Shown piece after piece: positions 1 through 64,000 of a stretch of DNA of 64,000 bases. Position 1 is the first letter of the stretch. The number at the start of each line of letters is the position of its first letter. The notes under the pieces were generated by a model. That model searched no databases. It saw only the letters and a program-made list of their open reading frames with translations, and was not told the origin of the DNA. The DNA comes from Candidatus Heimdallarchaeum aukensis. Its GTDB lineage: Archaea > Asgardarchaeota > Heimdallarchaeia > Heimdallarchaeales > Heimdallarchaeaceae. The translations under genes and the position numbers were made by a program. The stretch spans positions 2,368,001 to 2,432,000 of the forward strand of contig CP084166.1 in NCBI GenBank assembly GCA_021513695.1, given 5' to 3'.

Positions 1-28
1 ATTAAGCTCTATACTCGGAACTTCACTT

Positions 29-2320
29 ATGCCAAATACTAATGCATTGTATTCTAATATCGATATTAGATTCCCATTTTTAGCTAATTTTACATTAGTA
101 AGACCCTTTCCAACAAATGTTGCCCCCAAATTGTCTGGGCTCTTTCAATGGGTGCTAAAAACTCCCTTATTTGTAATTTTTCCCACCTTTAATGCTTGTT
201 TGCATTATTACTTATCCGTTGAAGATAGTGCAAAATTTCCAAGAGTTATCATAACTAACTCTTATTCTGATACTTTAATTGAAGAAAATGGTATCTTCAA
301 AATGAATTATGAAGTAGAAAATATAGGGAACACTATCGCTTATAACACTACCTTGTTCTTTCCAATTCCTCGTGAACTTGAGTTCTATTCAAAAGAAAAC
401 CTTTCTGTTCCCGTTCTAAAGGACGAAATCGAAATAAATTCGAGTTTTAGTAATGAAATTAAATTGAAAATTGATATTCCTTATCTATTAAAAGAGACAG
501 ACTTACTTCTGCGAATATTAGGTTGGTATCAAAATGTTTCAACTAACGCATTAGAAAGATGGAATGATACTACTCAGATTCCACTATATGGAACTGAATT
601 AACACTGATCTCAGAATATGGGTTTCCATCTGATCTTGTTGACTTATTAGTAAATTTCATTATTCCATATCTTATGAAAAACTATGATACAGTTCTAGAG
701 CTATATAATGATCTAGATACTGTGGTCGAGATATTATATCTGTCACTTATTTCTACTTATAATACAACTTTCCACGCTTTCTATGATATGAAACCAATAT
801 TTAATTACATATCAGATGATTTTCAAATAATTCACACTTCTTTTGGAAGCTTTCTTTATTGTGTAATTCCAGAAATTGGTGTAAATGAAACTATTAGAGT
901 AAATTGGTCAATTGAAAATATTCCAACAAAATATGATCGAGTAGGAATATTTAACCTAACATCTGAAACCAATGATGATCAGGTTATAAAGAAATATGCG
1001 ATATTTCAAACAAAGAATACAGATTATCATACTCTTCTCATATCTAAATATTCAGAAACTGACAGTACAGGACGGATATTGAGTGATTACGATGAAATAA
1101 CGAATTCATTCATTAATATTGGTACCCGATTTAAGTATTCGAACATAAATGGGGATGAATATTATGGTTTGACAAACGGTATAAATATTCAAATTGGGGA
1201 TGATGAGGCCATCATAGAAAGTAAATTGACTACATCTAGTTCTGTATATTCTGTTGGGGATAATATATTTTTAACATTAAATATAACTAATAGAGGACAA
1301 ATACCTGCATATGATATTAATATTGAAATTGCCAACATCAAACTAGATTTCCTATGGCAACCTAGCGACATTATAAAATTAAAGAGTTTAACGATTGATT
1401 CGATTGCTCCTAACGAAAGTTTTGTGAGGGTAATTCAATTAAGAGCAAACAGCTATATAGGTTTTAATACTTATATTGCGTTTATTAGTTTTGTTTCTGA
1501 CAAAGATCAACATGGTGTTGAAGTAACTAATCCTTGGACAAATCAAACTTCAGTGTGGACATACGGTGGTGAAACAAAGAATATTGTTACTTCTACATTA
1601 GTTTCTGGATTGCTTATTCCTTCTCAGTCATTTGTGAATAAATCCAGACCTAGTTTTCCTTTACCTGAGATAGTGTCAAATGTTAGTTATTCACTCTCTC
1701 CCGCCAATTCTACTGTAACTGTACAATATGAAATAAGCAATACTGGCTTATCAGAAGCAAACGTTTCCATCACACAATTTCTCGATAATTCCACCTATTC
1801 TTCCCTAGAATCGGTCGAAATTAGAAAAAGTGAAGTCAGTTATAATTATGTAGCTAGTAGTTACCTAACTTATATTAAATTAAATCTGATAGAGCAAGTT
1901 ACTCTTCTTCCTGGAGAAAAAGTAACAATAACAGAGACTTATTCTGTTAAAAACACTAAATTAGTTCTTTCACCTTTACAAATAGAGTATTATTCACTTT
2001 ATGAGATAATGACAACTGACTTCCAATCCGACTACACTGATTTTGGTGAAGAAAGCACAGTTTTTGTTAGCGAGTATTTACACTTCAGCCCACTAACCGC
2101 AACCGAAAGCGATCAAGCCAAATTCAAATGGTCTTCGTATTCTGACAACATTGATATTGATTTACCACCAATAGAAGAGGAACAAACAACGAAATTTGTA
2201 GTTACTTTTCCTGAAATCCACTTTATGTTTATACTCGTGAGCGTTGGCACAGCAACAGTTGTAGTAAGTATATTTTCGATTATAAGTGCAATATTAAGAA
2301 AAAGAAGAGGATATATGTAA
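29..2320 (+). CDS. Large cell-surface protein with C-terminal TM anchor (possibly 5'-truncated by the window edge)
   Basis: 763-aa ORF. The frame stays open upstream to nt 2, so the true start may lie outside the window. Many N-x-S/T sequons. Three segments resemble CARDB/DUF11-type Ig-like domains (FKMNYEVENIGNT, NIFLTLNITNRGQIPAYDINIEI, VTVQYEISNTGLSEANVSI). Ends in a hydrophobic helix followed by RKRRGYM. Confidence 0.6.
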   Translation: MPNTNALYSNIDIRFPFLANFTLVRPFPTNVAPKLSGLFQWVLKTPLFVIFPTFNACLHYYLSVEDSAKFPRVIITNSYSDTLIEENGIFKMNYEVENIGNTIAYNTTLFFPIPRELEFYSKENLSVPVLKDEIEINSSFSNEIKLKIDIPYLLKETDLLLRILGWYQNVSTNALERWNDTTQIPLYGTELTLISEYGFPSDLVDLLVNFIIPYLMKNYDTVLELYNDLDTVVEILYLSLISTYNTTFHAFYDMKPIFNYISDDFQIIHTSFGSFLYCVIPEIGVNETIRVNWSIENIPTKYDRVGIFNLTSETNDDQVIKKYAIFQTKNTDYHTLLISKYSETDSTGRILSDYDEITNSFINIGTRFKYSNINGDEYYGLTNGINIQIGDDEAIIESKLTTSSSVYSVGDNIFLTLNITNRGQIPAYDINIEIANIKLDFLWQPSDIIKLKSLTIDSIAPNESFVRVIQLRANSYIGFNTYIAFISFVSDKDQHGVEVTNPWTNQTSVWTYGGETKNIVTSTLVSGLLIPSQSFVNKSRPSFPLPEIVSNVSYSLSPANSTVTVQYEISNTGLSEANVSITQFLDNSTYSSLESVEIRKSEVSYNYVASSYLTYIKLNLIEQVTLLPGEKVTITETYSVKNTKLVLSPLQIEYYSLYEIMTTDFQSDYTDFGEESTVFVSEYLHFSPLTATESDQAKFKWSSYSDNIDIDLPPIEEEQTTKFVVTFPEIHFMFILVSVGTATVVVSIFSIISAILRKRRGYM

Positions 2321-2578
2321 TTACCTTAAATCAAAATCATCTGAAGTTAGATTCTTCAGAAAAGCCATCATTTCTTCTTGCATATCTTGACTTTGTTTCA
2401 TGCTCATTGTCTGTGCATAAAACATTGTAAACAATTCTCCTAGTAAGCATTGTGTGCATAGTTCTGTAGTAAGCTCCTCATTTGGAAATCTACAAGGAAA
2501 ATCAAGTTTTTTTACGTTACCATTTGGATCTCTTGCATTAATACTTGGCTTCCATTTACATTTTCTCGTTGACTGCAT
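2321..2578 (-). CDS. Hypothetical small protein (85 aa, 4 Cys)
   Basis: ORF with protein-like composition and no recognisable motif. Its stop codon abuts the stop of the convergent upstream gene (TAA|TTA at 2318-2323). Confidence 0.35.
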   Translation of the reverse strand: MQSTRKCKWKPSINARDPNGNVKKLDFPCRFPNEELTTELCTQCLLGELFTMFYAQTMSMKQSQDMQEEMMAFLKNLTSDDFDLR

Positions 2579-2746
2579 TTTAATTCACCAAAAAGAAAAA
2601 ACTTTCTGATTTCCTTTTTCTTATTGGATTAAAAGCTTTATTGTAAAAACCTTTTCAGTTTCAAGATTTAAATGATATTACTTTTTATAATAACTGCTTG
2701 AGGTTAAAAGTGACATGTTTAAAAAGAAAAAACTTCTTTTTCGTTT

Positions 2747-5293
2747 GTGAAATGTCCCGATTGTAGTAAAACCTTAACGATTGAAGAAAAAAGTCACACA
2801 TTTACTTTTCGTTGTCAATTTTGTGGATACTACTCAAAAATTGTTGGTGCTAAAAATGTTGAAGAAGCTTATAAGAAGACTGTGGAGAGGGCTATAGCTC
2901 AAAACAATATAATCCAAATATCAAAAAAAGAATCAGAACAACTAGTTAAAAGATTAACTCTTCAAGAGAAAATTAATCTGATTAAAAAAGGGAATGGTGA
3001 TCCTTCTAATCTCCCAAATCCCTTAGTTAAATTGTTAAGACATCCTGACTTAGAACCAGTTTACTATTTATTCTTGGAGCAAAAGTCTCCAGCTTTAGCT
3101 AAAGATTCCCTTTTTCTTCCATCTGAATTAAGTTCCTTTCTTAAGAAAAAGGGTTTTGTTCAATTATATGAATTTCAAAAACAATCGTTCAAAAAGATAA
3201 CAGAAGGAAAAAATGTAGTTATTGTAGCCCCAACTGGAACAGGTAAAACCGAGGCTTTCCTTTTTGCTATATTAACAGAAATTTGGGAATCTCATCCTCA
3301 TCCTCTATTACGAAATGGTCCTTATGCAATCTTTATCTATCCAAATAAAGCTTTAGCTAGAGATCAACAAAAGAAGATAAGCGAATATAGTTCAAAATTG
3401 GGAATAACCTGTGAAATTTTTGATGGCGATACTTCACAATCCAAAAGAAAAAAGATTTTGGAAAATCCTCCTGATATTTTAATAACAAATCCTGATATGC
3501 TACACTATCATATGCGAAAACCTAGTTTTAGGAGTCTGCTTTATCCGGTAAAGTTTGTAGTTATAGATGAAGTTCATGTGGCCGTAGGAGCATTTGGAAC
3601 AAATCTTTATTTTATAATTAGGCGATTAAGTCGATTGACAAAAAATAAATTACAATTTATTGCTGTTTCTGCCACAATAGGTAATGCCGTTGAGTTTACT
3701 TCTAAATTATTTAACAGCCCTTCTATGGATATAGTAGAAGTAACAGATGCACGAAAAGCACCTACTCATCTTATGATTGTGTATCCATATGGAACAAGCC
3801 AGTATACACTTACAGGAGACATTACTCGATTACTTGCTTCATCTGGTAGAAAAATCTTAGTTTTCCAGAATAGTCATAAAAATGCAGAAATTATTAATCT
3901 CCTTCTCAGCCAGAGAATGAAAATTGACAGCGCAGTGCATAGAGCGGGTCTCACAAAGAAATATAGAGCACAGGTAGAAAAAAGATTTAGAGATAATGAA
4001 CTAGATGTGTTAGTTTCAACGCCTACTTTAGAATTAGGAATAGATATTGGCAGTGTAGATTCTGTTGTATCTTCAATTGTTGACTTTACAAGGTTTACTC
4101 AACGATTAGGTAGAGCAGGAAGAAAAGGACAAGAATCAATAGGTATTCTTATTCTTAGGGACAATGACCCGATCTCTACCTATTATGCTTTTTACCCTGA
4201 AGACTATTTTGAAGACATAAGAAAAGGATTTATTGAACCTAAAAATGAACTCATTGCCTACTACCAAATATTATCCGCTGTGATGGATAAACCTCTAAAA
4301 GAAAATGAATTTCAAGAGTTTAAACACATTATTTTGAATCTTGTAAATGATGGTTTAGTTAAATTAGCACCAAAAGGAGAATTTCAAATAGCTGATTATT
4401 CAAAGGTTAGAAAAGTTTTGTCAGTATTTAACTTAAGAGGAATCGGTGATACTATCGTAATTGAAGATATCAATGGCAAAGAACTAGGTAGTCGTTCAAT
4501 GCCAATGGCTGCAAGAGAGTTACATCCGGGGGCAATATATTTACTAGGCGGAAAATATTATCGCTCTCTGTCCTTTCAGTATGATCCGAGATTAGGTCGT
4601 GGAAGAGTTAAAGTTCAAAATATTCCGCCGCTTAATAAAAAAACTACTGCTTTACGTTTTGCAATGCCTGAGATTATTAAAATTCATGAATTAAAGAAAA
4701 TTACTGGAACAGAAGCAATTTACTGTGATCTACGAATAACAGAAAATGTAATTGGTTATTCACTTTCTGATATCTTTACTGATGAGAATGTTGAAAACAT
4801 CCCGTTAAAAGAACCTATTCAGTATTCTTTTGTAACTAAAGGATTTATGTTTGTGATGCCAAAACCTCAAAAAATCTTCAGAAATTACCCCGATAAGCAT
4901 GAAGATGAACTAGCCACTGGCACATTTCACGCAATTGAACATGTTTTAATCGAATCAAGCGAAATGATAACTGGTGGAGGAAGTAATGAAATAGGAGGTA
5001 TTTCAATGGGACATTCTGGAGCAATTTTTGTGTATGATGGAGCTAAAGGAGGTTCTGGTCTTTCAAAGCTACTTTTTGACCGATTAGATGAAGCGCTTGA
5101 TCGTTCATTAAATATCCTTAAGAAATGTACATGTAAAACAATGGACGGTTGTCCTAGATGTACCTATAGCTATCAATGTGGAAACAATAATTTCCCACTG
5201 AACAAGTATGGTGCTATTGAATCTCTGACACTTGTTAAAAAATCTAAATTAAAAATCATTGAAGATGTGAGCGGTTATAATCCTCTGATCTAG
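2747..5293 (+). CDS. Superfamily-2 DEAD/DEAH helicase with C-terminal DUF1998/MZB cysteine cluster (COG1205, YprA/MrfA-like) and an extra N-terminal zinc ribbon
   Basis: GTG start. N-terminal CPDC..17..CQFCG ribbon. Motif I APTGTGKTEAF, motif II VIDEVH, motif III SAT, motif VI QRLGRAGRKG. C-terminal CTCKTMDGCPRCTYSYQCGNNN. Confidence 0.85.
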   Translation: MKCPDCSKTLTIEEKSHTFTFRCQFCGYYSKIVGAKNVEEAYKKTVERAIAQNNIIQISKKESEQLVKRLTLQEKINLIKKGNGDPSNLPNPLVKLLRHPDLEPVYYLFLEQKSPALAKDSLFLPSELSSFLKKKGFVQLYEFQKQSFKKITEGKNVVIVAPTGTGKTEAFLFAILTEIWESHPHPLLRNGPYAIFIYPNKALARDQQKKISEYSSKLGITCEIFDGDTSQSKRKKILENPPDILITNPDMLHYHMRKPSFRSLLYPVKFVVIDEVHVAVGAFGTNLYFIIRRLSRLTKNKLQFIAVSATIGNAVEFTSKLFNSPSMDIVEVTDARKAPTHLMIVYPYGTSQYTLTGDITRLLASSGRKILVFQNSHKNAEIINLLLSQRMKIDSAVHRAGLTKKYRAQVEKRFRDNELDVLVSTPTLELGIDIGSVDSVVSSIVDFTRFTQRLGRAGRKGQESIGILILRDNDPISTYYAFYPEDYFEDIRKGFIEPKNELIAYYQILSAVMDKPLKENEFQEFKHIILNLVNDGLVKLAPKGEFQIADYSKVRKVLSVFNLRGIGDTIVIEDINGKELGSRSMPMAARELHPGAIYLLGGKYYRSLSFQYDPRLGRGRVKVQNIPPLNKKTTALRFAMPEIIKIHELKKITGTEAIYCDLRITENVIGYSLSDIFTDENVENIPLKEPIQYSFVTKGFMFVMPKPQKIFRNYPDKHEDELATGTFHAIEHVLIESSEMITGGGSNEIGGISMGHSGAIFVYDGAKGGSGLSKLLFDRLDEALDRSLNILKKCTCKTMDGCPRCTYSYQCGNNNFPLNKYGAIESLTLVKKSKLKIIEDVSGYNPLI

Positions 5294-5376
5294 TTGTAAT
5301 ACCCTAGTAATGTTCACATCATGTGCCCATGTTATATCATTTTTTTAGGTAAACCAAGAATTGGTTCTTGATCAAC

Positions 5377-5787
5377 ATGCTATCGTCATCAAATCTTAAT
5401 GTGAAAGAGATGCTTAATATTGCTCTCGACTGTATTTTCCCAACTAGTGAATCAATAGAACCTGAAATATTAAAAGAAATCACAAAATTCTTAGAACAAC
5501 AAGAACCTCAAGCTCCAACAGAAGATGCTGAAATTGTTAGAGGTGAAATAAGGAAAGCATTAATCCACTTTAAAAATCGTCCTTATTTGTATAATTCTAG
5601 AAAGAAAATTGAGAGTCTATTACTTAAGAACGAAAATTGGAAAAAATTCATTATTGCTCCTCATTCATTTAAAGATGAACTTATTGAAGCAGGGTTATCA
5701 TCAAAAGAGATAGCATTGTTGAAATCATCTCTTGAGAATGCAGAAAACACATTAAACCTCCTAAAACATATTCCCCAACCTCACTAA
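5377..5787 (+). CDS. Hypothetical protein
   Basis: ORF track 5368..5787 begins at a TTG; the first ATG is at 5377 (MLSSSNLN). Helical-looking sequence with no motif recognised. Confidence 0.4.
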   Translation: MLSSSNLNVKEMLNIALDCIFPTSESIEPEILKEITKFLEQQEPQAPTEDAEIVRGEIRKALIHFKNRPYLYNSRKKIESLLLKNENWKKFIIAPHSFKDELIEAGLSSKEIALLKSSLENAENTLNLLKHIPQPH

Positions 5788-5912
5788 TCTTTTTGCATTC
5801 TCCTTTTTTTAAATCCTATTCTTTTTTCTTGTTAATTTCATTCTCCTTTTTACTCTCAATTACATGAAAAAAAAAGATAATGTTTTAAATTATTGATTTT
5901 TTCTTAATTTTA

Positions 5913-7433
5913 ATGGCAGATTTAAGACTTAAATACGGTACATCGCTAAATAAACAAAAAATGATGGAAATAACTATTGTAAGTATTATTGCACTATTTC
6001 TCTTTGTTTTGTCATTATATGTTAAAGATGCTTTTTGTTCTTGGTTCAATATGCAGAAGGGTGCAGGTTTTTACTGGTATTATGACCCCTCTAACCCTGA
6101 AGCTGTTTGGTACATAGAAGGATACGTTGATGCCTCATATTATTATCAACCTTATTTGTATGCATTTAGATATCAGAATTGGAATCCTTACTTGGGTGGA
6201 GAAGGACCATTGAATGGTTATGCTTATGGCCCCCTTTTTATATATGGTCTTTATTTTATTTCTCTTTTTGTTTCTATTGCAAATCCTTCTCTAACGAATT
6301 TTCAAGTGGTAATTGAATCAGTAAAATGGACACATATTGTTTTTGACTCATTATCGGTTGTTATGCTTTTTTTTATTGTTATCAATTTAGAAATAATGAA
6401 GTCAAAGAAATTTTCTAAATATTTAACTGGTGTTATAGCATCTGTTGTATATATTTTCATGCCCTTTAATCTGCTATACATTGATGCTTTAAGTCTTAAT
6501 ATTCCTCAAATGACTTTCTTTGTTCTTCTTGGAACATTTTTATTTAGAAAAGAAAAATATATTTTATCTTCATTTGCCATGACTTTGGGTTGGTTATCGA
6601 AACAGATGCCACTATTTATTGTTGTTCCTTGGTTTATAATACTCTGGAAAAAAGATGAAGACTTGAAAAAAGCACTTGTAGATTTCTTATTCCCTTTCTT
6701 TATTTTCACTTTGATATTCTCAATTCCTTGGTTAATATTGTCACCGGGAGGATATTTATTTAGAATATTTGGACCTGGAAAACCATTATCTATCGTTTCT
6801 TTGTCTTCCAAATATAATGGATATACTGTCACCTTGGCACATAGTTTTCTGAAATTAGGAAGCGAAACTTTAGCAAACATATATTTGTTTCTAAATAAGT
6901 ATATGATACCTTTTTTTGTTTTTTATATACTTACGTTATTAATTTGCTATTTTAATGCTTTAGATATATTTAATGACGAAAAACAATTTTACATTTATAA
7001 CACAGTAGTAATTCTTGTGTCTCATATATTCATTTCTAGAGGAATTTACAAATATTATGATGCATTTTTTTCTCCTTTCTTCATTCTTTTTCTTGTTTTA
7101 CTACTTTGGTCTTATTTTGACTTATGTAGATTCAACAATAGAACTTTATTGTATTCTTATTTTTTCGTTTCAATAATTTCCAGTTCAATTATTTTGTACT
7201 ATATTAATTGGGTAATAATCATCAAATCTAGATTCCTTCATCCTCTCTACTTGTTATTAATTTTTATTTTCATTTCTAGCTTTTTAGAAAGTAATTTTTA
7301 CTCGAGTCTAACCAAGTTTGAAAGCTACAGAATGATAATATTAGATATCAAAAAGATTTACTCTGATATAAAAAACTCTCTTCGAATACACAAAAAGGAA
7401 AAAGATCCGAAAATAAATCCGAATTTAGAATAA
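5913..7433 (+). CDS. Polytopic membrane protein, GT-C-type glycosyltransferase-like (DUF2029/PIG-M-like)
   Basis: 506 aa with more than 10 predicted hydrophobic helices. The first loop YVDASYYYQPYLYAFRYQNWNPYLGG..YAYGPLF resembles the D..Y...G.sPY...Y.YpPL loop of GT-C mannosyltransferase-like families. Confidence 0.45.
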   Translation: MADLRLKYGTSLNKQKMMEITIVSIIALFLFVLSLYVKDAFCSWFNMQKGAGFYWYYDPSNPEAVWYIEGYVDASYYYQPYLYAFRYQNWNPYLGGEGPLNGYAYGPLFIYGLYFISLFVSIANPSLTNFQVVIESVKWTHIVFDSLSVVMLFFIVINLEIMKSKKFSKYLTGVIASVVYIFMPFNLLYIDALSLNIPQMTFFVLLGTFLFRKEKYILSSFAMTLGWLSKQMPLFIVVPWFIILWKKDEDLKKALVDFLFPFFIFTLIFSIPWLILSPGGYLFRIFGPGKPLSIVSLSSKYNGYTVTLAHSFLKLGSETLANIYLFLNKYMIPFFVFYILTLLICYFNALDIFNDEKQFYIYNTVVILVSHIFISRGIYKYYDAFFSPFFILFLVLLLWSYFDLCRFNNRTLLYSYFFVSIISSSIILYYINWVIIIKSRFLHPLYLLLIFIFISSFLESNFYSSLTKFESYRMIILDIKKIYSDIKNSLRIHKKEKDPKINPNLE

Positions 7434-7577
7434 AAATATGATTTTTCAATTATCATTTCTTAACTTTATACTTTCCCTTTTTTAAGAAATCTTCTATAAT
7501 AGCAATGTTTGACCTATATCAAAAAGAATTATAAAGTATAAAATTTCATTATTAGTAGTAAATAGTAAGGTATTCAA

Positions 7578-8138
7578 ATGAAGGAAACAAAAAATCGTGC
7601 TGTTTCTCCAGTTATAGGAACAATGCTAATGATTAGTTTAGTTATTGCGGCGAGTGTATTTGTGGCAATTTTTATTGGCAATATTAGAGTTCCTGCAATT
7701 GAAATTGGAGAAGAGACTCCCTCTCTTTATTCAGTAAACATTGATGTTATTTATTTTAACATAACTGATACTAATTCTAATGGACTAAATGATACACTTG
7801 TAGTAAAGTTTAATCTGGATTTAGATTCCCCAACAATTTATGTACAAGATATTGACATTTTGTTGCCTACAGGAAACTTACTTGATGATATAGTTCCATG
7901 GGTTATTATTGATTCAAATAGCTCTTGGAATTCAGACTTCTATGGATATTCTGTTTTGAATGGTAGTTTGAATGCTACATTTACTGTACAATGTTATGAC
8001 CTATCTAAGTCTGTAGGTGAAATTGCTCCAGGATATTCATTTTATTATTTAATTAAATATAACTATGTTTCTGTCAAAGGAAACCAATTGACTCTTATTT
8101 CTGATGTTTATCAATCAGAGTTAATAGAGACAAAATAA
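7578..8138 (+). CDS. Archaeal type IV pilin-like protein (class III signal peptide, DUF1628-type N-terminus)
   Basis: N-terminus MKETKNRAVSPVIGTMLMISLVIAASVFVAIF matches the archaeal prepilin motif (R/K-G/A-x-SPVIG followed by a hydrophobic helix). The rest is rich in N-x-S/T sequons. Confidence 0.75.
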   Translation: MKETKNRAVSPVIGTMLMISLVIAASVFVAIFIGNIRVPAIEIGEETPSLYSVNIDVIYFNITDTNSNGLNDTLVVKFNLDLDSPTIYVQDIDILLPTGNLLDDIVPWVIIDSNSSWNSDFYGYSVLNGSLNATFTVQCYDLSKSVGEIAPGYSFYYLIKYNYVSVKGNQLTLISDVYQSELIETK

Positions 8139-8214
8139 TATACAACATAATAATACATTTTTTTCTTTTTTCAAAACATTTTTTTAGATATTTGTGCTTA
8201 CTAATTTGAACATA

Positions 8215-8949
8215 ATGTCCCTTGAACCAAAACGAGCTTATAAAATAGTTTTAATTGGAGACCCAGAAGTAGGAAAAACTTCCATAAGAAGAAGATATAT
8301 GGGAAAAACGTTTAAAGGAGAATATTTGAAAACAATAGGTGCTGACTTTGCAGCACAAAAAGTAGAAATTGAAGATGAGGTCGTTTTATTAACAATATGG
8401 GATCTAGCTGGGCAAACTATCTTTCATGGAATGCGTTCTTCCTTTTACCAAGGATGTAAGTCTGCGTTAGTTGTTTTTGATGTAACAAATGTTGAAAGTT
8501 TGAACAATGTAGAAAAATGGACAGAAGAAGCTGTAACCTATGCAAAAAGTTCATTACAAGAGATTTATTTAATAGGCAATAAAATAGATTTGAAGAAAGA
8601 GAGAGTAGTTACAAAAGAACAAATAGACAAAAAAGTAAAACAATTGGAATCTTTAGTTAACTTTCCTATTAGAGTTTATGAAACATCTGCTCTTACAGGA
8701 GAAAATATCCAATCTTTATTTATGGATCTAAGTAGACGATTAATTATTAGTGATAACGTTAAATTTGAAGAAGAAATAGAAGCTAAACGTGCTCATGATG
8801 TTAAGAAAGAAAAAAGAAAAGAACCAGGTAAAGATGTTGATTATAAATCTAAAGATGACTTGAAAGAGATAATAAACCATATCGAGCTTCATGTTGAGAA
8901 AATAAATGACTTTATCAAATTATTGAAAAAACGATTAGATAAACTGTAA
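8215..8949 (+). CDS. Rab/Ras-like small GTPase with about 70-aa charged/coiled-coil C-terminal extension
   Basis: G1 GDPEVGKT, switch I YLKTIGADF, G3 WDLAGQ, G4 GNKIDL, G5 ETSAL. The ORF track starts at GTG 8194; ATG 8215 (MSLEPKRAYKIVLIG) fits the family N-terminus. No C-terminal Cys (no CAAX). Confidence 0.85.
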   Translation: MSLEPKRAYKIVLIGDPEVGKTSIRRRYMGKTFKGEYLKTIGADFAAQKVEIEDEVVLLTIWDLAGQTIFHGMRSSFYQGCKSALVVFDVTNVESLNNVEKWTEEAVTYAKSSLQEIYLIGNKIDLKKERVVTKEQIDKKVKQLESLVNFPIRVYETSALTGENIQSLFMDLSRRLIISDNVKFEEEIEAKRAHDVKKEKRKEPGKDVDYKSKDDLKEIINHIELHVEKINDFIKLLKKRLDKL

Positions 8950-9030
8950 TTTTAAATCTCTTTACTTTGTAATAATCTTCAACAGTCATTCTTTTTTTAG
9001 AAAAAAGAAAAGATTTTGGATAAATTATTC

Positions 9031-10347
9031 TCATTCATCTAATTCTGTTAGTTTGACATATAGTCTCTTATAAAAATCTTGTACAGTTTGTAGAGATTTT
9101 AACTCAATATATTCATTTGCTCCATGAACATTTCCGCCAATTCCTCCAAATTCGATAGCAGGGATGTTCCTAGCGCTAAACCATCTTGAATCTGTAGCTC
9201 CTCCCATCTCAATTGTTTTTGTAGGTAATTCCAGTTCCTTAGCTACTTCAAGAGCTTTTTGAACTAATATTGAGGATTCAGACGTATTAACAGGTCCAAT
9301 ACTTCCTTCTGCTTTTATCTCTGCTTCAACATTGTGGTCTTTAAAGAAATCTTCAAAATATTTTTGAATTAAAGTATGATTATTACTCATAATTCTCAAG
9401 TCTAGTTGTACAAAGTAATGACCTTCTTTTTCAATAAAATAGTTGAAAGTAAGATTTATTCCATAATCACTATAATCTGATTCAATATCAACATTATCAA
9501 AGTCTCTTATAGAACGAAGAAATAAAGTTAAGTTTTTATCAATCTCAAAAGCTTCTCCTTCTTCATTTATCTTAACATAATCAATTGTAATTTCTGGTGG
9601 AATAACATTATTTTTTATGAAAACTCCGCTAATTGTTTGAACCAAGTCATCTTCTGAAAGTTTCTTAGATGCTGCAACAGCACAATGGATATCTAATTCC
9701 TTATTAAAGTATGCAGCATGCATAGTTCTATTTCCAGCTATTTCTGTTGTAAACTTCTCCGTATATAACTTCCCTTTTACTGTTTTCTTCTTTTTTGGAA
9801 TTTTTAAGTTTATAATGTACGGATTTCTACGTCTATTAATTATTTGTAAACCATTAGCATCACCATTTACTACATAATCTGGAACTAAATCATGTTTTTC
9901 TAATTGAGGAAGAAGTTCTCCTGCTCCAAAAGCTCCTCCTGATTCTTCGTCTAAATTAAAAGCAAAAATGATTGTGCCTTTCTCTTCTTTTGCAAAAAAT
10001 TCAGCCAGACTTAGCATTACAGCTACAGAACCCTTCATGTCTGCACTCCCTCGCCCATATCCTTTTTCGTCCCTTATTATAAAGGTAAATGGATCAGTTT
10101 CCCAATTTGGCCCCGGTGGTACAACATCACAGTGCCCTAAATATAACATCTTAGGGCTATCTCTTTTGATATAGGAAATAAGAGTCCAATAACCTTCTTT
10201 TACGTACATAACATTTTCGTATCCATATTCAGATAAGTAATTTCTTATAAAAATGAGTATGTCTTTACTAGGTTTGATTTTTTTTACAGGATTATTTATC
10301 GTATTGAATGAAACAAGTTTTTCAAGAATGGTTAAGTATGATTTCAT
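9031..10347 (-). CDS. M20 family metallopeptidase / ArgE-DapE-like deacylase
   Basis: LGHCDVVPPG..WETDPF, GRGSADMKG and NLDEESGG metal-ligand motifs, plus a C-terminal GG..H...NE segment. Confidence 0.75.
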   Translation of the reverse strand: MKSYLTILEKLVSFNTINNPVKKIKPSKDILIFIRNYLSEYGYENVMYVKEGYWTLISYIKRDSPKMLYLGHCDVVPPGPNWETDPFTFIIRDEKGYGRGSADMKGSVAVMLSLAEFFAKEEKGTIIFAFNLDEESGGAFGAGELLPQLEKHDLVPDYVVNGDANGLQIINRRRNPYIINLKIPKKKKTVKGKLYTEKFTTEIAGNRTMHAAYFNKELDIHCAVAASKKLSEDDLVQTISGVFIKNNVIPPEITIDYVKINEEGEAFEIDKNLTLFLRSIRDFDNVDIESDYSDYGINLTFNYFIEKEGHYFVQLDLRIMSNNHTLIQKYFEDFFKDHNVEAEIKAEGSIGPVNTSESSILVQKALEVAKELELPTKTIEMGGATDSRWFSARNIPAIEFGGIGGNVHGANEYIELKSLQTVQDFYKRLYVKLTELDE

Positions 10348-10577
10348 AAATGGAACTTATTATGTAAATTTATTAGTTTTCTCCATCTTCTTGTGAACTT
10401 TTTAAACTACTCAAAATAATTTTCTCTAAAACCGGCAAAATATTAATTTCGGGAACATTGACTTATCTCTGGATAAAGTGAGAAAAAATGCGCATTTCGG
10501 ACTTTTCAGCACAATATTTTTATACTACTTTTTTTATCAATGAATTGCATACTACACGTGTGTAGGTGTTAAAAAAA

Positions 10578-11702
10578 ATGAATAAAAAAGGAATCTTTTT
10601 AATGGCATTGTTCTTACTTTCATTCCTTAGTGTAATGCCAACTAAGGCCGTAGTGGAAGATAAGAACACTGTTACCATTACATTGGGAACAGATGTCGCT
10701 GGTTATGTTGACAAAGGTGAACTCTATGTCGAAATTGACCGCGACGTCCTTCCAGATGGAAAAATCTTCTACACTGGAGATGAGCTATGGTTACACTTCT
10801 TCTATGATGTAGCCTATACAAACTTCTTCGGTGCAGCAGCTCCAAATGGAGGTTTCCAATGTGATGCATGGTTCTATGAAGAACCAGATGAAAACGGACT
10901 ATATAATGAAACAAGATTCAGTGGTATGCTAAACGGATATCTAGACGACTACGATTTAGGTCTAACAGATTTCGATCCTTACGACGGTAATACAACCCAA
11001 GAAATAACAATTACCTTAGAGGAAGGATGGCACACCTTTACTATTGTAGCTGCTGAATACATTTCAGACAACACTCATACCGAATTCCACTGGGAATGGG
11101 TAAAAGATCAAGTAAGCTTCTACGTTACTTCTGATACAACCTTAACAGAAGCTCCTGCAGTCGAATCATCCGGTAAGAAAGTCAAATTCGAATCAATCGC
11201 TAAAAACTCTGAAAACATGACCAACGGATTTGATTGGACAGATCCATGGACTGTTCGTCCAGTAGCTGAACCAGCTGCTTATTCAGACCTAGAAATATCA
11301 ACAAAGAAACTAGTAACCAAACTAACTGCTTATTACAACACTACATGGCAAGAATTAAACTTGACTGACTACGTTTGGGATACAGGTTTTGTTGATGAGT
11401 ATTCAATGGGTTATGGTGATGTTGCATGGTTCAATGCTGCTATAAACAACAGTTTAGTACAAGCAACTGAAGGAACTATTCCTTTGAACCTTGGAGTAAA
11501 CTACGTTGTATTTGCAGTAGTTGGATTCCACGCAGCTGATTTTGCAGCACTTTATGGAATACCCTTCCCAACAGTGCAATTCTCAAGCGTAATCTACAAG
11601 ATTGATGTAGTACCAGGACTAGGACCATCATACGGTATCCTTATAAGTGTCTCAATCTTTGGTCTAGTGGCTGCTTTAGGATTAAAGCGCTTCAGAAAAT
11701 AA
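10578..11702 (+). CDS. Secreted surface protein with signal peptide and C-terminal TM anchor
   Basis: ATG 10578 is preceded by AGGTG (10564-10568); the track start GTG 10566 is less likely. Signal-like MNKKGIFLMALFLLSFLSVMPTKA. C-terminal ILISVSIFGLVAALGLKRFRK. Codon usage prefers C-ending codons. Confidence 0.6.
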   Translation: MNKKGIFLMALFLLSFLSVMPTKAVVEDKNTVTITLGTDVAGYVDKGELYVEIDRDVLPDGKIFYTGDELWLHFFYDVAYTNFFGAAAPNGGFQCDAWFYEEPDENGLYNETRFSGMLNGYLDDYDLGLTDFDPYDGNTTQEITITLEEGWHTFTIVAAEYISDNTHTEFHWEWVKDQVSFYVTSDTTLTEAPAVESSGKKVKFESIAKNSENMTNGFDWTDPWTVRPVAEPAAYSDLEISTKKLVTKLTAYYNTTWQELNLTDYVWDTGFVDEYSMGYGDVAWFNAAINNSLVQATEGTIPLNLGVNYVVFAVVGFHAADFAALYGIPFPTVQFSSVIYKIDVVPGLGPSYGILISVSIFGLVAALGLKRFRK

Positions 11703-11717
11703 TAAAGGTGAAAAAAA

Positions 11718-13667
11718 ATGAACAAGAAACTATTTATTGCCCTTTTTGTAGTCTCTACAATGTTGGTGTCTAGTGTATATTCTGCTTCAACAAGTAAGGC
11801 TGCAGTAGAACCAATCGCCACTTTAACCTATAAAACAAACGGTGGAGGCTTCCGTCCCGATTATGGTCTTTACATTGCTCAATACTTAAGTGAATTAGGT
11901 ATTAAAGTTAATGTAAAGGTTGAGGAATGGATAGTCTTCGTAGGTACACTGTTAGTTACCTACGACTTTGACCTCGCTTTTGTAGGTTTAGTAGGTGGTG
12001 GTGCAGACCCTGATCTAACAGGTGTATACAACGAAAATGGTTCTCTAAACATGTTTGGTATAAACACCAAAATGCCTTATGGAGCAGAAAATGAAGAAAT
12101 GATGAAGGAAGGAGTCCTCATCATGGATCTTGAAGAAAGACAACAACACTATTATGAATGGCAACAATTAATCATGGACAAAATCTTGCCAATGTTACCA
12201 TTCTTCAGTCCTCGTTCATATGTTGCTAATTGGGCTACATTAGACGGATATGACAATCGTTGGGGTATAATTGACTCCTTACCATACATGGAGTTCACAG
12301 AATTACACGAAGGTCAAACATCCACTGAAGAATTCTATGATTCTGACGCTAAATGGAAAGAATTGAACCCATTGTTGCAAGATGATGCATCAAGTTCTTA
12401 CATTTCATCCTTAGTCATGGAACCATTAATGCAAATGACTCCTGACTTTGAACCAGTCAAAACTGGTATAGTTATCGATTGGGAACAAGATGAAACCAAT
12501 GAACTCTTATACAAATTCACTCTACGTGATGATGTCTACTGGAACCCATCCTTCAACATCACAGGCAGAGATAGTAGCTCTGATCCATTAGTTGATGAAG
12601 ATGGAAACATCGTAGATCCCAGCATCTTAATGGTTGGTGATAAAGGAGAGTTCAGTGATGGAACAAACCAACAAGTAACTGCTAAAGACGCAGTATTCAC
12701 ATTACTTGCTTGGGCAAACCCAATCACCAGTGAAGACGCTGATGTATACAAATGGATTCATGACATATGGGTTGATCCTGAAGATGAATTATCCTTCTGG
12801 ATAGAAATCGATGGTGATCCTGACACTCCTGAACCAGAAAATTATGCACCCTTCTGGTCAGCAATGACTCCAAGATTACTACCAGAATTCTTCTTAAACA
12901 CAACCAACACAACTGTTACATACTCCTCTGGTGGAGTACCAATGGTTGGTTTAGGAGAAGGTATTCTTGATACTCCTCAATGGAAGACCTACAGTACTTC
13001 CGCATTTGGTTGTGGTAAGTACATGTTAGACTACTACGTTGAGAACTCAATTACAGTCTTACAAGCTTCTCCATTCTGGTTTGGTGTAGGAGCCATTGAC
13101 GGAACAGAACAAGATCTAGATATCAAAACCTTCAACATTCGTGTTATTCCAGATCAAACATCTGCATTAGCAGAATTCAAAGCTGGAAAACTCGATATCA
13201 TGGGTATGACTGCCTTCCCAGAGGAAAGAAAGGAGATGGAAACCGATCCTAGATTCGAAGTTCAATCAGCTCTAAGAAGCTATGTTAACTTCATGGGATT
13301 CAACCTCAGAAGACCATTCATCGGTGGAGACGACAACTATGTCTTCTTAACTGAACCTGGTTATGAGGAATATACCAAAGCTCTCGCTGTCAGAAAAGCT
13401 ATTGCATACGCAATCGACAGAGAAGAAATCAACAACGTTCTTCATGATGGTGAATACTTGATCTCTCACAGCGTTATTTATCCAGTACAAGCATTCTGGT
13501 ATTATAACGACATTATCAAGTACAACCATGATCTCGATACAGCTATTGCATGGCTTAAGAGAGCAGGAGTATATAAGGAAGCTGAAGTTACAACAACTCC
13601 ATTACCAATAATTGGTGTTGTTGCAGCAATCATGTCCTTTGTTTTACTCAGAAGGAAGAGAAACTAA
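11718..13667 (+). CDS. Family-5 (DppA/OppA-type) solute-binding protein, membrane-anchored, conserved blocks in permuted order
   Basis: Signal peptide present. Blocks LSELGIKVNVKVEEW..GADPD..LEERQQHYYEWQQLI..LPMLPFF are canonically C-terminal but sit at the N-terminus. Blocks LLYKFTLRDDVYW..VTAKDAVFTL..RKAIAYAIDREEI..AIAWLKRAG follow them. C-terminal TM followed by LLRRKRN. Confidence 0.7.
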   Translation: MNKKLFIALFVVSTMLVSSVYSASTSKAAVEPIATLTYKTNGGGFRPDYGLYIAQYLSELGIKVNVKVEEWIVFVGTLLVTYDFDLAFVGLVGGGADPDLTGVYNENGSLNMFGINTKMPYGAENEEMMKEGVLIMDLEERQQHYYEWQQLIMDKILPMLPFFSPRSYVANWATLDGYDNRWGIIDSLPYMEFTELHEGQTSTEEFYDSDAKWKELNPLLQDDASSSYISSLVMEPLMQMTPDFEPVKTGIVIDWEQDETNELLYKFTLRDDVYWNPSFNITGRDSSSDPLVDEDGNIVDPSILMVGDKGEFSDGTNQQVTAKDAVFTLLAWANPITSEDADVYKWIHDIWVDPEDELSFWIEIDGDPDTPEPENYAPFWSAMTPRLLPEFFLNTTNTTVTYSSGGVPMVGLGEGILDTPQWKTYSTSAFGCGKYMLDYYVENSITVLQASPFWFGVGAIDGTEQDLDIKTFNIRVIPDQTSALAEFKAGKLDIMGMTAFPEERKEMETDPRFEVQSALRSYVNFMGFNLRRPFIGGDDNYVFLTEPGYEEYTKALAVRKAIAYAIDREEINNVLHDGEYLISHSVIYPVQAFWYYNDIIKYNHDLDTAIAWLKRAGVYKEAEVTTTPLPIIGVVAAIMSFVLLRRKRN

Positions 13668-13668
13668 A

Positions 13669-13701
13669 TTTTCAAACATTTTCTTTTTTTCTATTTTTTT
13701 T
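13669..13701 (+). terminator. Oligo-T tract downstream of the SBP gene (archaeal-type terminator candidate)
   Basis: T-runs tctttttttc tattttttttt lie directly after the stop at 13665-13667. Confidence 0.3.
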
Positions 13702-13785
13702 TGAATTCAGTTCAGTTTTGACGATTGTTAAAATTTTTAACTGTTGCTGATTTTTGTTTCACATAAAAGGTCAAGTGTTTGTCTT

Positions 13786-14214
13786 ATGCGTTGCCCCTAC
13801 TGTGGTTATCATAAAATAGTTAAGAAAGCAGATAAAAGATTAATCCATGAGTGTCCTAGATGTAAGTATCAATTTGAAGTCAGTTTTTCTAAAATGATGT
13901 TTGAGAAAATTTTTTCTATACCTTTTTCTTCAGTCATTGTCTTCTCGGTTATCCAAGTGATGTGTTTTTCTCTGTCACTTATTTCAAATGAATTTTTATC
14001 TAAATCTTTTTGGAATAGTTTCACTGTATTTAACGCTCTCTTTCTTGTAGTGCAGCTCTTTTTATATTTCATTTACGTAGAACCCAAACAGATTTTCCTA
14101 ATAAAAGATAAAGTGAGTTTTATACGTAAAATTGTCTATCTTTCCCCTTTCTTAAAAATCTCAATGTTAATAGTTGTCACAATAATTACTATTCAAATTA
14201 TAGTCATTAAATAA
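13786..14214 (+). CDS. Zinc-ribbon membrane protein, hypothetical
   Basis: ATG 13786 gives MRCPYCGY..17..CPRCKY followed by 3-4 hydrophobic helices. The track start 13744 is a TTG. Confidence 0.45.
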   Translation: MRCPYCGYHKIVKKADKRLIHECPRCKYQFEVSFSKMMFEKIFSIPFSSVIVFSVIQVMCFSLSLISNEFLSKSFWNSFTVFNALFLVVQLFLYFIYVEPKQIFLIKDKVSFIRKIVYLSPFLKISMLIVVTIITIQIIVIK

Positions 14215-14299
14215 AGAAATGGTGAAATGATTTTTTCATTTCTTACTTCTTGGAAAAAAAAGATTCAAAGTCCTTTAGAATTTGAGTTAGTAGTGACAC

Positions 14300-15067
14300 T
14301 TAACTCTTTATTCTTATTTTTATCCTCTTAGAGCACCAATTTATTATGCTTTTTGCAATAATAAACTTCTGAAATTTTTTGCCAATCTTCTCTTTCGTGA
14401 GAGTGTTTACTTTTGAGTATTTTCCTATTTTTTCTCCAAAGTCATACCCAAAAAGGATAACTTTTTTTATTTCTGAATTTACGGCAAAACAAACAGCTCT
14501 ATCACCATCTGTAAAACCTAAAAAATTTCTAAAATTTCCTAATTCTTCTGTTTGTGTTGAAAATAACACGTTTCCTGCCTTTATTAGTTTGGGTAGATAT
14601 TTCTTTGCTTGTTCAAGATTATCCCCGTGAATATGAACAATCATAGTAGAACCGAGTCTTTGGGCTTCTATTTGATCTTCTACGCAACCGTCTAAATCAG
14701 AAATAATAACTTCAGGAATCAGGTTCTGTTCTAATAAAAATGTTGTAGCCCCATCAACTGAAATAAGAACGGTGTTAGTAACATTTTTTGATTTTATTTC
14801 TTTAATTTTTTTTGCTGTTTCATTTGATAAACTATTTCCAGGGGCTATAATTATTGCTGTTTTTCTTTTTAATTCATTTACTAACTCTTCAACCCTTAAA
14901 TTAGGTTTGAATAAGTTATCAATATCCTTCACAGCATTTAAGTCGCTTTGTGGAGAAATATTTAGAAAATCACATATCGCAGGATACCAATGTTCTAGCC
15001 AAGTGGAAAGAGAAAAATCTAGTTTCTCAAGTTGAAGAAACAATGTATTTTCAGTCTTAAAAATCAT
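14300..15067 (-). CDS. mptE: MptE-like 6-hydroxymethylpterin diphosphokinase family protein (DUF115)
   Basis: IIIAPGNSL (GxGPSL-like), ISVDGAT, VIISDLDG and IVHIHGDN match the remembered DUF115/MptE pattern. The start overlaps the upstream ClC gene by 11 nt. Confidence 0.55.
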   Translation of the reverse strand: MIFKTENTLFLQLEKLDFSLSTWLEHWYPAICDFLNISPQSDLNAVKDIDNLFKPNLRVEELVNELKRKTAIIIAPGNSLSNETAKKIKEIKSKNVTNTVLISVDGATTFLLEQNLIPEVIISDLDGCVEDQIEAQRLGSTMIVHIHGDNLEQAKKYLPKLIKAGNVLFSTQTEELGNFRNFLGFTDGDRAVCFAVNSEIKKVILFGYDFGEKIGKYSKVNTLTKEKIGKKFQKFIIAKSIINWCSKRIKIRIKS

Positions 15068-16832
15068 CTAAATCTTCCTTTGTTATCTTTCTTTTGCTCT
15101 CTAGCTTAAGAAGAGCAGTGTTATATCTACTAACTACATCATTGAAGTTTATAAAACCAATGACTTTCTTATCATTTTTTAAGGATACTACTGGCATCCC
15201 TTCAATATTATTGTCTTTTAACTTTGCGATGACTACTCTTAATGTATCACTTGGTTTAACGGTTATTACGTTTTCAGTCATTACTTCGTGAACATACTTT
15301 TTATTAGAAGAAAAACCTCTTGAGAAATCTGAACTCGCAATAATTCCAACAAGATTATCTTCTTCGTCAAAAACAGATATGGCTGAAACTTTGTGCAGAT
15401 ATAGTAGTGAAATTGTATTCTTAAGTAGGTCATTCTTTTTTACTTTGGGAAAAACAGTATCCATTGCTTCAGAAACTTTTATTCCTTCCAAGATGTCAGT
15501 ATTGCTTATTTTTTTCCTTAATATGACTTCTTTGCTTTGTACTTGTCCAGTATATAGACTGAAATCCATGGAAACTACAAAAGCTGCAGCATTTGATAGA
15601 ATTATTGGAATAACAAGAGAAGGAAATCCTAACATTTCTAAAACAATAAGCATAGATGCAATCGGAGTTTTTGTAGTGGCTGCATGCATTGCAGACATTC
15701 CTACTATAATAAATGCAATATAATTGACGCCAGGAAAGATCTTAGAATAAACAGCCCCCAAAACAGCTCCTGTTACTAGCGATGGACCCATGACTCCTCC
15801 AGATGCACCCATTCCAACACATGTGGAAGTAACAATAATTTTACCAAGAAAAAGAAGAAGTAGAATAGAAAAACCTATATTTTCACCTTTCTCTAAAAGA
15901 AAATTTATCGCTTGAAAACCTGTTCCTTGTAAAGATAGACCTTCTGGTAATCCTAAACTGAACAAAAAGACGATAAGAGCTGTAATTGTCATTCCAATAA
16001 AAGGGAGAATATATGACCATTTTATGTATCTATTAACTAAATTTGTAAGGGATTTATATAGTAATGAAAAACCTATTCCTGAAATTCCAGAAATAACTCC
16101 TAATAATAAGAACAAAAGAGAATTAACAATTGTAAGCTGTACTGGAGCTGTTTCAATATCTAAATAAACAGGGTGGGAGTTTAGTGCTGTCAAAATTGCC
16201 ATTGAAACTAAAAGAGAAATTGCACTTCCCAAAAGAGCAGGAAGAAATACTGTTTCATCAAGATCGTGTTTGTATGGAACTTCAGAAGCAAAAACTGTTC
16301 CACCTAAAGGAGAACGAAAAACTGCTGCAGTGCAAGCTGCTGCTCCTATTGTTATAGCATGTGTAGCATCATCTTGGTTGAATTTCATTTTTTCTCCTAA
16401 AGAATAAGCCATCGCTGCTCCTATTGTAACAGATGGTCCTTCTCTTCCTGCAGGAGCATTTACTCCCAAAGTGAGAAAACTTGCTACAAACTTTGACCAA
16501 ATAACTCGAATAGGAATTTTCTTTCCCGTGTTTTTATGTTCTAAAATATAGGAAATTCCTGCTCCTCGCACTTCATCAAACCCAAAATAAAGGAAGAGTG
16601 ATATTAATGCTCCAGTTAATGGAAAAGAAATCAAAATAGAAATTTGAGACAACCATTTTTGAGTATTAACTACAAGGCTTGCAAACAAACCCATTACAAC
16701 TCCACTTATAATACCAGTAATGATTGCAAAGGGAAACCATTTTTTGCTATATTTCCAATATTTGATAAAAACCTCTTTAAAATTCCTAAAAAATCTCTTA
16801 TTTTCTTTATCATTTATTGCTTTTTTTTTCAC
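15057..16832 (-). CDS. ClC-type chloride channel/antiporter with C-terminal CBS pair
   Basis: GAGISY, GREGPSVTIG and GGVMGPSL selectivity-filter segments. About 11 TM helices. C-terminal tandem CBS-like region (VSAISVFDEEDNLVGI..IEGMPVV). Confidence 0.85.
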   Translation of the reverse strand: MKKKAINDKENKRFFRNFKEVFIKYWKYSKKWFPFAIITGIISGVVMGLFASLVVNTQKWLSQISILISFPLTGALISLFLYFGFDEVRGAGISYILEHKNTGKKIPIRVIWSKFVASFLTLGVNAPAGREGPSVTIGAAMAYSLGEKMKFNQDDATHAITIGAAACTAAVFRSPLGGTVFASEVPYKHDLDETVFLPALLGSAISLLVSMAILTALNSHPVYLDIETAPVQLTIVNSLLFLLLGVISGISGIGFSLLYKSLTNLVNRYIKWSYILPFIGMTITALIVFLFSLGLPEGLSLQGTGFQAINFLLEKGENIGFSILLLLFLGKIIVTSTCVGMGASGGVMGPSLVTGAVLGAVYSKIFPGVNYIAFIIVGMSAMHAATTKTPIASMLIVLEMLGFPSLVIPIILSNAAAFVVSMDFSLYTGQVQSKEVILRKKISNTDILEGIKVSEAMDTVFPKVKKNDLLKNTISLLYLHKVSAISVFDEEDNLVGIIASSDFSRGFSSNKKYVHEVMTENVITVKPSDTLRVVIAKLKDNNIEGMPVVSLKNDKKVIGFINFNDVVSRYNTALLKLESKRKITKEDLDDF

Positions 16833-17031
16833 ACTTCTAACTTGAAAAGAACTCTTTTATTTTTTTCTCCATCTTATAGTTGAGAAAAATTTCTTCTTAA
16901 ATTCCTTTAGTTAGGAAAACAAATGTAAAATTGATAAACTATTATTATAAATATTTAATTATATATAACGATTAATAGTTATCTAAAATTTAATATATTT
17001 GCTTAAAATCGAGAGTTATAGGGGATTAGTG
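16833..17031. promoter_or_regulatory. Divergent promoter region of the two ClC genes
   Basis: About 200 nt, extremely AT-rich, with several TATA-like stretches (ttattataaatatttaattatatataa). A purine-rich aggggatt lies before ATG 17032. Confidence 0.3.
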
Positions 17032-18804
17032 ATGAAATTGCGATTGCCACATGTGAATTTTAAGTTACCGAGTTATACAAAAAAATGGTTGCTATTAGAT
17101 GTATTAGGAATAATTATTGGTATTATTGGAGGGTTAGGAGCAGTATTCTTTCGTTTTATTTTAAAGTACCTCAAGATCTTCTTTTTTGATATCTTGTTAC
17201 CATTAGTTACAATAAATGTTGGTGGATTTAATTTAGGTTATATATTTCTTCCAATAATTGGGGCTTTAATTGTAGGGCCTGTTGTTATGTTTTTTGCTCC
17301 TGAAACTAAAGGACATGGTGTTCCTGAAGTGATGGAATCTGTAGCATTAAAAGGAGGGGAGATAAGAAAAAGAGTTGCTTTTCTAAAAGTGGCTGTTTCT
17401 TCTATAACTATCGGTTCTGGAGGCAGTGCGGGAAGAGAAGGACCAATTGCCCAAATAGGTGCAACACTTGGCTCATTCTTTGGAGGACTATTCAAACTTG
17501 ATCCACAACATAAAAAGCTGATGGTTGTTTGCGGTCTATCTGCTGGTATAGCTGGGACATTTAATGCTCCACTTGGCGGAGCGTTATTTGGAATGGAAGT
17601 GCTGTTGAGAGGAATAGGATTATTTAACGCAATGCCAGTAATTTTGTCTTCTGTAGTTTCTGTAGGTGTAGCTTCAGTGTTGATTCCGATAGCATTAGGT
17701 GAAGAAGTAGGACCTGCTTTTATTATAGATATAGCAACATCATGGAATCCTGCAGAACTGCCTTTATATATTGTTTTAGGAATAGTATTTGGATTATTGT
17801 CAATATTATGGGTAAAAGGATTCTACTTTATAGAGGATATTTTTGACAAACTAAAAATTTATCCTCATCTAAAACCAGCAATTGGAGCCTTTTTTACAGG
17901 ATTAATTATTGTCTTCTTCCCAACATATGGTATCGCTGGAGTTGGTTATGAAGGGATAGAACTTGCTCTTGTTGGAGAAATAACTTTGGGTTTATTAATA
18001 GCTCTAGGTTTTCTCAAAATTCTAGCAACAGGATTCTCAATTGGTTCGGGAGGAAGTGGAGGAATCTTTGCTCCTAGTTTATATATAGGCGCTATGTTTG
18101 GAACTGCAATAGGCATGGTTTTTAAATTAATTTTTCCAGGAACTGTGTCTAATTGGACAACATATTCATTAGCTGGTATGGGCGCTTTATTTGCAGGTGC
18201 AGCACAAGCTCCAATAAATGTAATAATAATGATTCCAGAGATGACCAACGATTATTTATTGATACCACCAATTGCTATTGCTTCATTCATCAGTTTTTTC
18301 ATTAATTGGATATTCATGAAAGGGACTTCAATTTACACAATAAAATTAGAAAGAAGAGGAGTTAAAATTAGAATGGGTAGTCCTTTCATTTTAGAATTAG
18401 TGAAAAACGAAGAAATAATGACAAAAGATGTGGTTACTCTCCAAGAAAAGTTTCCTGTTTCAATCCTAGAGCTATACTTTGAAGAACATCAACACCATGG
18501 ATATCCAGTGCTAAATGAAGAAAAGAAACTTGTGGGAGTTGTAACCTTGGGAGACTTGCAAAAGTTAGAAGAGGAAGAAAGAAAAAACAAAATCATTGGA
18601 GATATTTGTTCAAGAGAGCTTGTGACCGTTAAAGCAGAAGAAACAGTCTCTGAAGCTTTAAGAAAAATGAATGAGTTTGATATTGGTAGAGTAATTGTTG
18701 TAGATAGTGAAGACCCTAATAAAATAAAAGGAATAGTTACGAGAACTGATATAATGAATGCTTATCGTATTGCTTCACAAAACCCGGCACTTACAACACT
18801 TTAA
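17032..18804 (+). CDS. ClC-type chloride channel/antiporter with C-terminal CBS pair (paralogue)
   Basis: GHGVPEV, GREGPIAQIG and GGIFAPSLYIG motifs. C-terminal CBS pair (HHGYPVLNEEKKLVGVVT, IGRVIVVD..IKGIVT). The track start 16999 is a TTG; ATG 17032 is preferred. Confidence 0.85.
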   Translation: MKLRLPHVNFKLPSYTKKWLLLDVLGIIIGIIGGLGAVFFRFILKYLKIFFFDILLPLVTINVGGFNLGYIFLPIIGALIVGPVVMFFAPETKGHGVPEVMESVALKGGEIRKRVAFLKVAVSSITIGSGGSAGREGPIAQIGATLGSFFGGLFKLDPQHKKLMVVCGLSAGIAGTFNAPLGGALFGMEVLLRGIGLFNAMPVILSSVVSVGVASVLIPIALGEEVGPAFIIDIATSWNPAELPLYIVLGIVFGLLSILWVKGFYFIEDIFDKLKIYPHLKPAIGAFFTGLIIVFFPTYGIAGVGYEGIELALVGEITLGLLIALGFLKILATGFSIGSGGSGGIFAPSLYIGAMFGTAIGMVFKLIFPGTVSNWTTYSLAGMGALFAGAAQAPINVIIMIPEMTNDYLLIPPIAIASFISFFINWIFMKGTSIYTIKLERRGVKIRMGSPFILELVKNEEIMTKDVVTLQEKFPVSILELYFEEHQHHGYPVLNEEKKLVGVVTLGDLQKLEEEERKNKIIGDICSRELVTVKAEETVSEALRKMNEFDIGRVIVVDSEDPNKIKGIVTRTDIMNAYRIASQNPALTTL

Positions 18805-18874
18805 TAACTTTTTTCTCTTTTTTCTTGAAAAAGCATAATCTTGAAAAGGTAAAAAAAGAAAAGAATAATAGGCA

Positions 18875-21037
18875 ATGCAGTATAAGAAAAAAACTTTCTA
18901 TTGTTTGTTATTTATTGGGGTTATATTTACAACTTTGTTCTTGTATCTATACCCATTCAATTCTAAAATAACTTTTGTAAGTGATTATAAAGATTATACA
19001 TATTCATCTAATATTGAGATAGTAAAACAAGATTACACAGAGGATTTTGATAGAGAAATAAGTTTATCAGATTTTCTTACTTATTCAATTGAACCTTATG
19101 TTCTTGATTTTGAAAAAGATCAATCATTCGAATTTTTTGTTATCTCAAATCGTTATAATGAAACTGAAGGAAATAAATTATTTTTACTAAAAGATGCTAG
19201 TATTATGCCTAACTGGCCAATTCAACTAGATGTGGATATTGAGGATGTAGTAGGTCAAGAGACTTATGATAACGAACAAATTGTAATAGTAAGAGCTAAA
19301 GATAAGAATAGTATCAATCAAACCTTATTTTATGGCATAAATAAAAATGGAGACGTGATCAGTTCATTTACAAAAGTAGTAGGAGAAACATTTAGTGGAG
19401 ATACTTTATTTGGTGACATTGATGAGGACGGTCTAAATGAATTTGTGATACATAGTAACTATCAGGTCTTTGTGTATGAAGATGATTTTACATTAAAAGA
19501 GAATTGGCCAAAAGAAACAAATGAGACAATCTTTTCAGAAATTGTTGTGGAAGATGTAAATTTAGATGGAAGAAAGGATATTGTAACCCTAACTGAGCAA
19601 GGACTAATCTTTGTATGGGATTGGAATGGAACATTGTTAAGTCACTTTACTAAAAGGATTGATCTTCTATATTACAAAAATGGGGAAGGATTTAGAGTCA
19701 TGCCCATAGTGACAGACAGTAATAAGGATGGAGTAGTAGAGATTTTCGCTTCATCAACCTTTGGTTATCTCTATTGTCTAGAACTATCTAAAGCAAAAAC
19801 AAGCACTTATTATCAAAAATTACCTAATGCTATTTATAGTTTAAATCAAGCTACTGCTAGCGATATAAACAAGGATGGACTAATTGATATCATACAACCT
19901 TTCTCCGATGGTTTTTATATTTTTAATTTTAATAAAAGCTTGGAAGTTAAGACAAAAGTAGAAGGGTCTTATTCTTTCACGGGAGCTCCTGTACTAGCAG
20001 ATATAAACAAAGATAATACACTGGAACTAATTTTTGTTTCCGACTATCGTTTACTAGTTTTCAATTATACTGGGGTTGAAAATCAAAATTATGAAAGATC
20101 AATCCCCTATGCTTATAGTAATGGAATTTCACCTATTGTATTTGATAGTGATAGTGATAGTGAGATTGAGATAGTCTATTTAAATAATTATGGAAAAATA
20201 AAAATATTCGAAACAAATGATTTTGGATTGCTTCCATGGTTGTTCAAGTATTCTTCTCCTCTACATTCTGTTAATAATGACTATGATAGTGATGGATTGT
20301 TAAATTATGAAGAAGAAATAGTAGGCAGCGACCCTCTAAACTCTGACAGCGATTCTGATACAGTTTATGATGGAGAAGAAGTTAATCAATATGTGATGAA
20401 TCCTATTATTGCTGATTTATCTTTAGATAGTGATGAAGACAATTTAACTAATATTGAAGAAGTAGACATTTATTTAACAAATCCGTTAAATCCAGACAGT
20501 GATTTTGACGGGTTAAAAGATGGAGAGGAAGTACTTATTTATTCAACGAACCCATTATCTATTGATTCAGACGAAGATGGGTTGCCAGATTCTTTTGAAG
20601 TAGAATATACTTTTTTAGATCCAAATGATGCTGATGATGCTCAGTTAGATTATGATGGAGATAATTTGTCAAATTTAGAAGAATACCTTTATGGAACTGA
20701 TCCAAGTAATCCTGATACTGATTCCGATACTCTTTCTGATGGAGATGAAATTTATAGATACTTTACGAATCCTATAGTTCCTGATGCTGATGCTGATTAT
20801 GATGGAGATGGCTTAACCAATGTTGAAGAAGTAGATATTTATCATACTGACCCATCTTCAGCAGATAGCGATGGTGATGGAATAAATGATGGTGAAGAAA
20901 TAGAAAAGGGGTCAGACCCTAATGATCCACAAAGTATACCTAAAACATCAAAAATTCATTTTGATACATTTTTCATGGTAATTTCACTTTTTTCTCTAAT
21001 CTTTGTAATTACTTTAGTAAAAAGGGCAAGGAATTAA
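18875..21037 (+). CDS. Integrin-alpha-like surface protein: FG-GAP/VCBS beta-propeller, TSP type-3-like Ca-binding repeats and C-terminal TM anchor
   Basis: N-terminal signal/anchor helix. At least 6 D-x-[ND]-x-D-G-x-x-[DE] loops about 46-55 aa apart (GDIDEDGLNEF, EDVNLDGRKDI, TDSNKDGVVEI, SDINKDGLIDI, ADINKDNTLEL, FDSDSDSEIEI). A C-terminal array of NP..DSD.DG..DGEE repeats. Ends LIFVITLVKRARN. Confidence 0.75.
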   Translation: MQYKKKTFYCLLFIGVIFTTLFLYLYPFNSKITFVSDYKDYTYSSNIEIVKQDYTEDFDREISLSDFLTYSIEPYVLDFEKDQSFEFFVISNRYNETEGNKLFLLKDASIMPNWPIQLDVDIEDVVGQETYDNEQIVIVRAKDKNSINQTLFYGINKNGDVISSFTKVVGETFSGDTLFGDIDEDGLNEFVIHSNYQVFVYEDDFTLKENWPKETNETIFSEIVVEDVNLDGRKDIVTLTEQGLIFVWDWNGTLLSHFTKRIDLLYYKNGEGFRVMPIVTDSNKDGVVEIFASSTFGYLYCLELSKAKTSTYYQKLPNAIYSLNQATASDINKDGLIDIIQPFSDGFYIFNFNKSLEVKTKVEGSYSFTGAPVLADINKDNTLELIFVSDYRLLVFNYTGVENQNYERSIPYAYSNGISPIVFDSDSDSEIEIVYLNNYGKIKIFETNDFGLLPWLFKYSSPLHSVNNDYDSDGLLNYEEEIVGSDPLNSDSDSDTVYDGEEVNQYVMNPIIADLSLDSDEDNLTNIEEVDIYLTNPLNPDSDFDGLKDGEEVLIYSTNPLSIDSDEDGLPDSFEVEYTFLDPNDADDAQLDYDGDNLSNLEEYLYGTDPSNPDTDSDTLSDGDEIYRYFTNPIVPDADADYDGDGLTNVEEVDIYHTDPSSADSDGDGINDGEEIEKGSDPNDPQSIPKTSKIHFDTFFMVISLFSLIFVITLVKRARN
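20279..20935 (+). repeat. Coding tandem array of about 8 thrombospondin-type-3-like acidic repeats
   Basis: Repeats read directly: DYDSDGLLNYEEE, DSDSDTVYDGEEV, DSDEDNLTNIEEV, DSDFDGLKDGEEV, DSDEDGLPDSFEV, DYDGDNLSNLEEY, DTDSDTLSDGDEI, DYDGDGLTNVEEV, DSDGDGINDGEEI. Confidence 0.8.
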
Positions 21038-21047
21038 AAAAATCAAC

Positions 21048-21530
21048 TTAAAATTCCCAAATGTAAGTAACTCCTTGTCCATCATCTTCACAAACAGAAA
21101 CCTTTAAGCTTTTAATGTTTTTTTCGTTGAATTTTTTTTCTTTTATCAATAACTCTGTAAAATATCTACTTAGTTCTTCAACTGTAGTATTTTCAATAGG
21201 TAAAATTTTAACATCCTCTTTTGGGATTTCATATTCTTTATCTAATCTAGGCACTTTAATGATTACTTGTTTATCTGTTTCAATAATCTCTAGATGTTTA
21301 TTATACCTCGGTAAAATGAGGTGATGATCAAGTGAATCAACAACGGGTTGAACTATTCTCTTTATATCATAAAAATTGACCACCATATTGTCTTTAGATT
21401 GCTGTCCAACAATATTTACTTGAACAGTATAATTGTGTCCATGTAATTTTTCAAAAAAGCTTTCTCCAATAACAATATGAGAGCAAGAAAATATGAAATA
21501 CTCCCTGGATAAAAACAAATCATAGCTCAT
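21048..21530 (-). CDS. 6-pyruvoyl-tetrahydropterin synthase / QueD family protein
   Basis: FSCSHIV...EKLHGHNYTVQVNIVG (Cys plus the HGHxY zinc/catalytic motif); 160 aa. Confidence 0.7.
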   Translation of the reverse strand: MSYDLFLSREYFIFSCSHIVIGESFFEKLHGHNYTVQVNIVGQQSKDNMVVNFYDIKRIVQPVVDSLDHHLILPRYNKHLEIIETDKQVIIKVPRLDKEYEIPKEDVKILPIENTTVEELSRYFTELLIKEKKFNEKNIKSLKVSVCEDDGQGVTYIWEF

Positions 21531-21612
21531 TTTGTTATAAGTATCCTTCTATTAATTGAATTTTGCTATTGAATACCTTGCTTAATCTTTTCGAATGGGA
21601 GCATATTAGTTT

Positions 21613-22554
21613 TTATAATTCTGCAGATGATAATATTATATTTTCAAGTTCTTGGATTTCTAAGTCAATATCAACTAAAAAAACTAAAAATTCTGACATT
21701 ATTGATGCTAGTTCATTTCTCAACTCTTTTCCAAGTTTTATTAGTTCTTCAACAGAGGAAATATCATCTAAACCCCATGAAAGAACATCACATAATCTTC
21801 CAAGTTGTTCGTCAGGTATTTTCTCTTCTTCTTTTGCTTTACTGTTAGTTGAAATTTGAGAAAGAATTTTTTCTGCAGTATTAATTTCATCTTCAAAAAC
21901 AGTGGTCAATGGATTTATACTCATATCTAACAATTCACGCAAAATCATCTGGGCTTTATCCCCAAGTTCAGCAGCCTGAAAGGAAAGATCTGTTATTTCT
22001 TCTACTTGCTCCTTTTGGAGTTGCACAATTTCATTAGGTTCTGCAAAAAATTTCTGAATATATTCTCTGTTCTTTTCATTAACTAATGATATTTGTTGTC
22101 TAAAACTGGAAGATTCTTCAGACTCTGAAGAGAGGAGAAAATAAATTTCTTGCCATTTACTGTTTAACTTTTCCTTGGTTAAAAACAAGTCCTTTGCTTT
22201 TTCCAAAACATTAATTATTTTCTCTATGATAGCTTCTTTTTCTATCAAACCTTTTGTACGTGCACGAGAAACTTCCTCATTAAATTCTCTGGAAACACTT
22301 TCATTTCCTCGAAGATTCTCTATAAGAGAACTCTGATAATATGTTCTCGCGAGAGAAGCCATAAGTGAAAGAAGCGATGAGCGCAAAGAAAAAAGTGATC
22401 CTTCATCTGAACTCAAAAAAATATCTATATGCTCAAATAAAGAACCCATTTTTTTATATAGTTTACGTATTGGCCTGTAGTTTAAATTGTCGAGAAATTT
22501 ACCTAGTAAGGTCTGTCTCTCTAGAACAGTATCAGTATAATTATGCATTGTCAT
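21613..22554 (-). CDS. Hypothetical all-helical protein (313 aa)
   Basis: Long ORF with an E/K/L/S-rich helical composition. No motif recognised. The antisense ORFs at 21563-21859 are judged spurious. Confidence 0.5.
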   Translation of the reverse strand: MTMHNYTDTVLERQTLLGKFLDNLNYRPIRKLYKKMGSLFEHIDIFLSSDEGSLFSLRSSLLSLMASLARTYYQSSLIENLRGNESVSREFNEEVSRARTKGLIEKEAIIEKIINVLEKAKDLFLTKEKLNSKWQEIYFLLSSESEESSSFRQQISLVNEKNREYIQKFFAEPNEIVQLQKEQVEEITDLSFQAAELGDKAQMILRELLDMSINPLTTVFEDEINTAEKILSQISTNSKAKEEEKIPDEQLGRLCDVLSWGLDDISSVEELIKLGKELRNELASIMSEFLVFLVDIDLEIQELENIILSSAEL

Positions 22555-22690
22555 GAGTCCCCAGAAACAATTTTCTCCAGTAGACGATAATATCTACATA
22601 GTCTAATATATTATTTTCCCTACTACAAGTCACTTAATTGTGAAAAGTTTAAATATTTTAAAGAGAAAAAAAAAATTTTAAAAAATAAAG

Positions 22691-23236
22691 TTAGAGTAAT
22701 TTTTTTGTTTTCGCTACATACCAACCTAAAATAGTTGCTCCGTGAATAATCACATTTCTCTGTATCATCTTTTCAACTTCACTTTTTGACAATTCTAAAA
22801 CTTCAATAAACTCATTTTCGTCTAGTTTCTGATTCCCTTCTTTTTCTACGATTGCAAAGTAAAGGTGTCCCCAACTACTACTAAAAGCTACAGGATGCCA
22901 AGTTAATAAAGGTTCAATAGAAAGCACTTTATAACCCGTTTCTTCCCTTACTTCTCTTTTAGCCGAAAGAGTTGGATCTTCTTCTGGTTCTATAAGACCA
23001 GCAGGAATCTCAATACTAACGCTACTCCACGGATATCTGTATTGTTTTATCATAACTATTTTTTCGTCTTTTGTCATGCATATTGTGGCTGTGAAGTTTT
23101 TACTCTCAACAACAGAAAATTCTACTTCTTTGCCTTTTGGATTCTGCACTTTATCATTTCTTACTCTGAGATAATTGTTGGAAAAAACTTCATTTTTATT
23201 TATACATATCCAGTTGCTTATATCCATTAAAATCAC
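22691..23236 (-). CDS. Nudix hydrolase (ADP-ribose pyrophosphatase-like)
   Basis: Exact Nudix box GLIEPEEDPTLSAKREVREETGY (G-x5-E-x7-REUxEExGU). Confidence 0.85.
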   Translation of the reverse strand: MILMDISNWICINKNEVFSNNYLRVRNDKVQNPKGKEVEFSVVESKNFTATICMTKDEKIVMIKQYRYPWSSVSIEIPAGLIEPEEDPTLSAKREVREETGYKVLSIEPLLTWHPVAFSSSWGHLYFAIVEKEGNQKLDENEFIEVLELSKSEVEKMIQRNVIIHGATILGWYVAKTKKLL

Positions 23237-23272
23237 AATTCCTTAAAAATAAAAAGAAAAAGAAATTTAATT

Positions 23273-24490
23273 TTATTCACTTTCTTTTTTTTGGTTGTGC
23301 TCTTTAATTAGTTTTGTTAATTCTGGAATAATTTTTAGTACATCTCCAATAACTGACAAATTCGCTACTTTAAATATAGGTGCTTCGGGGTCATTGTTTA
23401 CTGCAATTATAACATCAGAGCTTTTCATTCCTACTAGGTGTTGTACTGCTCCAGAAATTCCAAAAGCTAAGTAGAGATTAGGAGAAACGGTTTTTCCTGA
23501 TTGACCAACTTGTCTAGCATGAGGTAACCAACCTATATCCACCAAAGCTCTTGATCCAGATAAAGTCGCACCCATTGCTTCAGCTAGTTCTTGAGCAATT
23601 TTTATATTTTCTTTGCTTTCTATTCCTCTACCGACGGATACAAGTTTATCTGCCTCTTCTATATTTACAACTTCATCTAAAACGTGTATCTCTTCAAGTA
23701 TTTTTGTTCTGATAGAAGAACGTTTAAGGGTCACTTCAAAAATCTCAGTCTCACCTTCTCTTGTTTGATCTTCTTTGGGTTTCTTGAACACATTAGGTCT
23801 TACAGTAGACATCTGAGGACGGGTATATGGAGATAAGATAGATGCCATGATGTTTCCACCAAAGGCAGGTCTTGTTTGAACTAATTGGTTCTCTTCATCA
23901 ATATCTAATCCTGTACAATCAGCTGTTAGACCTAATCCTAATCTCGCAGCTATTCTAGGCGCAAGATCTCTTCCATTGGGTGTTGCTCCATAAAGAACAA
24001 TTGAAGGTTTTTTTGCAGCAATTATGCTTGAGATTACTGTAGCATAACCATCAGTAGTATAAGCACCTAATAATTCATGTTCTGCTAAGATAACTTTATC
24101 TGCACCATGATGGAATAATGTAGGAATTAGTTCTTTAACTTTATATCCGGCTAAAACAACGGTTAATTCTTCATTTAATCTATCTGCAAGTTCTCTTCCT
24201 TTTCCTAATAGTTCCAAGACGACATTCTTGATATGTGGAACGTTTTCTCTTTTCTCCCATTCTCCCCATATGAAAACACCAGTGTATTGAGACAATTGTT
24301 CTTTTGAAATTGTTTTTCTTTCAATAGTTAGTGCTCCATAGGGACAAGCATTAACACATGTTCCACATAAAGTACAATTTTCTAGAACTTTAGCCTTTTT
24401 TGTGTCTGCTGGAACAATTATTGCTCCGAAAGGACAAACTTTTTCGCAAATTCCACAACCAATGCATTTTTCTATATCAACGATTAACAT
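23273..24490 (-). CDS. etfA: Electron-transfer flavoprotein alpha subunit with N-terminal 2x[4Fe-4S] ferredoxin domain
   Basis: CIGCGICEKVCP and CTLCGTCVNACP clusters. C-terminal ETF-alpha FAD motif PNLYLAFGISGAVQHLVGM. Confidence 0.85.
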   Translation of the reverse strand: MLIVDIEKCIGCGICEKVCPFGAIIVPADTKKAKVLENCTLCGTCVNACPYGALTIERKTISKEQLSQYTGVFIWGEWEKRENVPHIKNVVLELLGKGRELADRLNEELTVVLAGYKVKELIPTLFHHGADKVILAEHELLGAYTTDGYATVISSIIAAKKPSIVLYGATPNGRDLAPRIAARLGLGLTADCTGLDIDEENQLVQTRPAFGGNIMASILSPYTRPQMSTVRPNVFKKPKEDQTREGETEIFEVTLKRSSIRTKILEEIHVLDEVVNIEEADKLVSVGRGIESKENIKIAQELAEAMGATLSGSRALVDIGWLPHARQVGQSGKTVSPNLYLAFGISGAVQHLVGMKSSDVIIAVNNDPEAPIFKVANLSVIGDVLKIIPELTKLIKEHNQKKESE

Positions 24491-24496
24491 TTTTCA

Positions 24497-24502
24497 TCCT
24501 CC
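24497..24502 (-). promoter_or_regulatory. Shine-Dalgarno-like GGAGGA upstream of etfA
   Basis: The minus strand reads aaaGGAGGAtgaaaaATG, giving a 6-nt spacer to ATG 24490. Confidence 0.4.
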
Positions 24503-24503
24503 T

Positions 24504-25304
24504 TTAAATAAAATTATTAGCTACCAAGAATTCAAAGATCTTCTTTGCTGCAAGTTTAGGTTCCTCTCTTCCATCGATTATTTCTCCTCCACCTTTTTCT
24601 GGAGGGGCAAAAACTTTTGCGACTTGAGTAGGTGAAGCATTTAATCCTACTTTTGTGTCATCTGCTCCAATTTCATCTGCAGACACAATCTCCAAGGGCT
24701 TCTTTCTTGCTTCTAACACTTGTTTCATAGAAGGCATACGGCGAATATTAGATCCTTTACTCATAGTTACCAAAGCAGGCAACCTTGTGGAAACAATTTG
24801 GTATCCTTCTTCAGTCTCACGTTTGACAATTATTTTCTTGTTTTCTAACTTTGTGTTTACTCCATAAGTGATTTGAGGGATAGCAAGATGTTCTGCTGTT
24901 TCAGGTGGTACTTGAGCGGTGTCACCATCAATTGCTTGTTTTCCAGCAAAAATTAAATCAAAGTCAGGAACAAGTTTTTTCACACCTAAAGACAAAGCAT
25001 TTGAAGTTGCCCAAACGTCAGAACCTGCAAATTTTCTGTCAGAGAGTAAATAAGCTTTATCTGCTCCCAGTTCTAAACAACGCATAAGAGCATTTTTGGC
25101 TTGTGGTGGGCCCATGCTTATTGCTATTACTTCTATTTCTTTTTCTGGATATTCTTGTTTGAGTCTAACAGCTTCATCAAGAGCATACTCACAAAAAGGA
25201 TTGAGGATTGAAGCCACTCCTTCTCGAATTAAAGTACCTGTTTCTGGGTTAACAGCGACTTTATCAGCTTCAGGTACTTGTTTAACTAATACAACAATTT
25301 TCAT
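24504..25304 (-). CDS. etfB: Electron-transfer flavoprotein beta subunit
   Basis: MKIVVLVKQVPE N-terminus and overall ETF-beta pattern. The start overlaps the upstream stop by 1 nt (TAATG). Confidence 0.85.
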   Translation of the reverse strand: MKIVVLVKQVPEADKVAVNPETGTLIREGVASILNPFCEYALDEAVRLKQEYPEKEIEVIAISMGPPQAKNALMRCLELGADKAYLLSDRKFAGSDVWATSNALSLGVKKLVPDFDLIFAGKQAIDGDTAQVPPETAEHLAIPQITYGVNTKLENKKIIVKRETEEGYQIVSTRLPALVTMSKGSNIRRMPSMKQVLEARKKPLEIVSADEIGADDTKVGLNASPTQVAKVFAPPEKGGGEIIDGREEPKLAAKKIFEFLVANNFI

Positions 25305-26944
25305 TATTTTTTCACCTCTATATCAAAAATGTTTCCTGGATTAAGGATACAGTTGGGGTCAATGCTCAATTTTACATGTCGCATTTGATCTACGTTTTCT
25401 TCTCCATACATTATTATCAAGTACTCATGCTTAATTTTACCTATTCCATGCTCTGCAGAAACAGAACCCCCAAACTCTACAGCTTTCTTCGCGAATTTTT
25501 TGTAAAGAAGTTTTCCTTGCTCTAGATCTTCCATGTTCCTTGGGAGAATATTAACATGAACATGATTGTCACCTATATGTCCCCAAATTACATATTCTAA
25601 ACCTGCTTCTTCAAGTGATTCATGATAAAATTTCATCATATCAACTAAGTGTTCATCAGTAACAGACATGTCAGTTCCAAGTTTATGAATCTCAGGGTAG
25701 GTCTTCTTCCTTTCGGCAATTAAGTTATTGACTATTTCTGGTACAGCATGTCTAAAATGCTTGAATCTAGCTCTTTCTCGCTCTTCATAACCACACCAAG
25801 TGTTCTCTAATGAGGAGTTACATTGTTCAAGGAAATCACCAACTTCAGAAATAATAGTTTCTATAGTCTCCTCGTCAAAGGGTAAATCAAAAGATATTGC
25901 TGCTTCTGCAGTTTTAGATATTGTAGGCATATCGACAAATTTTGGATCTTCCTCTTGTTTATTTCTTAACAAAGTTAAAGCGTTTTTATCAAAGTATTCA
26001 ATGAATTCTGGTTTGAAAGTTGATTTTTTACGAAGCAAATCAACAAAATGTAGTGCGTCTATTTCTTTATCAAAAAATGCCACATTAGACATATGACTTT
26101 CATATTCCTTAATCCACAATTCTGCTTCTGTGATTACTCCCAAAATTCCTTCAGAGCCAATAAACAAGTCAATAAGATCCATATCTGGCTTTGCATAAAG
26201 TCCTGCAGCATTTTTTGCCTTAGGCATTTCGTAAGTTGGAATAGTTAACTTGATTTCTCCTTCTTTTGTTTTAATGATAAAATAGCCATCTTTAGCCAAA
26301 TATTTACCTCTTGGAATGTCGAGAACCTCTCCTGTTGGAATGACAACACGAATTCTTCTGACCCACTCTCTTGTAGCTCCATACCTAAAAGAACGGGCAC
26401 CAGAAGCATTAGCAGCGATAGTTCCTCCTACAGCTGCACTAGTTTCTGTTGGATCAATTGGATAGTAATAAGTGTTCAATTCTTTAAATTTCTCAACCCA
26501 ATTCTTTTCGGGAGGAATACTCTGATTTTCTTCGAACTTTTTTAATTTAACAATGTCATTTAGTTCAGATAAGGTAACATTTGGTTCAAGGCGTACAAAC
26601 CATCGTTTTTCCTCTTCATCGTACCCAATTCCTTTTACTGAATTTAACTGTTCGAAGGAAATGATAACTCCACCATAAAGAGGTACAGCTGAACCAACTA
26701 TTCCAGTTCTAGCTGCAGAAATGGTTACTGGTATTTTTTCTTCGTTAAGTTTTTTAATAATTGTAGCTACTTCTTGCTCATTTTTAGGGAAAAAAATCTT
26801 TTCCGCATGTCCTCCGCTTATTTTTGATTCGTCAAATAAATAACCAGGATGAGAAATTCTTATTTCTTCCTCTCCTTCAATGACCCTAATAGTTTCAAGG
26901 GGTACTTCTTCTACTGTTTCAGGGATAACTATATTATTAGTCAT
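25304..26944 (-). CDS. FAD-linked oxidase, GlcD / D-lactate dehydrogenase (LctD)-like
   Basis: PCMH-type FAD domain (VTISAARTGIVGSAVPLYGGVIISFEQLN). C-terminal GHIGDNHVHVNILP and SAEHGIGKIK. Confidence 0.8.
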   Translation of the reverse strand: MTNNIVIPETVEEVPLETIRVIEGEEEIRISHPGYLFDESKISGGHAEKIFFPKNEQEVATIIKKLNEEKIPVTISAARTGIVGSAVPLYGGVIISFEQLNSVKGIGYDEEEKRWFVRLEPNVTLSELNDIVKLKKFEENQSIPPEKNWVEKFKELNTYYYPIDPTETSAAVGGTIAANASGARSFRYGATREWVRRIRVVIPTGEVLDIPRGKYLAKDGYFIIKTKEGEIKLTIPTYEMPKAKNAAGLYAKPDMDLIDLFIGSEGILGVITEAELWIKEYESHMSNVAFFDKEIDALHFVDLLRKKSTFKPEFIEYFDKNALTLLRNKQEEDPKFVDMPTISKTAEAAISFDLPFDEETIETIISEVGDFLEQCNSSLENTWCGYEERERARFKHFRHAVPEIVNNLIAERKKTYPEIHKLGTDMSVTDEHLVDMMKFYHESLEEAGLEYVIWGHIGDNHVHVNILPRNMEDLEQGKLLYKKFAKKAVEFGGSVSAEHGIGKIKHEYLIIMYGEENVDQMRHVKLSIDPNCILNPGNIFDIEVKK

Positions 26945-27050
26945 ACAGAACTCTCCTTAATAAGCTTAAGTAGGAGTGAAACATTCAGTTTAAAAAATTA
27001 ACTCATATCTACGAACAAAAAAATATAAGTTCTAATTTTAATAGACAGAT

Positions 27051-27374
27051 ATGAGCTACTATAAAATAATTACTTTAGTTCCAGAAGAAGTCATCGGGGA
27101 TTTAATGGATGAACTGAATAAAGTGGTAAAGCCCATTTATCCAAATTATGATTATGTTTTTACATATTCAAAAGTAATTAGTACTTGGAGACCACTATCA
27201 GGTTCTAACCCTTTTAAAGGAAAAATAAATCAAATAGAACATTCTTCAGAGATAAAACTAGAAATAAATGTGCATAAAGAAAATATTGATGATGTAATTA
27301 GTACGATTAAAAAAATTCATCCATATGAATGTCCTGTCATTGAGTATTTCGAAATAAGAATTCCAGGTTTCTAA
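27051..27374 (+). CDS. Nif3/YqfO-insert-like small protein (COG3323 family)
   Basis: YKIITLVPEE...WRPLSGSNPFKGKINQIEHSSEIKLEI...IKKIHPYECPVIEYFEI matches the remembered COG3323 pattern (..F.PL.GSNPF.G..G.....EE.R.E......HPYEEPA). Confidence 0.55.
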   Translation: MSYYKIITLVPEEVIGDLMDELNKVVKPIYPNYDYVFTYSKVISTWRPLSGSNPFKGKINQIEHSSEIKLEINVHKENIDDVISTIKKIHPYECPVIEYFEIRIPGF

Positions 27375-27411
27375 CATTTATTATTGAGTTAAAAAAAGAA
27401 TCAAGATGCGA

Positions 27412-29229
27412 CTATGTTTTTTCAAAAAATGTACTCATTTCAGCAATCCATTCAGCAGATTGATGTTTAAAGTATGTGTTGTATAGTTCAGCATAAAATC
27501 CTCCTTTGCTAAGCAGAGTTTCGTGGGTTCCTTCTTCTATTATTTTTCCATGGTCTAATACTATAATTCTATCTGCATTTTGAATAGTAGTTAATCTGTG
27601 AGCAATAACAATAGAAGTTCTATTCTGTAGAAGTTTATCTAAAGCTTCTTGAATTTTCCACTCAGTATAAGCGTCAACAGCAGCTGTAGCTTCATCTAAA
27701 ATAACGATTTTTGGATTAGTTATCAGAGTTCGAGCAAAAGATATCATTTGTCTTTGTCCTAATGATAAACCTTTTCCTCTTTCTCCGATTTCAGTGTTTA
27801 AACCATCGGGGAGTGCATCAATAAATTCTTGTGCTGCAACGATTTCTATTACTCGTTTAACTTCTTCTAGAGTCGCATTTGGATTACCAAAACGGATATT
27901 ATCCAATACCGTACCACTGAAAAGAAAAACATCTTGGCTAACCAACCCAATATTCTTTCGTAAATGTTTAATGTCATAGTCTCTTATGTCAATGTCATCA
28001 ATTTTGATTGAACCTTTACTAATGTCATAGAAACGCATTAACAATGATGCAATGGTGGTTTTTCCTGCACCAGTATGCCCTACAATCGCAATAGTCTCAC
28101 CGGGCTCAATTTTAAGATTTATGTCTTCAAGGACGGGAGAATTAGGCTCATATTCGTGGTATACGTGTTCAAAAGTTACCTTTCCCACTATCTCTTTTTG
28201 GACTGGATTCTCTTTATTTACAACTGTTCTCTCATGATCAATAATACTAAATATTCTCTCCATAGCAGCAAAACCGCTCTGAATAATTGAGATTTGAGAA
28301 GCCACTCTCATTAAAGGATAGAGAAAACGATTTAGTAGTAAAATGAATAACAAAATGGTTGAAGCTGTCCCAAGACCTTCAAATATGAGCCAGCTACCAA
28401 AAAGTGTTATTCCAAAGACCCCCAAAATACTAATTCCATCCATAACAGGCCAAATTCCAGTTATCGCAAAAGCTCTTCTTTTTGCGTATTGAAACGTCTT
28501 TTCATTAATAACATTAAATTCTTCCTTAGATTTCTTTTCTCTACCAAAAGCTTTTGCTATAGCAATCCCAGCAACACTTTCTTGAAAAGCCGCATTTACC
28601 TCGCCTATAGCTGCCCTCCAACTCCCGCTAGTTTTTCTTATGATCTTTCTGAATAATACTCCTGTTGCTATAACCACTGGACCCATTGCAAGTGTGACCA
28701 AAGTAAGTCTCCAATTAACGGCAAACATAATTGCTAAAACTGCAAAAAGAATAACAAAATTAGAAATAAATTGTCCTATAAGACCAATCATTTGATTTAA
28801 TTCTTGTGCGTCATTTGTTATTCTACTCATAATTTTTCCTGTTGACTGTTTGTCATAAAAAACTAAATCATGCTCTTGTAAACTAACAAAAGTATCAACT
28901 TGAATATCTTTTATTATTTTTTGAGTTGTTTTAATTAACAATATTCCATTAACTACTTGAATAAACCACAGTATAAAGGATAAAATAACATAAGCAAGTG
29001 CATAAGGAAAGACTACAGTCCACTGCTGCTTTGCTTCTAAAACGTCAAAAGCTTTTTGCACCATGAGGGGAGGAACAATGTTTAATCCGGCGCCTACTAA
29101 AATCAAAATAACTATTGCTACAAGTTTAATCTTGTGTTTTCTCAAATAATTCCAAAACTTGCTTAATAATTCTTTATCCGAGTAATCCTTGTCGTAGTCT
29201 TCTTTATAGTTATACTGCATAATAATCAC
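27412..29229 (-). CDS. ABC exporter, fused TMD-NBD half-transporter (MdlB/type I exporter-like)
   Basis: 6-TM N-terminal domain. Walker A GHTGAGKTT, signature LSLGQRQ, Walker B IVILDEAT. Confidence 0.85.
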   Translation of the reverse strand: MIIMQYNYKEDYDKDYSDKELLSKFWNYLRKHKIKLVAIVILILVGAGLNIVPPLMVQKAFDVLEAKQQWTVVFPYALAYVILSFILWFIQVVNGILLIKTTQKIIKDIQVDTFVSLQEHDLVFYDKQSTGKIMSRITNDAQELNQMIGLIGQFISNFVILFAVLAIMFAVNWRLTLVTLAMGPVVIATGVLFRKIIRKTSGSWRAAIGEVNAAFQESVAGIAIAKAFGREKKSKEEFNVINEKTFQYAKRRAFAITGIWPVMDGISILGVFGITLFGSWLIFEGLGTASTILLFILLLNRFLYPLMRVASQISIIQSGFAAMERIFSIIDHERTVVNKENPVQKEIVGKVTFEHVYHEYEPNSPVLEDINLKIEPGETIAIVGHTGAGKTTIASLLMRFYDISKGSIKIDDIDIRDYDIKHLRKNIGLVSQDVFLFSGTVLDNIRFGNPNATLEEVKRVIEIVAAQEFIDALPDGLNTEIGERGKGLSLGQRQMISFARTLITNPKIVILDEATAAVDAYTEWKIQEALDKLLQNRTSIVIAHRLTTIQNADRIIVLDHGKIIEEGTHETLLSKGGFYAELYNTYFKHQSAEWIAEMSTFFEKT

Positions 29230-30990
29230 CTATTCTTTCACTCCAGCTTTCAAAGGAGGAAGCTCAGAAAAACGTTCAAATAGCCGCCTATAGTCAATAC
29301 TTGATTGAATTAGTTCAATATGCGTTCCGTGGGCAACAAGTTTTCCTTTTTTCAAAATAATAATCTGATCTGCATTTTTTATAGTAGCTAAACGATGAGT
29401 AATAATGAAAGTTGTTCTCTCTTTTAATACATTGGCAATAGCAATCTGTATCTCTCTTTCTGTTTCAGCGTCAATAGCACTACTCGCATCATCAAAAATT
29501 AAGATTTTTGGATTTCCCAATAAAGCACGAGCAATAGCAATTCTTTGTTTTTGCCCTCCAGAAAGCTTAACTCCTCTTTCTCCAACAATCGTATCATATC
29601 CTTCTTCAAATGACATAATAAAATCATGTGCTTGAGCCAACTTTGCAGCGTGTTCAATTTCTTCTTGACTGGCTTGTGGTTTTCCATAAGCAATATTTTC
29701 TCTTATTGTCTTGCTAAAAAGAAAAATATCTTGTTCTATAGCTCCTATATTTTTCCTCAGACTAGACAAACTCATTTCTCTTAGGTCAATACCATCAATG
29801 GTTATTCTACCCTCTGTAGGGTCATAAAAACGCATCATTAGCTTAATCAATGTAGATTTTCCTGATCCAGGAGCACCAATAATGGCTATAGTAGAACCTG
29901 CAGGAACATGAAGGTTAATGCCATCAAGAGTTTTCTCGTTGGTATTGGTTCCATTATAAGAAAAAGACACGTTTTCAAAAACAATTTCACCTTTCGGCTC
30001 TAACCATTCTATAGGTTTTTTGGCTTCTGGAACATATTCTTGTCTAGTTTTCATATTGTATATCCTTTTTGCAGCAGCCATCCCAATTTGAAATTGAGTA
30101 CTAGCCCAACCTAATTGCCATGTGGGAGAGTTCAAAGTCATTGCTAACATTACAAAAGAAACTAGTTGAGAAAGTGAAATGCTCCCCTTTGTTACTTCAA
30201 AGCTACCCCATAGAAAACTAAAAGCTATAACTAGAATGGTAATCAGAATAGGATAATACTTTGTGCTTAATATCCCTCTTTGTGTGTTAATCTCTCGAAG
30301 CTTATCAGCTTGTGTGTCAAAATAATTAATCTCTTCATCCTCTTTCACAAAACTTCTGATTATTCTAATACCTGTTACACTCTCTTGTAAGAATTCATTA
30401 AGCCTACTATTCTGTTCAACTTGAGCTTTAGAGATTGGCTGTAATTTCTTGTTAAAATCATAAATTGTTATAATATAAAATGGTAATGCAAAAACAAGAA
30501 TTAATGTGAGCTTTGGGCTAATATAAATCATAAGAGAAACAGAAAATAGTATTGTAAAAAAACCTTCAAGTAAAAACTTTAATCCTGGAGAAATAAAGAT
30601 ATTCATCTGACGGGTATCATAAGTGGCACGAGCCATGATATCTCCAATACGGACACGATCATGAAACTCATGGCTCTTTTTTAGCATATCGTCATAAAAT
30701 TCTTCTGTGACATTTTTTGTAACTTTGTGTGCTATAACCTCATTTGTATAACTCTGGGTAAAATCAGCTAAAGTGCGAATAATTCCCGCTAAAGCAATTA
30801 GTAGAGCAGTTTTTATAATTTCTAGAAACGAACTATTTTCTTTTGCTAACTCATCAAAAATATCTCCAATTAACATAGGTGTAAAAGATACAGTAGCAAT
30901 AAAGAAAATAAGGAAAAAAATCATAATAGTTACTAGTTTCTTTTCTCTCAATATATGCTTAAATAACCAACTTTTATACCCCATAGACAA
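29230..30990 (-). CDS. ABC exporter, fused TMD-NBD half-transporter (heterodimer partner)
   Basis: Walker A GAPGSGKST, signature LSGGQKQR, Walker B ILIFDDAS. The stop abuts the start of the downstream paralogue with zero spacer. Confidence 0.85.
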   Translation of the reverse strand: MSMGYKSWLFKHILREKKLVTIMIFFLIFFIATVSFTPMLIGDIFDELAKENSSFLEIIKTALLIALAGIIRTLADFTQSYTNEVIAHKVTKNVTEEFYDDMLKKSHEFHDRVRIGDIMARATYDTRQMNIFISPGLKFLLEGFFTILFSVSLMIYISPKLTLILVFALPFYIITIYDFNKKLQPISKAQVEQNSRLNEFLQESVTGIRIIRSFVKEDEEINYFDTQADKLREINTQRGILSTKYYPILITILVIAFSFLWGSFEVTKGSISLSQLVSFVMLAMTLNSPTWQLGWASTQFQIGMAAAKRIYNMKTRQEYVPEAKKPIEWLEPKGEIVFENVSFSYNGTNTNEKTLDGINLHVPAGSTIAIIGAPGSGKSTLIKLMMRFYDPTEGRITIDGIDLREMSLSSLRKNIGAIEQDIFLFSKTIRENIAYGKPQASQEEIEHAAKLAQAHDFIMSFEEGYDTIVGERGVKLSGGQKQRIAIARALLGNPKILIFDDASSAIDAETEREIQIAIANVLKERTTFIITHRLATIKNADQIIILKKGKLVAHGTHIELIQSSIDYRRLFERFSELPPLKAGVKE

Positions 30991-31088
30991 ACCTGCAATT
31001 TAATCTTATTCAAATACCTTTGATTAATCTTCTTTAAAACTTTTTTTTTAATGTATTTTCTTACAATTAATGATAGTTTGATGAGTTT

Positions 31089-32219
31089 TCAAAGCAATAG
31101 ATGTTTATTTCCGATATTAACCATCTTCAGATGTTTTTTTGCTGCACGTTCGCAGCTTTCAGCTAGTTCTCTAGAAGTAACAGGTAGATCTTTAAACATA
31201 TGTTGTGGGTAAAAAGCCAATAGAGAGTAAGGAATATTTTCATTCAGGTCAGCAATAAAAGAAGCAATATTCTCAACTTCTTCTTCATCAATATAACCAG
31301 GAACAAGAAGAGTGGTAGCATTTAAAACTGGAAGTTCTGGCCTTTGTTCAAAAAATTTTCTAGCTACAAATTTGAAATTTTCTAGCACTTTTTCATTAGT
31401 GACTCCTGTCAAAGCTTTATGTATTTGAGGATTCCAAGCTTTTAAATCAAATTTAATGTTTCCTCCAGAAATTAAAGAAAACTCTGCTGCTTTTGAAATA
31501 TATTTTTGATTACCAAATCCATTCCACTCCCAACAAATACGAGCAATCCTTTTTTCTTCTTTAGAGATTTGCAAAATCCTTTTTGATAAATTGAGAGCAA
31601 AAGGAAAGTGAGGTTCTGGGGAACCTCCAAAAAAACAGATACACGTGATTCTTTTATTAGCTCTAAAAGTATCAAGAAGTTTGTTTAGATTTACTTCTGG
31701 TCCTAATTTAATGTTTTTATGATGCTGGTTTTGGCAATACAAACAATCAAAGGAACAACCATAAAAGAAAATGGATAAGTTATAGAACCCATATTCTTTA
31801 CCTTCTTTCATTGCAAATTCTGGAAAACCAGAACCCGTGCCTGCAGGACAAAACCAGGCTGCACAACAATTGCAAGGTAAAGGGTCTAAATAATAATCAA
31901 GAACACCTACATTTGAATTTGTAAGAGAAATAACTTTTCCTTCTTTATTATACTTTAGCCCACAGTAACTTACCTCGTTTTTATCTAATCCGCATTTATG
32001 GTTGCACAAGTTACAAATAGAACTTAAGTTACTAGGTGGTAATGGTGGAAGATTCTGTTTTTCTCTTGCTTTTTTATGAGCCTTAAAGATATATTCTTCT
32101 GATTGTATAGGTCGCTCTTTTAAACAAGAATTACAAATAGTAAGAATTTGAGCTATTAGTTTTTTTTCTCCACATATGCCACAATCACGTCTTGTGTTTC
32201 TTTGGTCAGTGAAAAACAT
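31089..32219 (-). CDS. Radical SAM protein (PflA/PflX / AmmeMemoRadiSam-like) with N-terminal Cys-rich region
   Basis: CSFDCLYCQN (CX3CX2C). Upstream CNLCNHKCGL..YCGL resembles the CxLCxHxCxI..GxCG N-terminus of the PflX/AmmeMemoRadiSam family. An extra N-terminal CGICG..CNSC ribbon. Confidence 0.7.
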   Translation of the reverse strand: MFFTDQRNTRRDCGICGEKKLIAQILTICNSCLKERPIQSEEYIFKAHKKAREKQNLPPLPPSNLSSICNLCNHKCGLDKNEVSYCGLKYNKEGKVISLTNSNVGVLDYYLDPLPCNCCAAWFCPAGTGSGFPEFAMKEGKEYGFYNLSIFFYGCSFDCLYCQNQHHKNIKLGPEVNLNKLLDTFRANKRITCICFFGGSPEPHFPFALNLSKRILQISKEEKRIARICWEWNGFGNQKYISKAAEFSLISGGNIKFDLKAWNPQIHKALTGVTNEKVLENFKFVARKFFEQRPELPVLNATTLLVPGYIDEEEVENIASFIADLNENIPYSLLAFYPQHMFKDLPVTSRELAESCERAAKKHLKMVNIGNKHLLL

Positions 32220-32305
32220 TCAATATAACTAAGTATTACATATTTCTTAATCTTTTGTTGCAAAATAAGAGTAGCAATAGTTCTAAAAAAAAAAGAAAAA
32301 TAATT

Positions 32306-34180
32306 TTAAATTAAATTAAACAATTTTTTTCTTTTACGGATAATAATAACCATAGTCATTAAAAACATAATAGCCGTTAAAGAGTAATTCAGTGAGTAAT
32401 CTAAAGGAAATGTGTTTAATATGTCAGTATTTGTATCAGTTGTATTTCCACTTGGTTCCTCTCCTTCTCCCAAAATTCTTAGTTCGTGAATAGCTAGTGC
32501 AGGCATGCTTTCGTTGTTATATGCTACATCGAAATAGTTGGGCCCTTCTAATGATTGATATTAAGCTAAATTTGTGAAGTATATACTTTCTCCCAAATTA
32601 GTTTGAAAATCTCCTCCGTTAATATCTTCTGATCTTAAAGGCTTTGAAAACTCTATTTGTCTCATGTTTTGGTTATAAATAAATGTGGCTCATCCATCAA
32701 TTGTTCCTCCGACATCAATGTCACTAATAGGTTCTCCTTTAGTTTGATCAAAAACCATATCTTCGTATGATTCTGGGGTCATTACAGCAAGATCTGTTCC
32801 TCTATCAACTTCCAACATATTTGCTGTTTGACCAAACATGAATATATTCGCATCTCCTTCATCATATTTCTCCTCATAGATCTCAAAATAGATATATGTT
32901 GTGTATCCATCAGTAACAAAACGAATTTCTCCATCAAAGCGATTATCCTCTTGGATATAGTTATTTTCCCAATCAACAAAATATATAGTAACATGGTATG
33001 TTACTGCTCTATCCCAAAAATCTTCATTTGCATAACCGTCATAAGTAATATCCACCGAAGAGAGATAAACACACTCATAGACTTGATCTGAAAGCAACCA
33101 ATTAACCTTTCCTCCTATTTCTGGAGTGTGGATAATATCTCCATTATCAGTACCAAGTGAGAGACGAATAAATTTGAATGTAGAACCATCCGCAATAGAC
33201 CGATTAGGTCCTCCAGGAGCAGTTGTGTCAATCCAAGCTACAATGAAAACACCAATTGAGTTGCCATAACCTAGATCAAAATCAAAGCCATTGATATCAT
33301 TAGACTGTAATTCTTTTTGAAATTCAAAATATGAACCGTCGTTAGTCATTTTCGTGAATGCATTAACATTATTTTGCCCTCCCCTATCTCCATCGTTAAA
33401 AGGTTCTACGAAAAAAGAATCAAAGCCATGGTCTTCGACTCTATTATCTGAAGCGTTCATCAACTTAATTTTTGTACAATATTCTTGTACGCCAATCTTG
33501 CTCTCGGAAAGATCTGTCTAGGGGGGAGATCTAAACACTCATTAAGCCAGAGGAGAAGGTTGAGCACTCCTCCACCGTGGAAACTGGATGAATAAATCCT
33601 CTCACACGGGAAAGTTAAGTTGTATTTAACTTTTCTTTGATTTCTTTCTTTATGCGCATGTTTTTTTATCCTGACACACCGTGCCAGCTTAGAGAGTAAG
33701 TATTTTTCTTAACATTTATCTTTTTTTTTCACTCTCTACATTACTAATGTCTTTTCACTATTTAAACACCAATTTTTTAATTTGACAAAAATGTACAAAA
33801 AAGTAATCCATGAATATTGCATCAATTGTTTCTCCTTGCTCTTCTCTTCCAAAGAACATTATCTCTGTTGCATAAACTTGTCCTTCTAGATTAGGAATAT
33901 AAACAAAACCATAAAGAAATGAGTTGTCATATGCAAAATTTACTTTTGCAGAAACAATTATGGGTGGATCGTGGGGTTCTATTGGAACCAAATTTATCTC
34001 CACAAGGGAACTATTATCCCATTCTTGAAAGATTCCATCTAATACAATGGTGTCATTATAAGGAGCAATTATTGAGGGATTATCTGTTGTTTCCCCAGCA
34101 TAAAGTAAATTGATTTTTATAATTAATCCAATTAGAAGGCAAGCGAAAAAAATTATTGAAAAAATTTTTCTTTGCTTCAT
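32306..34180 (-). pseudogene. Disrupted secreted surface-protein gene: three same-frame fragments, one insert and two in-frame stops
   Basis: ORFs 33758..34180 (signal peptide MKQRKIFSIIFFACLLIGLII), 32690..33463 (no signal peptide) and 32306..32506 (C-terminal TM followed by RKRKK) all have start coordinates of 2 mod 3. The stretch between the last two translates as protein-like sequence interrupted only by TGA (32690-32692) and TAA (32561-32563). Confidence 0.7.
33464..33796. other. GC-rich structured insert (candidate ncRNA, miniature mobile element or intron-like element)
   Basis: The core 33491-33610 has 60/120 G+C by hand count, versus 20/100 in 33701-33800. Multiple short perfect stems are present. 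The hairpin at 33612-33632 is followed by a T-rich run on the + strand. TGTACAA occurs at both borders. Confidence 0.4.
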
Positions 34181-34307
34181 TTTATCACCAACTATGTTTG
34201 CTTAGACAATGTTTTGATAATATATATTTTTTTCAAAAAGGTAAATTGTAAAAAGAAAAAAACATTTGTTTCTTTTTGGAATATAGGTCGTGAAATGGCT
34301 TTTTAGA

Positions 34308-35465
34308 TTAGCTTTTCTTTTTTTGAGTGATAAGGATTATAACAACTGTTGCTACGATTAGTCCTATTCCTCCTATAATAAATGCTGGATATATGGGTTT
34401 GGAAGGAATAGGTATTTGTTCATCTTCAATTCCCATTAATTTGTTAAGTGCTGCAGTAGCATTTATCAAACCATAACCGAAGTAATTATCTTTCCCCACA
34501 TCTCCAAGATCAGTAGCTGTTTCATGAAAAATGTTTCTTATTTCATCGACAGAGATGGTATTGTTTAGAGATTTCATTAGGGCTATTATTCCTGAAACTT
34601 GAGGGGCAGCAAAAGAGGTTCCCCAGCCGAACATATACCCCTCGGATAGGTAAGGGCCTTTTATTCCTGTTCCTTCATCTCCTACTGGAGCTACTAATTC
34701 AGTCCACTCTCCATAGTTGCTGTAATCAGCTTTTTCTTTGTCATAGTTTGTTGCTCCTACGGCAATTACTTCCTCATAAGCTCCAGGGTAAGACATTATT
34801 TCTTTTCCTCCCCCATATGAAAGCCAAGAGTTACCAGTTATTGAGACTATTGCAACATTATTTTCTATAGCATAAACTATATCATCGTGATAATCTTCAC
34901 TTTCAGAATAGTATTGTAAACTTAAATTAATTACGTCTGCTCCATTATCTACGGCATATCTTATTGCATCACCTAATCCTTTTAACGTAGTTCCTTGATA
35001 ATTATCTGACTTGAGTACTCGAATATCCATAATAGTTACGTTAGGAGCTACTCCTGCGATTCCCTCATCATTGACTGGAGATGCGATAATTCCTGCAATA
35101 AATGTAGCATGCCAATGAATAGGGTCGTCTTCTTCTGGACCAGGGATGCTGTCATTAGAAACAAAATCCCAACCGTGTATATCATCAATATAACCATTAT
35201 TATCGTCATCAATAGAATTGTTTGCAATTTCGTCTTCATTGATCCACACCACATCTTGTAACTCCGGATGTGAAAAATCTATTCCACTGTCAATAACAGC
35301 TATAGTAATATCTCTTGAACCGTTAGTTAATTTCCAAGCTCCATATATGCCTATTTGCTCAAAATACCATGGATTTTCACTAGAAATAGCAAAAGTGTCG
35401 AAATAATAGTTGAATTGATTTAAAAGGAATAGTAAAAGAATCCCAATCACAATTTGTTTTTTCAT
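34308..35465 (-). CDS. Subtilisin-like serine protease (peptidase S8), secreted, C-terminal TM anchor
   Basis: Asp motif AVIDSGIDFSH, His region HATFIAGIIAS, Ser motif GTSFAAPQVSG. N-terminal signal peptide. C-terminal IIGGIGLIVATVVIILITQKKKS. Confidence 0.85.
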   Translation of the reverse strand: MKKQIVIGILLLFLLNQFNYYFDTFAISSENPWYFEQIGIYGAWKLTNGSRDITIAVIDSGIDFSHPELQDVVWINEDEIANNSIDDDNNGYIDDIHGWDFVSNDSIPGPEEDDPIHWHATFIAGIIASPVNDEGIAGVAPNVTIMDIRVLKSDNYQGTTLKGLGDAIRYAVDNGADVINLSLQYYSESEDYHDDIVYAIENNVAIVSITGNSWLSYGGGKEIMSYPGAYEEVIAVGATNYDKEKADYSNYGEWTELVAPVGDEGTGIKGPYLSEGYMFGWGTSFAAPQVSGIIALMKSLNNTISVDEIRNIFHETATDLGDVGKDNYFGYGLINATAALNKLMGIEDEQIPIPSKPIYPAFIIGGIGLIVATVVIILITQKKKS

Positions 35466-35554
35466 ATTTTATAACTAGATTATGGAAATATATAAGACTA
35501 TAGAAAAATGAAGAATAAGTAATAGAAACGTTCGTTGAAATAATTTAAGAATGA

Positions 35555-38692
<3,138 letters not shown>

Positions 38693-38728
38693 GATAAATA
38701 ATAAAAATAACAACAAAAATTTTGTTCT

Positions 38729-39550
38729 ATGAATGGAAAGAGAGGAAAAAACTTTCGTGTAGTTCCCTTTGAGAAAAATCGGAAAATTATTCTAGATTTA
38801 CTTGAGCAAGGAAAGAAAAGAAATCATGTGAAAGCTTTAGTTGAAGTTGATGTGACTGATGCTAGAGAGTTTTTTAAGAGATACAAAGAAATTAAAGGAG
38901 AAAAACTATCTTTTACTGCATGGATTATATATTGTGTAGCTAAAGCAATAGATGAGAATATAGAAGTAAATGCATATAGAAAGGGAAGAAGAAAAATAGT
39001 TATCTTTGACGAAGTTGATGTGGGAACAATTATTGAAAGAGAAATTGAAGGAAAAAAAATACCCAGAAAATACATAATCAGAGGAGCTAATAGAAAGAGT
39101 TTGATAGATATTCATAATGAAATAAGAGCTGTTCAAAGAAAAGAGATTAGTGGCCCCATACTAGGAAATAAAAAAGAAACAAAATTTGTTAACTTTTTTG
39201 CTTCATTACCTAAGTTTATCAGAAAAATTTTCTGGTGGTGGACAAAACAAAAGCCTGAATTCAGAAAGAAAATGTTAGGGACAATTACAGTTTCATCTGT
39301 TGGTATGTTTGGAAGAACAGGAGGTTGGGGGATAGTTATTTCTTCTGAAACTGTTCATGTTATGATTGGAGGGATTGCTAGAAAACCTGGAGTGGTAGGG
39401 GATGAAATCTCGATTAGAGAGTATTTAGATCTTACATTAATGGCTGACCATTCAATTATTGATGGAGGACCTATAGCCAGACTTCTTCAAAGACTCATTG
39501 ACTTGATAGAAAGCTCTTACGGCTTAGATGACAATCTACTAAAAACTTAA
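38729..39550 (+). CDS. Stand-alone 2-oxoacid dehydrogenase E2-type acyltransferase catalytic domain
   Basis: C-terminal catalytic motif LMADHSIIDGGPIARLL (DHRxxDG-like). No lipoyl or subunit-binding domains. Lies 36 nt downstream of lacZ on the same strand. Confidence 0.6.
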   Translation: MNGKRGKNFRVVPFEKNRKIILDLLEQGKKRNHVKALVEVDVTDAREFFKRYKEIKGEKLSFTAWIIYCVAKAIDENIEVNAYRKGRRKIVIFDEVDVGTIIEREIEGKKIPRKYIIRGANRKSLIDIHNEIRAVQRKEISGPILGNKKETKFVNFFASLPKFIRKIFWWWTKQKPEFRKKMLGTITVSSVGMFGRTGGWGIVISSETVHVMIGGIARKPGVVGDEISIREYLDLTLMADHSIIDGGPIARLLQRLIDLIESSYGLDDNLLKT

Positions 39551-39576
39551 TAAAAAATGAGAAGAAGAGAAAAAAT

Positions 39577-40119
39577 TTACACTTTGTCTGTTATGTGGTC
39601 AACAATTCTGAAAAGCATAGCAAAAGGAGTTAAGGCTCCAAGAATGTAAACAAAGAAGTTAATAATTATAACCACTATTGGAACAGGAATGTATAGAGAT
39701 CCAATTGATAAACCGATCAGGATAACTAAGAATATGATAAATCCTAAAAGTATTTTTAAGGCTCCACCAAACGCACCAAAGAAACTAACCTTCTTAGAGA
39801 ATTTAGGTCCTCTTGTTGCAGTGAAAATAAAAGCTGCAAAACCACCGATCATTATGAACAAAAATCCTAAAATTATTAGTACAAAACCAATAATGCTTGC
39901 TACATTTCCGAAGAAAGCTGTTGGATCTAATAATACACTGAAGTCTCCTCCAATCAAAGCTAAAAGCGCTGTAAAGTCAAACAGGAAAAATCCTCCTACA
40001 ACTAACCCAAAACCAATTATGTTGTAAACTATTGATATTAGTATGTAGATGATTGCTCTTCCATACGATTCAAAAAAATTCGAGATTCCCGACTGTTCTT
40101 TATAAACCATTTTTTTCAC
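39577..40119 (-). CDS. Hypothetical membrane protein (about 5 TM, G/F/I-rich)
   Basis: 180-aa ORF with hydrophobic helices. The antisense ORF 39689..40027 is judged spurious. Confidence 0.5.
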   Translation of the reverse strand: MKKMVYKEQSGISNFFESYGRAIIYILISIVYNIIGFGLVVGGFFLFDFTALLALIGGDFSVLLDPTAFFGNVASIIGFVLIILGFLFIMIGGFAAFIFTATRGPKFSKKVSFFGAFGGALKILLGFIIFLVILIGLSIGSLYIPVPIVVIIINFFVYILGALTPFAMLFRIVDHITDKV

Positions 40120-40174
40120 CTAATATTTTATTTTTGTAAAGATTTAGTAGAAGAGACATATAAATCTTTGCTAT

Positions 40175-40183
40175 CTTGGAGGA
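40175..40183. repeat. Target-site duplication, left copy (CTTGGAGGA)
   Basis: Identical 9-mer directly flanking both ends of the IS. Confidence 0.85.
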
Positions 40184-40945
40184 GGTAGTGTCTAGTTTTC
40201 TTCCGACAAAATATTTGTGGGGACTCTAATAGTAAGATATGAAAACACAAAAACTATCTACTCTTTTTAAGAGATGCAGAGTCCCCAAAAAAATAATAAT
40301 AAAAGCTATTTATGAATATATTGGTTCAAAGAATGGTTTGAGGACAGTAGCATGGAAGAATGGTTTAACGCATCAAACATTATGGTATTGGGTAAAGAAG
40401 TTCAGGCTCTTTAGGGAAAGTTTACATAGAGTTGTAGCAGAGAGAGGGGGAATACCAGAGATTATAGTAGTAGATGAAACAGAGATTAGGACCTCTCAAG
40501 GCTCAATATATCTGTGGTTCGCGTTAGATCCTTACAACAAGACTTTACTGGGTTTTAGTATTACTAAAGGACGGAGTAATCTTGAATGTTTACTAACTTT
40601 CCGTTATTGGTTCAAATGTTGGGGTTTTAAGCCCCGTATTGTCGTTACAGATGCAGGAGTATGGTATCCTGTCTTACTTCGTCTCGGTATCAAAATCTCT
40701 GTTATCAAAGGTGGTTTACGCTCCTATATTGAACGTTTTAATGCTACTCTTAAGAGTTATCGTTGGTTTCATTCTATTCTCCACTGCACTTGTCCTATCC
40801 GTGCCGTCTATGGCTCTACTCATCTTTCTGGTTTCCTTACTCTCTTTATGCTCCATTATAATTTCGTTCGTCCTCATCAGAGCTTGGGACATCCTCCCCT
40901 TAGTTCCTTTTTACCTAGGAGGTGGTATAAAAACTAGACACTACC
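40184..40945 (+). mobile_element. Intact 762-bp insertion sequence, IS6-family-like
   Basis: Perfect 16-bp terminal inverted repeats GGTAGTGTCTAGTTTT (40184-40199; reverse complement at 40930-40945). 9-bp direct repeat. A single 232-aa DDE transposase ORF whose stop lies inside IRR. Confidence 0.85.
40239..40937 (+). CDS. DDE transposase (IS6-like)
   Basis: N-terminal HTH-like region. D79 (VVDETEI), D138 (VVTDAG), E165 (YIERFNATLK). C-terminal HYNFVRPHQSLG. Confidence 0.8.
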   Translation: MKTQKLSTLFKRCRVPKKIIIKAIYEYIGSKNGLRTVAWKNGLTHQTLWYWVKKFRLFRESLHRVVAERGGIPEIIVVDETEIRTSQGSIYLWFALDPYNKTLLGFSITKGRSNLECLLTFRYWFKCWGFKPRIVVTDAGVWYPVLLRLGIKISVIKGGLRSYIERFNATLKSYRWFHSILHCTCPIRAVYGSTHLSGFLTLFMLHYNFVRPHQSLGHPPLSSFLPRRWYKN

Positions 40946-40954
40946 CTTGGAGGA
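40946..40954. repeat. Target-site duplication, right copy (CTTGGAGGA)
   Basis: Identical to 40175-40183. Confidence 0.85.
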
Positions 40955-40970
40955 AGAAATATTGTACTGT

Positions 40971-41396
40971 CTAAAAAACAATTGGTGTAATGTAGAGTTT
41001 TCCTCCGATAACAGCTTTGAAGGAAAGAATGTTCTCGGAAAATTCTTTTATTTGCCTTGCTTTTCCTTTAAGAAAAATCGTTTCCAAACACAATTCGTGC
41101 GTAATATGGGCATGCATGGTTGATACAATTATTTCATCATTATCATGTTGTATTTGAGTTAACTTCTCGGAGCTATTAAAAGAATGGTGGTCGTATAAAT
41201 AAGTTAAACTTCCAACAACTTGAACATTAGGGTCAACGTTAAGTTCAGATTTGGCTAAATGTTCCCTTACTATAAATCTAATAGCTTCAGACCTGTTAGG
41301 GAATTTTTTTTCTTTTATCCATTCATCAAGCTTTGAAAGTAACTCTGGTTCGAAAGACACTCCTGTCCTAGTGACATAGGTCTTTTTTTCTTTCAT
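40971..41396 (-). CDS. nikR: Nickel-responsive regulator NikR (RHH + ACT-like metal-binding domain)
   Basis: RHH N-terminus RTGVSFEPELLSKLDEWIKEKKFPNRSEAIRFIVREHL. C-terminal His/Cys pattern LYDHH..IQHDN..MHAHITHELCLE..LKG. Confidence 0.8.
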   Translation of the reverse strand: MKEKKTYVTRTGVSFEPELLSKLDEWIKEKKFPNRSEAIRFIVREHLAKSELNVDPNVQVVGSLTYLYDHHSFNSSEKLTQIQHDNDEIIVSTMHAHITHELCLETIFLKGKARQIKEFSENILSFKAVIGGKLYITPIVF

Positions 41397-41702
41397 AATT
41401 TTCTAACAGCTTTTGAGATTAAAGAATATTTCCTTAAATGAACTTTATATTTAGTTGATTATAAGAGAATACCTTTAATAGAGAATAAAAGTCAATTTGT
41501 TTGCAATTTTATAAAGATGAGAGTGATACTTGTAATTAATTTTGCTTAATTTTATGAAAAATGAAAAGTTTAATTTTTTAACTGTTGTGTGTTTTAAACT
41601 TAATTTTTTTAATAGATAGTATTATTACTTACCATTACTAATTTGTTTTAGTTAAAATGTTTAATGAAAACTTAATCATAAAATCAATTGGAGGATTATC
41701 AA

Positions 41703-42089
41703 ATGGAGCCTGGTGAACACATGATGGATTGGTGGGGTATTCCTTTTATGGGTTATATGATGATTGGAGCAGCACTCGTGCTTGTATTAATTGCATTTCT
41801 GATATATTTAGATGCAGAAAAACGTGGAATGAATGGTTTATTATGGTTTTTCTTGGTTATTGTACCAATGATAAGCGTGGTATCTATTATAGTCTACCTC
41901 ATAATAAGAGTTGATTATCCTGTACAGCAACCAGTTAAAGAAAGCTTATTACACAAACCACAAGTTTATCAAGAAAGCCCAACATCAAAGATTACTGCTT
42001 TAGCAAAGCTTGATGAACGCTATGCTAATGGCGAAATAACTCGTGAAGAATACTATCAGATGAAAAGAGATATTGAGTTATCCCCATAA
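41703..42089 (+). CDS. Membrane protein with C-terminal SHOCT domain
   Basis: GGAGG lies 8 nt before ATG 41703. Two TM helices. C-terminal LAKLDERYANGEITREEYYQMKRDIE (SHOCT pattern). Confidence 0.6.
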   Translation: MEPGEHMMDWWGIPFMGYMMIGAALVLVLIAFLIYLDAEKRGMNGLLWFFLVIVPMISVVSIIVYLIIRVDYPVQQPVKESLLHKPQVYQESPTSKITALAKLDERYANGEITREEYYQMKRDIELSP

Positions 42090-42214
42090 AAATAACCAAT
42101 TTTTTTATTTTTGTCTGTAGAGACTATTAACAAGACCAATAAAAATAGACTTTATATATAAAGCAAAAAGTTTCTGCTTTTTCTTTTTTTATTCTTTTTC
42201 ATTTTTTTGAAATT

Positions 42215-42931
42215 TTAATTTCTTTTTGTTTCTTTTTCAATTACTCCATCTCTCATGTGAATGGTCCTTTTTGCCACTTTTGCAGCAGATAAGTTGTGAG
42301 TAACCATCAAAATGGTTGTATTCTTTTTCTCATTTAATTCTTGTAAAAGTTCTAAAACTCTTTGTCCAGTTTGTGAATCAAGGTTTCCTGTAGCTTCATC
42401 ACATAATAATATGACAGGGTCGTTTACTATACTTCGCATTATTGCTACTCTTTGTCTTTCTCCAGAACTTAATTCTTCAGGAAACTTGTGTTTTAGATGA
42501 TTTAAATCAAAATCATCAAATAGTTTGTTTACTTTTTTTCTTCTCTCGGAGTAATCTTGATAGTCAAAAATGAGTGGAAGTTCCACGTTTTCGTAAGCTG
42601 TTAAACCATCAATTAGGTTGAAAAATTGAAAAACAAATCCTATCTTTCTTCTTCTAAATTTTGCTAGTTCGTTTGGAGAGAATTTAGTTACATTCTCTCC
42701 GTCAATTATTATGGATCCTTCAGTTGGGTGTTCTATTGTTCCAATTAGATTTAGTAATGTGGTTTTTCCACTCCCTGAAGGTCCAACACATGAAACAAAT
42801 TCTCCTTTGTCAATTGAAAAACTTATATCTCTGACTGCTATAACCTCATTTTCTCCAACAGTAAATGACTTTTTTACGTGTTCAACTTTCACAATAGGAT
42901 TCATTCTCGAGAAGACTTCTTTAATATGCAC
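42215..42931 (-). CDS. ABC transporter ATP-binding protein (LolD/MacB/FtsE-type), no adjacent permease
   Basis: Walker A GPSGSGKTTLLN, signature LSSGERQRVAIMR, Walker B ILLCDEATGNLD. The likely true start is M10 (MNPIVKVEHV, nt 42904). Confidence 0.85.
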   Translation of the reverse strand: MHIKEVFSRMNPIVKVEHVKKSFTVGENEVIAVRDISFSIDKGEFVSCVGPSGSGKTTLLNLIGTIEHPTEGSIIIDGENVTKFSPNELAKFRRRKIGFVFQFFNLIDGLTAYENVELPLIFDYQDYSERRKKVNKLFDDFDLNHLKHKFPEELSSGERQRVAIMRSIVNDPVILLCDEATGNLDSQTGQRVLELLQELNEKKNTTILMVTHNLSAAKVAKRTIHMRDGVIEKETKRN

Positions 42932-43087
42932 TAATAAAGTTGTTTAAAAAACATTAAAACTTATCTTTGAGAAATACTGTGCTTCATTTATTTTTCCTTA
43001 AGATTCCTTTTATTTTATGAGCAAAAGTTAAAAAGCATAGACTTTTTTCCACTCAGTAAAACAAAATTTATGGAGTGAATAAATAAA

Positions 43088-43690
43088 ATGGCAGAATTTC
43101 ATTTAACAACACCGATTCATCCAGAAAAACTGGAAGAAATAAAGGTTGGAGATATTGTGTATATCACGGGAACTGTAATTACTGCTCGTGATGAAGCACA
43201 TTTAAAAGCCTTAGAATTGCATAAAGAAGGAAAAAAACCTCCTGTAGACTTCAAGGGCAATGGACTTTTCCATTGTGGACCAGTTATGAAAAAAAACGAA
43301 GATGGTTCGTGGACAGTTGTCGCAGCGGGGCCAACTACTTCTGCAAGAATGGAAATTTTCCAAGATAAGTTCATTAAAGCTTTTCATCCTGGAATCATTA
43401 TTGGTAAAGGGGGAATGATGGAAAGAACAGCAAAAGCATGTCAAGAAGAAAAATGCATTTATGGTTATTTTACTGGGGGAGCAGCTCTTCTAGCTGCTGA
43501 TAGAATTAAAGAGGTAAAAGATGTTTTCTGGCTGGAAGAATTAGGTATGCCTGAGTGTTTGTGGGTCTATCAAGTAGAAAACTTCGGTCCTTTAACTGTT
43601 ACCATTGATGTTCATGGTGGAAACCTTACAGAGGACAGTAAGAAAAATATTATGAAAAACAAAGAAAAAATTTTGGAGGAGATGAAATAA
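43088..43690 (+). CDS. Class I (Fe-S) fumarate hydratase / tartrate dehydratase, beta subunit
   Basis: ITGTVITARDEAHLKALE and GPTTSARME, typical of the FumA C-terminal/TtdB domain. Confidence 0.8.
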   Translation: MAEFHLTTPIHPEKLEEIKVGDIVYITGTVITARDEAHLKALELHKEGKKPPVDFKGNGLFHCGPVMKKNEDGSWTVVAAGPTTSARMEIFQDKFIKAFHPGIIIGKGGMMERTAKACQEEKCIYGYFTGGAALLAADRIKEVKDVFWLEELGMPECLWVYQVENFGPLTVTIDVHGGNLTEDSKKNIMKNKEKILEEMK

Positions 43691-44568
43691 TGAAAGATAT
43701 TGCCCAAGTTGTTGAAGATACTGCTTTTGAATTACTCAAAGTTGCAGCAACCAAATTACCAAGTGAGGTTAAAGAAGCTCTAGTAAAAGGAAAAAATGAG
43801 ACAAAAGGGAGCCTAGGAAAGGCACAATTGAGTGCAATTGTAGAAAATGTTGAGCTTGCTGAAACAAATATCAAGCCAATGTGCCAAGATACAGGTCTGG
43901 TAGCTTTTTTTGTTAAAATAGGTGATAAATTTCCATTAAGATCAGAAGTTAAAGAAATTCTAAAGAAAGCAACTGAAAGAGCAACAAAGGAAGTTCCCCT
44001 TAGACCTAATGCTGTGGATATGTTTGAAGGAAATACAAAAACAAACATAGGATTAAGAGGGTATGTTCCTTGGTTTTATTTTGATCTAGCTGAAGGCGAT
44101 AAACTTGAGATTATAGCTATGCCTAAAGGTGGAGGGAGTAGTAATGTTGGTAAAATGAAAATGATCCCTCCAGGAAAAGGAATAAAAGGTGTGAAAGAAT
44201 TTGTTGTAGAAGCTTTAGCTGCAGCAGGACCTCTCGCTTGTCCTCCTTATACTGTAGGTGTAGGAGTTGGTGGAGGAGAAGATATGTGTATGAATCTAGC
44301 TAAAAAAGCTCTTCTTCGCCCCCTTTATCACTATCACGAAGATGAACGAATAGCAGCTATTGAAAAAGAATTACTTCAAACTCTTAACCAATTAGAGATA
44401 GGAGCTATGGGACTAGGTGAAGGACCATCTGTTCTAGATGTTCATATGGAATTTGCTGCACGTCATCCAGCCAGTTTGCCTGTTGGTGTCGTTATTTCTT
44501 GTTGGGCTTTAAGACATGCTGGAGCAACAATTGACAAAGATGGAAATGTTGAATATCATCCTCATTAG
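43690..44568 (+). CDS. Class I (Fe-S) fumarate hydratase / tartrate dehydratase, alpha subunit
   Basis: CQDTGLVAFFVKIG cluster-ligand motif. 1-nt TAATG overlap with the beta subunit gene. Confidence 0.8.
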   Translation: MKDIAQVVEDTAFELLKVAATKLPSEVKEALVKGKNETKGSLGKAQLSAIVENVELAETNIKPMCQDTGLVAFFVKIGDKFPLRSEVKEILKKATERATKEVPLRPNAVDMFEGNTKTNIGLRGYVPWFYFDLAEGDKLEIIAMPKGGGSSNVGKMKMIPPGKGIKGVKEFVVEALAAAGPLACPPYTVGVGVGGGEDMCMNLAKKALLRPLYHYHEDERIAAIEKELLQTLNQLEIGAMGLGEGPSVLDVHMEFAARHPASLPVGVVISCWALRHAGATIDKDGNVEYHPH

Positions 44569-44597
44569 GATATCTCTTTTTCTTTCTTTTCTATTTT

Positions 44598-46271
44598 TTA
44601 ATTTGCACAACAGGACAATTTTTCAACATCTTTATCAAGAGCTAATATTGCCAATTTTATTGCTTCAACTTGAACTAGATAGGGGAAAAACTCTGTTGTA
44701 ATATCAGTTAAAGTCACTCCATATTTTTTCCCGAAACTAATAATTAAAGAGGCTGTTTGAATAATTTCTCCTGCATTAACAGTAATGATATGTGCACCGA
44801 TTAAGTAATCTGTTTCCTTATCTGCTATCAATTTTACAAATCCTCGAGTATCAAAGGAAGTAAGAGCATGTGGAACATATTTCATGGGTAAAAGGCTAGT
44901 TTTTACTTTGTATCCTTGATCGATAGCTTGTTTTTCAGTTAATCCAACAGTAGCGATTTGTGGGTCGGTAAAAATAACTGAGGGAAGTGTAGATAAATCA
45001 ATTTTTTTAATATTCCCTTTCACTGCATTTTCTGCTGCAATACCTCCCGAAGCAGCAGCAACATAAACAAATTTAGGTAAAGTAGTTACATCTCCTGCAG
45101 CATAGATATTATCAATATTAGTTTGCAAGTGATTATTAACAACAATAAAACCATCCTTGTCAGTCTTTAAACCAATATTTTTCAATCCAAGTTCTTTAGT
45201 GTTGGGTGTCCTTCCAAGAGCTACCATTATCTCCTCTGCTTTAAATTCTCTTTTTTTTCCGTTAATTTTTGCAATTATACTCTTTTCTTCTTTTTGTTGA
45301 TAAGCATCAACAATCTTAACACTAGTAAAGATTCTCAAACCTTCTTTCTTTAAAATCTCTGTTATCTCATGAGATAATTCTGGTTCGTGAACTGGGATTA
45401 TAGTAGAACTTCTTTGAAGTATTGTTACTTTAACTCCCAACCGATGAAACATCTGTCCTAATTCTAAAGCAATTGCTCGTCCACCTAAGATAATTAAGGA
45501 TTTGGGAAGAGATTTCAGTTGCATTGCAGTTGTGCTTGTAAGAACATCAACTCCTTTTTTTTCTAAAATAGAGAGATTTTTCGGTTTTGCTCCAGTTGCG
45601 ATAATTATTTTTTCTACTTTAATTATATGTTTATTATCAATTTTTATACTATTTTTTCCTATAATCTCTGCTTTTCCTTGTATAAGCTTTATTCTTTCTT
45701 TGTAGCTGTTTAGAACATTAATATATTTGTCTTTCCTTAATTCGTTAATTAGTGCATTTTTTTGTGAAATAACTTTCTGCCAATTAAATTCTTTAATATC
45801 TGCTGTTAATCCTTGAATAGGGTTATATTGTAATTTATGCTTAAATCCTGCAACCTTAATGAGAGTCTTTGAAGGCACACAACCTATATTTACACATGTT
45901 CCTCCTATCGTTCCTTTTTCGATAATAACAACATTTTTACCCAATTCTGCAGTTTTAATAGCTGCAGCTACTCCTGCGCCTCCAGTACCAATTACAGCGA
46001 TATCAAAATCAGCATTTCTTACCTTATTGATTTCATCTGAAAAAATCTTTACTCTCTTAATTTTTTTGAGCTTATATCCGATGTTTTCAATTGATGTTTT
46101 TATTGTTTCATCATTAATGATTTTTGAAGTAATAACTTCGGCTTTTCCTTCTTCCCATTTGGAAACATGAACATTATTTATACCATCCAATTTAGATAAA
46201 GCCTTTTTTACATGTAATTCACATGATGCACAGGACATTCCTTGTATTTCTAATTCGATCTTTTCTTCCAT
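44598..46271 (-). CDS. merA: Mercuric reductase MerA with N-terminal HMA (NmerA) domain
   Basis: GMSCASC metal-binding motif, GGTCVNIGCVPSK redox disulfide, FAD/NAD GxGxxG motifs. C-terminal vicinal cysteines in DVEKLSCCAN. Confidence 0.85.
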   Translation of the reverse strand: MEEKIELEIQGMSCASCELHVKKALSKLDGINNVHVSKWEEGKAEVITSKIINDETIKTSIENIGYKLKKIKRVKIFSDEINKVRNADFDIAVIGTGGAGVAAAIKTAELGKNVVIIEKGTIGGTCVNIGCVPSKTLIKVAGFKHKLQYNPIQGLTADIKEFNWQKVISQKNALINELRKDKYINVLNSYKERIKLIQGKAEIIGKNSIKIDNKHIIKVEKIIIATGAKPKNLSILEKKGVDVLTSTTAMQLKSLPKSLIILGGRAIALELGQMFHRLGVKVTILQRSSTIIPVHEPELSHEITEILKKEGLRIFTSVKIVDAYQQKEEKSIIAKINGKKREFKAEEIMVALGRTPNTKELGLKNIGLKTDKDGFIVVNNHLQTNIDNIYAAGDVTTLPKFVYVAAASGGIAAENAVKGNIKKIDLSTLPSVIFTDPQIATVGLTEKQAIDQGYKVKTSLLPMKYVPHALTSFDTRGFVKLIADKETDYLIGAHIITVNAGEIIQTASLIISFGKKYGVTLTDITTEFFPYLVQVEAIKLAILALDKDVEKLSCCAN

Positions 46272-46400
46272 TTAACTCAGTAGTACAGATGATGATAGGT
46301 TAATAATATGTATGCTTTAAATTTTAAAGTTTGAAAAGGAGCTATTTTTTATTTCAGATGAATTAGAAATGTTTATATCATAATAATCCAAATTTAGCTT

Positions 46401-47327
46401 ATGAATAATGAAGAAATTAGAGAAATTACTCCTGAAGATGTTGACGAAGGAAGAGAACAAAGTGTCAGAGAAAAAAGAAAAAAAGAAAAAAATCTAAATA
46501 AAAATGAAACTGAAGAAGATAAAGAAGCACAAAGATTAATTGAAGAAAAAAAACTTAGAAAGACTGTTTACAAAAAAATCATCGTCGATTTAAGGGGAAC
46601 AAAATTTCATGCCGATGAATGGGGCATAAGGCTTGACCAACAAAGGCAATCTAAATCAAGACAATGGACAAAAGATATGGATACAATTGGTGACGTTAAG
46701 ATTAACGATAAACCTTGGGGAAAATTAGGTATAAGAGAAGAAAAATGGAAAACAGTTGATCCACTAAAAAAACGTTTTGTGATGAAACTCTTTACTAATA
46801 GTTTTTACTGGAGAGGAACAATAGAGTTTCTTCAGGGAGAAAGCGTATTATTATCTTATGTCACAAATGAAAACTGTCCTGTATATATGTGTAATATTAG
46901 TACTAGTTTAAATTTAGTGCGTATTAGACGTCTCCCTCATAAACCTAGATTTAGGGGAGAAGTATTTGGTTTTGATATTGTAGATGATGATGGAATACAC
47001 AATGTGTTTATGATTGATGACAAAAGGTTTACACTAGGTTCTGATTGGTATGTCAGAGATGTTCATAATAATGTTGTGGCCATTATAAATGGAAAATTCT
47101 TTAATGTAGGTGGGAGATACGATATTGAAATATATGACAAAAAACTTGCCTCAAATAAAGAATTTTTCTATGTATTGATACTTTTTGCTTCTACATTGCG
47201 TTGGCATAAAGACATAAAAAAGCTCCTAAAGAAAGTGTTGTACGAAATAAGGAAAAAGAATCAAACCTTAAAGTTGCAAGAGAGCGAGGCAGACTTGTAT
47301 CTGAACCCAAGAAAAATGAACTATTAA
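46401..47327 (+). CDS. Protein with K/E-rich N-terminus and Tubby-C/LOR(DUF567)/YxjI-like C-terminal domain
   Basis: C-terminal FTLGSDWYVRDVHNNVVAIINGKFFNVGGRYDIEIYDKKLASNKEFFYVLILFASTLRW resembles the remembered YxjI/LURP-one pattern (..w....d.Y.i.i.d.....lllal.iaid). Confidence 0.4.
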   Translation: MNNEEIREITPEDVDEGREQSVREKRKKEKNLNKNETEEDKEAQRLIEEKKLRKTVYKKIIVDLRGTKFHADEWGIRLDQQRQSKSRQWTKDMDTIGDVKINDKPWGKLGIREEKWKTVDPLKKRFVMKLFTNSFYWRGTIEFLQGESVLLSYVTNENCPVYMCNISTSLNLVRIRRLPHKPRFRGEVFGFDIVDDDGIHNVFMIDDKRFTLGSDWYVRDVHNNVVAIINGKFFNVGGRYDIEIYDKKLASNKEFFYVLILFASTLRWHKDIKKLLKKVLYEIRKKNQTLKLQESEADLYLNPRKMNY

Positions 47328-47344
47328 TTTTTTATATCTTCTTT

Positions 47345-48100
47345 CTATTCTATTTTTCTAAGCTCTTTTTCCAATTCTGGAAGAGTATGTTGAACATTTC
47401 CTTGGACAAAATATTGTATCGTGTTCATATTAGATATAGCAGTATAGTTAAATAAAACACGAGTAGCTTTCTTGTTCTCAAAAAAGATATATGAAGCAGG
47501 GTAAACCTCCAGACTCGTACCTACTGCAATTAGTAGGTCACACTTTCTTGAAATATCAATGGCAGCAGTGTATACATCCTGAGGAAGATATTCACCAAAA
47601 AGAATAACTTCTGGTTTTAGTGGATTGTTGCATTTTGGGCATTGTGGAAAAGGTTTTTCACTAAGATGTTTCTCTTCATTAACAAGCTCCTCGTATTGAC
47701 ACCAAAGACAGTGTAACTTTCTTGTTGTTCCATGTATCTCAAAAACATTTTTTGTATCTGCTTTCTGATGTAAGGTGTCAATATTTTGCGTAGCGACAAA
47801 AACTTTTTCTTCACCAAGAATTTTTTGTATATTAGATATTGCATAATGTGCTTCGTTGGGTTCTGCAGATTTGATAATAGAAAAAACTTCTAAAAAGAAT
47901 TTCCAGACTTTTTCAGGATTCTTTTTAAAAGCAGTTATCGTAGCATATTCGTTAGGGTCAAATTTTTGCCATATCCCGTTAGTAGAACGAAAATCAGGTA
48001 TCCCACTAGGGGTACTAATACCAGCACCAGTAAAGAAAAGTATTTTTTTGGCCTTTTTTGCTAATCTAGCTATATCACTAATGTCTTCTACATCATTCAT
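47345..48100 (-). CDS. NAD-dependent protein deacylase, Sir2 family
   Basis: GAGISTPSGIPDFRS, QNIDTLH, catalytic FEIHGT, and zinc cysteines CLWC...CPKC. Confidence 0.85.
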   Translation of the reverse strand: MNDVEDISDIARLAKKAKKILFFTGAGISTPSGIPDFRSTNGIWQKFDPNEYATITAFKKNPEKVWKFFLEVFSIIKSAEPNEAHYAISNIQKILGEEKVFVATQNIDTLHQKADTKNVFEIHGTTRKLHCLWCQYEELVNEEKHLSEKPFPQCPKCNNPLKPEVILFGEYLPQDVYTAAIDISRKCDLLIAVGTSLEVYPASYIFFENKKATRVLFNYTAISNMNTIQYFVQGNVQHTLPELEKELRKIE

Positions 48101-48199
48101 TAAGTGATATTATCTCTATAGGTAAAAAATATTCTTACACTTTTTGAAGAGAGTTTTAACAACAAACCAATTTAGAGCTTACTCTCTCTTTATCTTTTA

Positions 48200-48460
48200 C
48201 TATTTTTTAATAGACGTTGTAAGTAGCTGCTTGTAGAGTTTTCTATCTAATAACTCTCCTCCAACACTTAAGTAATTTGAAATAAGCTTATCACTTATTT
48301 TCTTGCTTATACCTGTTTCTTCTACAAATTTTTTAGATAAAAATTTAGTTACAATCCTTTTTCTTCTATCCATCGTTCTGAAGTACCAGAATAATTTAAT
48401 TTTGACAATTATAAAGAAAAAAAGAGCCAAAGGTGCATCTATTATTTTTTTTATTCTCAT
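48200..48460 (-). CDS. Hypothetical small protein with one N-terminal TM helix
   Basis: 86-aa ORF. The start abuts the stop of the upstream gene (TAG|ATG, zero spacer). Confidence 0.4.
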   Translation of the reverse strand: MRIKKIIDAPLALFFFIIVKIKLFWYFRTMDRRKRIVTKFLSKKFVEETGISKKISDKLISNYLSVGGELLDRKLYKQLLTTSIKK

Positions 48461-48790
48461 CTATTCACCTTTGCCATTCTTTAAGAATGAGATCATCTTA
48501 TTCAAATTTCCAGAGAATTCTAAAACTATTTTCTCCACTGTTTCTTTTGATATTCCTTCATCTAATAGTTTTTGATAAACTCTAATTACTGCATCAGCAT
48601 AATTTTCAGCTACATCTACATTATATATGGAACCTAATAACTGTTCAACTATTGTTCCTATTTCACCTGAAAGAACTTTTAAGAACTCCTTAGTTTGGGT
48701 TTTGTCGTCAATGCTTATTTTTTCTTTATCTAGTGCATAATCATTAATGTGGCTTTTTCCATTAGTTGAAGAGTTTCGTTCTTTCGTCAT
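48461..48790 (-). CDS. Hypothetical small helical protein
   Basis: 109-aa ORF, first gene of a two-gene unit. Confidence 0.4.
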   Translation of the reverse strand: MTKERNSSTNGKSHINDYALDKEKISIDDKTQTKEFLKVLSGEIGTIVEQLLGSIYNVDVAENYADAVIRVYQKLLDEGISKETVEKIVLEFSGNLNKMISFLKNGKGE

Positions 48791-48983
48791 TAAATCACAC
48801 TCTACGATTACATCGAGTTTTCATTTAAAACCTTTTCCTAAGTCCTTTATTTCTACAAAAACATTGTTTATAAAATAAATAAAGATAAATTTACATACCT
48901 TCTCAATAAAAATTACTCCGTTTCTAAATTAAGATTCTGACAAAATTAAAATAAAAAGAATTAGAAAGATGTAATGCGCCAAT

Positions 48984-49658
48984 TTACTGTGCTTCTTGGG
49001 GAACAGATACTTGTTTTTCTGCTTTAGATAATTGAATTGTTCCATAGATGAAACGTTGGATAACTGTTATGACACATAAACCTGTAAGAATCATGTAACC
49101 AATATAGAAGTATGTTCCGTGAGAAAAATTACCTATAGTGAAGAATGGGTTATCCTTAAAAGTTGGAATAAACAGGGAGATCACCATCAAGAAGAACAAG
49201 AATAGCAGCCTTTCACTTCTCTCCATCAAACCAACAGCCATTTTTTCTATTCCTATACTTTCACCTTTTGCACGAATATAGCTTATAAGTAAAGTAGAAG
49301 TAACCATTATTATACCTGTTACTAGATCTACATGAATGCTAAGTGCAACTCCTCCAAAAATTGCCAAGTCACTTATTCTATCTACAATGCTATCTAGAAA
49401 ACCACCTTTTCTTGTTGCGAGCCCTCTGTATCTAGCAACTCCTCCATCCAAGAAGTCCATAGCTGCACCAAACATGAGTAAAATTACAGCTGTAAGAAAA
49501 TTGTCTAAATAAATGAATACACCTGCAGCAATAGACAATAATACTCCTAAATAAGTGAAGACGTTAGGGTGGATTCCTAGTTTTCCAAAAAAAACAACAA
49601 TTGGCATTAGTATTTTAGTAACAGGTTCTCGTATTTGACTTGATACCATAATCTTCAT
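48984..49658 (-). CDS. CDP-alcohol phosphatidyltransferase (archaetidyl-inositol-phosphate/serine synthase-type)
   Basis: Exact motif D-x2-DG-x2-AR-x8-G-x3-D-x3-D in DFLDGGVARYRGLATRKGGFLDSIVDRISD. About 6 TM helices. Confidence 0.85.
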   Translation of the reverse strand: MKIMVSSQIREPVTKILMPIVVFFGKLGIHPNVFTYLGVLLSIAAGVFIYLDNFLTAVILLMFGAAMDFLDGGVARYRGLATRKGGFLDSIVDRISDLAIFGGVALSIHVDLVTGIIMVTSTLLISYIRAKGESIGIEKMAVGLMERSERLLFLFFLMVISLFIPTFKDNPFFTIGNFSHGTYFYIGYMILTGLCVITVIQRFIYGTIQLSKAEKQVSVPQEAQ

Positions 49659-49785
49659 ATTTCGTTAAGGAGAGTAGCAATTTAAACTTATCGCAACAAA
49701 ACATTATGCTTTTTTTTCTGTCTGTAATACACAATATTACATAACTACTAATATTTGCCGACAAAAATAATACTAGGGGAAAAAG

Positions 49786-50151
49786 ATGAGAGAAGAGTTA
49801 ACTGATTCAGAGATAAGTAGCTTCTTACAAAGATATGGAAAAGTTCGTTCTTTATCTTTGCCTAAGCAGAAGCTTAGTAGCAACATTTTACCTTATGAGG
49901 TAGAAAATGAAAATCAAAAATTTGCAGTTTTTGTGTATAATTGGAAAAAAAGTATAGGTACAGATGTACTTATAAGACTAGAAGACAAGGTTGCTGATTT
50001 GGGAAAGAAATATGATGGTATCATAGTTATCGGAAAAAAGTTCAGTGTAAATGCAAGAGATATTGTAGATGATATAAACAGAAGAGGAAAGAATCCTTTG
50101 ATTTTGATCCGGCGCTCTGAGATTTCTATGATCTTGGATTCAGCAAGATAA
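49786..50151 (+). CDS. Hypothetical protein (121 aa)
   Basis: ORF with a mixed alpha/beta-like composition and no motif recognised. Confidence 0.4.
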   Translation: MREELTDSEISSFLQRYGKVRSLSLPKQKLSSNILPYEVENENQKFAVFVYNWKKSIGTDVLIRLEDKVADLGKKYDGIIVIGKKFSVNARDIVDDINRRGKNPLILIRRSEISMILDSAR

Positions 50152-50186
50152 AAAATAATCTCTCTTAAAAAAGAAAGAGGAATTAT

Positions 50187-50474
50187 TTATTGTCTTTTCC
50201 TGAGCTCTAATCTCTCTTTGTCTCTTTTTTCCTCCACTTCATCTGAAGAATACTTTGTTTGTGTATATACTGATCTTTGCACAATAAGCATTATTCCTAA
50301 TCCTAATACTCCTAGTGAAATAAAGAATAGAATATCTGTTGCTGTTGCTTGAGAGATAATTAGTAAAACTACTCCCAGTGTTGCAGTAGAATAAGCCACA
50401 ATACTGTAAATCAAATTTTTTCTTTTCTTTTTTTCTTGTTCCTCTGAAATATCGTTTTTTCCTTTTGACTTCAT
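50187..50474 (-). CDS. Hypothetical small membrane protein (2 TM, K/E-rich termini)
   Basis: 95-aa ORF. The overlapping alternative-frame ORF 50239..50523 is judged spurious. Confidence 0.4.
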   Translation of the reverse strand: MKSKGKNDISEEQEKKKRKNLIYSIVAYSTATLGVVLLIISQATATDILFFISLGVLGLGIMLIVQRSVYTQTKYSSDEVEEKRDKERLELRKRQ

Positions 50475-50614
50475 TGTTTTTCAACTTTGTTCTAATTTTA
50501 AAAGTATTTCTTATTATATTCAAAAAAAATATTCGAAAAAATTCTACGTTTAAAGTGGGTATCTTCTTTCAAGAAAAATAAAATAGAAAGTTCAATAAAA
50601 AAAATGATTGACCA

Positions 50615-50995
50615 TTAAAAATCATAAACCCAATTTGTTTCGGGAATGTACAGCAAATTTAAGATAAGTGTCCATACTGCTATAGTTACAATAAAAAACT
50701 GAAAGATTGCAGAAGTATAAAATGATTTAGTTTTAAGTCCAGTATTTTTGTTTCTATAAATTAAAAACCAAACTGAAGATGTTAATAGAAATACTCCAAG
50801 TAATGTAAGTCCTGCTGGCCAGTTTCTAAAATTAGTTACACCAAAGATTATTCCTGTAACTATTCCCACTAAAACTTTTGAATAGTACATTTTATTTGTT
50901 AAAGGCATTTCTTTAATCTTTTCTAACCAGTTGACGGGATTCAAATTGTTTTTAACTTTATTCTTAATTTTGTTCATATCAATATTCAAACTCAT
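50615..50995 (-). CDS. Small 3-TM membrane protein; weak resemblance to the EMC6/Rab5ip family (speculative)
   Basis: YSKVLVGIVTGIIFGVTNF..LLGVFLLTSSVWFLIY..IAVWTLILNLLY loosely parallels the remembered human EMC6 ([35 protein letters not shown]). The start is uncertain; internal Met codons lie at nt 50977 and 50908. Confidence 0.5.
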   Translation of the reverse strand: MSLNIDMNKIKNKVKNNLNPVNWLEKIKEMPLTNKMYYSKVLVGIVTGIIFGVTNFRNWPAGLTLLGVFLLTSSVWFLIYRNKNTGLKTKSFYTSAIFQFFIVTIAVWTLILNLLYIPETNWVYDF

Positions 50996-51011
50996 TCACC
51001 CAGGTGTTAAT

Positions 51012-53027
51012 ATGAAATCATCATTAACTTCATTAGATATCAATTGTCTTGTTGAGGAACTGAGACCCGAAATTATCGGCAGTTGGCTCAATAACGTCTA
51101 TAACATTGGAGAGAAATTACTTATTTTAAAGTTTCGAAAGTCTAGCAAAATTAATTTTGAGCTTATTATTGAACTAGGAAAAAGGTTTCATATAACAAAA
51201 TATGCCCGAAGTAAACCACCTGCTCCGAACAACAAGGTAGCAATGATGCGTAAACATATAAAAGGACTTCCTGTTGATGATTTTTATCAAATTGGTTTAG
51301 ATAGAATTATAGTATTTGAGATAGCTTACAAAGATTCACATTATAAGCTAGTTATTGAGTTGTTTGGAGAGGGGAATTACATTCTAGTAGATCCTGCAAA
51401 CAGGATATTGGTTGCTCAAACATATAGAAAAATGCGAGATAGAGATATTCATCCCGGAAAAGAGTTTTTCTTACCTCCACAACAAGAAAAAGATATTCTT
51501 TCAATTAGTAAGGACGATATTCTGGAATCTCTATCAAGTAAAGAAGAAAAAATCATCCCACTTCTCAATAAACTTTTAGGGTTAGGCCCTAAATATTCAA
51601 AAAATATTCTGGATAAGGCAAAAATCAATAACAAGGTAACAACTGAGTTAACCACCAACGAAAAAGAGTCACTCATAAAAGAAATACTAGAATTAAAGAA
51701 AATAATAGAAGAAAAAAGATATTCTCCTGTTGAGTATTTTGATGGTGAAGAAGTTATTGATATATCGCCTATTCCAATAGAGAAGTATAATGATTTAGAA
51801 AAAAAAGAACTAGATTCATTTAATGATGCTCTAGATGACTTTTTCACTGAAAATGAAGAGACACCAGAGTTCGAGAAAACAGAAGGAAAAATAAAGAGTA
51901 CTCAGTCAAAACATGAAAAAATTCTCCAGAATCAAATTGAACATAAGAAAAAACTAGAATTACAAGAGGAGTTAGAAAGAAAAAAAGGTGATTTACTATA
52001 TGCTCACTTCTCATTAGTTGATGAATTGCTAAACACCATTATAAAAGCGAGGAAAAATAATGTTCCTTGGTCTGAAATAGAGAAAAAAATGGATGAAGCA
52101 AAAAAGAAGAATATTCCTGCAGCATTAATCTTACACAAGATCAACCCTAAAACAAAAGAAATATGGGTAAAATTGGAAGATTTAGAAACTGGAGAAAATG
52201 AAATAATTGTACTAGATTTCACTCTTTCTGTTGCCGATAATGCGAATAAATTTTATGAAAAAAGTAAGAAGGCAAGGAGAAAAATACCAGGGGCCATCCA
52301 AGCAATAGAACGAACAAAACAACAAATTGAGAAAATGAAAGAGAAAGGAGAGCAACTTCTTACTGAAAAAGAAACTAGAAAAATGGTTGAAAAACGTCCA
52401 AAACGATGGTTCGAAAAATTTCACTGGTTTTTATGCGATGACACTGTAATCGTTGGAGGAAAAGATGCTAAATCCAATGAAAGATTACTTAAAACTTATC
52501 TGGAAGACGATGATCTCTTTTTCCATGCAGATGTGCATGGAGCCCCTTATGTTATAGCTAAAGACGGTAGGAAAAAACTCTCTGATGAATGTGTTAAAGA
52601 AATAGCAGCTTTTGCTCTATCGTTCTCAAGTTTGTGGAAAGCAAAAAAATTAGTGGGCGATGTCTATTACGTAAATCCTGATCAAGTGAGCCTAAGTGCT
52701 CCTTCTGGACAATATCTGGCTAAAGGAAGTGTAATGATATATGGAGAAAAGAATTATGTTAAGAATGTGGAAGTCAATCATGTGTTGGGATTAATCATTC
52801 ATGAAAACTACGCTCAGGTAATTGGAGGACCTATGAGAAGTGTTGACAATAAAACTGACATGATAATAAGATTAAAACCTGGCGAAATTAGTAAAGGAAA
52901 AATAGCAAAAATAATAAAGCAAAAGTTTATTGAGATGTGTCCAGAAGAAGATAAGTACAAAGTTGAAGCTCTTGATATTAATGAAATAATGGACTTCATT
53001 CCTGGAGATTCAGAGATAATAGAATAA
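51012..53027 (+). CDS. NFACT-family ribosome-quality-control protein (NEMF/Rqc2/RqcH homologue; FbpA N-terminus + DUF814)
   Basis: N-terminus MKSSLTSLDINCLVEELRPEIIGSWLNNVY (NFACT-N). Central coiled coil. The NFACT-R/DUF814 segment carries DDLFFHADVHGAPYVIAK. The track start 50931 adds a hydrophobic extension antisense to the neighbouring gene. Confidence 0.8.
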   Translation: MKSSLTSLDINCLVEELRPEIIGSWLNNVYNIGEKLLILKFRKSSKINFELIIELGKRFHITKYARSKPPAPNNKVAMMRKHIKGLPVDDFYQIGLDRIIVFEIAYKDSHYKLVIELFGEGNYILVDPANRILVAQTYRKMRDRDIHPGKEFFLPPQQEKDILSISKDDILESLSSKEEKIIPLLNKLLGLGPKYSKNILDKAKINNKVTTELTTNEKESLIKEILELKKIIEEKRYSPVEYFDGEEVIDISPIPIEKYNDLEKKELDSFNDALDDFFTENEETPEFEKTEGKIKSTQSKHEKILQNQIEHKKKLELQEELERKKGDLLYAHFSLVDELLNTIIKARKNNVPWSEIEKKMDEAKKKNIPAALILHKINPKTKEIWVKLEDLETGENEIIVLDFTLSVADNANKFYEKSKKARRKIPGAIQAIERTKQQIEKMKEKGEQLLTEKETRKMVEKRPKRWFEKFHWFLCDDTVIVGGKDAKSNERLLKTYLEDDDLFFHADVHGAPYVIAKDGRKKLSDECVKEIAAFALSFSSLWKAKKLVGDVYYVNPDQVSLSAPSGQYLAKGSVMIYGEKNYVKNVEVNHVLGLIIHENYAQVIGGPMRSVDNKTDMIIRLKPGEISKGKIAKIIKQKFIEMCPEEDKYKVEALDINEIMDFIPGDSEIIE

Positions 53028-53257
53028 ATAATTTCTAGAATTACATAAAAAGTGTTCAGAGAATTAGATTAGAATAATAATAATAACATTTCTATCAACT
53101 TCCTTCTCTTTTTTTATAATGTTTTTTTGATTTAATTTAGATTTTATGCATTAAGTCCTAAAACAAGTACAAAATATTGCTAAATATGTTTTAACTAAAA
53201 AACAGACAATATGTTGTAGATATTACATGAGATTAAAATTATTATTCGAATAATTAG

Positions 53258-54538
53258 TTGGTGAGTCCTATCACTCAAAAGAAGAAATGCCCTGTATGTG
53301 GATATGTGACAAAAGATCATCGTTTAATGAATTGTCCTAATTGTGGAACAGAGCTTATTTTAGATGTTGTTCTTCCAAGCCTAAATGTTCAGGATTCTTT
53401 TTTTGATATACAAGGAAACGAGTTAAAAGAAACACATAATCTAGGGAACAATAGTAAAAAAATTGACCAACCAGCTTGGCAAATAATGGATCAGGAAGGT
53501 GGAGCGACACAATATCCACTATTTGTAAAAAAGGAAGTAAATCTGTATCCTGTAATTCAAATACCCAGAGTTTCATTTGATTTTTTTAAGCAATATAGAG
53601 TTATATATCTAATTCTAATTTCAATACTCTCAATGTTACAATCAGCTTCTTTTTTGTTCCTAATATCGAGTTTATATGTCATGTTAAATCGAATTAAGTC
53701 GTCTAGCGCTGTTTCTATTATTCCATTTTTACTAGTAGGATTAATCTGTTATTCACTATTTTCTTATTTACAATTTAAATTTATATTTCATATAAAGCAA
53801 AAAAACTTCCCAGAAAGAATATTAGAAAAAGATTCTTCCTTTACTAGTTTTGTTCTAATTAATGCTTTACAATTGTTATTTTCCGCTATTCTCTTAGGAG
53901 TAATTTTCTTATTAATAGCAAAATCGGGAGCAAATATTGAGAAACCAATTATTTCTCAACTTATGTTGGGATTAGGGCTTCTACTAATTGTTCCATTGTT
54001 ACTAGTCTTTAGAACAGCAAAAATTTTAAGCTTGATGAGGAAAACAGGGATCTTTCAAAACATGTACGATGCCATTCAATTTTCAAAATTTTCATTAAGA
54101 AGGGGATACGGGATTCTCTTTGTAAGTATATTATTACCTATTTTCATAGTTACTCTTGGGGTCGGATCTATAACTACATGTTTATCTTCTCTTTTCAGAA
54201 TTTCTGGTTACACAGTGTCAGTATTGCATATTGTTACTACTGTATTTTTACTTATATTGGTGTCTGGATTATTCCTTATTTCAAATAATGAAGATGTTGA
54301 TATTTTGTCCATCTATGAATCATACTTGTTTGCTTTCTCCGTTCCACCTAAAATAACTTGGTTAAATAAAGAAACCAATATCGAAAGCTCGAAAGAAGAA
54401 AAACAAGAATTTGAAGATTTATTTAATCTAGACAATGTTGACTCTTTAGTTGAAGTAAAGTACTGCCCAGTTTGTTCAAGTAAATTACCTGATGATGTTG
54501 ACTATTGTGTGAGCTGTGGTCACCCTCTAAGAGAATGA
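53258..54538 (+). CDS. Polytopic membrane protein bracketed by N- and C-terminal zinc ribbons
   Basis: Non-ATG start (TTG 53258 or GTG 53261). CPVCGY..CPNCG at the N-terminus, CPVCSS..CVSCG at the C-terminus, about 8 TM helices between. Confidence 0.55.
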   Translation: MVSPITQKKKCPVCGYVTKDHRLMNCPNCGTELILDVVLPSLNVQDSFFDIQGNELKETHNLGNNSKKIDQPAWQIMDQEGGATQYPLFVKKEVNLYPVIQIPRVSFDFFKQYRVIYLILISILSMLQSASFLFLISSLYVMLNRIKSSSAVSIIPFLLVGLICYSLFSYLQFKFIFHIKQKNFPERILEKDSSFTSFVLINALQLLFSAILLGVIFLLIAKSGANIEKPIISQLMLGLGLLLIVPLLLVFRTAKILSLMRKTGIFQNMYDAIQFSKFSLRRGYGILFVSILLPIFIVTLGVGSITTCLSSLFRISGYTVSVLHIVTTVFLLILVSGLFLISNNEDVDILSIYESYLFAFSVPPKITWLNKETNIESSKEEKQEFEDLFNLDNVDSLVEVKYCPVCSSKLPDDVDYCVSCGHPLRE

Positions 54539-54567
54539 GAAAAGGATAATAAAAGATGAATTTTCTC

Positions 54568-55305
54568 TCACTTGAATTTTTTTACGAGTTGTTTTAGAAT
54601 TGTTTGTATTGTTTCTATTTTTTCTTCTATTTTCTCCACTCTTTTAACAAGCTTATTGAATTCGTCAGCTGATACTTCTACTTCTCCAGAGACTGATTCC
54701 ATCATCGATTCTTTAATATCTATAATTCCAGGAGCAAGTTCTTTTTTCTTTGTTACTTTAACGTTATTTGCTTCGAGAAGTGTGTAAGCCAAGAAATCAA
54801 ACGTTTCTTGGATATTTTGTCCTGTTAATGCCGATGTTTCACTATAGTAGAAGTTTATTCCCGTTTCAGTCATTAGTCTCTGACAAAATTCTATAGCCAT
54901 TTTCTGTGATACTCTCCTATTTTCTGGAGGAAGATCGATCTTATTAGCTATTACAAAGTAAACTAGAATTCCAGAATTTGAACCTTCAATACTCTCTTCT
55001 AGCCATGTTCGTAGATTAGTCATTGTTTGTTGATCTTGGATATCAAATACCAACAAAGCAGCTATAGCTCCTTTATAAAAAGTTGACCTAACAGCTGAAT
55101 AGCTATCTTGTCCTGCAAGATCCCATATCTGAAAAGTGATGTCATTGTCTTCTACTTTTACTTTTTTTGAAGCAAAGTCAGCCCCAATTGTTTTAAGATA
55201 GTCTCCTGTAAATCCTTTTCCCATATATCTCTCTCTAATAGAGGTCTTTCCTACTGCTCCATCTCCAGCCAATACAATTTTAAAATTCCATTTTTTTCCT
55301 GTCAA
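54568..55305 (-). CDS. Rab/Ras-like small GTPase with coiled-coil C-terminal extension (paralogue of 8215..8949)
   Basis: TTG start preceded by GGTGA. G1 GDGAVGKT, switch I YLKTIGADF, G3 WDLAGQ, G4 ANKIDL, G5 ETSAL. No C-terminal Cys. Confidence 0.85.
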   Translation of the reverse strand: MTGKKWNFKIVLAGDGAVGKTSIRERYMGKGFTGDYLKTIGADFASKKVKVEDNDITFQIWDLAGQDSYSAVRSTFYKGAIAALLVFDIQDQQTMTNLRTWLEESIEGSNSGILVYFVIANKIDLPPENRRVSQKMAIEFCQRLMTETGINFYYSETSALTGQNIQETFDFLAYTLLEANNVKVTKKKELAPGIIDIKESMMESVSGEVEVSADEFNKLVKRVEKIEEKIETIQTILKQLVKKFK

Positions 55306-55309
55306 GATT

Positions 55310-55996
55310 TCACCCTTGTTGTTTGTATTTAGCTAATTCTTCTTCTAGCTCATCTATTCTTCTCTGAGCTTCAAGTAATCTCTTTTGGAATGTTTCTCCT
55401 ACTTCCTGCTGAGTTCTTTCAAAGTGTGCTTTTGCTTCTTCTAACTCTTTCCTCATTTTTTCTCTTTCCTCACGAGCTTTCTTTATTTCTTCACTCTCAC
55501 GAACTGTTTGAACAGCCTTTTTGAGCAATGTTTCCAAGTCATCTTTTGAAACATCAAAATTTGAGGAAGTAAGCATCTTTAGAGCGTTAAATTCATCAGC
55601 AGAGATTGTAGGTCTACTTTTCATTAGGTCTTCAACCTTCTCTTGTAGAGCTTTTTTCTCGATAAGTAGATCAGAAACCTGTGCTTTCAGTTGTCTATTT
55701 TCTTCACTTAATTGAGTAGAATTTTGTGTTTCAATATCAAGTGATCTTCTAAGATGTTCAATCTCATCAGAACTTTCTCCTAATTGCTTTATGTATCGAA
55801 CTAGCATAACTATATATTCACGCAAAAGAGGATGGATTAAATGCCAATATTGATGGATTTCTCGTTCAATATCAGATAATCTCGGATCTTTCATGTTTGG
55901 AGGGAGTTTTACAAAAACAGGGTTTTCAACATCAATTTGGGGATAATACTCTGGAATATAATTGTAGATTGTTTCTCCTTTATACTTTTTAAACAT
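55310..55996 (-). CDS. Coiled-coil protein co-transcribed with the GTPase
   Basis: 228 aa. The C-terminal two thirds are heptad-like and E/K/Q/L-rich. Its TGA stop lies inside the GGTGA preceding the GTPase TTG start, with a 4-nt spacer. Confidence 0.65.
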   Translation of the reverse strand: MFKKYKGETIYNYIPEYYPQIDVENPVFVKLPPNMKDPRLSDIEREIHQYWHLIHPLLREYIVMLVRYIKQLGESSDEIEHLRRSLDIETQNSTQLSEENRQLKAQVSDLLIEKKALQEKVEDLMKSRPTISADEFNALKMLTSSNFDVSKDDLETLLKKAVQTVRESEEIKKAREEREKMRKELEEAKAHFERTQQEVGETFQKRLLEAQRRIDELEEELAKYKQQG

Positions 55997-56160
55997 AGTT
56001 TAACCTCACTTTTTTAATCAATTATATGTATCAATTACATTTAATAAAAGTTTTATGTCAAAGGAAAAACTAATGAAAGTTAAATTGAGAATGTTTTTTA
56101 AAGTTAGTTAGTAATTCTAAGTAGGCCTAAATAATTTACAAATCTACGATTGTGAAAGAA

Positions 56161-57576
56161 ATGAGTGAAGAAAATAAAGAACAGTTTTTTGAGTTAGTGA
56201 AAGAGATAGATGAGATTGTTTTCCAACACATGAAAGATAAAGCTACATCAATAGAGTTTAAACAAGTCTTAAAAAAAGAAAAAAGTGATATTAAACCTAT
56301 TAATTCAATACTTGATGCAGAAAATGAGGAAACAGAGATATCATCAGTTATGGATAATATAGGTATTAATACAAAAAAGGCAAATATTCTTGAAGAAGAG
56401 CAGTTGTTATTAGAAGAAGCAGAGGAAAATAAAATATTTTTACAATTAAAGGACAAGTATCCTGACTATAATATCTATATAAAGCAGATATATTGTTCAA
56501 GTAGCTATCAAGAGGACAGAGTAATTCAGCTTTTACAAAAAGATCTAACCTCGCTCAAAGACATACGAATTAAGAAAAGTGAGATCAAGTTTTTTCCATT
56601 TTTATTGCATAATATTAAGTTTGTATTAGAAAAACCATTTTCTATTAGTTTTTACGATTATGAAATCCCTATCTATAGAACTTTACAAGAAGAAAAACTG
56701 CGTTTTTATCCAATAGGAGAATATCCTTTTGAAGAAAGAGAGAAAATTTTTGAAAATAAGTGGATTCCACTAATAAGTAGTTTGCAACACTCATTAATAA
56801 AATCAATTAATGATGGAAAGTTAGCTGAAAAGAGAGTAGAAAGAATAGATAAAAAAAATATTTCACCTGTTGATTTTAGTAAATTACAAGAATCAATCAG
56901 TGCTTCTATAGATAGTGCAAAGAAAGCTTTTTCAAATCCTAATAAAGAAAACACGTCTAATTTTGAAACATTTTGGCAGAATGAGAAACAGTTCAACAAT
57001 GCTATATTACAATTAAAAAAACAGTTAGTAAATATAGAGCATGAGTTAAAAGAAGAAGATGATAGGATAAAAGAAGAGTATCTAGAATTAAAGAAAAAAC
57101 AAGTAAAATTGAATAAAGAAGCAAAAATGTATAAGCAACTTGAAAATCAAGGAATAAAAATTGAACGAGAAAAAAAAGAAAAAGTTGCAAAGATGTTATC
57201 TGAATTTCAAAGCAAAAAAGAATCAGTTCAGAAAAAACTCTTTGAATTTAAGAAGAAAAAGAACTTGTTGGAGCAACTGACAGAGCTTATTAAAAATAAG
57301 AATATGACTGATTTTGAAAAGAACTTTAGAATGCTCTTCAAGAAAGATGTTGACAATGCATTAGAAGCAATTAAAACAAGCATCGAAGAGCAAGGATCTA
57401 ATATAAATTTAGTTGAAAGTAACCATCTTGAAAAAAATATTAGGTTACATGTTGTTTGGGTTCCAATATTCTTAATAACCTTCAAAGCATCACAAGAGGA
57501 ACGTAAAATAGATGGAAAAGCATTTTATTCAGATTTTGATAATAAAGTCTTCATTATTTCTCCTACCACAAGTTAG
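56161..57576 (+). CDS. Hypothetical protein with long central coiled coil
   Basis: Track ORF 56152 starts at GTG; the first ATG is at 56161 (MSEENKEQ). The K/E-rich central region is flanked by beta-like N- and C-terminal parts. The antisense ORFs are spurious. Confidence 0.55.
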   Translation: MSEENKEQFFELVKEIDEIVFQHMKDKATSIEFKQVLKKEKSDIKPINSILDAENEETEISSVMDNIGINTKKANILEEEQLLLEEAEENKIFLQLKDKYPDYNIYIKQIYCSSSYQEDRVIQLLQKDLTSLKDIRIKKSEIKFFPFLLHNIKFVLEKPFSISFYDYEIPIYRTLQEEKLRFYPIGEYPFEEREKIFENKWIPLISSLQHSLIKSINDGKLAEKRVERIDKKNISPVDFSKLQESISASIDSAKKAFSNPNKENTSNFETFWQNEKQFNNAILQLKKQLVNIEHELKEEDDRIKEEYLELKKKQVKLNKEAKMYKQLENQGIKIEREKKEKVAKMLSEFQSKKESVQKKLFEFKKKKNLLEQLTELIKNKNMTDFEKNFRMLFKKDVDNALEAIKTSIEEQGSNINLVESNHLEKNIRLHVVWVPIFLITFKASQEERKIDGKAFYSDFDNKVFIISPTTS

Positions 57577-57817
57577 ACAATAGTGACTAGATAGCTTTCT
57601 GATTCATTGATTTTTTCTGGATATGTTAGTAATAAGGCTCAAGAGACTAAAACGCAGATATTTCTGAATTCATATTTGATTAAACTTTCGTTCTATTTAT
57701 TAAAAAAATAACAAATTCTTGTGTAAATTAACCATGTGTATATATAATTCAACGTTCTTATCTGAATCTAAAAGTTTAAGAGTTTCTAAACTAGATATTT
57801 TCGTAGACAAAGTGAAA

Positions 57818-58420
57818 ATGATGAAAACGCTTTTCGATAAATCAAAATTCGATATGAAAGTAGAAGAAATTATGACAAAAGGGGTAATTTCTGTTGCCCC
57901 AAAAGCAAGTGCAGAAGTTTGTGCCAAACTAATGATCGATAATAAGATTGGCTCTGTCGTAGTAATAGACAGTAGTAAAAAAATTCTAGGTATCATTACC
58001 AAAGAAAATCTAATTAAACATGTTATAGCACAAAATGCAAGTCCAGAAGAAGTAAAAGCTTTTGAGATAATGTCTGCGCCAGTAATTACAGCTAGAGAGA
58101 CAATAACTATTTCAGAAGCTATGCGAAAAATGTTTAAAGAGAATATCCGCCACTTGGTGATTACTGATTCACAAGGATTTGTAATAGGAATATGTACAGA
58201 TACAGATCTGTTTAAAGTAGTTCCCACTTTAATTCTGATAGAAAAAGAATATTTGCAACTGATGAGAAATGAAGAGGAAGATACTAAAAATGAAGAATTA
58301 GTATCAGGATATTGTGATGACTGTGGAGAATATTCAGATTCACTAATGGAAATTGATGGCCAATTTAAGTGCCCAAGATGTGTCCCAGAAGATATAAACA
58401 TTATGCCACCTGAAATATAG
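57818..58420 (+). CDS. CBS-pair protein with C-terminal zinc ribbon
   Basis: Two CBS motifs (VEEIMTKGVISV..IGSVVVIDSSKKILGIIT; AFEIMSAPVIT..IRHLVITDSQGFVIGICT). C-terminal CDDCG..CPRC. ATG 57818 is preferred over track start 57719; a TATA-like tatatataat lies at about 57742. Confidence 0.7.
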   Translation: MMKTLFDKSKFDMKVEEIMTKGVISVAPKASAEVCAKLMIDNKIGSVVVIDSSKKILGIITKENLIKHVIAQNASPEEVKAFEIMSAPVITARETITISEAMRKMFKENIRHLVITDSQGFVIGICTDTDLFKVVPTLILIEKEYLQLMRNEEEDTKNEELVSGYCDDCGEYSDSLMEIDGQFKCPRCVPEDINIMPPEI

Positions 58421-58447
58421 TCAAAAAATATTCTCTTAAGGGTAGAA

Positions 58448-58930
58448 ATGAAATTCTATGTTGATGCGATGTTTGGAAATCTGTCAAGATTTTTAAGGGT
58501 TTTAGGTTACGATTGCTTGCTACGTTCCAATACTCAAAATACAGATGATTATTTTTGTAAGGTTATAGAAGAAAATAGGATAATCATAACTCGCTCTAGG
58601 GTTCTTTATAACCAAGCTCGCAAAAGAGATATTAAAGCCATTTTCATTAATAAAGAAGGAATTGTAAATATCTTGTGTGAACTGAAAAGGAAAATAAATA
58701 TCAACCTTACTTGTGACCCTAATAATTCCCGTTGTTCAGATTGCAATGGTTTATTAGTTAAAACTGATAAAAACCTTATAAAAAAAGAAGTTAATAGTGG
58801 AACTTTTGAGCACTTTGAAGAGTTCTGGAAATGTAAAAGTTGTGGGAAAATTTATTGGGAAGGAGCTCATTGGGCTGATATAAGGAGAAAAATAAAACAA
58901 GTAAAAGAGTGTGTTGGAAATGAAAATTGA
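58448..58930 (+). CDS. Mut7-C (DUF82) PIN-like RNase domain protein with C-terminal zinc ribbon
   Basis: MKFYVDAMFGNLSRFLRVLGYD N-terminus, typical of PF01927. C-terminal CSDCNG...CKSCGKIYWEGAHW. Confidence 0.7.
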   Translation: MKFYVDAMFGNLSRFLRVLGYDCLLRSNTQNTDDYFCKVIEENRIIITRSRVLYNQARKRDIKAIFINKEGIVNILCELKRKININLTCDPNNSRCSDCNGLLVKTDKNLIKKEVNSGTFEHFEEFWKCKSCGKIYWEGAHWADIRRKIKQVKECVGNEN

Positions 58931-59534
58931 ATTTGAGACAGGAGAATACCTTGTGAAACTAGCTAGAAAAGCAGGAGAAAGTTGGGTTAAGTATAATAAA
59001 GCTATTGACCCTATAGAACCCATTCCTGAGCAAGCAAAAATGAAAACAGGAGCTTTTGTAACAGTAAAAAAGTATAAATTTACTTTAGAAAGCCTAAGAG
59101 GATGTATCGGTTACGTAGAAGGCATTGCTCCTTTATATGAAGAAGTGATAATGCTTGCAAAATCTGCAACACAAGAAGATCCCAGATTTCCCCCAGTAAA
59201 ACCAGATGAGTTGTCAAATTTGCTTTTTGAAGTAACTATAATGACTGTACCAAAAATAATCAATTATAACTCAATTGAGGAATTAATAAGTCAAATAAAG
59301 ATAGGGAGGGATGGATTAATAGTAGAAAAAGGGTTTAACAGAGGACTTCTCCTACCTCAAGTCCCAGTAGAGCAAAATTGGTCTGTTGAAGAATTCTTGT
59401 CTTACACATGTAGAAAAGCTTATCTCCCTACTGATGCTTGGAAAAAAATGGATCTGAAAATTAAGAAATTTCAGGGTGTAATATTCAAGGAGATAGTTCC
59501 TGAAGGAAAAATTGAACAGGAAGTTATTCAATAA
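58920..59534 (+). CDS. AMMECR1 domain protein
   Basis: LRGCIGY signature and RDGLIVEKG..GLLLPQV. The start at ATG 58920 (or 58911) overlaps the 3' end of the Mut7-C gene. Confidence 0.8.
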   Translation: MKIEFETGEYLVKLARKAGESWVKYNKAIDPIEPIPEQAKMKTGAFVTVKKYKFTLESLRGCIGYVEGIAPLYEEVIMLAKSATQEDPRFPPVKPDELSNLLFEVTIMTVPKIINYNSIEELISQIKIGRDGLIVEKGFNRGLLLPQVPVEQNWSVEEFLSYTCRKAYLPTDAWKKMDLKIKKFQGVIFKEIVPEGKIEQEVIQ

Positions 59535-60459
59535 TTTTAAGAATTTTATCAATCTTTTTGAAATCTGGCCTTTCAGCTATGTCAGGAACAAAAATTGGTA
59601 TAGTAACTGGAAGCTTTTGTTCAATTTGGTAAAATAGATTTTTTGACATAACTATTGCTTTAGAATTACTACGTGAATAAAGAGAAAGTATCTCTTCTAC
59701 TCTATCTTTTTGACTTTCAATAAATAGCAAATGTTGTTCCTTAGAACTTTTAGATTGGAGGTCTAATATCAATTCAATAAAATTAAGAAATGTTTTGTTA
59801 AAATCATCCCGAGGTTTGAAAGAACAGATTGTAGTATTTGCTCCACGTTGATACATTTTCAGGATATTAGCTAAATCTTCTTTTTTTCCTTCAACTAGAA
59901 TTAATACTCTTCCTTGGCAACCTACAGGTAATCCTCCTAAACCTTCTTCTTTTGCATGAAACAGGTATGCATCTTTTTCTCTAACCTCAATGAACAGTGT
60001 ATATTCTGGAGAAGTTAAATCCACTTTTAGTTGTTTGCTAGAACATTTTTCTAAAATAAACGATCCAATTTCAGCTGCAAGTTCCATGCTGGTGAAAGGG
60101 TGAGTTCCTACTCTTTTTACTCTTACTGCAAAAGAAGAGTGGGTCTGAATTTCATTAAGTAGCTGCTTTTCAATAACATTTTTGATTTCCTCTAATTCTG
60201 AGGGACATTTTATTGTTTTACTTATACTTTTGACTCCTGGAACAAAAGCACTAACAATTCTTTCAGCTTTTTCCAACTCGTCTGTTGACACAAAAATTCT
60301 GCTATATTGGTTTGAAACCCTAAAATCTTGAATGTTGAAATAGTTTAAACAATATCTAATGTGATTTAATAGAATAGATGTAAACCATTGTCTAGTTTTT
60401 TTACTTTTAATTCCAATTTCAGAGAAACGTACTAGCAGTAAGTGTGGATAGTCATTCAT
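59524..60459 (-). CDS. ThiI-like NFLD+THUMP protein with degenerate PP-loop domain
   Basis: LLLVRFSEIGIKSKKTRQWF (ThiI N-terminus pattern). GGLPVGCQGRVLILVEGKKEDLA sits where ThiI has GGLPVG..G.vl.LlSGGiDSpVA. Only 311 aa. Confidence 0.6.
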   Translation of the reverse strand: MNDYPHLLLVRFSEIGIKSKKTRQWFTSILLNHIRYCLNYFNIQDFRVSNQYSRIFVSTDELEKAERIVSAFVPGVKSISKTIKCPSELEEIKNVIEKQLLNEIQTHSSFAVRVKRVGTHPFTSMELAAEIGSFILEKCSSKQLKVDLTSPEYTLFIEVREKDAYLFHAKEEGLGGLPVGCQGRVLILVEGKKEDLANILKMYQRGANTTICSFKPRDDFNKTFLNFIELILDLQSKSSKEQHLLFIESQKDRVEEILSLYSRSNSKAIVMSKNLFYQIEQKLPVTIPIFVPDIAERPDFKKIDKILKIIE

Positions 60460-60507
60460 TAGTTTTACCTAGAATGAAGGAAGAAACGAAGAATATAAGA
60501 ATAACTA

Positions 60508-60765
60508 TTATTCATTAAAGAAATCTATGCCCTCGATGAATCTTTCTCTTCTCTCTTCTTTTTCTGCTTCGCTAATTTCTATTTCTTCTTCCTCGATTAT
60601 GACATCACCTAATTCACTAGATTTGTGTTCAACTTCTTCTTGTATTTCGTATTTTGAAGTATCGTCGATATCTTTTTCAAACTTACACTTAGGGCATATA
60701 AGAATGCGTTTTTTACCCTTCTTTGCAGGGATTAACATTTTTCCGCAATTTTCACAGAATTCCAC
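60508..60765 (-). CDS. TFS/Rpb9 N-terminal-type zinc ribbon protein with acidic tail
   Basis: MEFCENCGKMLIPAKKGKKRILICPKCKFE resembles the N-terminal ribbon of TFS/RpoM. No second (TFIIS-type) ribbon. The C-terminal half is E/D-rich. Confidence 0.45.
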   Translation of the reverse strand: MEFCENCGKMLIPAKKGKKRILICPKCKFEKDIDDTSKYEIQEEVEHKSSELGDVIIEEEEIEISEAEKEERRERFIEGIDFFNE

Positions 60766-60956
60766 GTGCTACTCACTTTTTTATCTTGTGATTTTTGGTA
60801 TGTCGCTTTTCACTTTTTAACTTTTCTCTTTAAAACTTTTTTAGCAGATTCTTTATATTTTCTTGTAAATTTTCTAACAATTTTGTAAAATAACAATTCC
60901 AATAACTGCAAAGAGATAAACTTTTGAACTGCTTTTTTTTTACTTATCTGAAAAGA

Positions 60957-62000
60957 ATGCCTAATAAAACTTCTCCTAGAAAAGATGAGCATCTAAAGAT
61001 ATGCAATGAGTTAGACGTAAATTATGATCTAATTTCTCCTGGTTTTGAGAAAGTAAGCATCTCTGATGAGCTTTCAAACTTCTCAGATGTTACTCCTGAT
61101 ATGGTTAAACTTGAAACTTCACTATTTGGAAAAAAAATAGATTTTCCAGTGATTATCTCAGGAATAACTGGAGGTTCAGAAGAAGGAAAAAAAATTAACA
61201 AATCTATAGCTAAAGTTTGTAATGAATTTAATATCGCCATGGGTGTAGGAAGTCAGAGAGCAGCAATTGAAGATCCACAATTGGTATCTACTTATCAAGT
61301 TCGAGAGTATGCTCCTAATATTCCTTTAATTGGGAATCTTGGGGTAGCTCAACTCTTAGATAAAACAAATGGAGAAAAGGTAAAACTTGCTGTAGAAATG
61401 ATTGATGCAGATGCTATAGCTTTGCACATAAATCCTTTACAAGAATATGTACAATATGAAGGAGACAAACATTTTACTAACATGATTCCATCTTTAAGGC
61501 ATATAGTTCAAAACAGCAGTTTTCCTATAATAATAAAAGGTGTTGGTTTCGGATTTAGTTTTAAGGATATGCAAATAATTGGTAAAATAGGCGCAAAATA
61601 TGTAGACATTGCTGGTGCAGGAGGAACAAATTGGACGAAAATAGAACTTTATAGACATAAAAAAGAATTTGGTTTTTCTAATGATTTTGTAAATCTGGGC
61701 ATCTCAACAGTAGAAACACTAAGAAACGCCGTACTTGTGCAACAGACTTATCCTTACAAAATTATTGCATCTGGAGGAATATGGTCAGGAATAAATGCTG
61801 TAAAAGCTTTGCTTTTAGGTGCTGATTACGTGGGTTTAGCTCTACCAATCGTAAAAGCTTTCTATCATAAAGGAGAAGAAGGAATAAAATCTTTTCTTTC
61901 AACTTTCATAACTGAAATGAAAATAGTTTTAGCTATGATGGGTATTAGAGACTTAAGTCAACTAAATAAAAGAAAAAAGAAATTCTTATCCCACCAGTAA
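60957..62000 (+). CDS. fni: Isopentenyl-diphosphate delta-isomerase, type 2 (FMN-dependent)
   Basis: RKDEHLKIC, ISGITGG, MGVGSQRAA, AGAGGTNW and ASGGI motifs. ATG 60957 is preferred over the TTG track start at 60924. Confidence 0.85.
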   Translation: MPNKTSPRKDEHLKICNELDVNYDLISPGFEKVSISDELSNFSDVTPDMVKLETSLFGKKIDFPVIISGITGGSEEGKKINKSIAKVCNEFNIAMGVGSQRAAIEDPQLVSTYQVREYAPNIPLIGNLGVAQLLDKTNGEKVKLAVEMIDADAIALHINPLQEYVQYEGDKHFTNMIPSLRHIVQNSSFPIIIKGVGFGFSFKDMQIIGKIGAKYVDIAGAGGTNWTKIELYRHKKEFGFSNDFVNLGISTVETLRNAVLVQQTYPYKIIASGGIWSGINAVKALLLGADYVGLALPIVKAFYHKGEEGIKSFLSTFITEMKIVLAMMGIRDLSQLNKRKKKFLSHQ

Positions 62001-62139
62001 ATAGGCTTTAAAGTTAGGAATCAGCCTAACTATGATTCGTCATTGTCTTTTTAGACTCAGCAATGCCTTGCTCATCACTTAGGATCAAATGATTTTTGGA
62101 GTATATCTTTCTTCCTATCTCTCCCTTATTTTAAAAAAA

Positions 62140-63072
62140 TTAAAATAGATTAGTACTTAACATTAATGGTGGAATAATAATTAGTACATTGGCGGCTAAT
62201 ATTGCTGCATAAGCAAATTTATTCCAGTTAAGAATTTTTTTTCCGTCTAGCTGCCATAAGGGAATGCAATTAAAAAGCGCAATAAGTCCGTTGAATAGAG
62301 TTATTTTCAAAAAGATATTTTCAAATATAGGTGAAAAAGTCAAAGGTAGAATTGCAAATTTGATAAGTAAACCAATAATTAGACTAACTCCTCCAATAAT
62401 TGCATTTATAGCTGGACCAGCTAAAGCTACAAGTCCGCCTTCTTTTTTAGTCATTTTTCGTCTAGGATCTAAGGGAACAATTGCTACAAAGCCAGGAACA
62501 ATTAAACCTATTTGGAAAATTAAAGTAAATAATGTGAATAGAATACCTTTTGTCCATAGAACATACCTTGCAAATTGTCCTTTTTTAATTGCCACAAATT
62601 TATGAGCTAGTTCATGAGGTAGAAAAGCTGTACCAATAAGGATTCCTGAAATAATAAATCCCCAGTAGTTTCTTTCGAAGATAAATTCTGATATCCCAAA
62701 TACAAGTATAATTAGTCCAAAACCAAAAATCAGGTCTAAAGCTTCTGAACCTAAAGAAAAAATATCAGGAGAAGCTAACAATCTTCTAGTTATTAATTCT
62801 TTTTTCGATTTATTGTCTAAACGAGATAATTGGTCATAGTATGCTTGTTGGGCTTGTTTTTGAACATATTCTGCAGCTTTTTGTATTCCCGTCATTATAG
62901 CAGAAGTTGCTTGCGCTACTGTCTCTGCTTGTTCTGGGAAAGATTGACCTAAAAAGATGGGGCATTGATGATTTTGGGGATCACGATGCTCCTCACAGAA
63001 AGAGTGGTGACAATATCTACAATAAAAGAGTATATCTTCATCTCTATTACAGTTAGGGTAATCGCATTTCAT
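62140..63072 (-). CDS. AN1-type zinc finger fused to M50 (site-2 protease-like) membrane metalloprotease
   Basis: C8-x9-C-x2-C-x4-C-x2-H-x5-H-x-C matches the AN1 spacing (CNRDEDILFYCRYCHHSFCEEHRDPQNHQC). HELAHKF (HExxH) lies in a TM helix. About 6 TM helices. Confidence 0.75.
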   Translation of the reverse strand: MKCDYPNCNRDEDILFYCRYCHHSFCEEHRDPQNHQCPIFLGQSFPEQAETVAQATSAIMTGIQKAAEYVQKQAQQAYYDQLSRLDNKSKKELITRRLLASPDIFSLGSEALDLIFGFGLIILVFGISEFIFERNYWGFIISGILIGTAFLPHELAHKFVAIKKGQFARYVLWTKGILFTLFTLIFQIGLIVPGFVAIVPLDPRRKMTKKEGGLVALAGPAINAIIGGVSLIIGLLIKFAILPLTFSPIFENIFLKITLFNGLIALFNCIPLWQLDGKKILNWNKFAYAAILAANVLIIIPPLMLSTNLF

Positions 63073-63255
63073 TAGTTAAACTCAATTTAACATAGGCATT
63101 TTAGAACCTATTCATTTAGCAGAAATTTTTCAATGTTCAAATCTAAAATTTTTGAATGAAATAGAATTTTAAAAAATTATAACTGTTTTATTCCAATAAA
63201 ACTTTTAAGGTAGAATCATCTAACATTTTTTAACAACTCAATTTAGGTGTGAAAA

Positions 63256-64000
63256 TGAAACCCGATATTGAAATCTCACAAGAAAAAGCAAAAGATATGA
63301 AAGATATTAGAGAAATTGTAAAAAAAGTAGGTTTAACTGAAGACGATCTTCAGCTTTACGGTAAGTATATAGCCAAGTTAAGTCAAGAGGCCATTTCTCG
63401 CATTCTTAACTCAGATAAAGAAGAAGGAAAATTAATTTTCGTTACAGCTATGACTGCCTCAAAAGCAGGAGAAGGAAAGACAGTAACCAGTATAGGTCTG
63501 TCTCAAGCTTTCGCTAAACTAGGAAAAAATGTAATGTTTGCCATTAGAGAACCATCAATGGGACCAACTTTTGGAATAAAAGGAGGAGCAACTGGTGGAG
63601 GATATTCACAAGTCTTCCCAATGGTTGATATTGATCTGCACTTTACAGGAGATCTTCATGCAATTACATCAGCTCACAATTTACTCGCTGCACTGATTGA
63701 TAATCACATAACGAAAGGTAATAAACTAAACATTGATCCTACTAAGGTCACTTGGCCAAGAGCTTTGGATGTAAATGACAGAGCATTAAGAAACATCATT
63801 ACTGGGTTGGGAGGAAGAAGATTAGGCGGAGATATTCGTAATACTGGTTTTGTAATTACTGCAGCTAGTGAAATAATGGCTATTTTGGCACTTTCAATGG
63901 ATATGAAAGAATTGAAAGAAAGGCTAGGTAATATTTTAATTGGTTATACTTACGATGATAAGCCAGTATATGCAAGAGATCTAAAAGCTGTTGGCGCAAT
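63256..64000 (+). CDS. fhs: Formate--tetrahydrofolate ligase (3'-truncated by the window end)
   Basis: Not in the ORF track because no stop is reached. My translation from ATG 63256 (AGGTG upstream) gives [78 protein letters not shown]. Confidence 0.85.

Follow-up and report, generated by a model that had tools for sequence, protein, structure and literature searches.

Small GTPases and Their C-Terminal Localization Elements

Eukaryotic Rabs such as Ypt1/Rab1, Rab7, and Rab8 are built from a G domain, a hypervariable disordered region, and a C-terminal localization element, the last being provided by geranylgeranyl groups on a CC or CXC motif. Published Asgard Rab-like GTPases have been described as "significantly truncated" (PMC10933270), and archaeal Rab-like proteins as characterized by the "absence of an extended C-terminal region" (PMC4915359). 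According to published analyses, archaeal Rab-likes have neither a C-terminal extension nor a membrane signal; their localization through protein–protein contacts has already been proposed in one of these studies (PMC4915359) and is speculated on in both (PMC4915359; PMC10933270). How the small GTPases of Asgard archaea are positioned when no lipid anchors them is a recognized question in the field.

The Rag/Gtr GTPases, which work with Ragulator/EGO, have no lipid anchor, and their C-terminal dimerization module docks on a protein scaffold at a membrane. These GTPases are also a topic of PMC10933270. Arl13b, an N-terminally palmitoylated member of the Arf family, carries, like some other small GTPases, a C-terminal coiled-coil or Pro-rich extension, and Ran has a C-terminal helix that docks against the G domain of the same protein and terminates in DEDDDL. 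FtsZ is anchored by an adaptor through a C-terminal peptide that follows a disordered linker, and the C-terminal helices of MinD and FtsA anchor directly to lipid.

The stretch of the Candidatus Heimdallarchaeum aukensis genome analyzed here—a window of 64,000 nt—encodes two paralogous small GTPases, G1 and G2, whose layout is that of a G domain followed by a hypervariable disordered linker and a helix of ~30 aa at the extreme C-terminus. Both share with other Asgard Rab-likes, such as the Thorarchaeota Rab of PDB 7EZB (the best PDB sequence match, 118.6 bits) and the Lokiarchaeal proteins, the same G fold, a Rab-type switch I (IGxDF), and the lack of a prenylatable Cys. The tailed subfamily differs from the published Asgard Rab-likes, however, in having a conserved tail of 60–130 aa that ends in a predicted coiled-coil helix and, in the G2 and Helarchaeota type, a fixed partner gene. 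A literature search found no published description of the tail or the partner, and public records label family members "Rab family GTPase" or "GTP-binding protein."

The logic of this layout is shared with eukaryotic Rabs, but with a coiled-coil helix in place of the geranylgeranyl groups and with a divergent RabF3 motif. The extension parallels the Rab hypervariable region (HVR) plus anchor, and the tailed subfamily offers a two- or three-component system for a direct test of protein docking. Arl13b and Ran resemble G1 and G2 in that the small G domain is followed not by a C-terminal lipid but by a helix or by a coiled coil, a Pro-rich region, or both; their tails, however, have no homology to the G1/G2 tail. 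FtsZ, MinD, and FtsA show a similar succession of an NTPase, a variable disordered linker, and a short C-terminal element, although the folds are unrelated and the G1/G2 helix is longer than these elements, with four heptads and coiled-coil chemistry. By analogy, the tailed GTPases would most plausibly work like Rag/Gtr with Ragulator/EGO, although Rag proteins have a roadblock domain at the C-terminus where G1 and G2 have one coiled-coil helix at the end of a disordered linker, and the G-domain subfamilies differ.

Rab-like G Domains of G1 and G2

G1 is encoded on the plus strand (8215..8949; 244 aa plus stop, ATG start) and is 100% identical to the public protein P0001 of Ca. Heimdallarchaeum aukensis, the start of which is at 8215; the frame is also open from a GTG at 8194. 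G2 lies on the minus strand (54568..55305; 245 aa plus stop, TTG start), a strand left unstated in an earlier, sequence-only reading of this DNA. That reading had described two paralogous Rab/Ras-like GTPases, and both open reading frames are present where it had placed them. Their paralogy is borne out by 40% identity along the whole of both proteins, tails as well (E = 7e-56), and by the existence of two orthologue groups, with no third GTPase copy in the 64,000-nt window. The complete G1–G5 motifs and the switch I YLKTIGADF, also part of the earlier description, can be read from both translations: the G1 motif is GDPEVGKT in the G1 protein and GDGAVGKT in the G2 protein, and the remaining motifs are DLAGQ (G3), NKID (G4), and ETSAL (G5). 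Across 51 sequences, the invariant columns are G15, G20, K21, T22, T40, D63, G66, Q67, N122, K123, D125, S158, and A159.

The G domain of G1 extends over residues about 7–180 (8233..8754, plus strand), with the Pfam Ras match covering residues 10–176. Scores against Pfam Ras (PF00071; cut-off 21.6) are 148.3 bits (E = 1.8e-43) for G1 and 136.2 bits (E = 9.7e-40) for G2, compared with 52–56 bits for Pfam Arf and only 29–33 bits for Gtr1_RagA; TIGR00231 (cut-off 42.5) is matched by the two GTPases with 92.7 and 70.2 bits. The best 60 PDB sequence matches are all Rabs, with no MglA chain among them, and so are the best 50 Foldseek matches of the AF2 model, with TM-scores, normalized to the target, of 0.82–0.92. 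BLAST bit scores decrease in the order Rab1A/7A (100–117), Ran (82–96), Rho, Ras, Arf (ARF1, 37–54), and MglA (20–37). By sequence and fold, the nearest relatives of G1 and G2 are thus Rabs, neither MglA nor Arf, and these three rankings support the earlier Rab/Ras-like assignment, pointing to a Rab-like type rather than an MglA/Rup-like or Arf-like one. Arf family members are characterized by an N-terminal amphipathic helix and a DVGGQ G3 motif; these traits are missing from G1 and G2, with the G domain beginning at about residue 7, without an N-terminal extension, and G3 reading DLAGQ. In M. xanthus MglA, G3 is TxxGQ, the Asp being missing. A rough NJ tree with reference sequences places the tailed proteins with Rab/Ran/Ras/Rho, apart from Arf and MglA (87%), without putting them within the eukaryotic Rabs or fixing where they branch with respect to them.

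In the AF2 model of G1 (pLDDT 85.3, pTM 0.71), the G fold, comprising a six-stranded sheet and five helices, has block mean pLDDT values of mostly 83–98, falling to 66 at switch I (residues 31–40). Among the RabF1–RabF5 family motifs (Pereira-Leal & Seabra), as used in PMC4915359, RabF1 (TIGADF), RabF2 [(I/Q)IWDLAGQ], RabF4 (FYQGC/FYKGA), and RabF5 (VVFDVT/LVFDIQ) are recognizable in the two proteins, and RabF3 (RFRSIT) is divergent, reading IFHGMR in G1 and SYSAVR in G2.

A Disordered Linker and a Terminal Heptad Helix

The tail is ~64 aa long in both proteins. In G1, a variable linker of residues about 181–212 (8755..8850, plus strand), delimited by AF2 pLDDT and identity to orthologues, is followed by the terminal heptad helix of residues 213–244 (8851..8946, plus strand), delimited by the AF2 helix, the heptad positions, and a helix HMM. 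In G2, the linker (residues about 181–212; 54670..54765, minus strand) was assigned from the family alignment and linker statistics, and the helix (residues about 213–245; 54571..54669, minus strand) from its heptad register and its match to the helix HMM (E = 9.7e-10). The first part of the G1 linker, to about residue 195, was modeled by AF2 as a low-confidence extension of helix a5, with block mean pLDDT values of 62 at residues 181–190 and 49 at 191–200; residues 197–211 are disordered (pLDDT <50), and residues 213–243 form a helix with block means of 71–91. Mean identity to orthologues is 12% for the G1 linker versus 70% for the G domain. Linker length across the family ranges from 17 to 94 aa, with an acidic composition in Heimdall and a Pro-rich one in Helarchaeota, where the linker grows to 45–94 aa with 18–31% Pro and the terminal helix is retained.

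This layout is kept in about 120 homologues from the Heimdall, Hel, Thor, and Kari lineages. Because the tail is conserved, the combination that the sequence-only reading had named as speaking against it—grouping with MglA/Rup-type GTPases together with an unconserved, membrane-inactive tail—is not what was found. The absence of a C-terminal cysteine holds as well: prenylatable cysteines (CC, CXC, CAAX) are lacking in both tails, there is no Cys near either C-terminus or elsewhere in either tail, and a Cys within the last six residues occurs in one of 121 members of the tailed-GTPase family.

The terminal helix comprises four heptads (28–30 aa) with a strict 3-4-3-4 seam. Across the family, the heptad a/d positions are 96–99% hydrophobic (100% in G1), compared with 17% elsewhere, and the basic flank is confined to position g (44% K/R), with e being Glu-rich and b/c about 40% acidic. 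The median periodicity of 150 tails is 103.5 degrees (IQR 102–104), in agreement with the 102.9 expected of a heptad repeat as opposed to 100. Sequence identity in the helix is low, at about 18–20%, so that the pattern alone is kept, with E224 at least 90% conserved across lineages. Such pattern-only conservation is typical of coiled coils but constitutes weak evidence for one specific partner. The tail had been called basic and amphipathic, which is appropriate for the two H. aukensis copies, whose ends (..FIKLLKKRLDKL and ..ILKQLVKKFK) had been quoted correctly, but not as a conserved feature: the family mean net charge of the last 30 aa is about 0, and the C-termini of many orthologues read ..DNLE, ..KKDD, or ..QEEE. 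As judged from the sequences, the conserved feature is a predicted coiled-coil pattern of strict heptads, with the basic end only partly conserved.

Use of the helix as a general tag was considered and rejected, a search of 1,801 ORF segments with the helix HMM having matched only the tailed GTPases. A match of the G2 tail to the MtrG N-terminal helix (E about 3e-4, below the Pfam/NCBIfam cut-offs) was likewise set aside as heptad resemblance, not homology.

The Proposed Partner Gene of G2

Directly upstream of G2, on the same minus strand and across a 4-nt gap, lies a gene for a coiled-coil protein of 228 aa (55310..55996). An SD-like GGGTGA (55310..55315, minus strand) overlaps the partner stop and ends 4 nt before the G2 TTG, an arrangement suggestive of translational coupling between the partner and G2. 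The AF2 model of the partner is all-helical and of low confidence (pTM 0.25). Members of the partner family carry a W-x-x-L-H-P module at the N-terminus. In all 27 Heimdall genome loci, the GTPase gene is found downstream of the partner gene on the same strand, with a gap of 3–52 nt in 26 of them; the remaining locus lies beyond this range because of a TnpB-like insertion. The same pair, likewise 3–52 nt apart, occurs in four of four Helarchaeota loci, where the flanking genes are different. G1-type genes have no adjacent partner gene. One long protein of the partner family has no GTPase gene beside its own, but its contig, at 2.2 kb, says little about context.

On the other side of G2, and convergent to it, is a gene for a zinc-ribbon polytopic membrane protein of 426 aa (53258..54538, plus strand; Pfam Zn_Ribbon_1, E = 8.5e-8) with at least six TM-like segments. 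This gene is convergent and downstream of the G2-type gene in 26 of the 27 Heimdall loci.

Similarities of the partner to Rab11-FIP3, DUF3629, HlyD, and SMC were sub-threshold, reflecting coiled-coil composition only, and were discarded, as was a "SADEFN" motif common to the G2 tail and the partner, which is weak (23.5 bits) and not kept in partner orthologues. In a mirror-tree partial correlation of tail versus partner over 14 pairs, calculated without a null distribution, the Heimdall/Hel split dominates.

Proposed Protein Docking and Alternative Roles of the Tail

The tail had been suggested to act as an alternative membrane- or partner-targeting device. Partner targeting is favored here over direct membrane binding, because G2-type genes keep a close linkage to the gene for a coiled-coil protein in two Asgard classes. 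We lean, if modestly, toward a reading in which G1 and G2 would be members of an Asgard-specific Rab-like subfamily with a three-part layout, the terminal helix would be a module for protein–protein docking or oligomerization, and G2 would dock on the coiled-coil protein encoded upstream. The linker would then play the role of the hypervariable region of eukaryotic Rabs, allowing the switch domain to reach out from the place where the helix docks. For the G2 type, the docking partner would most likely be the protein encoded directly upstream, which is probably co-translated, and we infer that helix and partner form a coiled coil. In Heimdallarchaeaceae, the zinc-ribbon polytopic membrane protein may bring the G2/partner pair to the membrane. 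G1, encoded away from the partner gene, would be an older duplicate with its tail retained, and it may therefore homo-oligomerize or share the partner. A GEF, GAP, or effector relation acting through the G domain, not the tail, would account for the gene adjacency equally well.

Direct membrane targeting by an amphipathic helix of the MinD/FtsA kind, with the helix replacing prenylation, the linker serving as a spacer, and the basic residues binding anionic archaeal lipids, appears unlikely. The position of the helix at the extreme C-terminus behind a flexible linker, the presence of genes for membrane proteins nearby, and a high hydrophobic moment (family mean 0.60) would suit such a role, as would HeliQuest-type D values of 1.65 for G1 and 1.56 for G2, which equal or exceed those of genuine membrane anchors taken as controls (1.1–1.3); D is above 1.34 in 31 of 38 G2-type and 23 of 67 G1-type proteins. 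The metric discriminates poorly, however, since the coiled-coil control GCN4 reaches 0.93. Moreover, over 28–30 aa at a periodicity of 103.5 degrees, the hydrophobic stripe on a straight helix would leave the membrane face, and a net charge of about 0, the restriction of basic residues to g beside a Glu-rich e and acidic b/c positions, the scarcity of aromatics (about 0.3 per 18 helix residues in the family), and the acidic ends of many orthologues all fit membrane binding poorly.

Ran uses its C-terminal linker and helix as a nucleotide-dependent switch, and a comparable intramolecular role, with the helix packing on the protein's own G domain in one nucleotide state and coming free in the other, thereby uncovering a binding surface, can be envisaged for the tail. 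The second place of Ran after the Rabs in BLAST and the fairly high AF2 confidence of the helix are in line with this idea, but a hypervariable, disordered linker of such varying length is a poor fit to a defined docking geometry, the pTM is 0.71, Foldseek aligns only 166–186 columns, roughly what the G domain alone would span, and an acidic DEDDDL-like end is missing from the tail, so that we regard a Ran-like switch as very doubtful. The C-termini of ESCRT-III proteins also consist of a flexible linker and a Leu/Ile-spaced helix, a pattern that the acidic or Pro-rich linker and terminal helix of the tailed GTPases resemble; the helix could on this basis be a short linear motif for docking on a helical bundle, such as an MIM-like motif recognized by an MIT-type domain within the ESCRT/Vps4 machinery of Asgard archaea, instead of a coiled coil formed with the neighboring protein. 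A stretch of the G2 helix, E-x-I-x-x-K-I-x-x-I, is loosely similar to MIM1 spacing, but a match this loose is expected of any heptad helix. The helix is also twice the length of an MIM, and no ESCRT genes occur in the neighborhoods inspected, making this role highly improbable.

An extension of the favored docking reading, rather unlikely as a whole, is that the tailed GTPase and the coiled-coil partner co-transcribed with it, joined in Heimdallarchaeaceae by the adjacent zinc-ribbon membrane protein, might together constitute a Rab localization system predating prenylation, in which an HVR-like linker would tether the switch to a membrane-held coiled-coil scaffold in the manner of a golgin, a tether, or Sec2. 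If true, such a system would foreshadow, in function, the G domain/HVR/anchor arrangement of eukaryotes and the pairing of Rabs with coiled-coil effectors. Confirmation of docking would mean that coiled-coil tethering of Rab-like switches is older than prenylation.

Genes Upstream of G1

G1 had been noted to follow, on the same strand, a type IV pilin-like gene and a gene for a GT-C membrane glycosyltransferase-like protein. The pilin-like gene is confirmed (7578..8138, plus strand): its product has a type IV pilin/archaellin-like N-terminus and scores above the cut-offs for PF07790 (31.3 bits, cut-off 25.2) and TIGR02537 (27.5 bits, cut-off 20). Its adjacency to G1 is not operonic. Between the two genes (8158..8191, plus strand), an oligo-T tract (8158–8172) and a TATA-like TTTTAGATAT (8182–8191) can be read from the sequence, archaeal signals that we take to be a terminator and G1's own promoter, respectively. 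In relatives, the two genes are either separated by an M20 peptidase gene or arranged convergently. On account of the intergenic signals and this varying order and orientation, we reject an operon uniting G1 with the pilin-like gene and the membrane-protein gene, and the pilin-like neighbor is probably uncoupled from G1 in function. The GT-C label of the gene at 5913..7433 is unsupported, as neither its product nor two orthologues match any Pfam or NCBIfam profile even at E ≤ 10; about nine TM-like segments mark the product as a polytopic membrane protein.

Two Rab-Like GTPases with a C-Terminal Tail

Rab-like GTPases are well known in Asgard archaea. The two paralogs in the window (G+C content, 32%) were located by ORF calls where the sequence-only reading had placed them, namely G1 at 8215..8949 (plus strand, 244 aa) and G2 at 54568..55305 (minus strand, 245 aa, TTG start), and both match the Pfam Ras profile well over threshold (E = 1.8e-43 and 9.7e-40, respectively). 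They are 40% identical over their entire length, tail included (E = 7e-56), and no third copy of this kind was found in the 64-kb window. The translations contain all five G motifs—GDPEVGKT (G1) or GDGAVGKT (G2), YLKTIGADF (switch I), DLAGQ, NKID, and ETSAL—as had been read from the DNA, and end, also as read, without a C-terminal cysteine; in the family, Cys occurs among the last six residues of only 1 of 121 members.

The best 60 PDB sequence matches are all Rabs, led by a Thorarchaeota Rab (7EZB, 118.6 bits) and then Ypt1 (112.8 bits), and the best 50 Foldseek matches of the AF2 model (mean pLDDT, 85.3) are also only Rabs, with target-normalized TM-scores of 0.82–0.92. RabF1, F2, F4, and F5 are recognizable, and RabF3 is divergent. 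When the proteins were scored against reference sequences, bit scores fell from Rab1A/Rab7A (100–117) through Ran (82–96), RhoA (62–66), HRAS (51–58), and ARF1 (37–54) to MglA (20–37). In a rough neighbor-joining (NJ) tree of G domains, in which the sister relation to eukaryotic Rabs is beyond resolution, the tailed proteins fall together with Rab, Ran, Ras, and Rho, leaving Arf and MglA outside (87%); the G1-type, G2-type, and Helarchaeota clades received 94, 84, and 98% support, respectively, and a single clade of all tailed proteins was weakly supported (55%). Thus, sequence, fold, bit scores, and the NJ tree indicate Rab-like proteins, and the grouping with MglA/Rup-type GTPases that the sequence-only reading had named among its refuting outcomes was not observed.

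G1 is 100% identical to a deposited Candidatus Heimdallarchaeum aukensis protein, and the GTPases stand in public records with generic annotation. Asgard Rab-like GTPases have been described as having neither a C-terminal extension nor any membrane signal (PMC4915359; PMC10933270). The tailed family is not treated in the Asgard Arf papers or discussed in the genome paper of Candidatus Heimdallarchaeum aukensis, and the literature searches turned up no account of either the tail or the partner protein considered below.

Architecture and Conservation of the Tail

A database search yielded 2,413 homologs; nearly all of the 120 listed, drawn from Heimdallarchaeaceae, Kariarchaeaceae, Helarchaeota, and Thorarchaeota, measure 240–277 aa. 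The aligned homologs have one common layout: a G domain, a variable linker, and a terminal helix of about 30 residues that reaches the C-terminus (AF2 helix 213–243 in G1; block mean pLDDT, 71–91). The linker is acidic (mean net charge, −4.4), shows a mean identity to G1 of 12% versus 70% for the G domain, and is disordered in the AF2 model at G1 residues 197–211 (pLDDT < 50). In Helarchaeota, the linker extends to 45–94 residues with 18–31% proline, with the G domain and terminal helix (for example, LEGRIEDLEKRVKQIEKYLSQIGQILKDLIK) remaining the same, indicating that linker length and composition are free, whereas the helix keeps its position and pattern.

A Conserved Gene Pair of Putative Partner and Tailed GTPase

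Upstream of G2, the putative partner gene (55310..55996, minus strand) encodes a coiled-coil protein of 228 aa; its stop codon lies 4 nt before the G2 start and is overlapped by a Shine–Dalgarno-like GGGTGA. Scanning a single genome for each species revealed 27 loci encoding the partner, all 27 with a tailed G2-type GTPase downstream on the same strand, and with a gap of 3–52 nt in 26. The only disrupted pair among the 27 genomes, at locus L032, has a 642-aa ORF (3743-5671, minus strand) inserted between partner (2977-3675) and GTPase (5819-6550); judged by eye, this ORF has at its C-terminus a zinc-ribbon/RuvC-like motif as in TnpB/IS605-OrfB proteins.

A distant Helarchaeota homolog of the partner (E = 2e-7) was detected, and a profile including it recovered a Helarchaeota branch of the family. 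There, a tailed Ras-family GTPase (262–312 aa) directly follows the partner, at −4 to +23 nt, in all four loci examined, with flanking genes unlike those of the Heimdall genomes. Since the pair is kept despite different flanks, it is itself the conserved unit, in two Asgard classes.

The partner has no Pfam or NCBIfam family, with only sub-threshold coiled-coil matches. Its AF2 model consists of long helices (51–126 and 169–227; pLDDT, 69; pTM, 0.25), a low global confidence that would be expected for a coiled coil modeled as a monomer. The N-terminal ~80 residues are conserved (..PP.YD...H..IDA..R..W..LHP..D[F/Y]); the first ~37 are modeled with low confidence (mean pLDDT, about 42–59), and W..LHP (residues 51–56) begins the first long helix. 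In an exhaustive profile search of 1.84 billion proteins, this module matched only 28 representative clusters, and the listed matches are 61 to 744 aa long. The module lies at the N-terminus or within ~35 residues of it in every match except P0219, a Listeria–Bacteroides repeat protein matched at 400–424 and probably spurious. Long helical, coiled-coil-type sequence follows the module in all 12 members read.

Directly downstream of G2, a convergent gene encodes a zinc-ribbon protein with six or more TM-like segments in 26 of the 27 Heimdallarchaeaceae loci. Identity to the window copy is 23–32% in 25 loci, and the copy of the congeneric H. endolithica reaches 71%. The zinc-ribbon gene is adjoined in the window by a gene for an NFACT-family protein (50931-53027, plus strand; Pfam domains observed on the L005 and L007 orthologs), a family of the ribosome quality-control type in eukaryotes. 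In relatives, the NFACT gene lies on the opposite side of the partner–G2 pair, indicative of local rearrangement around a fixed trio.

Divergent from the partner–G2 operon is a gene (56152-57576, plus strand) for a Lys/Glu-rich, coiled-coil-looking protein of 474 aa without a Pfam match, its position being taken by different small genes in relatives. A few genes upstream of the pair, some relatives encode a 120–125 aa protein with a weak Pfam match to EMC6, ER membrane complex subunit 6 (L005:2387-2764, L006:2387-2764, and L009:353-715), beside a gene for a CDP-alcohol phosphatidyltransferase. Helarchaeota carry, convergent to the tailed GTPase gene, a gene (L010:4824-5537, L040:4619-5383, L041:4651-5436, and L042:4885-5619, all minus strand) whose product of 237–261 aa is 35–41% identical among the four and shows no homology to the zinc-ribbon membrane protein of Heimdall genomes. 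This product has a helical N-terminal part followed by a Pro-rich linker and a C-terminal helix that is conserved (..PLSEEE..KKLFEIKDLL..), a linker-plus-terminal-helix layout also found in the GTPase tail.

Proposed Function of the Terminal Helix

In the best heptad register, positions a and d are 96–99% hydrophobic (L/I/V) versus 17% at other positions, and in 109 tails neither of the two ever holds a charged residue. K/R make up 44% of position g, Glu is the leading residue at e, and the outward-facing b and c are ~40% acidic; aromatics average 0.3 per 18-residue window. The median of the best hydrophobic periodicity, taken over 150 tails, is 103.5° (IQR, 102–104), the heptad value (102.9°) rather than that of a straight helix (100°). 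Conservation of the helix residue E224 (G1 numbering) reaches at least 90% in the different lineages. By these sequence features, the helix carries a canonical coiled-coil signature.

Direct lipid binding by the helix remains a live alternative because of its C-terminal position and HeliQuest-type scores. The discriminant D, taken from the most favorable 18-residue window (reference level, 1.34), is high in G1 (1.65) and G2 (1.56) and exceeds the reference level in 31 of 38 G2-type proteins, with a median of 1.16 for G1-type proteins; yet membrane anchors (Arf1 N-terminus, MinD, and FtsA) scored 1.1–1.3 and the GCN4 coiled coil 0.93, so the amphipathicity analysis that had been proposed is compatible with lipid binding and discriminates poorly. 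The basic tail end noted from the DNA is a feature of the two H. aukensis proteins; across the family, the mean charge of the final 30 residues is neutral, and ends such as ..DNLE, ..KKDD, and ..QEEE are common among orthologs. Heptad-position chemistry is the better discriminator and favors a coiled coil over lipid binding. Two further rivals are that the tail acts as a Ran-like intramolecular switch, or the helix as a MIM-like docking motif.

The best-supported reading is that the helix would serve as a coiled-coil docking or oligomerization module on a disordered linker akin to the hypervariable region of Rabs. Tail architecture, its conservation, heptad chemistry, and gene linkage were observed directly; we infer that the G2 helix most likely pairs with the coiled-coil protein of the co-transcribed upstream gene, and that, in Heimdallarchaeaceae, the adjacent zinc-ribbon protein is a candidate receptor in the membrane. 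Tailed GTPase and partner together offer a concrete, testable system for the localization of pre-eukaryotic Rabs before prenylation.

The G2 tail helix (54571-54669, minus strand) also resembles the N-terminal cytoplasmic helix of MtrG below threshold in two independent libraries (PF04210, E = 3.5e-4, 20.9 bits versus a cut-off of 27; TIGR01149, E = 3.4e-4, 20.5 versus 50.65), probably a likeness of helix pattern.

Neighborhood of G1

Of the two genes reported to precede G1, that at 7578..8138 was substantiated as pilin-like by profile matches, whereas the GT-C glycosyltransferase label for 5913..7433 was not: neither this 506-aa protein nor two of its orthologs gave a GT-C or other match in Pfam or NCBIfam, even at E ≤ 10. 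The product (5913-7433, plus strand; 469–551 aa in relatives) is a polytopic membrane protein with ~9 TM-like segments, and its gene adjoins the pilin-like gene across Heimdallarchaeaceae.

Between the pilin-like gene and G1, an oligo-T tract is followed by the TATA-like TTTTAGATAT ~25–30 nt before the ATG, a putative terminator and a putative promoter of G1's own. Genes for a helicase, a ~140-aa protein, the membrane protein, the pilin-like protein, an M20 peptidase, a ~400-aa protein, and SBP_bac_5 recur near G1 in relatives; the M20 peptidase gene separates the pilin-like gene from G1 in some, and in another the pilin-like gene and G1 converge. With order and orientation varying in this way, the context of G1 is family-level synteny rather than an operon. 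A further Ras-family gene, absent in H. aukensis between 5787 and 5913 and without a tblastn remnant in the window, lies near G1 in relatives (L001:1129-2043, L003:1230-2135, and L012:9156-10061, the last on the minus strand); its product of 301–304 aa has no coiled-coil tail, and carries a ~125-aa N-terminal extension and the unusual P-loop G(E/D)xxxGKQS.

Follow-up and report, generated by a model that had tools for sequence, protein, structure and literature searches.

The complete, uninterrupted open reading frame at 11718..13667 (+) of the window, by which we mean the whole 64,000-nucleotide stretch of DNA that was analysed, encodes 649 amino acids plus a stop codon and raises two questions, namely whether its product is one substrate-binding protein (SBP) with its segments in an unusual order, and what such a protein might do at a locus where transporter genes were not found. 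Its membership in family 5 of the SBPs is clear from the Pfam search of the 649-aa ORF, in which PF00496 (SBP_bac_5) was matched at E 7.6e-38, with a score of 131 bits where the gathering threshold is 32.4. None of the NCBIfam SBP equivalog thresholds (Opp4A, NikA, DppA, CntA) was reached by the protein, with 86.4 bits against a cut-off of 650 for Opp4A (NF045467), 18 against 1005 for DppA and 20.9 against 393 for NikA. We consider it very probable that the ORF encodes an SBP of cluster C (family 5, DppA/OppA-type) that has undergone circular permutation in nature, a confidence that covers the identity and architecture of the permuted protein and excludes its function. A tblastn search of the 64 kb window returned no second SBP fragment or paralogue, and a promoter and terminator scan of the window gave signals at background level.

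Order of the segments along the chain

A sequence-only reading of the locus had proposed that the two blocks of the protein stand in the order B-A rather than A-B, with the last 150 or so residues of DppA/OppA placed first and the canonical N-terminus starting only at about aa 205. Alignments to Pfam, to relatives in the PDB and to P0264, a Bacillota protein and the closest canonical relative found, bear this out. In DppA, we take domain I to comprise residues 1-33, 183-262 and 479-507, domain II residues 34-182 and domain III residues 263-478. Block B (aa 33-189; 11814..12284, +), delimited by alignments to Opp4A, PF00496, AgaA, HbpA and AppA, corresponds to the canonical C-terminal third, which takes in the later part of domain III together with the segment of domain I that closes the chain (mature DppA from residue ~345 onwards). 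It is followed by a linker (aa 190-204, YMEFTELHEGQTSTE; 12285..12329, +), recognized in the family alignment and modelled with a pLDDT of 95-97, which leads from the former C-terminus to the former N-terminus. Block A (aa 205-622; 12330..13583, +), delimited by PF00496, HbpA, DppA and P0264, corresponds to the canonical N-terminal ~340 residues and contains domain Ia, domain II, domain Ib and approximately the first 80 residues of domain III. Block A is closed by the helix DLDTAIAWLKRAG, and the chain stops behind the block 'RKAIAYAID...AIAWLKRAG'.

The individual matches of the native protein all show the same displacement. PF00496 aligned aa 311-623 to profile positions 28-283 of 368, and, when the N-terminal 195 aa were searched in isolation, aa 35-99 to positions 290-354, while the C-terminal piece on its own again hit 28-283; these are the two non-colinear partial matches that had been predicted, and a single colinear alignment of the native protein to the family model, which had been named as evidence against the permutation, was absent. 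The NCBIfam model Opp4A aligned aa 52-179 to its positions 416-542 of 556. Among PDB relatives, HbpA (3m8u) was matched in three pieces (q226-301 to 27-102, q422-625 to 174-349 and q86-154 to 402-468), AgaA (6hlx) by q43-163 (332-450) and DppA (1dpp) by q556-631 (279-353). The BLASTP match to P0264 fell into two HSPs whose order is exchanged (q216-618 to s68-408; q53-156 to s445-551).

We also reversed the permutation in silico by cutting the protein at aa 192/193 and rejoining it as aa 193-624 followed by aa 31-192. The de-permuted sequence aligned to PF00496 in one colinear stretch (28-354 of 368) with 141.6 bits versus 131 for the native order, and the artificial junction was crossed by the alignments to AgaA (249-450), HbpA (174-470) and AppA (282-503). 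Against P0264 a single HSP was obtained (q24-558 to s68-551; 121 bits, E 2.3e-33), and a panel of seven bacterial SBPs gave the same pattern of native versus de-permuted matches. The E-values lie far beyond chance, and colinearity arises only once the blocks are swapped back. The protein holds one full, non-overlapping set of segments, cyclically shifted and kept among its homologues, which is how a circular permutant is defined.

A permuted family in Asgard archaea

A protein search recovered at least 120 full-length homologues with 48-95% identity; the named ones among them all come from Heimdallarchaeaceae or Heimdallarchaeota MAGs, and one is encoded on a closed chromosome of 3.3 Mb. When 1.84 billion representatives were searched exhaustively with a profile, 159 clusters were obtained at E <= 1e-30. 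A third search started from a divergent subgroup, whose identity to its own first sequence was only 23-44%, and added a further large Asgard clade with members from Heimdallarchaeota, 'Asgard group', Thorarchaeota bins and Ca. Asgardarchaeum. Block order was then counted by means of two HMMs, one for each block. Among the proteins from NCBI, JGI, ENA and Logan assemblies, 295 full-length ones, with identities down to 23%, showed the order B-A that had been proposed for the window protein. Only two proteins of the same set were A-B, both belonging to the single bacterial cluster of P0264, while one fused protein (P0154, 1,772 aa) had the order B-A-B-A. Among loci of GTDB species representatives, archaeal copies were all B-A and bacterial copies with both blocks detected were all A-B. 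All B-A homologues that bear names are from Asgard archaea; a contig labelled 'Zixibacteria' turned out to be a mislabelled Asgard contig and therefore adds no non-Asgard member. The family in which B-A is the ground state is large and multi-copy, specific to Asgard archaea and found mainly in Heimdallarchaeia. It comprises two subfamilies of 23-44% mutual identity which are both permuted, indicating that the permutation is old and predates their split.

These data also bear on whether the unusual order could be an artefact, i.e., an assembly chimera or a frameshift joining fragments of two SBP genes, which the sequence-only reading had named as fatal to its proposal. Nothing speaks for such an origin except the block order itself, and this order is common to 295 full-length proteins of independent assemblies and occurs in a closed 3.3 Mb Heimdallarchaeum genome (CP084167.1), which includes B-A members of the family. 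Gene order around the SBP is conserved (see below), the reading frame is open throughout, and the junction linker contains invariant residues (H197 and Q200 in the family alignment, with G199 nearly invariant). We therefore regard a chimera as excluded for practical purposes.

Tandem arrays of family genes contain up to five copies (L036). Some paralogues are extended at the C-terminus, by TSP3 repeats or by very long stretches (up to 1,772 aa). Two loci (L039 and L052) are labelled 'Bathyarchaeia'. Circular permutants usually arise when tandem genes fuse and the fusion is then truncated at its termini, and the family would have originated in the same way, by in-frame fusion of tandem SBP genes and subsequent loss of both outer ends. 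The tandem arrays (L036) and the fused B-A-B-A protein (P0154) that exist today are in keeping with this origin.

Predicted fold, termini and membrane tether

AlphaFold2, run with an alignment of 82 sequences, returned one compact model (pLDDT 91.3, pTM 0.85), in which low confidence was confined to aa 20-29 and aa 623-634. The best PDB matches of this model were AppA, NikZ, DppA and OppA, all of them cluster C SBPs. A sequential alignment to these structures covers ~320 residues, and the target-normalised TM-score does not exceed 0.50, as is expected because approximately 150 residues are out of order. According to the model, the three-domain fold of cluster C is present, and from the confidence of the model together with the sequence mapping block B is predicted to lie where the canonical C-terminal third would be.

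The predicted chain path can be followed in these terms. The mature chain would start at the beta-strand after the canonical 'AKxLLKEAG' helix of domain III (about residue 345 of mature DppA), run along the remainder of domain III and the C-terminal segment of domain I into the conserved linker (..HEGQ..), and then pass through domain Ia, domain II and domain Ib, ending after approximately the first 80 residues of domain III. The alignments thus put the new termini inside domain III, between the helix 'AKALLKEAG' (~residue 340) and the strand 'FSIDLW', while the old termini, both in domain I, are bridged by ~10-15 residues. Both new termini are predicted to be neighbours on lobe 2. Since both hinge crossings are kept, the two-lobe Venus-flytrap fold would be preserved with altered connectivity.

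The model is also informative about a second alternative, according to which the ORF is a decaying fusion of neighbouring SBP genes, consisting of a C-terminal and an N-terminal remnant that neither form a single SBP fold nor bind a ligand. Fragmentary SBP ORFs do lie near some family members (L086, L004), but the two blocks of the window protein add up to exactly one set of the fold's segments, which do not overlap and leave no gap, and the model is confident over the whole chain (pTM 0.85). Conservation is strong, with 31 invariant columns in 82 sequences whose identity goes down to ~50%, and the family has persisted through deep divergence. Decay is thus very improbable, and we continue with a folded, exported and membrane-tethered permuted SBP, as both model and sequence suggest.

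Export and tethering are predicted from the two ends of the protein. A putative Sec-type signal peptide occupies approximately aa 1-24 (MNKKLFIALFVVSTMLVSSVYSAS; 11718..11789, +), with an inferred cleavage site, and appears in the model as a helix (3-24) that runs into the low-confidence stretch 20-29. The transmembrane (TM) anchor that had been suspected after the last block is likewise recognizable within the C-terminal tether (aa 623-649; 13584..13664, +), identified from the sequence, from the tails of family members and from a modelled helix at 631-648. It consists of a Thr-rich linker with a TPLP motif (TTTPLP), a hydrophobic TM helix (aa 628-646) and the basic tail RRKRN, and would hold the SBP on the outside of the membrane. 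The tail is stereotyped across the family (e.g., TPFPVFGIIAAIGAAAFIAFYRKRK). Two archaeal sorting signals were considered and dismissed: for Loki-CTERM (NF033507) the window tail scored 16.6 bits against a cut-off of 19.9 (paralogue tails up to 18.7), and for Heimdall-CTERM (NF045529) the window tail gave no match and paralogue tails scored 13.8-17.2 against 24. The protein contains four N-X-S/T sequons and is probably N-glycosylated.

A C-terminal TM anchor is usual in archaeal di/oligopeptide-class binding proteins, and those of the Sulfolobus/Saccharolobus class combine it with an N-terminal signal peptide, so that the anchor by itself is not special. The window protein shares the signal peptide, the S/T-rich linker, the TM anchor and the family-5 fold with this class (Sulfolobus/Saccharolobus; Thermococcus OppA, 7fi3). 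The novelty of its tether lies in the exit from lobe 2, beside the N-terminus.

Gene neighbourhood and possible roles

Directly upstream of the SBP gene lies a gene (10566..11702, +) for a 378-aa secreted protein of all-beta type, which is likewise anchored by a C-terminal TM segment and received no family assignment. Its stop codon is located 15 nt ahead of the SBP start codon, and a Shine-Dalgarno-like AAGGTGA, read directly from the sequence (11705..11711, +), is found 6 nt upstream of the SBP ATG; spacing and motif are consistent with co-transcription and coupled translation of the two genes. The partner gene is found directly upstream of the SBP in orthologous loci only (L001, L003-L011 except L002, L013, L023, L030 and L032), and its homologues are confined to Heimdall MAGs. 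At ~60% SBP identity, synteny extends over genes for a helicase, an M20 peptidase, a Ras-family GTPase, the partner, the SBP, an FG-GAP/TSP3 protein, CLC channels and an MptE-like protein. Peptidase genes recur near family members (M20 in the window and in L003/L004; M17, C11 and TldD in L086; S8 in L001), and paralogues are also often found near amino-acid and MFS permeases.

The sequence-only reading had further stated that no permease or ATPase gene adjoins the SBP gene, which proved correct well beyond its immediate neighbours: the 64 kb window contains no Dpp/Opp-type permease or importer ATPase, and no Dpp/Opp permease or OppD/F-type ATPase was detected within 10 kb at any of 55 related archaeal loci (822 kb in total, some duplicates included). 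The ABC genes that the window does contain, two fused exporter-type genes (27415-30999, -) and a lone nucleotide-binding domain (NBD) beside fumarase genes (42218-42943, -), were rejected as an importer for the SBP, being of exporter type or a lone NBD and without a BPD_transp_1 permease. In control loci the same kind of search was productive, with HMMs for DppB, DppC and DppD/F built from bacterial loci finding a Dpp-type permease in 22 of 33 bacterial canonical loci. PF00528 is also absent from the precomputed Pfam tables of the archaeal loci. The absence of transporter partners is thus shown only for +/-10 kb of the loci and for the 64 kb window.

Most likely, then, the window encodes a tethered surface protein, and one that probably binds peptides. 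The SBP would bind a small ligand between its lobes. We suggest peptides because the nearest structural relatives bind peptides and nickel, because peptidase genes recur near family members, and because Asgard archaea in culture live obligately by peptide degradation, with family-5 SBPs as their dominant N-glycosylated surface proteins (PMC11284389; bioRxiv 10.1101/2025.02.26.640444). In a pairwise alignment with DppA, which has only 17% identity, R355 of DppA lands in a conserved loop, KTNGGGxRPDYG, in a register that is uncertain at this level of identity. D408, which we take to be the Asp that binds the alpha-amino group of the peptide in DppA, aligns in this same alignment with a Gly in GLVGGGADPD (family motif GLxGGGAxPD), and a canonical peptide ligand with a free N-terminus is thus not assured.

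Our working choice, adopted tentatively and at slightly less than even confidence, is that the SBP, on the surface of an archaeon that degrades peptides, would capture a ligand (most probably peptides itself), and that the ligand would then be handed to a Dpp/Opp-type ABC importer whose genes lie elsewhere and which serves many paralogues. In the orthologue group of the window protein, the SBP would be co-expressed with the upstream anchored beta-sandwich protein. Against the hand-off step stands the result that neither a Dpp/Opp permease nor an OppD/F-type ATPase was detected within 10 kb at the 55 archaeal loci or in the 64 kb window.

Alternatively, the family could be uncoupled from ABC import and serve as ligand receptors, adhesins or components of a glycosylated envelope, with the orthologue group of the window protein working together with the co-transcribed beta-sandwich protein. 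The contrast between 0 of 55 archaeal and 22 of 33 bacterial canonical loci with a permease points in this direction, as do the missing PF00528 in the Pfam tables, the Gly at the position of D408, and the TSP3-repeat or very long C-terminal extensions, which are typical of surface proteins. In Promethearchaeum syntrophicum, for which there is no evidence of an S-layer protein, the main glycoprotein is a family-5 SBP (PMC11284389). The conserved upstream partner fits as well, but it accompanies one orthologue group only and not the whole family, and no signalling domain is fused to the SBP or encoded next to it. The permease search, moreover, covered only +/-10 kb of the loci and the 64 kb window, and in bacteria it is common for orphan SBPs to work with an unlinked permease that they share (MppA, AliA/B, the Borrelia OppA paralogues). 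Weighing these points, we regard a role apart from import as possible but on the whole doubtful, and retain capture and hand-off to an unlinked importer as the working choice.

With the cluster C SBPs (DppA 1dpp, OppA 3tcf, AppA 1xoc, NikZ 4oet, HbpA 3m8u) the protein shares PF00496 sequence similarity and the fold. It differs from them in being permuted, the chain being broken in domain III behind the AKxLLKEAG-type helix, in having no linked permease or ATPase, in the change of DppA D408 to Gly, and in insertions that bring its length to 649 aa. It resembles the orphan or repurposed family-5 SBPs (MppA, PrgZ, LpqW 2grv, SPH1118 7ver), some of which serve as receptors or regulators rather than as dedicated uptake proteins, in that the fold is encoded apart from a dedicated translocator; these proteins, however, retain the canonical chain order, and to our knowledge none of them forms a family of hundreds in a single lineage. 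DSAG12_03090 of P. syntrophicum and the SBPs of Hodarchaeales HC1 and SC1 are likewise Asgard surface proteins of SBP family 5, and such proteins have been proposed to function in oligopeptide uptake or chemoreception (PMC11284389; bioRxiv 10.1101/2025.02.26.640444). The named permuted members come from Heimdallarchaeota, 'Asgard group' and Thorarchaeota bins and not from Promethearchaeum.

The literature that we searched contains engineered permutants and cpGFP insertions in binding proteins. For Dpp/Opp-class SBPs it reports no circular permutation that occurs naturally and throughout a family, and nothing relevant was found there on a permuted Asgard SBP family or on peptide transporters of Heimdall archaea. 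SBPs have a textbook fold and are a main scaffold for biosensors, for which circular permutants are built by hand; the natural permutation offers an evolution-tested cut site and linker for sensor engineering and shows that the two-lobe hinge machine tolerates re-threading. For annotation it means that colinear domain models detect only part of these proteins, which are labelled simply as 'ABC transporter substrate-binding protein' despite having no translocator gene nearby.

The permuted SBP is not a new kind of system unless its independence from a transporter proves true. The further proposal that an anciently permuted Asgard branch left ABC transport and diversified into tethered receptors or envelope glycoproteins on Heimdallarchaeial cells seems to us unlikely, though worth keeping in view. 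If it were true, the dozens of paralogues, the tandem arrays and the TSP3-extended and giant fused forms would constitute a receptor or envelope repertoire, some members of which would work with a dedicated beta-sandwich partner, and the new role would have been made possible structurally by the permutation, which shifts both ends and the tether onto lobe 2. As family-5 SBPs predominate among the glycosylated surface proteins of the few Asgard archaea in culture, which live on peptides, the role of this family bears on how food is sensed and taken up in the closest archaeal relatives of eukaryotes.

Copies, fusions and probable remnants of the permuted gene

Head-to-tail arrays of three to five genes for permuted family-5 (PF00496) solute-binding proteins (SBPs) occur at the genomic loci L036 (1704-11998), L047 (7990-13777), L002 and L016, and a Heimdallarchaeota protein of 1,772 aa (P0154) is a tandem fusion with the block order B-A-B-A, B being the canonical C-terminal third. 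Fusions and arrays of this kind can give rise to a permutation through fusion followed by truncation. Short ORFs with partial PF00496 matches adjoin intact family members at L086 (6072-9728 and 14710-16682) and L004 (21204-21635, minus strand) and are probably decaying paralogues.

A permuted SBP is also found on contig DATKYH010000043.1 (locus L088, listed with L087), which carries the label candidate division Zixibacteria and additionally encodes a homologue of the Sec23/24 trunk, an Arf/Ras GTPase, an archaeal LonB and Nre. Given its synteny with the Heimdallarchaeota locus L085, this contig almost certainly belongs to an Asgard archaeon and was binned wrongly. The full-length B-A copies (35-37% identity) at L039 and L052 in DATKZI01, a MAG labelled Bathyarchaeia, reflect either mis-binning or transfer beyond the Asgard archaea.

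Genomic neighborhood of the SBP gene

Directly 5' of the SBP gene (11718-13667, plus strand) lies a gene for a secreted all-beta protein of 378 aa with its own C-terminal TM anchor (10566-11702, plus strand), for which no family was matched in Pfam or NCBIfam. Its 22 homologues all come from Heimdall MAGs, and its position is kept in orthologous Heimdall loci only; the arrangement is consistent with translational coupling of the two genes. GC content is 0.37-0.38 over the pair (10001-14000) as compared to 0.28-0.33 in the flanks, which could be a compositional effect of encoding secreted proteins or a sign that the genes are of foreign origin.

Around 5 kb downstream of the SBP gene, a separate FG-GAP/TSP3 surface protein is encoded (18872-21034, plus strand), a gene also present in syntenic loci, and some permuted SBPs themselves carry C-terminal bacterial TSP3 repeats (PF18884; P0350, P0360, P0380, P0391, P0169 and P0176). 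Small GTPases of the Ras/Roc/Arf family, typical eukaryotic-signature proteins of Asgard archaea, are encoded at 8188-8946 (plus strand) and at 54571-55332 (minus strand); related genomes keep the first of these genes in synteny with the SBP locus. Elsewhere in the window we observed an integrase-core (rve) fragment (40236-40934, plus strand) and a mercuric reductase-like protein combining HMA and pyridine-nucleotide-disulphide oxidoreductase domains (44601-46271, minus strand).

C-terminal tail and binding-site motif

The family tails are stereotyped ([ST]P[FLV]P-x-[FL]G-I-[IV]-AAIGAA...YRKRK in the alignment of 82 permuted sequences; 13584-13664 in the window), often preceded by a Thr/Glu/Pro-rich linker, and score slightly under the cut-offs of Heimdall-CTERM and Loki-CTERM. 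The tail may represent a hitherto undescribed form of an Asgard C-terminal sorting signal.

At residues 90-99 of the SBP in the window (nt ~11985-12014) the family motif GLxGGGAxPD stands where canonical SBPs have GW(T)GDxxDPD. In a pairwise alignment (17% identity), a Gly of this motif falls on D408 of the dipeptide-binding protein DppA, the aspartate to which the N-terminus of the peptide ligand binds. This hints that the ligand, or the way in which it is bound, is non-canonical.

Follow-up and report, generated by a model that had tools for sequence, protein, structure and literature searches.

The stretch of DNA analysed here (the window) covers 64,000 nt of the Candidatus Heimdallarchaeum aukensis genome. 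Two neighboring ORFs on its minus strand are annotated as separate hypothetical proteins, K9W45_10740 (140 aa, UJG40304.1) and K9W45_10735 (256 aa, UJG40303.1), and the same split-gene arrangement is found in two Logan assemblies. A search with the two fragments joined returned a 502-aa protein (P0001) that is 93% identical over the whole query. This intact orthologue reads ...ETIDAIFMNASDNRVEDHG..., as does locus L047 in the complete genome of Ca. H. endolithica PR6 (CP084167.1). The N- and C-terminal fragments thus belong to one gene, and the first-pass annotation was right in placing the insert inside a single surface-protein gene, because intact orthologues run uninterrupted across both fragments. 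The features of the locus are listed below.

Features of the interrupted gene and of the inserted element (window coordinates; minus strand throughout)
Feature	Position	Strand	Description	Remarks
N-terminal gene fragment	33809..34180	-	signal or anchor helix and start of a domain	annotated as K9W45_10740, which extends to 33758
C-terminal remainder of the gene	32306..33457	-	ends in a transmembrane anchor, then RKRKK	
Whole mobile element	33458..33808	-	starts GATTACTTTTTTGTACA..., ends ...GTACAAAAATTAAGTTGATG	not present at the orthologous site of L001, L002 and L047
Target pentanucleotide TCATG, TAM-like	33809..33813	-	host codons F-M; directly 5' of the element	
First host base past the element, A	33457..33457	-	A in six of six copies	
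Right terminus TTGATG, TEM-like	33458..33463	-	identical in six copies	
Left-end subterminal repeats and palindrome, TTTTTTGTACA TTTTTGTCAAA	33781..33802	-	hairpin with one bulged T	
Right-end subterminal palindrome, GTACAA gaata TTGTAC	33474..33490	-	DNA fold z = -1.5 to -2.0	
GC-enriched, hairpin-dense core (hairpins C to G)	33491..33689	-	candidate structured RNA	
Long hairpin, TAGAGAGTG / CTTACTCTCTA	33690..33738	-	29-nt A-rich loop	
Archaeal TATA-box-like TTTAAATA	33759..33766	-	faces into the element	invariant in six copies

DNA alignment with a related genome (L001) defined the true insert as 351 nt, from 33808 to 33458 on the minus strand, instead of the approximately 330 nt (33464-33796) proposed at first. 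The empty site in L001 is GCAATATTCATG^AACGCTTC (TTCATG^AACGC, where the caret marks a junction), and the occupied site in the window is TTCATG^GATTAC...AAGTTGATG^AACGC. The gene is uninterrupted at the insertion site in three related genomes. Besides L001, these are a syntenic 61.9-kb ENA contig (L002) and the syntenic locus L047 of H. endolithica PR6, neither of which carries the insert; the empty sites of L001 and L002 read TT(C/T)ATG^AACGCTTC, and L047 reads ...TIDSIFMNTSDNRVEDHG... (SIFMNTSDN). TCATG occurs once in the empty sites and is identical beside all six known copies of the element, including those described below. Since the left flank is TCATG and the base that follows the element is A, the target can be written as the palindrome TCATGA. 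The right terminus differs from the target by one base. Its ATG now forms the start of the downstream ORF, and the annotated UJG40303.1 begins there. The element is non-coding: no internal ORF exceeds 38 aa, there are ten in-frame stops, and the three-frame translations matched no Pfam family.

The gene fragments meet at DAIF-M^NASDN, and the tail DYFFVHFCQIKKLVFK with which the 140-aa ORF ends is therefore encoded by the element. The two fragments share one reading frame; the flanks had been thought to fall out of frame when 312 nt and one repeat copy were excised. The host gene has decayed further. Relative to L001, it contains nonsense codons at codon 380 (CAA to TGA, 32690-32692) and codon 423 (CAA to TAA, 32561-32563; Gln, CAA, in the intact orthologue), and its stop codon is lost. 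The insertion, the two further nonsense codons and the lost stop together make the gene a pseudogene in the H. aukensis genome. As judged from its sequence, the gene encoded a secreted, membrane-anchored (surface) protein, and its codons F-M-N were split in the Ca. H. aukensis lineage.

The first-pass annotation had suggested a search for other copies and empty sites, and both exist: in addition to the three empty sites, an 18-mer from the core matched five places in the complete PR6 genome. The copies there measure 350-353 nt, share 96-97% identity with the insert of the window and lie at unrelated loci, with no similarity to the window beyond the element. All six copies have the same boundaries, TCATG^ ... 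AAGTTGATG^A, followed by unrelated DNA. Reconstruction of the PR6 empty sites showed that two of the five copies interrupt a long ORF and three do not. H. aukensis and H. endolithica share only 88% ANI (PMC8813620); the element is therefore much better conserved than the genomes that carry it, which points to recent activity or transfer. There was no second copy in the 64-kb window, and none was found in IMG/VR and JGI metagenome contigs by exact-pattern scans or in PLSDB plasmids and INPHARED phages by distant blastn. The element in the H. aukensis gene is mobile, is present in multiple copies in the sister species, and does not duplicate its target.

The ends of the element have a characteristic organization. 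Six variable bases at the start, which precede the left palindrome, differ by lineage (AAGAGC in PR6, GATTAC in the window) and are followed by TTTTTTGTACATTTTTGTCAAA...; the end of the six aligned copies is ...GTACAAnAATATTGTACAAAAATTAAGTTGATG, then A. Inverted repeats of approximately 20 bp, which double as short direct repeats of the TTTTTGTACA type, are subterminal rather than terminal, and the repeats and palindromes are located about 5-7 nt inside the left end and about 5-16 nt inside the right end. In the six-copy consensus fold, the left-end repeats pair with the right-end repeats (columns 4-24 with 323-349). The hairpins at the two ends mirror each other. The right-end palindrome doubles as a direct repeat of GTACAAnAAT. 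The termini themselves are asymmetric and do not match (variable 6 nt, AAGAGC/GATTAC vs CAACTT, ... TTGATG). The overlap between the flanks is limited to ATG, and the base before it is always C at the left and always G at the right, so that the flanks are not a simple target duplication. The heptamer TGTACAA, read earlier as a flanking direct repeat and weighed, with reservations, as a target duplication, is internal at both of its positions, where it forms part of the subterminal inverted repeats; the element is in fact bounded by TCATG^ and ...TTGATG^. Both the mirror-image ends and the conserved A, which completes the palindrome TCATGA, suggest that the enzyme is a dimer and works on double-stranded DNA.

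A comparable pattern of ends is found on the TnpB elements of the genus. At the PR6 locus L047, an insertion sequence encoding a 485-aa PF07282 (Cas12f1-like/TnpB) protein lies in an ABC-transporter gene, whose orthologue in the window (29230-30990) is intact; its bounds are ...GAGCCATG^CTTTACTTTTTGCGTAATTTTGCGAAC ... CTTCGCAAAAAGTAAATCATG^AGTTTC. In two further TnpB copies of PR6 (L050 and L051), the flank is NCATG^ and the right end is that of L047. These three encode PF07282 proteins of 483-486 aa, follow NCATG^ and end in ...AAAAAGTAAATCATG^. The TnpB-encoding insertion sequences of the genus thus share the end grammar of the insert, NCATG^ ... AAATCATG^, which in L047, L050 and L051 can be spelled out as NCATG^ ... 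A-run, TAA, xT, C/G, ATG^. A second TnpB family (39% identical, from Heimdallarchaeaceae MAGs) ends in ...AATAACTCATG^. Two clusters of TnpB sequences at 90%, with 18 and 31 members, are named for H. aukensis and H. endolithica; at least four H. aukensis sequences are among them, and the family is abundant, with paralogues in both genomes.

On the basis of this shared end grammar, we read the insert as a PATE-like, TnpB-type derivative. It is very probably a non-autonomous, protein-less transposable element of the TnpB-associated insertion sequence group (IS200/IS605 or IS607), with the archaeal palindrome-associated transposable elements (PATEs) as the closest class. The size of the element fits this reading: elements of the first TnpB family have a left end of approximately 140 nt and 239-254 nt from the stop codon to the right end, and the sum of the two is about the size of the 351-nt element. 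For the right end of the element (last 55 nt), the match to L051 scored z = 3.6, a level that 11 of 2000 shuffles also reached; this similarity is weak, and that of the left end to TnpB elements was not significant against shuffles. Alignment of the interior to the 3' and 5' regions of both sampled families gave nothing significant. We considered an origin by internal deletion from Heimdallarchaeum TnpB elements and rejected it, as local alignments to their 3' regions were no better than shuffles. Since the interior cannot be aligned to the 239-254-nt region of either family, the element is not a simple deletion derivative of the sampled families, and a full-length parent sharing its interior was not found among the sampled elements.

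The source of the transposase was also sought. No tnpA gene adjoins any of the TnpB copies examined, and no serine recombinase gene was seen there. In the window, no TnpB-like ORF was present among ten mid-sized ORFs or detected by tblastn with an approximate ISDra2 TnpB query. An rve-type transposase near one PR6 copy (L013) was rejected as the mover because its ends are unrelated. The supplements of papers on Heimdallarchaeum mobile elements contained nothing on IS605, TnpB or MITEs.

Among the alternatives, the strongest is a conventional MITE whose mover would be a cut-and-paste transposase of the DDE type, with TCATGA as its preferred site and a 3-bp duplication of ATG within it. ATG is indeed present on both sides of every copy, the inverted repeats of approximately 20 bp pair both ends, and a palindromic target is what a dimeric enzyme acting on double-stranded DNA would prefer. 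Moreover, a link to IS630-type DDE transposases, with symmetrical ends, is known for some TnpB clades (PMC10691335). However, the inverted repeats are subterminal and the termini are mismatched, cutting a 6-bp palindrome symmetrically would leave a duplication with an even number of base pairs, and the flanks, TCATG and TGATG, differ, so that there is no true target-site duplication. The same pattern also occurs on tnpB-only elements that carry no DDE gene. We therefore consider a DDE-type MITE improbable.

The GC-rich core raises the question of whether the element carries an RNA. All 16 sequence strings that the first-pass annotation had quoted for stems and repeats were found in place, and its base counts are exact: G+C is 50% (60/120) in 33491-33610 and 20/100 in 33701-33800, compared with 32.2% in the window. 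A value of 60/120 is reached at only two places in the 64 kb, namely in this core and inside an S8 peptidase gene. Relative to dinucleotide shuffles, the folding is unusual to only a moderate degree. In the comparison with shuffled sequences that had been proposed earlier, the 333-nt stretch 33464-33796 gave z = -3.2 on the minus strand and z = -1.2 on the plus strand, and the 243-nt core gave a z of only about -2.2 on either strand. The six-copy consensus fold reaches -76.4 kcal/mol on the minus strand and -64.8 kcal/mol on the plus strand, and the long hairpin at 33690..33738 reaches -10.1 and -7.3 kcal/mol, respectively. The strand preference of the individual hairpins is mixed, with C, F and B favoring the minus strand, D and G the plus strand, and E neither. 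Single hairpins thus give no clear answer as to which strand would encode the putative RNA. The TATA-like box TTTAAATA is a possible promoter for an RNA on the minus strand. Past this box, the minus strand has no run of four or more T, while the plus strand has runs of T5, T7 and T9. Such T runs would stop archaeal transcription. Where the window copy differs from the PR6 consensus in the predicted structured part, the changes are in loops or keep the pairs as G-U on the minus strand.

Database comparisons did not assign the core to a family. No Rfam family matched the whole window at gathering thresholds, and at E <= 10 only chance-level matches (Pistol at 19 bits, snoR120 and SNORA7) were obtained in 33300-33950. 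ARAGORN reported no tRNA or tmRNA. The six near-identical copies show no compensatory pairs; they are too alike for covariation to be assessed. Of the three readings first offered for this insert, the mobile element is borne out by the empty sites and by five copies with identical boundaries, the intron-like element is not supported, as no such signature was found, and the element may carry a structured RNA.

An intron-like element (group I, group II or an archaeal bulge-helix-bulge intron) would be spliced from the mRNA, and the surface protein would still be made. The insert lies in a coding sequence on the coding strand, its 351 nt are a multiple of 3, and it is rich in hairpins; IStrons, in which TnpB elements are fused to self-splicing introns, provide a precedent (10.1101/2023.11.20.567912). 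However, no intron or ribozyme family reached threshold, the best being Pistol at 19 bits against a gathering cutoff of 34.5 (E = 0.49). At the junctions, pairing gives an unbroken helix with a 1x1 loop instead of two 3-nt bulges around a 4-bp helix, and this unbroken helix arises because the ends are mirror images. The PR6 copies range from 350 to 353 nt, and three of the five are outside ORFs. In addition, the host gene has a TGA and a TAA further downstream, so that splicing could not rescue the surface protein. An intron is thus very improbable. Equally remote is a host gene for a structured small RNA between two separate genes, to which mobility would be irrelevant: the 50% GC core in a 32% GC genome, the stable hairpins, the TATA-like box and the T-rich tracts would suit it, but each flank contributes half of a single domain of a single gene, the same 351 nt recur at five unrelated loci with sharp and constant boundaries, neither an Rfam family nor a tRNA or tmRNA was matched, and the empty-site comparison contradicts it.

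Returning to the TnpB-type derivative, we can outline how such an element may have acted. Insertion between TCATG and A, inside codons F-M-N, split the gene into the two annotated hypothetical proteins. Movement would have occurred in trans by a transposase encoded elsewhere, either a Y1 HUH TnpA or an IS607-type serine TnpA. Read in the direction that leads into the flank, the core ends approximately 30 nt short of the right end, and the GC-rich 3' half to two-thirds occupies the place where TnpB elements encode omega RNA. The GC-rich part may be transcribed on the minus strand from the internal TATA-like box, through the right end and into the flank. With the structured part adjoining the right end, transcription that continues past this end would add the flank as a guide beside the TAM-like motif. 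The resulting omega-type guide RNA could be used by resident TnpB nucleases to cut empty TCATG-AACGCTTCAGATAATAGAGT sites.

This guide-RNA role is an inference, as the core matched no Rfam family, resembled none of the sampled TnpB 3' regions and showed no covariation; the view that the GC-rich core is a stand-alone omega or guide-RNA scaffold is accordingly tentative and rather less likely than not. That the element is a protein-free "homing" unit, a mobilized, stand-alone guide RNA gene of the Heimdallarchaeia that depends on a borrowed transposase and on one of the resident TnpB nucleases, seems somewhat unlikely. If it were true, the scaffold, which is unrelated to the sampled TnpB elements, would imply a further unsampled TnpB family or the use of guides across families. 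On this view, TCATGA as a strict palindromic target, together with the mirror-image ends, might also reflect a transposition chemistry distinct from both classical IS605 and IS607.

For annotation, K9W45_10740 and K9W45_10735 should be regarded as two pieces of one dead gene and not as two hypothetical proteins, and in Heimdallarchaeum genomes the 351-nt repeat is best masked or labeled as a mobile element. The element documents recent transposon activity in these genomes and provides a defined target motif, TCATG, in a form common to the resident TnpB elements. It also offers a concrete candidate guide RNA that can be tested with Asgard TnpB nucleases. The kind of element is ordinary and already known, and the insert leaves the current understanding of such elements unchanged.

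Several known systems can be compared with the element. Stand-alone mobilized omega RNAs are known (Altae-Tran et al. 2021, as summarized in PMC10691335). The element is similar to them in being a protein-less mobilized unit in genomes with many TnpB loci and in having a structured part that abuts the right end; its core, however, has no similarity, in sequence or at the Rfam level, to known omega RNAs or local TnpB 3' regions.

IS200/IS605 elements are moved by a Y1 HUH TnpA through single-strand "peel and paste" and have similar hairpins in the same orientation at both ends. The specific short motif 5' of the left end, the lack of duplication and the subterminal palindromes of the element are in line with this group. 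However, its palindromic 6-bp target, the conserved base past the insertion point, the ATG common to the target and the right end, and the mirror-image ends fit the classical Y1 IS605 poorly.

IS607 elements encode a serine TnpA and TnpB, and their target is only GG, which is also present at the element terminus (PMC6188088). In the present element, too, the bases of the terminus are those of the target ((A)TG here, GG in IS607), terminal inverted repeats and target duplication are absent, and short direct repeats are located near the ends. Identical bases at the terminus and the target are expected for exchange over a short identical core. The strict TCATGA target in six of six copies is a poor fit to the GG of IS607.

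The closest class is that of the PATEs, haloarchaeal elements derived from IS605/IS1341-type transposons (Dyall-Smith et al. 2011, PMC3119063). PATEs are too short for a transposase and have no terminal inverted repeats and no target duplication, but they have near-terminal palindromes and a 4-6-bp targeting oligonucleotide (PMC3119063). PATE-like elements are also known in Geobacillus, and PATEs often encode omega RNAs used in trans (PMC10055086). The element described here differs in its Asgard host, its target TCATG(A) with the right end TTGATG, and its mirror-image ends, whereas a PATE has the same hairpin repeated in one orientation; a parent insertion sequence sharing its interior was also not found. 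It resembles the PATEs in the following respects. It is too short for a transposase, lacks terminal inverted repeats and target duplication, has palindromes near both termini with a variable stretch between terminus and palindrome, and adjoins a fixed short oligonucleotide; its copies are homogeneous (>90% identity), and it coexists with many tnpB-only elements.

The copy of the mobile element in the window (33458-33808) is 96-97% identical to the copies at the Ca. Heimdallarchaeum endolithica PR6 loci L013, L019, L023, L029, and L035, while the genomes of H. aukensis and H. endolithica share 88% ANI (PMC8813620). This comparison of sequence identities suggests that the element was either recently active or transferred between the species.

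The terminus of the element is an ATG (33458-33460), and the insertion point lies directly after another ATG. Because of this arrangement, the downstream fragment of the surface-protein gene automatically gains an in-frame ATG start codon and is therefore annotated as a separate protein.

The disrupted gene carries two in-frame nonsense codons in its C-terminal part, and its original stop codon is also gone (TAG to TTG). Compared over the full length with the uninterrupted gene of the related locus L001, it differs by 27 synonymous and 23 non-synonymous codons, and the substitutions are concentrated at codons 210 to 423. The orthologue in the syntenic ENA contig (L002) has been cut down to 252 aa by an internal deletion. 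Decay of the surface-protein gene is therefore recurrent. A HAD-hydrolase gene separates it from the radical-SAM gene in PR6 and the ENA contig and is missing from the window.

Coordinates of features in the window and related loci
Feature	Position	Strand	Remark
Shortened orthologue and HAD-hydrolase observation	L002:10001-10759; L047:8922-9659		
Nonsense codon TGA, in frame	window 32690-32692	-	CAA in intact orthologue
Nonsense codon TAA, in frame	window 32561-32563	-	CAA in intact orthologue
tnpB-only insertion sequence	L047:11285-13127 (CP084167.1, H. endolithica PR6)		interrupts ABC-transporter gene
rve-type (IS481/IS3-like) transposase gene	L013:5700-6790		312 aa

The rve-type transposase gene of L013 is located ~1.5 kb from one element copy and has the motif ACTCACTTATTTCTCTG on either side. 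Its ends are unrelated to those of the element. The tnpB-only insertion sequence in the syntenic PR6 region (L047) encodes a 485-aa PF07282 protein; the window orthologue of the interrupted gene (29230-30990) is intact. The left flank of this insertion sequence ends in GCCATG and its right end in AAATCATG, and its ends are near-perfect mirror images, CATG included.

Other repeats were observed in the window. The arms of a 147-nt inverted repeat (8229-8375 and 55148-55294, 76% complementary) lie in two distant ORFs, 8194-8949 (+) and 54568-55305 (-), which are probably paralogous genes. Asp-rich tandem repeats (20266-20842, period ~69-147 nt) within a 720-aa ORF (18875-21037) resemble repeats of the thrombospondin-type-3-like, calcium-binding kind in a secreted protein.

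Follow-up and report, generated by a model that had tools for sequence, protein, structure and literature searches.

A Rab-like GTPase with a predicted coiled-coil tail and its orphan coiled-coil partner in a putative operon of the Heimdallarchaeaceae

Asgard archaea encode many small GTPases whose partners are almost entirely unknown, because Rab-like genes in these organisms, including those for Thor-Rab and the MK-D1 GTPases, are generally not found in operons with regulators (Tran et al. 2024, PMC10933270). In the window analysed here, a 64,000-nt stretch of a Heimdallarchaeaceae genome (Candidatus Heimdallarchaeum aukensis) that is 94% identical to Ca. Heimdallarchaeum endolithica, a Rab-like GTPase gene lies directly behind a gene for a coiled-coil protein, hereafter the partner, raising the question of whether the two products belong together and what they might do. 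Both open reading frames reported for the pair in the initial annotation, the 228-aa coiled-coil protein and the TTG-start GTPase, were correct, and the locus comprises the following features.

54568..55305, minus strand: GTPase gene, 245 aa, TTG start, Rab-like (Pfam, PDB, orthologue alignment)
55310..55996, minus strand: partner gene, 228 aa, ATG start (ORF call)
55303..55315, minus strand: junction GGGTGAAATCTTG, with the partner TGA inside a GGTGA Shine-Dalgarno-like element, the spacer AATC and then the GTPase TTG
55997..56151, no strand: AT-rich, 155-nt intergenic region separating partner gene and divergent gene (sequence inspection)
53258..54538, plus strand: convergent neighbour, 426 aa (Pfam zinc ribbons, hydropathy, CxxC conservation)
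56152..57576, plus strand: divergent neighbour, 474 aa from the GTG at 56152, or 471 aa from the ATG at 56161 (public records)

The coiled-coil gene was found 5' of the GTPase gene and on the same strand in 26/26 species-level Heimdallarchaeaceae genomes, so that the pairing singled out by the initial annotation is conserved in the relatives, far beyond chance. In 25 of the 26 genomes the two genes are separated by 4-25 nt containing a ribosome-binding site that resembles GGTGA (GGTGA or AGGxG), which leaves no room for a separate promoter, and the sole exception carries a TnpB-like insertion between the genes. This tight spacing has been kept over about 35% sequence divergence, and the arrangement identifies partner and GTPase as a tight, lineage-specific predicted operon conserved across the Heimdallarchaeaceae. 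A gene for a six-transmembrane (6-TM) double-zinc-ribbon protein lies convergently and directly downstream of the GTPase gene in all 26 genomes, and the partner, GTPase and 6-TM genes are inverted together relative to the flanking genes, behaving as one unit. The cluster has a neighbour of equal constancy in the NFACT gene, and neighbourhood alone is therefore weak evidence for the outer genes. Mean p-distances of 0.33 for the partner, 0.30 for the GTPase and 0.62 for the membrane protein put the conservation of the partner on a par with that of the GTPase; the distance matrices of partner and GTPase correlated at r = 0.91 (partial correlation given NFACT 0.66), values that are confounded by shared phylogeny, and this mirror-tree signal lends weak support to a link. 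Farther out in the Heimdallarchaeia, Kariarchaeaceae included, five distinct loci were examined, and in four of them the partner homologue did not adjoin the orthologous GTPase. One distant lineage still has its partner homologue within 3 kb of a probable GTPase orthologue, which shares 57% identity over the G domain and has a coiled-coil tail that is longer still. A phage or defence-system origin of the locus was rejected, as PADLOC and PHROGs returned coiled-coil or zinc-ribbon noise only, and Rfam found no RNA family within the whole window.

The junction reads ...caa ggg TGA aatc TTG..., with the TGA (55312-55310) within GGGTGA; the stop inside GGTGA, the 4-nt spacer and the TTG start had thus been described correctly. 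The stoichiometric co-expression deduced from this junction, however, does not follow from close spacing. In H. endolithica the partner stop is a TAA just before AGGTGAAATCTTG, and in the relatives the stop precedes the Shine-Dalgarno element, so that short spacing and ribosome-binding site are kept and the stop overlap, confined to the lineage of the window, is not. A local TAA>CAA change relative to H. endolithica has moved the partner stop into the ribosome-binding site, and the overlap was accordingly discarded as a designed coupling device. On the other side of the partner gene, GTGAGGT precedes the ATG by 7 nt and a TTTTATTAAA box lies ~47 nt upstream, both in the 155-nt intergenic region, which may serve as a promoter region.

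The G domain of the GTPase (residues 9-175) contains G1 GDGAVGKTS, switch I YLKTIGADF, G3 WDLAGQ, G4 NKID and G5 ETSA, all invariant in 27 orthologues. The profile matches (Pfam Ras PF00071, E = 9.7e-40, 136.2 bits against a cut-off of 21.6; TIGR00231, 70.2 bits against a cut-off of 42.5) and the G1-G5 motifs assign the predicted protein to the Ras-superfamily small GTPases, and the Pfam match to Gtr1_RagA was weak next to that to Ras. Among solved structures the best match was Thorarchaeota Rab 7EZB (E = 1.5e-34 over residues 5-179), followed by Rab7, with Rab11, Rab9 and Ypt also matched, in agreement with the Rab-like identity proposed initially. Pereira-Leal and Seabra in 2000 reportedly gave the motifs RabF1-F5 as IGVDF, KLQIW, RFRSIT, YYRGA and LVYDIT; a comparison by eye finds a close match in IGADF, partial matches in TFQIW, FYKGA and LVFDIQ, and a difference between SYSAVRS and RFRSIT. 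No C-terminal prenylation cysteines (CC, CXC or CAAX) were present, the protein ending in ...LKQLVKKFK, and no aligned orthologue has a C-terminal Cys. Its C-terminus instead carries the following element.

54571..54696, minus strand: GTPase tail, ~residues 204-245, SVSGEVEVSADEFNKLVKRVEKIEEKIETIQTILKQLVKKFK (alignment and heptad count)

The tail is a predicted N-capped amphipathic helix of ~4.5 heptads (about 35 residues) with a regular a/d pattern. The helix is conserved in all orthologues and the linker before it (~180-203) is variable; the conserved heptad tail probably replaces a lipid anchor. A paralogous GTPase elsewhere in the window (8194..8949), overlooked in the initial annotation, aligns with the same kind of tail and has no coiled-coil partner gene adjacent, and the tail may thus be a self-association or general-purpose module and not a partner-specific anchor. 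The tail also matched the N-terminus of MtrG (PF04210; E = 3.5e-4, 20.9 bits, below the 27-bit cut-off), with which it has an N-capped xxEFNxLxxRhxxIExK heptad helix in common. A relationship to MtrG was rejected given the sub-cut-off score, the lack of a TM helix after the tail and the lack of a methyltransferase context, and the match is best read as a recurring helix-start and heptad pattern and not as homology.

The partner has 72 homologues, all from Heimdallarchaeota. Its N-terminal 60 residues are its most conserved part, with K6, G7, E8, T9, Y17, L31, P32, E44, R45, Y50, W51, P56 and E60 invariant in the alignment, and begin with a highly conserved peptide, predicted to be unstructured (residues 1-37), in the pattern KGETI..Y..LPP..KD.RL..ERE..YW..HP..REY. 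The AlphaFold2 model (mean pLDDT 71, pTM 0.26) consists of elongated helices and is otherwise disordered: a long helix (38-126) ends in a break at RP-T-I-S132 (coil 127-132), followed by short helices at 133-146 and 154-166 and a C-terminal helix (169-227) carrying the invariant block FEKTQxEVGxTFQ. No family reached its cut-off in Pfam or NCBIfam. The sub-cut-off matches (Rab11-FIP3, 18.6 bits against a cut-off of 31.9; DUF3629, ZapB, FtsB, Filament, SMC, HlyD, JetC) have the appearance of typical coiled-coil noise; no known Rab/Arf coiled-coil effector family matched above cut-off, and neither Pfam nor NCBIfam gave a Robl_LC7 or longin signature, in keeping with a wholly helical or disordered model. 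Foldseek gave no match in the PDB, where an elongated-helix model with a pTM of 0.26 makes a fold search uninformative, and a profile of the N-terminal region retrieved gp41 noise only from PDB sequences (E ~0.1). Against 1.84 billion representative proteins the same profile found 8 matches, those with source names being from Heimdallarchaeia, and none provided a tie to a known family or a fusion with a GTPase. The description of the partner as a coiled-coil protein without family assignment thus withstood Pfam, NCBIfam, PDB profile and Foldseek searches, and a literature search found no published description of the partner or the pair, as the initial annotation had supposed.

As third member of the cluster, the convergent 426-aa protein is the most constant, and it had been missed initially. 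It has an N-terminal zinc ribbon (CxxC 11, 26), a C-terminal zinc ribbon (CxxC 403, 417), approximately six predicted TM helices between residues 118 and 341 and an acidic C-terminal region, and its gene stops 29 nt from the GTPase stop; about six TM helices would place both zinc ribbons on the same side of the membrane. Scanning ten diverse homologues at E <= 1 yielded zinc-ribbon families and a weak TackOD1 match in six of the ten (best E 0.004), and a profile of the protein matched zinc ribbons only among PDB sequences. Membership of the Yip1 family (PF04893), multi-pass membrane proteins that interact with Rabs, found no support at the sequence level, no Yip1 match being among the 25 of 38 matched families listed.

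For the divergent gene, the reported frame with its K/E-rich helix is present, but encodes 474 or 471 aa and not 472. The protein is acidic at its N-terminus and strand-rich at ~100-200, with a long K/E-rich helical hairpin at ~265-378 and C-terminal strands at 436-466; the AlphaFold2 model, built from three sequences, was poor (pLDDT 39), with the hairpin alone at 70-80, and Pfam and PDB sequence profiles returned noise only. A word-index search found two close homologues only, and homologues with 23-30% identity lie within the cluster in every genome whose contig reaches far enough. Divergent transcription from a shared intergenic region holds for the genus Heimdallarchaeum only; the 20 other genomes whose fetched sequence includes the gene have it divergent from that for the membrane protein and not from that for the partner. 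This side-switching was set aside as independent evidence of linkage, since a three-gene inversion between the same flanks suffices and NFACT is equally constant.

Taken with the gene order, these predictions give roughly even odds to a model in which the operon products form a GTPase-controlled complex, with the tail helix as anchor, the partner as scaffold and the membrane protein as docking point. One mRNA would yield both partner and GTPase, and the two would form a complex. In it the tail helix, on its flexible linker, would take over the role of a lipid anchor through protein-protein contacts, and could zipper onto the partner coiled coil or mediate self-association of the GTPase. The invariant N-terminal peptide and the FEKTQxEVGxTFQ block of the partner could supply further contact sites, the 6-TM protein, with both zinc ribbons presumed cytoplasmic, would be the probable docking site at the membrane, and the GTP/GDP switch would control assembly or recruitment of the coiled-coil scaffold.

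The strong conservation of the partner N-terminus admits another reading, namely that the partner regulates the GTPase, in the manner of a GAP, GEF or GDI, and does not act as effector or tether. The N-terminal peptide 1-37 and the YW..HP..REY helix start would then dock on the switch regions and the coiled coil would serve oligomerisation only. That the most conserved stretch of the protein is predicted to be disordered alone, as expected of a peptide that folds on binding, fits this proposal, and MglA/MglB is a known operonic GTPase-regulator pair that provides a precedent. The partner, however, resembles no roadblock, longin, TBC, DENN or other regulator family, its homologues lie away from the GTPase in other lineages, and a conserved Arg or Gln finger context cannot be assigned from its sequence; we regard a regulatory role as unlikely.

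It seems similarly doubtful that the two genes are merely co-transcribed, with the tail as a homo-oligomerisation module and both proteins serving the same process without a stable complex, be it cell division, polarity or cytoskeleton-like scaffolding in the manner of MglA/SofG-type spatial regulators. The tailed paralogue without an adjacent partner gene and the looser linkage in distant lineages are in line with this arrangement, as are the weak partner matches to ZapB, FtsB, SMC, intermediate filament and JetC families, although these fall far below cut-offs and resemble coiled-coil noise. The very tight spacing maintained over such divergence speaks against it, as does a partner more conserved than is usual for a plain coiled coil. 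A bolder version of the GTPase-controlled complex, which we would call a long shot, is that the trio, possibly with the 471/474-aa hairpin protein, constitutes a Heimdallarchaeaceae-specific membrane-organising machine, an analogue of Rab-golgin systems in which a Rab-like switch, held by a coiled-coil helix and not by a prenyl group, recruits or releases a coiled-coil tether at a zinc-ribbon membrane receptor.

The initial annotation had also linked the two proteins through a common hexapeptide, which occurs at two sites.

55586..55603, minus strand: partner copy of SADEFN at residues 132-137, codons tct gct gat gaa ttt aac, N-capping the predicted helix 133-146
54655..54672, minus strand: GTPase copy of SADEFN at tail residues 212-217, codons tca gct gac gaa ttc aat, N-capping the tail helix

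The hexapeptide is indeed present twice with different codons (4/6 differ), at a helix start in both proteins, and a composition-preserving shuffle of this one partner-GTPase pair gave p = 0.0033; moreover, two loci (L019 and L025) share the pentapeptide SKEEF at the same two positions. Conservation of a shared element at the protein level, on the other hand, was not borne out, and orthologous pairs lack the identity. Exact SADEFN is limited to the four closest partner sequences, and no GTPase orthologue other than that of the window has it, the site reading SAEEFK in the H. endolithica GTPase and SRDEFD, SKEEFD, TKEDID, SKKELE and others elsewhere. At the partner site E135 alone is invariant, with P129 just upstream nearly so (variants SAEELE, TAEEIQ, SDEEIR, SKEEFE, RPEEFQ), and distant partner homologues have EKEKKAL-type sequence at this position. 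The two sites do not co-vary, the 10-mer identity being 3.0/10 for same-locus and cross-locus comparisons alike (permutation p = 0.54). Nor does the shared hexapeptide exceed chance: 12 other exact 6-mers are common to unrelated proteins among the 57 ORFs of the window, so that ~0.4 such matches are expected among its 56 adjacent pairs, and 21 instances of the core [ST]x[DE]E-hydrophobic are present among the 19,121 residues of the window. The pattern hydrophobic-[ST]-x-[DE]-E-hydrophobic is a textbook capping box with hydrophobic staple. Both sites (I-S-A-D-E-F and V-S-A-D-E-F) fit hydrophobic-[ST]-x-x-E-hydrophobic, this N-cap pattern is retained in all 27 orthologue pairs while the residues vary, and the partner model passes from coil to helix at residue 133, as an N-capping box requires. 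The sites are thus read, from these alignments, as a generic helix N-cap consensus, identical by chance in this genome and without a special role, and a function for SADEFN as a docking or recognition element linking GTPase tail to effector, already largely refuted by these data, is very improbable.

Among known systems, the closest solved relatives are the Asgard Rab-like GTPases (7EZB), which share the Ras/Rab G1-G5 motifs and the absence of prenylation cysteines, Asgard Rab-like proteins lacking a prenylated extension (Tran et al. 2024, PMC10933270). The C-terminus of Thor-Rab is truncated, whereas the Heimdall GTPase has a ~70-residue extension ending in the conserved heptad helix and, unlike Thor-Rab and the MK-D1 GTPases, is encoded in a conserved operon with its partner. 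The combination of a Rab-type switch and a long coiled-coil protein, with a membrane component near and Rab7, Rab11 and Ypt as the best eukaryotic matches, is reminiscent of eukaryotic Rab-effector systems (Rab11-FIP, golgins, Rabaptin/EEA1). In contrast to these, the Heimdall partner has no homology to effector families, neither a prenyl anchor nor a REP/GDI system is expected, the GTPase itself bears the coiled-coil element and the genes are operonic. The MglA/MglB and Rag/Ragulator roadblock/longin modules likewise place a Ras-superfamily GTPase beside a small non-enzymatic partner gene in prokaryotes, but the Heimdall partner is predicted to be all-helical, with no Robl_LC7 or longin domain, and its GTPase is Rab-like and not MglA- or Rag-like.

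The locus provides a rare GTPase-partner pair that is tightly spaced and conserved family-wide, and with it a candidate membrane receptor, three small proteins that can be expressed recombinantly, and the coiled-coil tail suggests how an unprenylated Rab-like protein could be localised. Heimdallarchaeaceae are close relatives of eukaryotes. A cultured member of the family has internal membrane compartments and no canonical or recognisable trafficking genes (bioRxiv 10.1101/2025.11.06.686947), which makes any membrane-linked GTPase module in these organisms worth testing. Should the module be unrelated to membranes, the partner would still represent a new orphan family of coiled-coil proteins confined to the Heimdallarchaeia.

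The coiled-coil partner and the Rab-like GTPase are encoded in tandem, and re-reading of the window bore out everything that the initial annotation had stated on the two ORFs, their junction and the copies of the hexapeptide SADEFN.

55310-55996, reverse strand: partner ORF, 228 aa
54568-55305, reverse strand: GTPase ORF, 245 aa, TTG start

Gene order was compared across 26 loci obtained by scanning one genome per species. The proposed pairing is conserved in relatives: all 26 loci carry a GTPase orthologue (62-92% identical) 3' of the partner gene on the same strand, and in 25 of them the stop-to-start gap is 4-25 nt, with a GGTGA or AGGxG element 4-8 nt 5' of the ATG, GTG or TTG start. Given this constant order and narrow spacing, there is practically no doubt that the two genes are co-transcribed, and selection acts on the operon. 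The sole split operon, in the homologous locus L021 (one of 26 genomes), has a 2.1-kb insertion placed exactly between the two genes, containing the following ORF.

L021 (DAOVKB010000015.1) 5743-7671, reverse strand: TnpB/Cas12f-like ORF, 642 aa, with a PF07282 TNB domain, a zinc ribbon and a NAAHNI motif

At the junction in the window (caa-ggg-TGA-aatc-TTG), the partner stop lies inside GGGTGA, four nucleotides 5' of the GTPase start, as had been described. This overlap of stop codon and ribosome-binding site is, however, not conserved in relatives. In the locus comparison, the Ca. Heimdallarchaeum endolithica junction reads ...caa TAA AGGTGAAATCTTG, and alignment of window positions 55310-55318 with 5673-5695 of the homologous locus L004 indicates that a partner TAA stop was lost in the window lineage (TAA>CAA), the protein now extending two codons (Q-G) further, to the TGA within the GGTGA ribosome-binding site of the GTPase gene. 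By these comparisons the overlap is of recent origin and limited to the window lineage. The close gene spacing is compatible with coupled translation without proving it, and the stoichiometric co-expression previously deduced from it does not follow, as close spacing does not entail 1:1 output. One JGI contig, L003, matches the window except at an A-run directly after the TTG start, and its GTPase call (689-1363) begins at a later ATG and gives 218 aa; this discrepancy is probably one of assembly or frameshift, not of biology.

The initial annotation further proposed SADEFN as a motif shared by the two proteins, to be abandoned should it occur at random frequency. The two coding sites (55603-55586 in the partner, 54672-54655 in the GTPase) differ in four of six codons. 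In the partner alignment, SADEFN is limited to the four closest sequences, other relatives having SAEELE, TAEEIQ, SDEEIR, SKEEFE or RPEEFQ; around the site E135 is the sole invariant residue and P129 is nearly invariant. Among the GTPase tails it occurs in the window protein only, orthologues having SAEEFK (H. endolithica) or SRDEFD, SKEEFD, TKEDID or SKKELE. Both sites conform to hydrophobic-[ST]-x-[DE]-E-hydrophobic-x-x-[LMI], the classical capping box plus hydrophobic staple found where an alpha-helix begins, and in its AlphaFold2 model (mean pLDDT 71) the partner is coil at 127-132 and helical from 133; the pattern is absent at this position from distant partner homologues. Identity between the two 10-residue SADEFN segments averages 3.0 within the same genome and also 3.0 across genomes (permutation p = 0.54), and the segments therefore do not co-vary. 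A shuffle test of the SADEFN pair gave p = 0.0033; a further 12 exact 6-mers, however, are common to unrelated products of the window's 57 ORFs, which corresponds to about 0.4 expected per 56 adjacent pairs. The proposal of a shared motif therefore fails on its own terms, and we conclude that the two hexapeptides are identical by coincidence, at sites that both follow a generic consensus for helix starts. The most striking argument of the initial annotation thus falls away.

The GTPase matches the Ras family of Pfam (E = 1e-39), and its best solved relatives are a Thorarchaeota Rab (7EZB, 1.5e-34) followed by Rab7, Rab11, Rab9 and Ypt, supporting its assignment as Rab-like. The G1-G5 motifs are invariant across the orthologue alignment, and a C-terminal cysteine is lacking. 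A variable linker leads into a conserved tail helix, [VI][ST]xx[DE]h xxLxx[RK]hxxhEx[KR]hx[TS]hQ[TA]Ih[KT][KQ]hh, with a clean a/d heptad pattern of about 4.5 heptads. The tail (54571-54696, reverse strand) shows the same pattern as the N-terminus of MtrG at a sub-threshold 20.9 bits (cut-off 27 bits), which was treated as convergence; the helix start xxEFNxLxxRhxxIExK is one that unrelated coiled-coil segments of archaea seem to use repeatedly. A paralogue elsewhere in the window has a long tail of this kind as well, with an N-capped heptad helix at its end (SKDDLKEIINHIELHVEKINDFIKLLKKRLDKL), and is preceded directly by a pilin-like gene; no coiled-coil gene adjoins it.

7578-8138, forward strand: archaeal type IV pilin-like gene (Pilin_N)
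8194-8949, forward strand: paralogous Rab-like GTPase, 251 aa, 41% identical to the focal GTPase

This second GTPase with the same tail type suggests a tail-bearing subfamily in this lineage.

An identical partner protein is encoded on short metagenomic contigs, a Candidatus Heimdallarchaeaceae MAG encodes one with 99% identity, and for K9W46_11800 of Ca. Heimdallarchaeum endolithica PR6 the identity is 94%. The partner's 72 homologues (54-99% identity) all come from Heimdallarchaeota metagenomes or MAGs, and Pfam and NCBIfam searches returned no family at cut-off, only coiled-coil noise. Residues 1-37 are the most conserved part and yet predicted disordered; helices make up the remainder, the last of them containing the block FEKTQxEVGxTFQ, which is invariant. 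When 1.84 billion representative proteins were searched with a profile built from the first 82 residues, only eight were retrieved; those with source names that could be looked up are Heimdallarchaeia, Kariarchaeaceae included. The tight operon is absent from the distant lineages reached by this profile and is therefore a Heimdallarchaeaceae-level feature. In one of them (L031) the linkage is looser, yet persists, an amidohydrolase gene and a GLUCM-like gene separating a GTPase 57% identical to that of the window, with an even longer coiled-coil tail, from the partner homologue.

L031 2613-3458 and 6001-6717: orthologous GTPase (281 aa) and partner homologue (32% identical), the GTPase lying 2.5 kb upstream

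In Kariarchaeaceae the GTPase near the partner homologue is a different, tail-less paralogue, and in two other distant lineages no GTPase was found within 7 kb of it.

A gene for a 426-aa membrane protein lies convergent to and directly downstream of the GTPase gene in 26/26 loci. At each terminus the protein carries a conserved CxxC...CxxC zinc ribbon, and with about six transmembrane helices in the protein both ribbons are predicted to lie on the same side; neither the family matches listed nor a profile search of PDB sequences gave a match for the transmembrane core, Yip1 included. Two further genes flank the cluster.

50931-53027, forward strand: NFACT/RqcH-type ribosome quality-control protein (NFACT_N and NFACT-R_1)
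to 57576: ORF of 474 aa from GTG 56152 or 471 aa from ATG 56161 (public-record call)

NFACT is a neighbour in every locus long enough to cover it, and the 471/474-aa protein (23-30% identity) in every locus of sufficient length; the AlphaFold2 model of the latter (pLDDT 39) is too poor to use except for a helical hairpin at about 265-378. The divergent orientation noted for this gene holds relative to the partner only in the window and H. endolithica; in the other loci that cover it, the gene diverges from that of the membrane protein instead. The side on which NFACT lies, and its distance, are not the same in the genus Heimdallarchaeum as in the other genomes. These arrangements are consistent with, and most simply accounted for by, an inversion of the partner, GTPase and membrane-protein genes between constant flanks (NFACT and the 471/474-aa gene). 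Such an inversion argues that the trio is the functional unit, with the 471/474-aa protein a possible further member.

It is thus established that the operon is conserved, that its Rab-like switch lacks a lipid-anchor motif and carries a conserved coiled-coil tail, that the coiled-coil partner is likewise conserved and its N-terminal peptide invariant, and that a membrane-protein gene is a constant neighbour. We propose that the partner and GTPase would form a complex, that the tail may bind the partner or itself and so serve as an anchor in place of prenylation, and that the membrane protein could be the docking site. Partner and GTPase evolutionary distances are correlated (r = 0.91; partial r given NFACT = 0.66), which weakly favours this mechanism.

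The GTPase belongs to the already known Asgard Rab-like group, and Asgard Rabs have been described without a C-terminal extension and as generally not operonic with partners (Tran et al. 2024, PMC10933270). The tail, the orphan partner family and the conserved three-gene unit appear undescribed in the searchable literature and family libraries. What remains is a clean, testable module of GTPase, partner and membrane protein in the archaeal family closest to eukaryotes.
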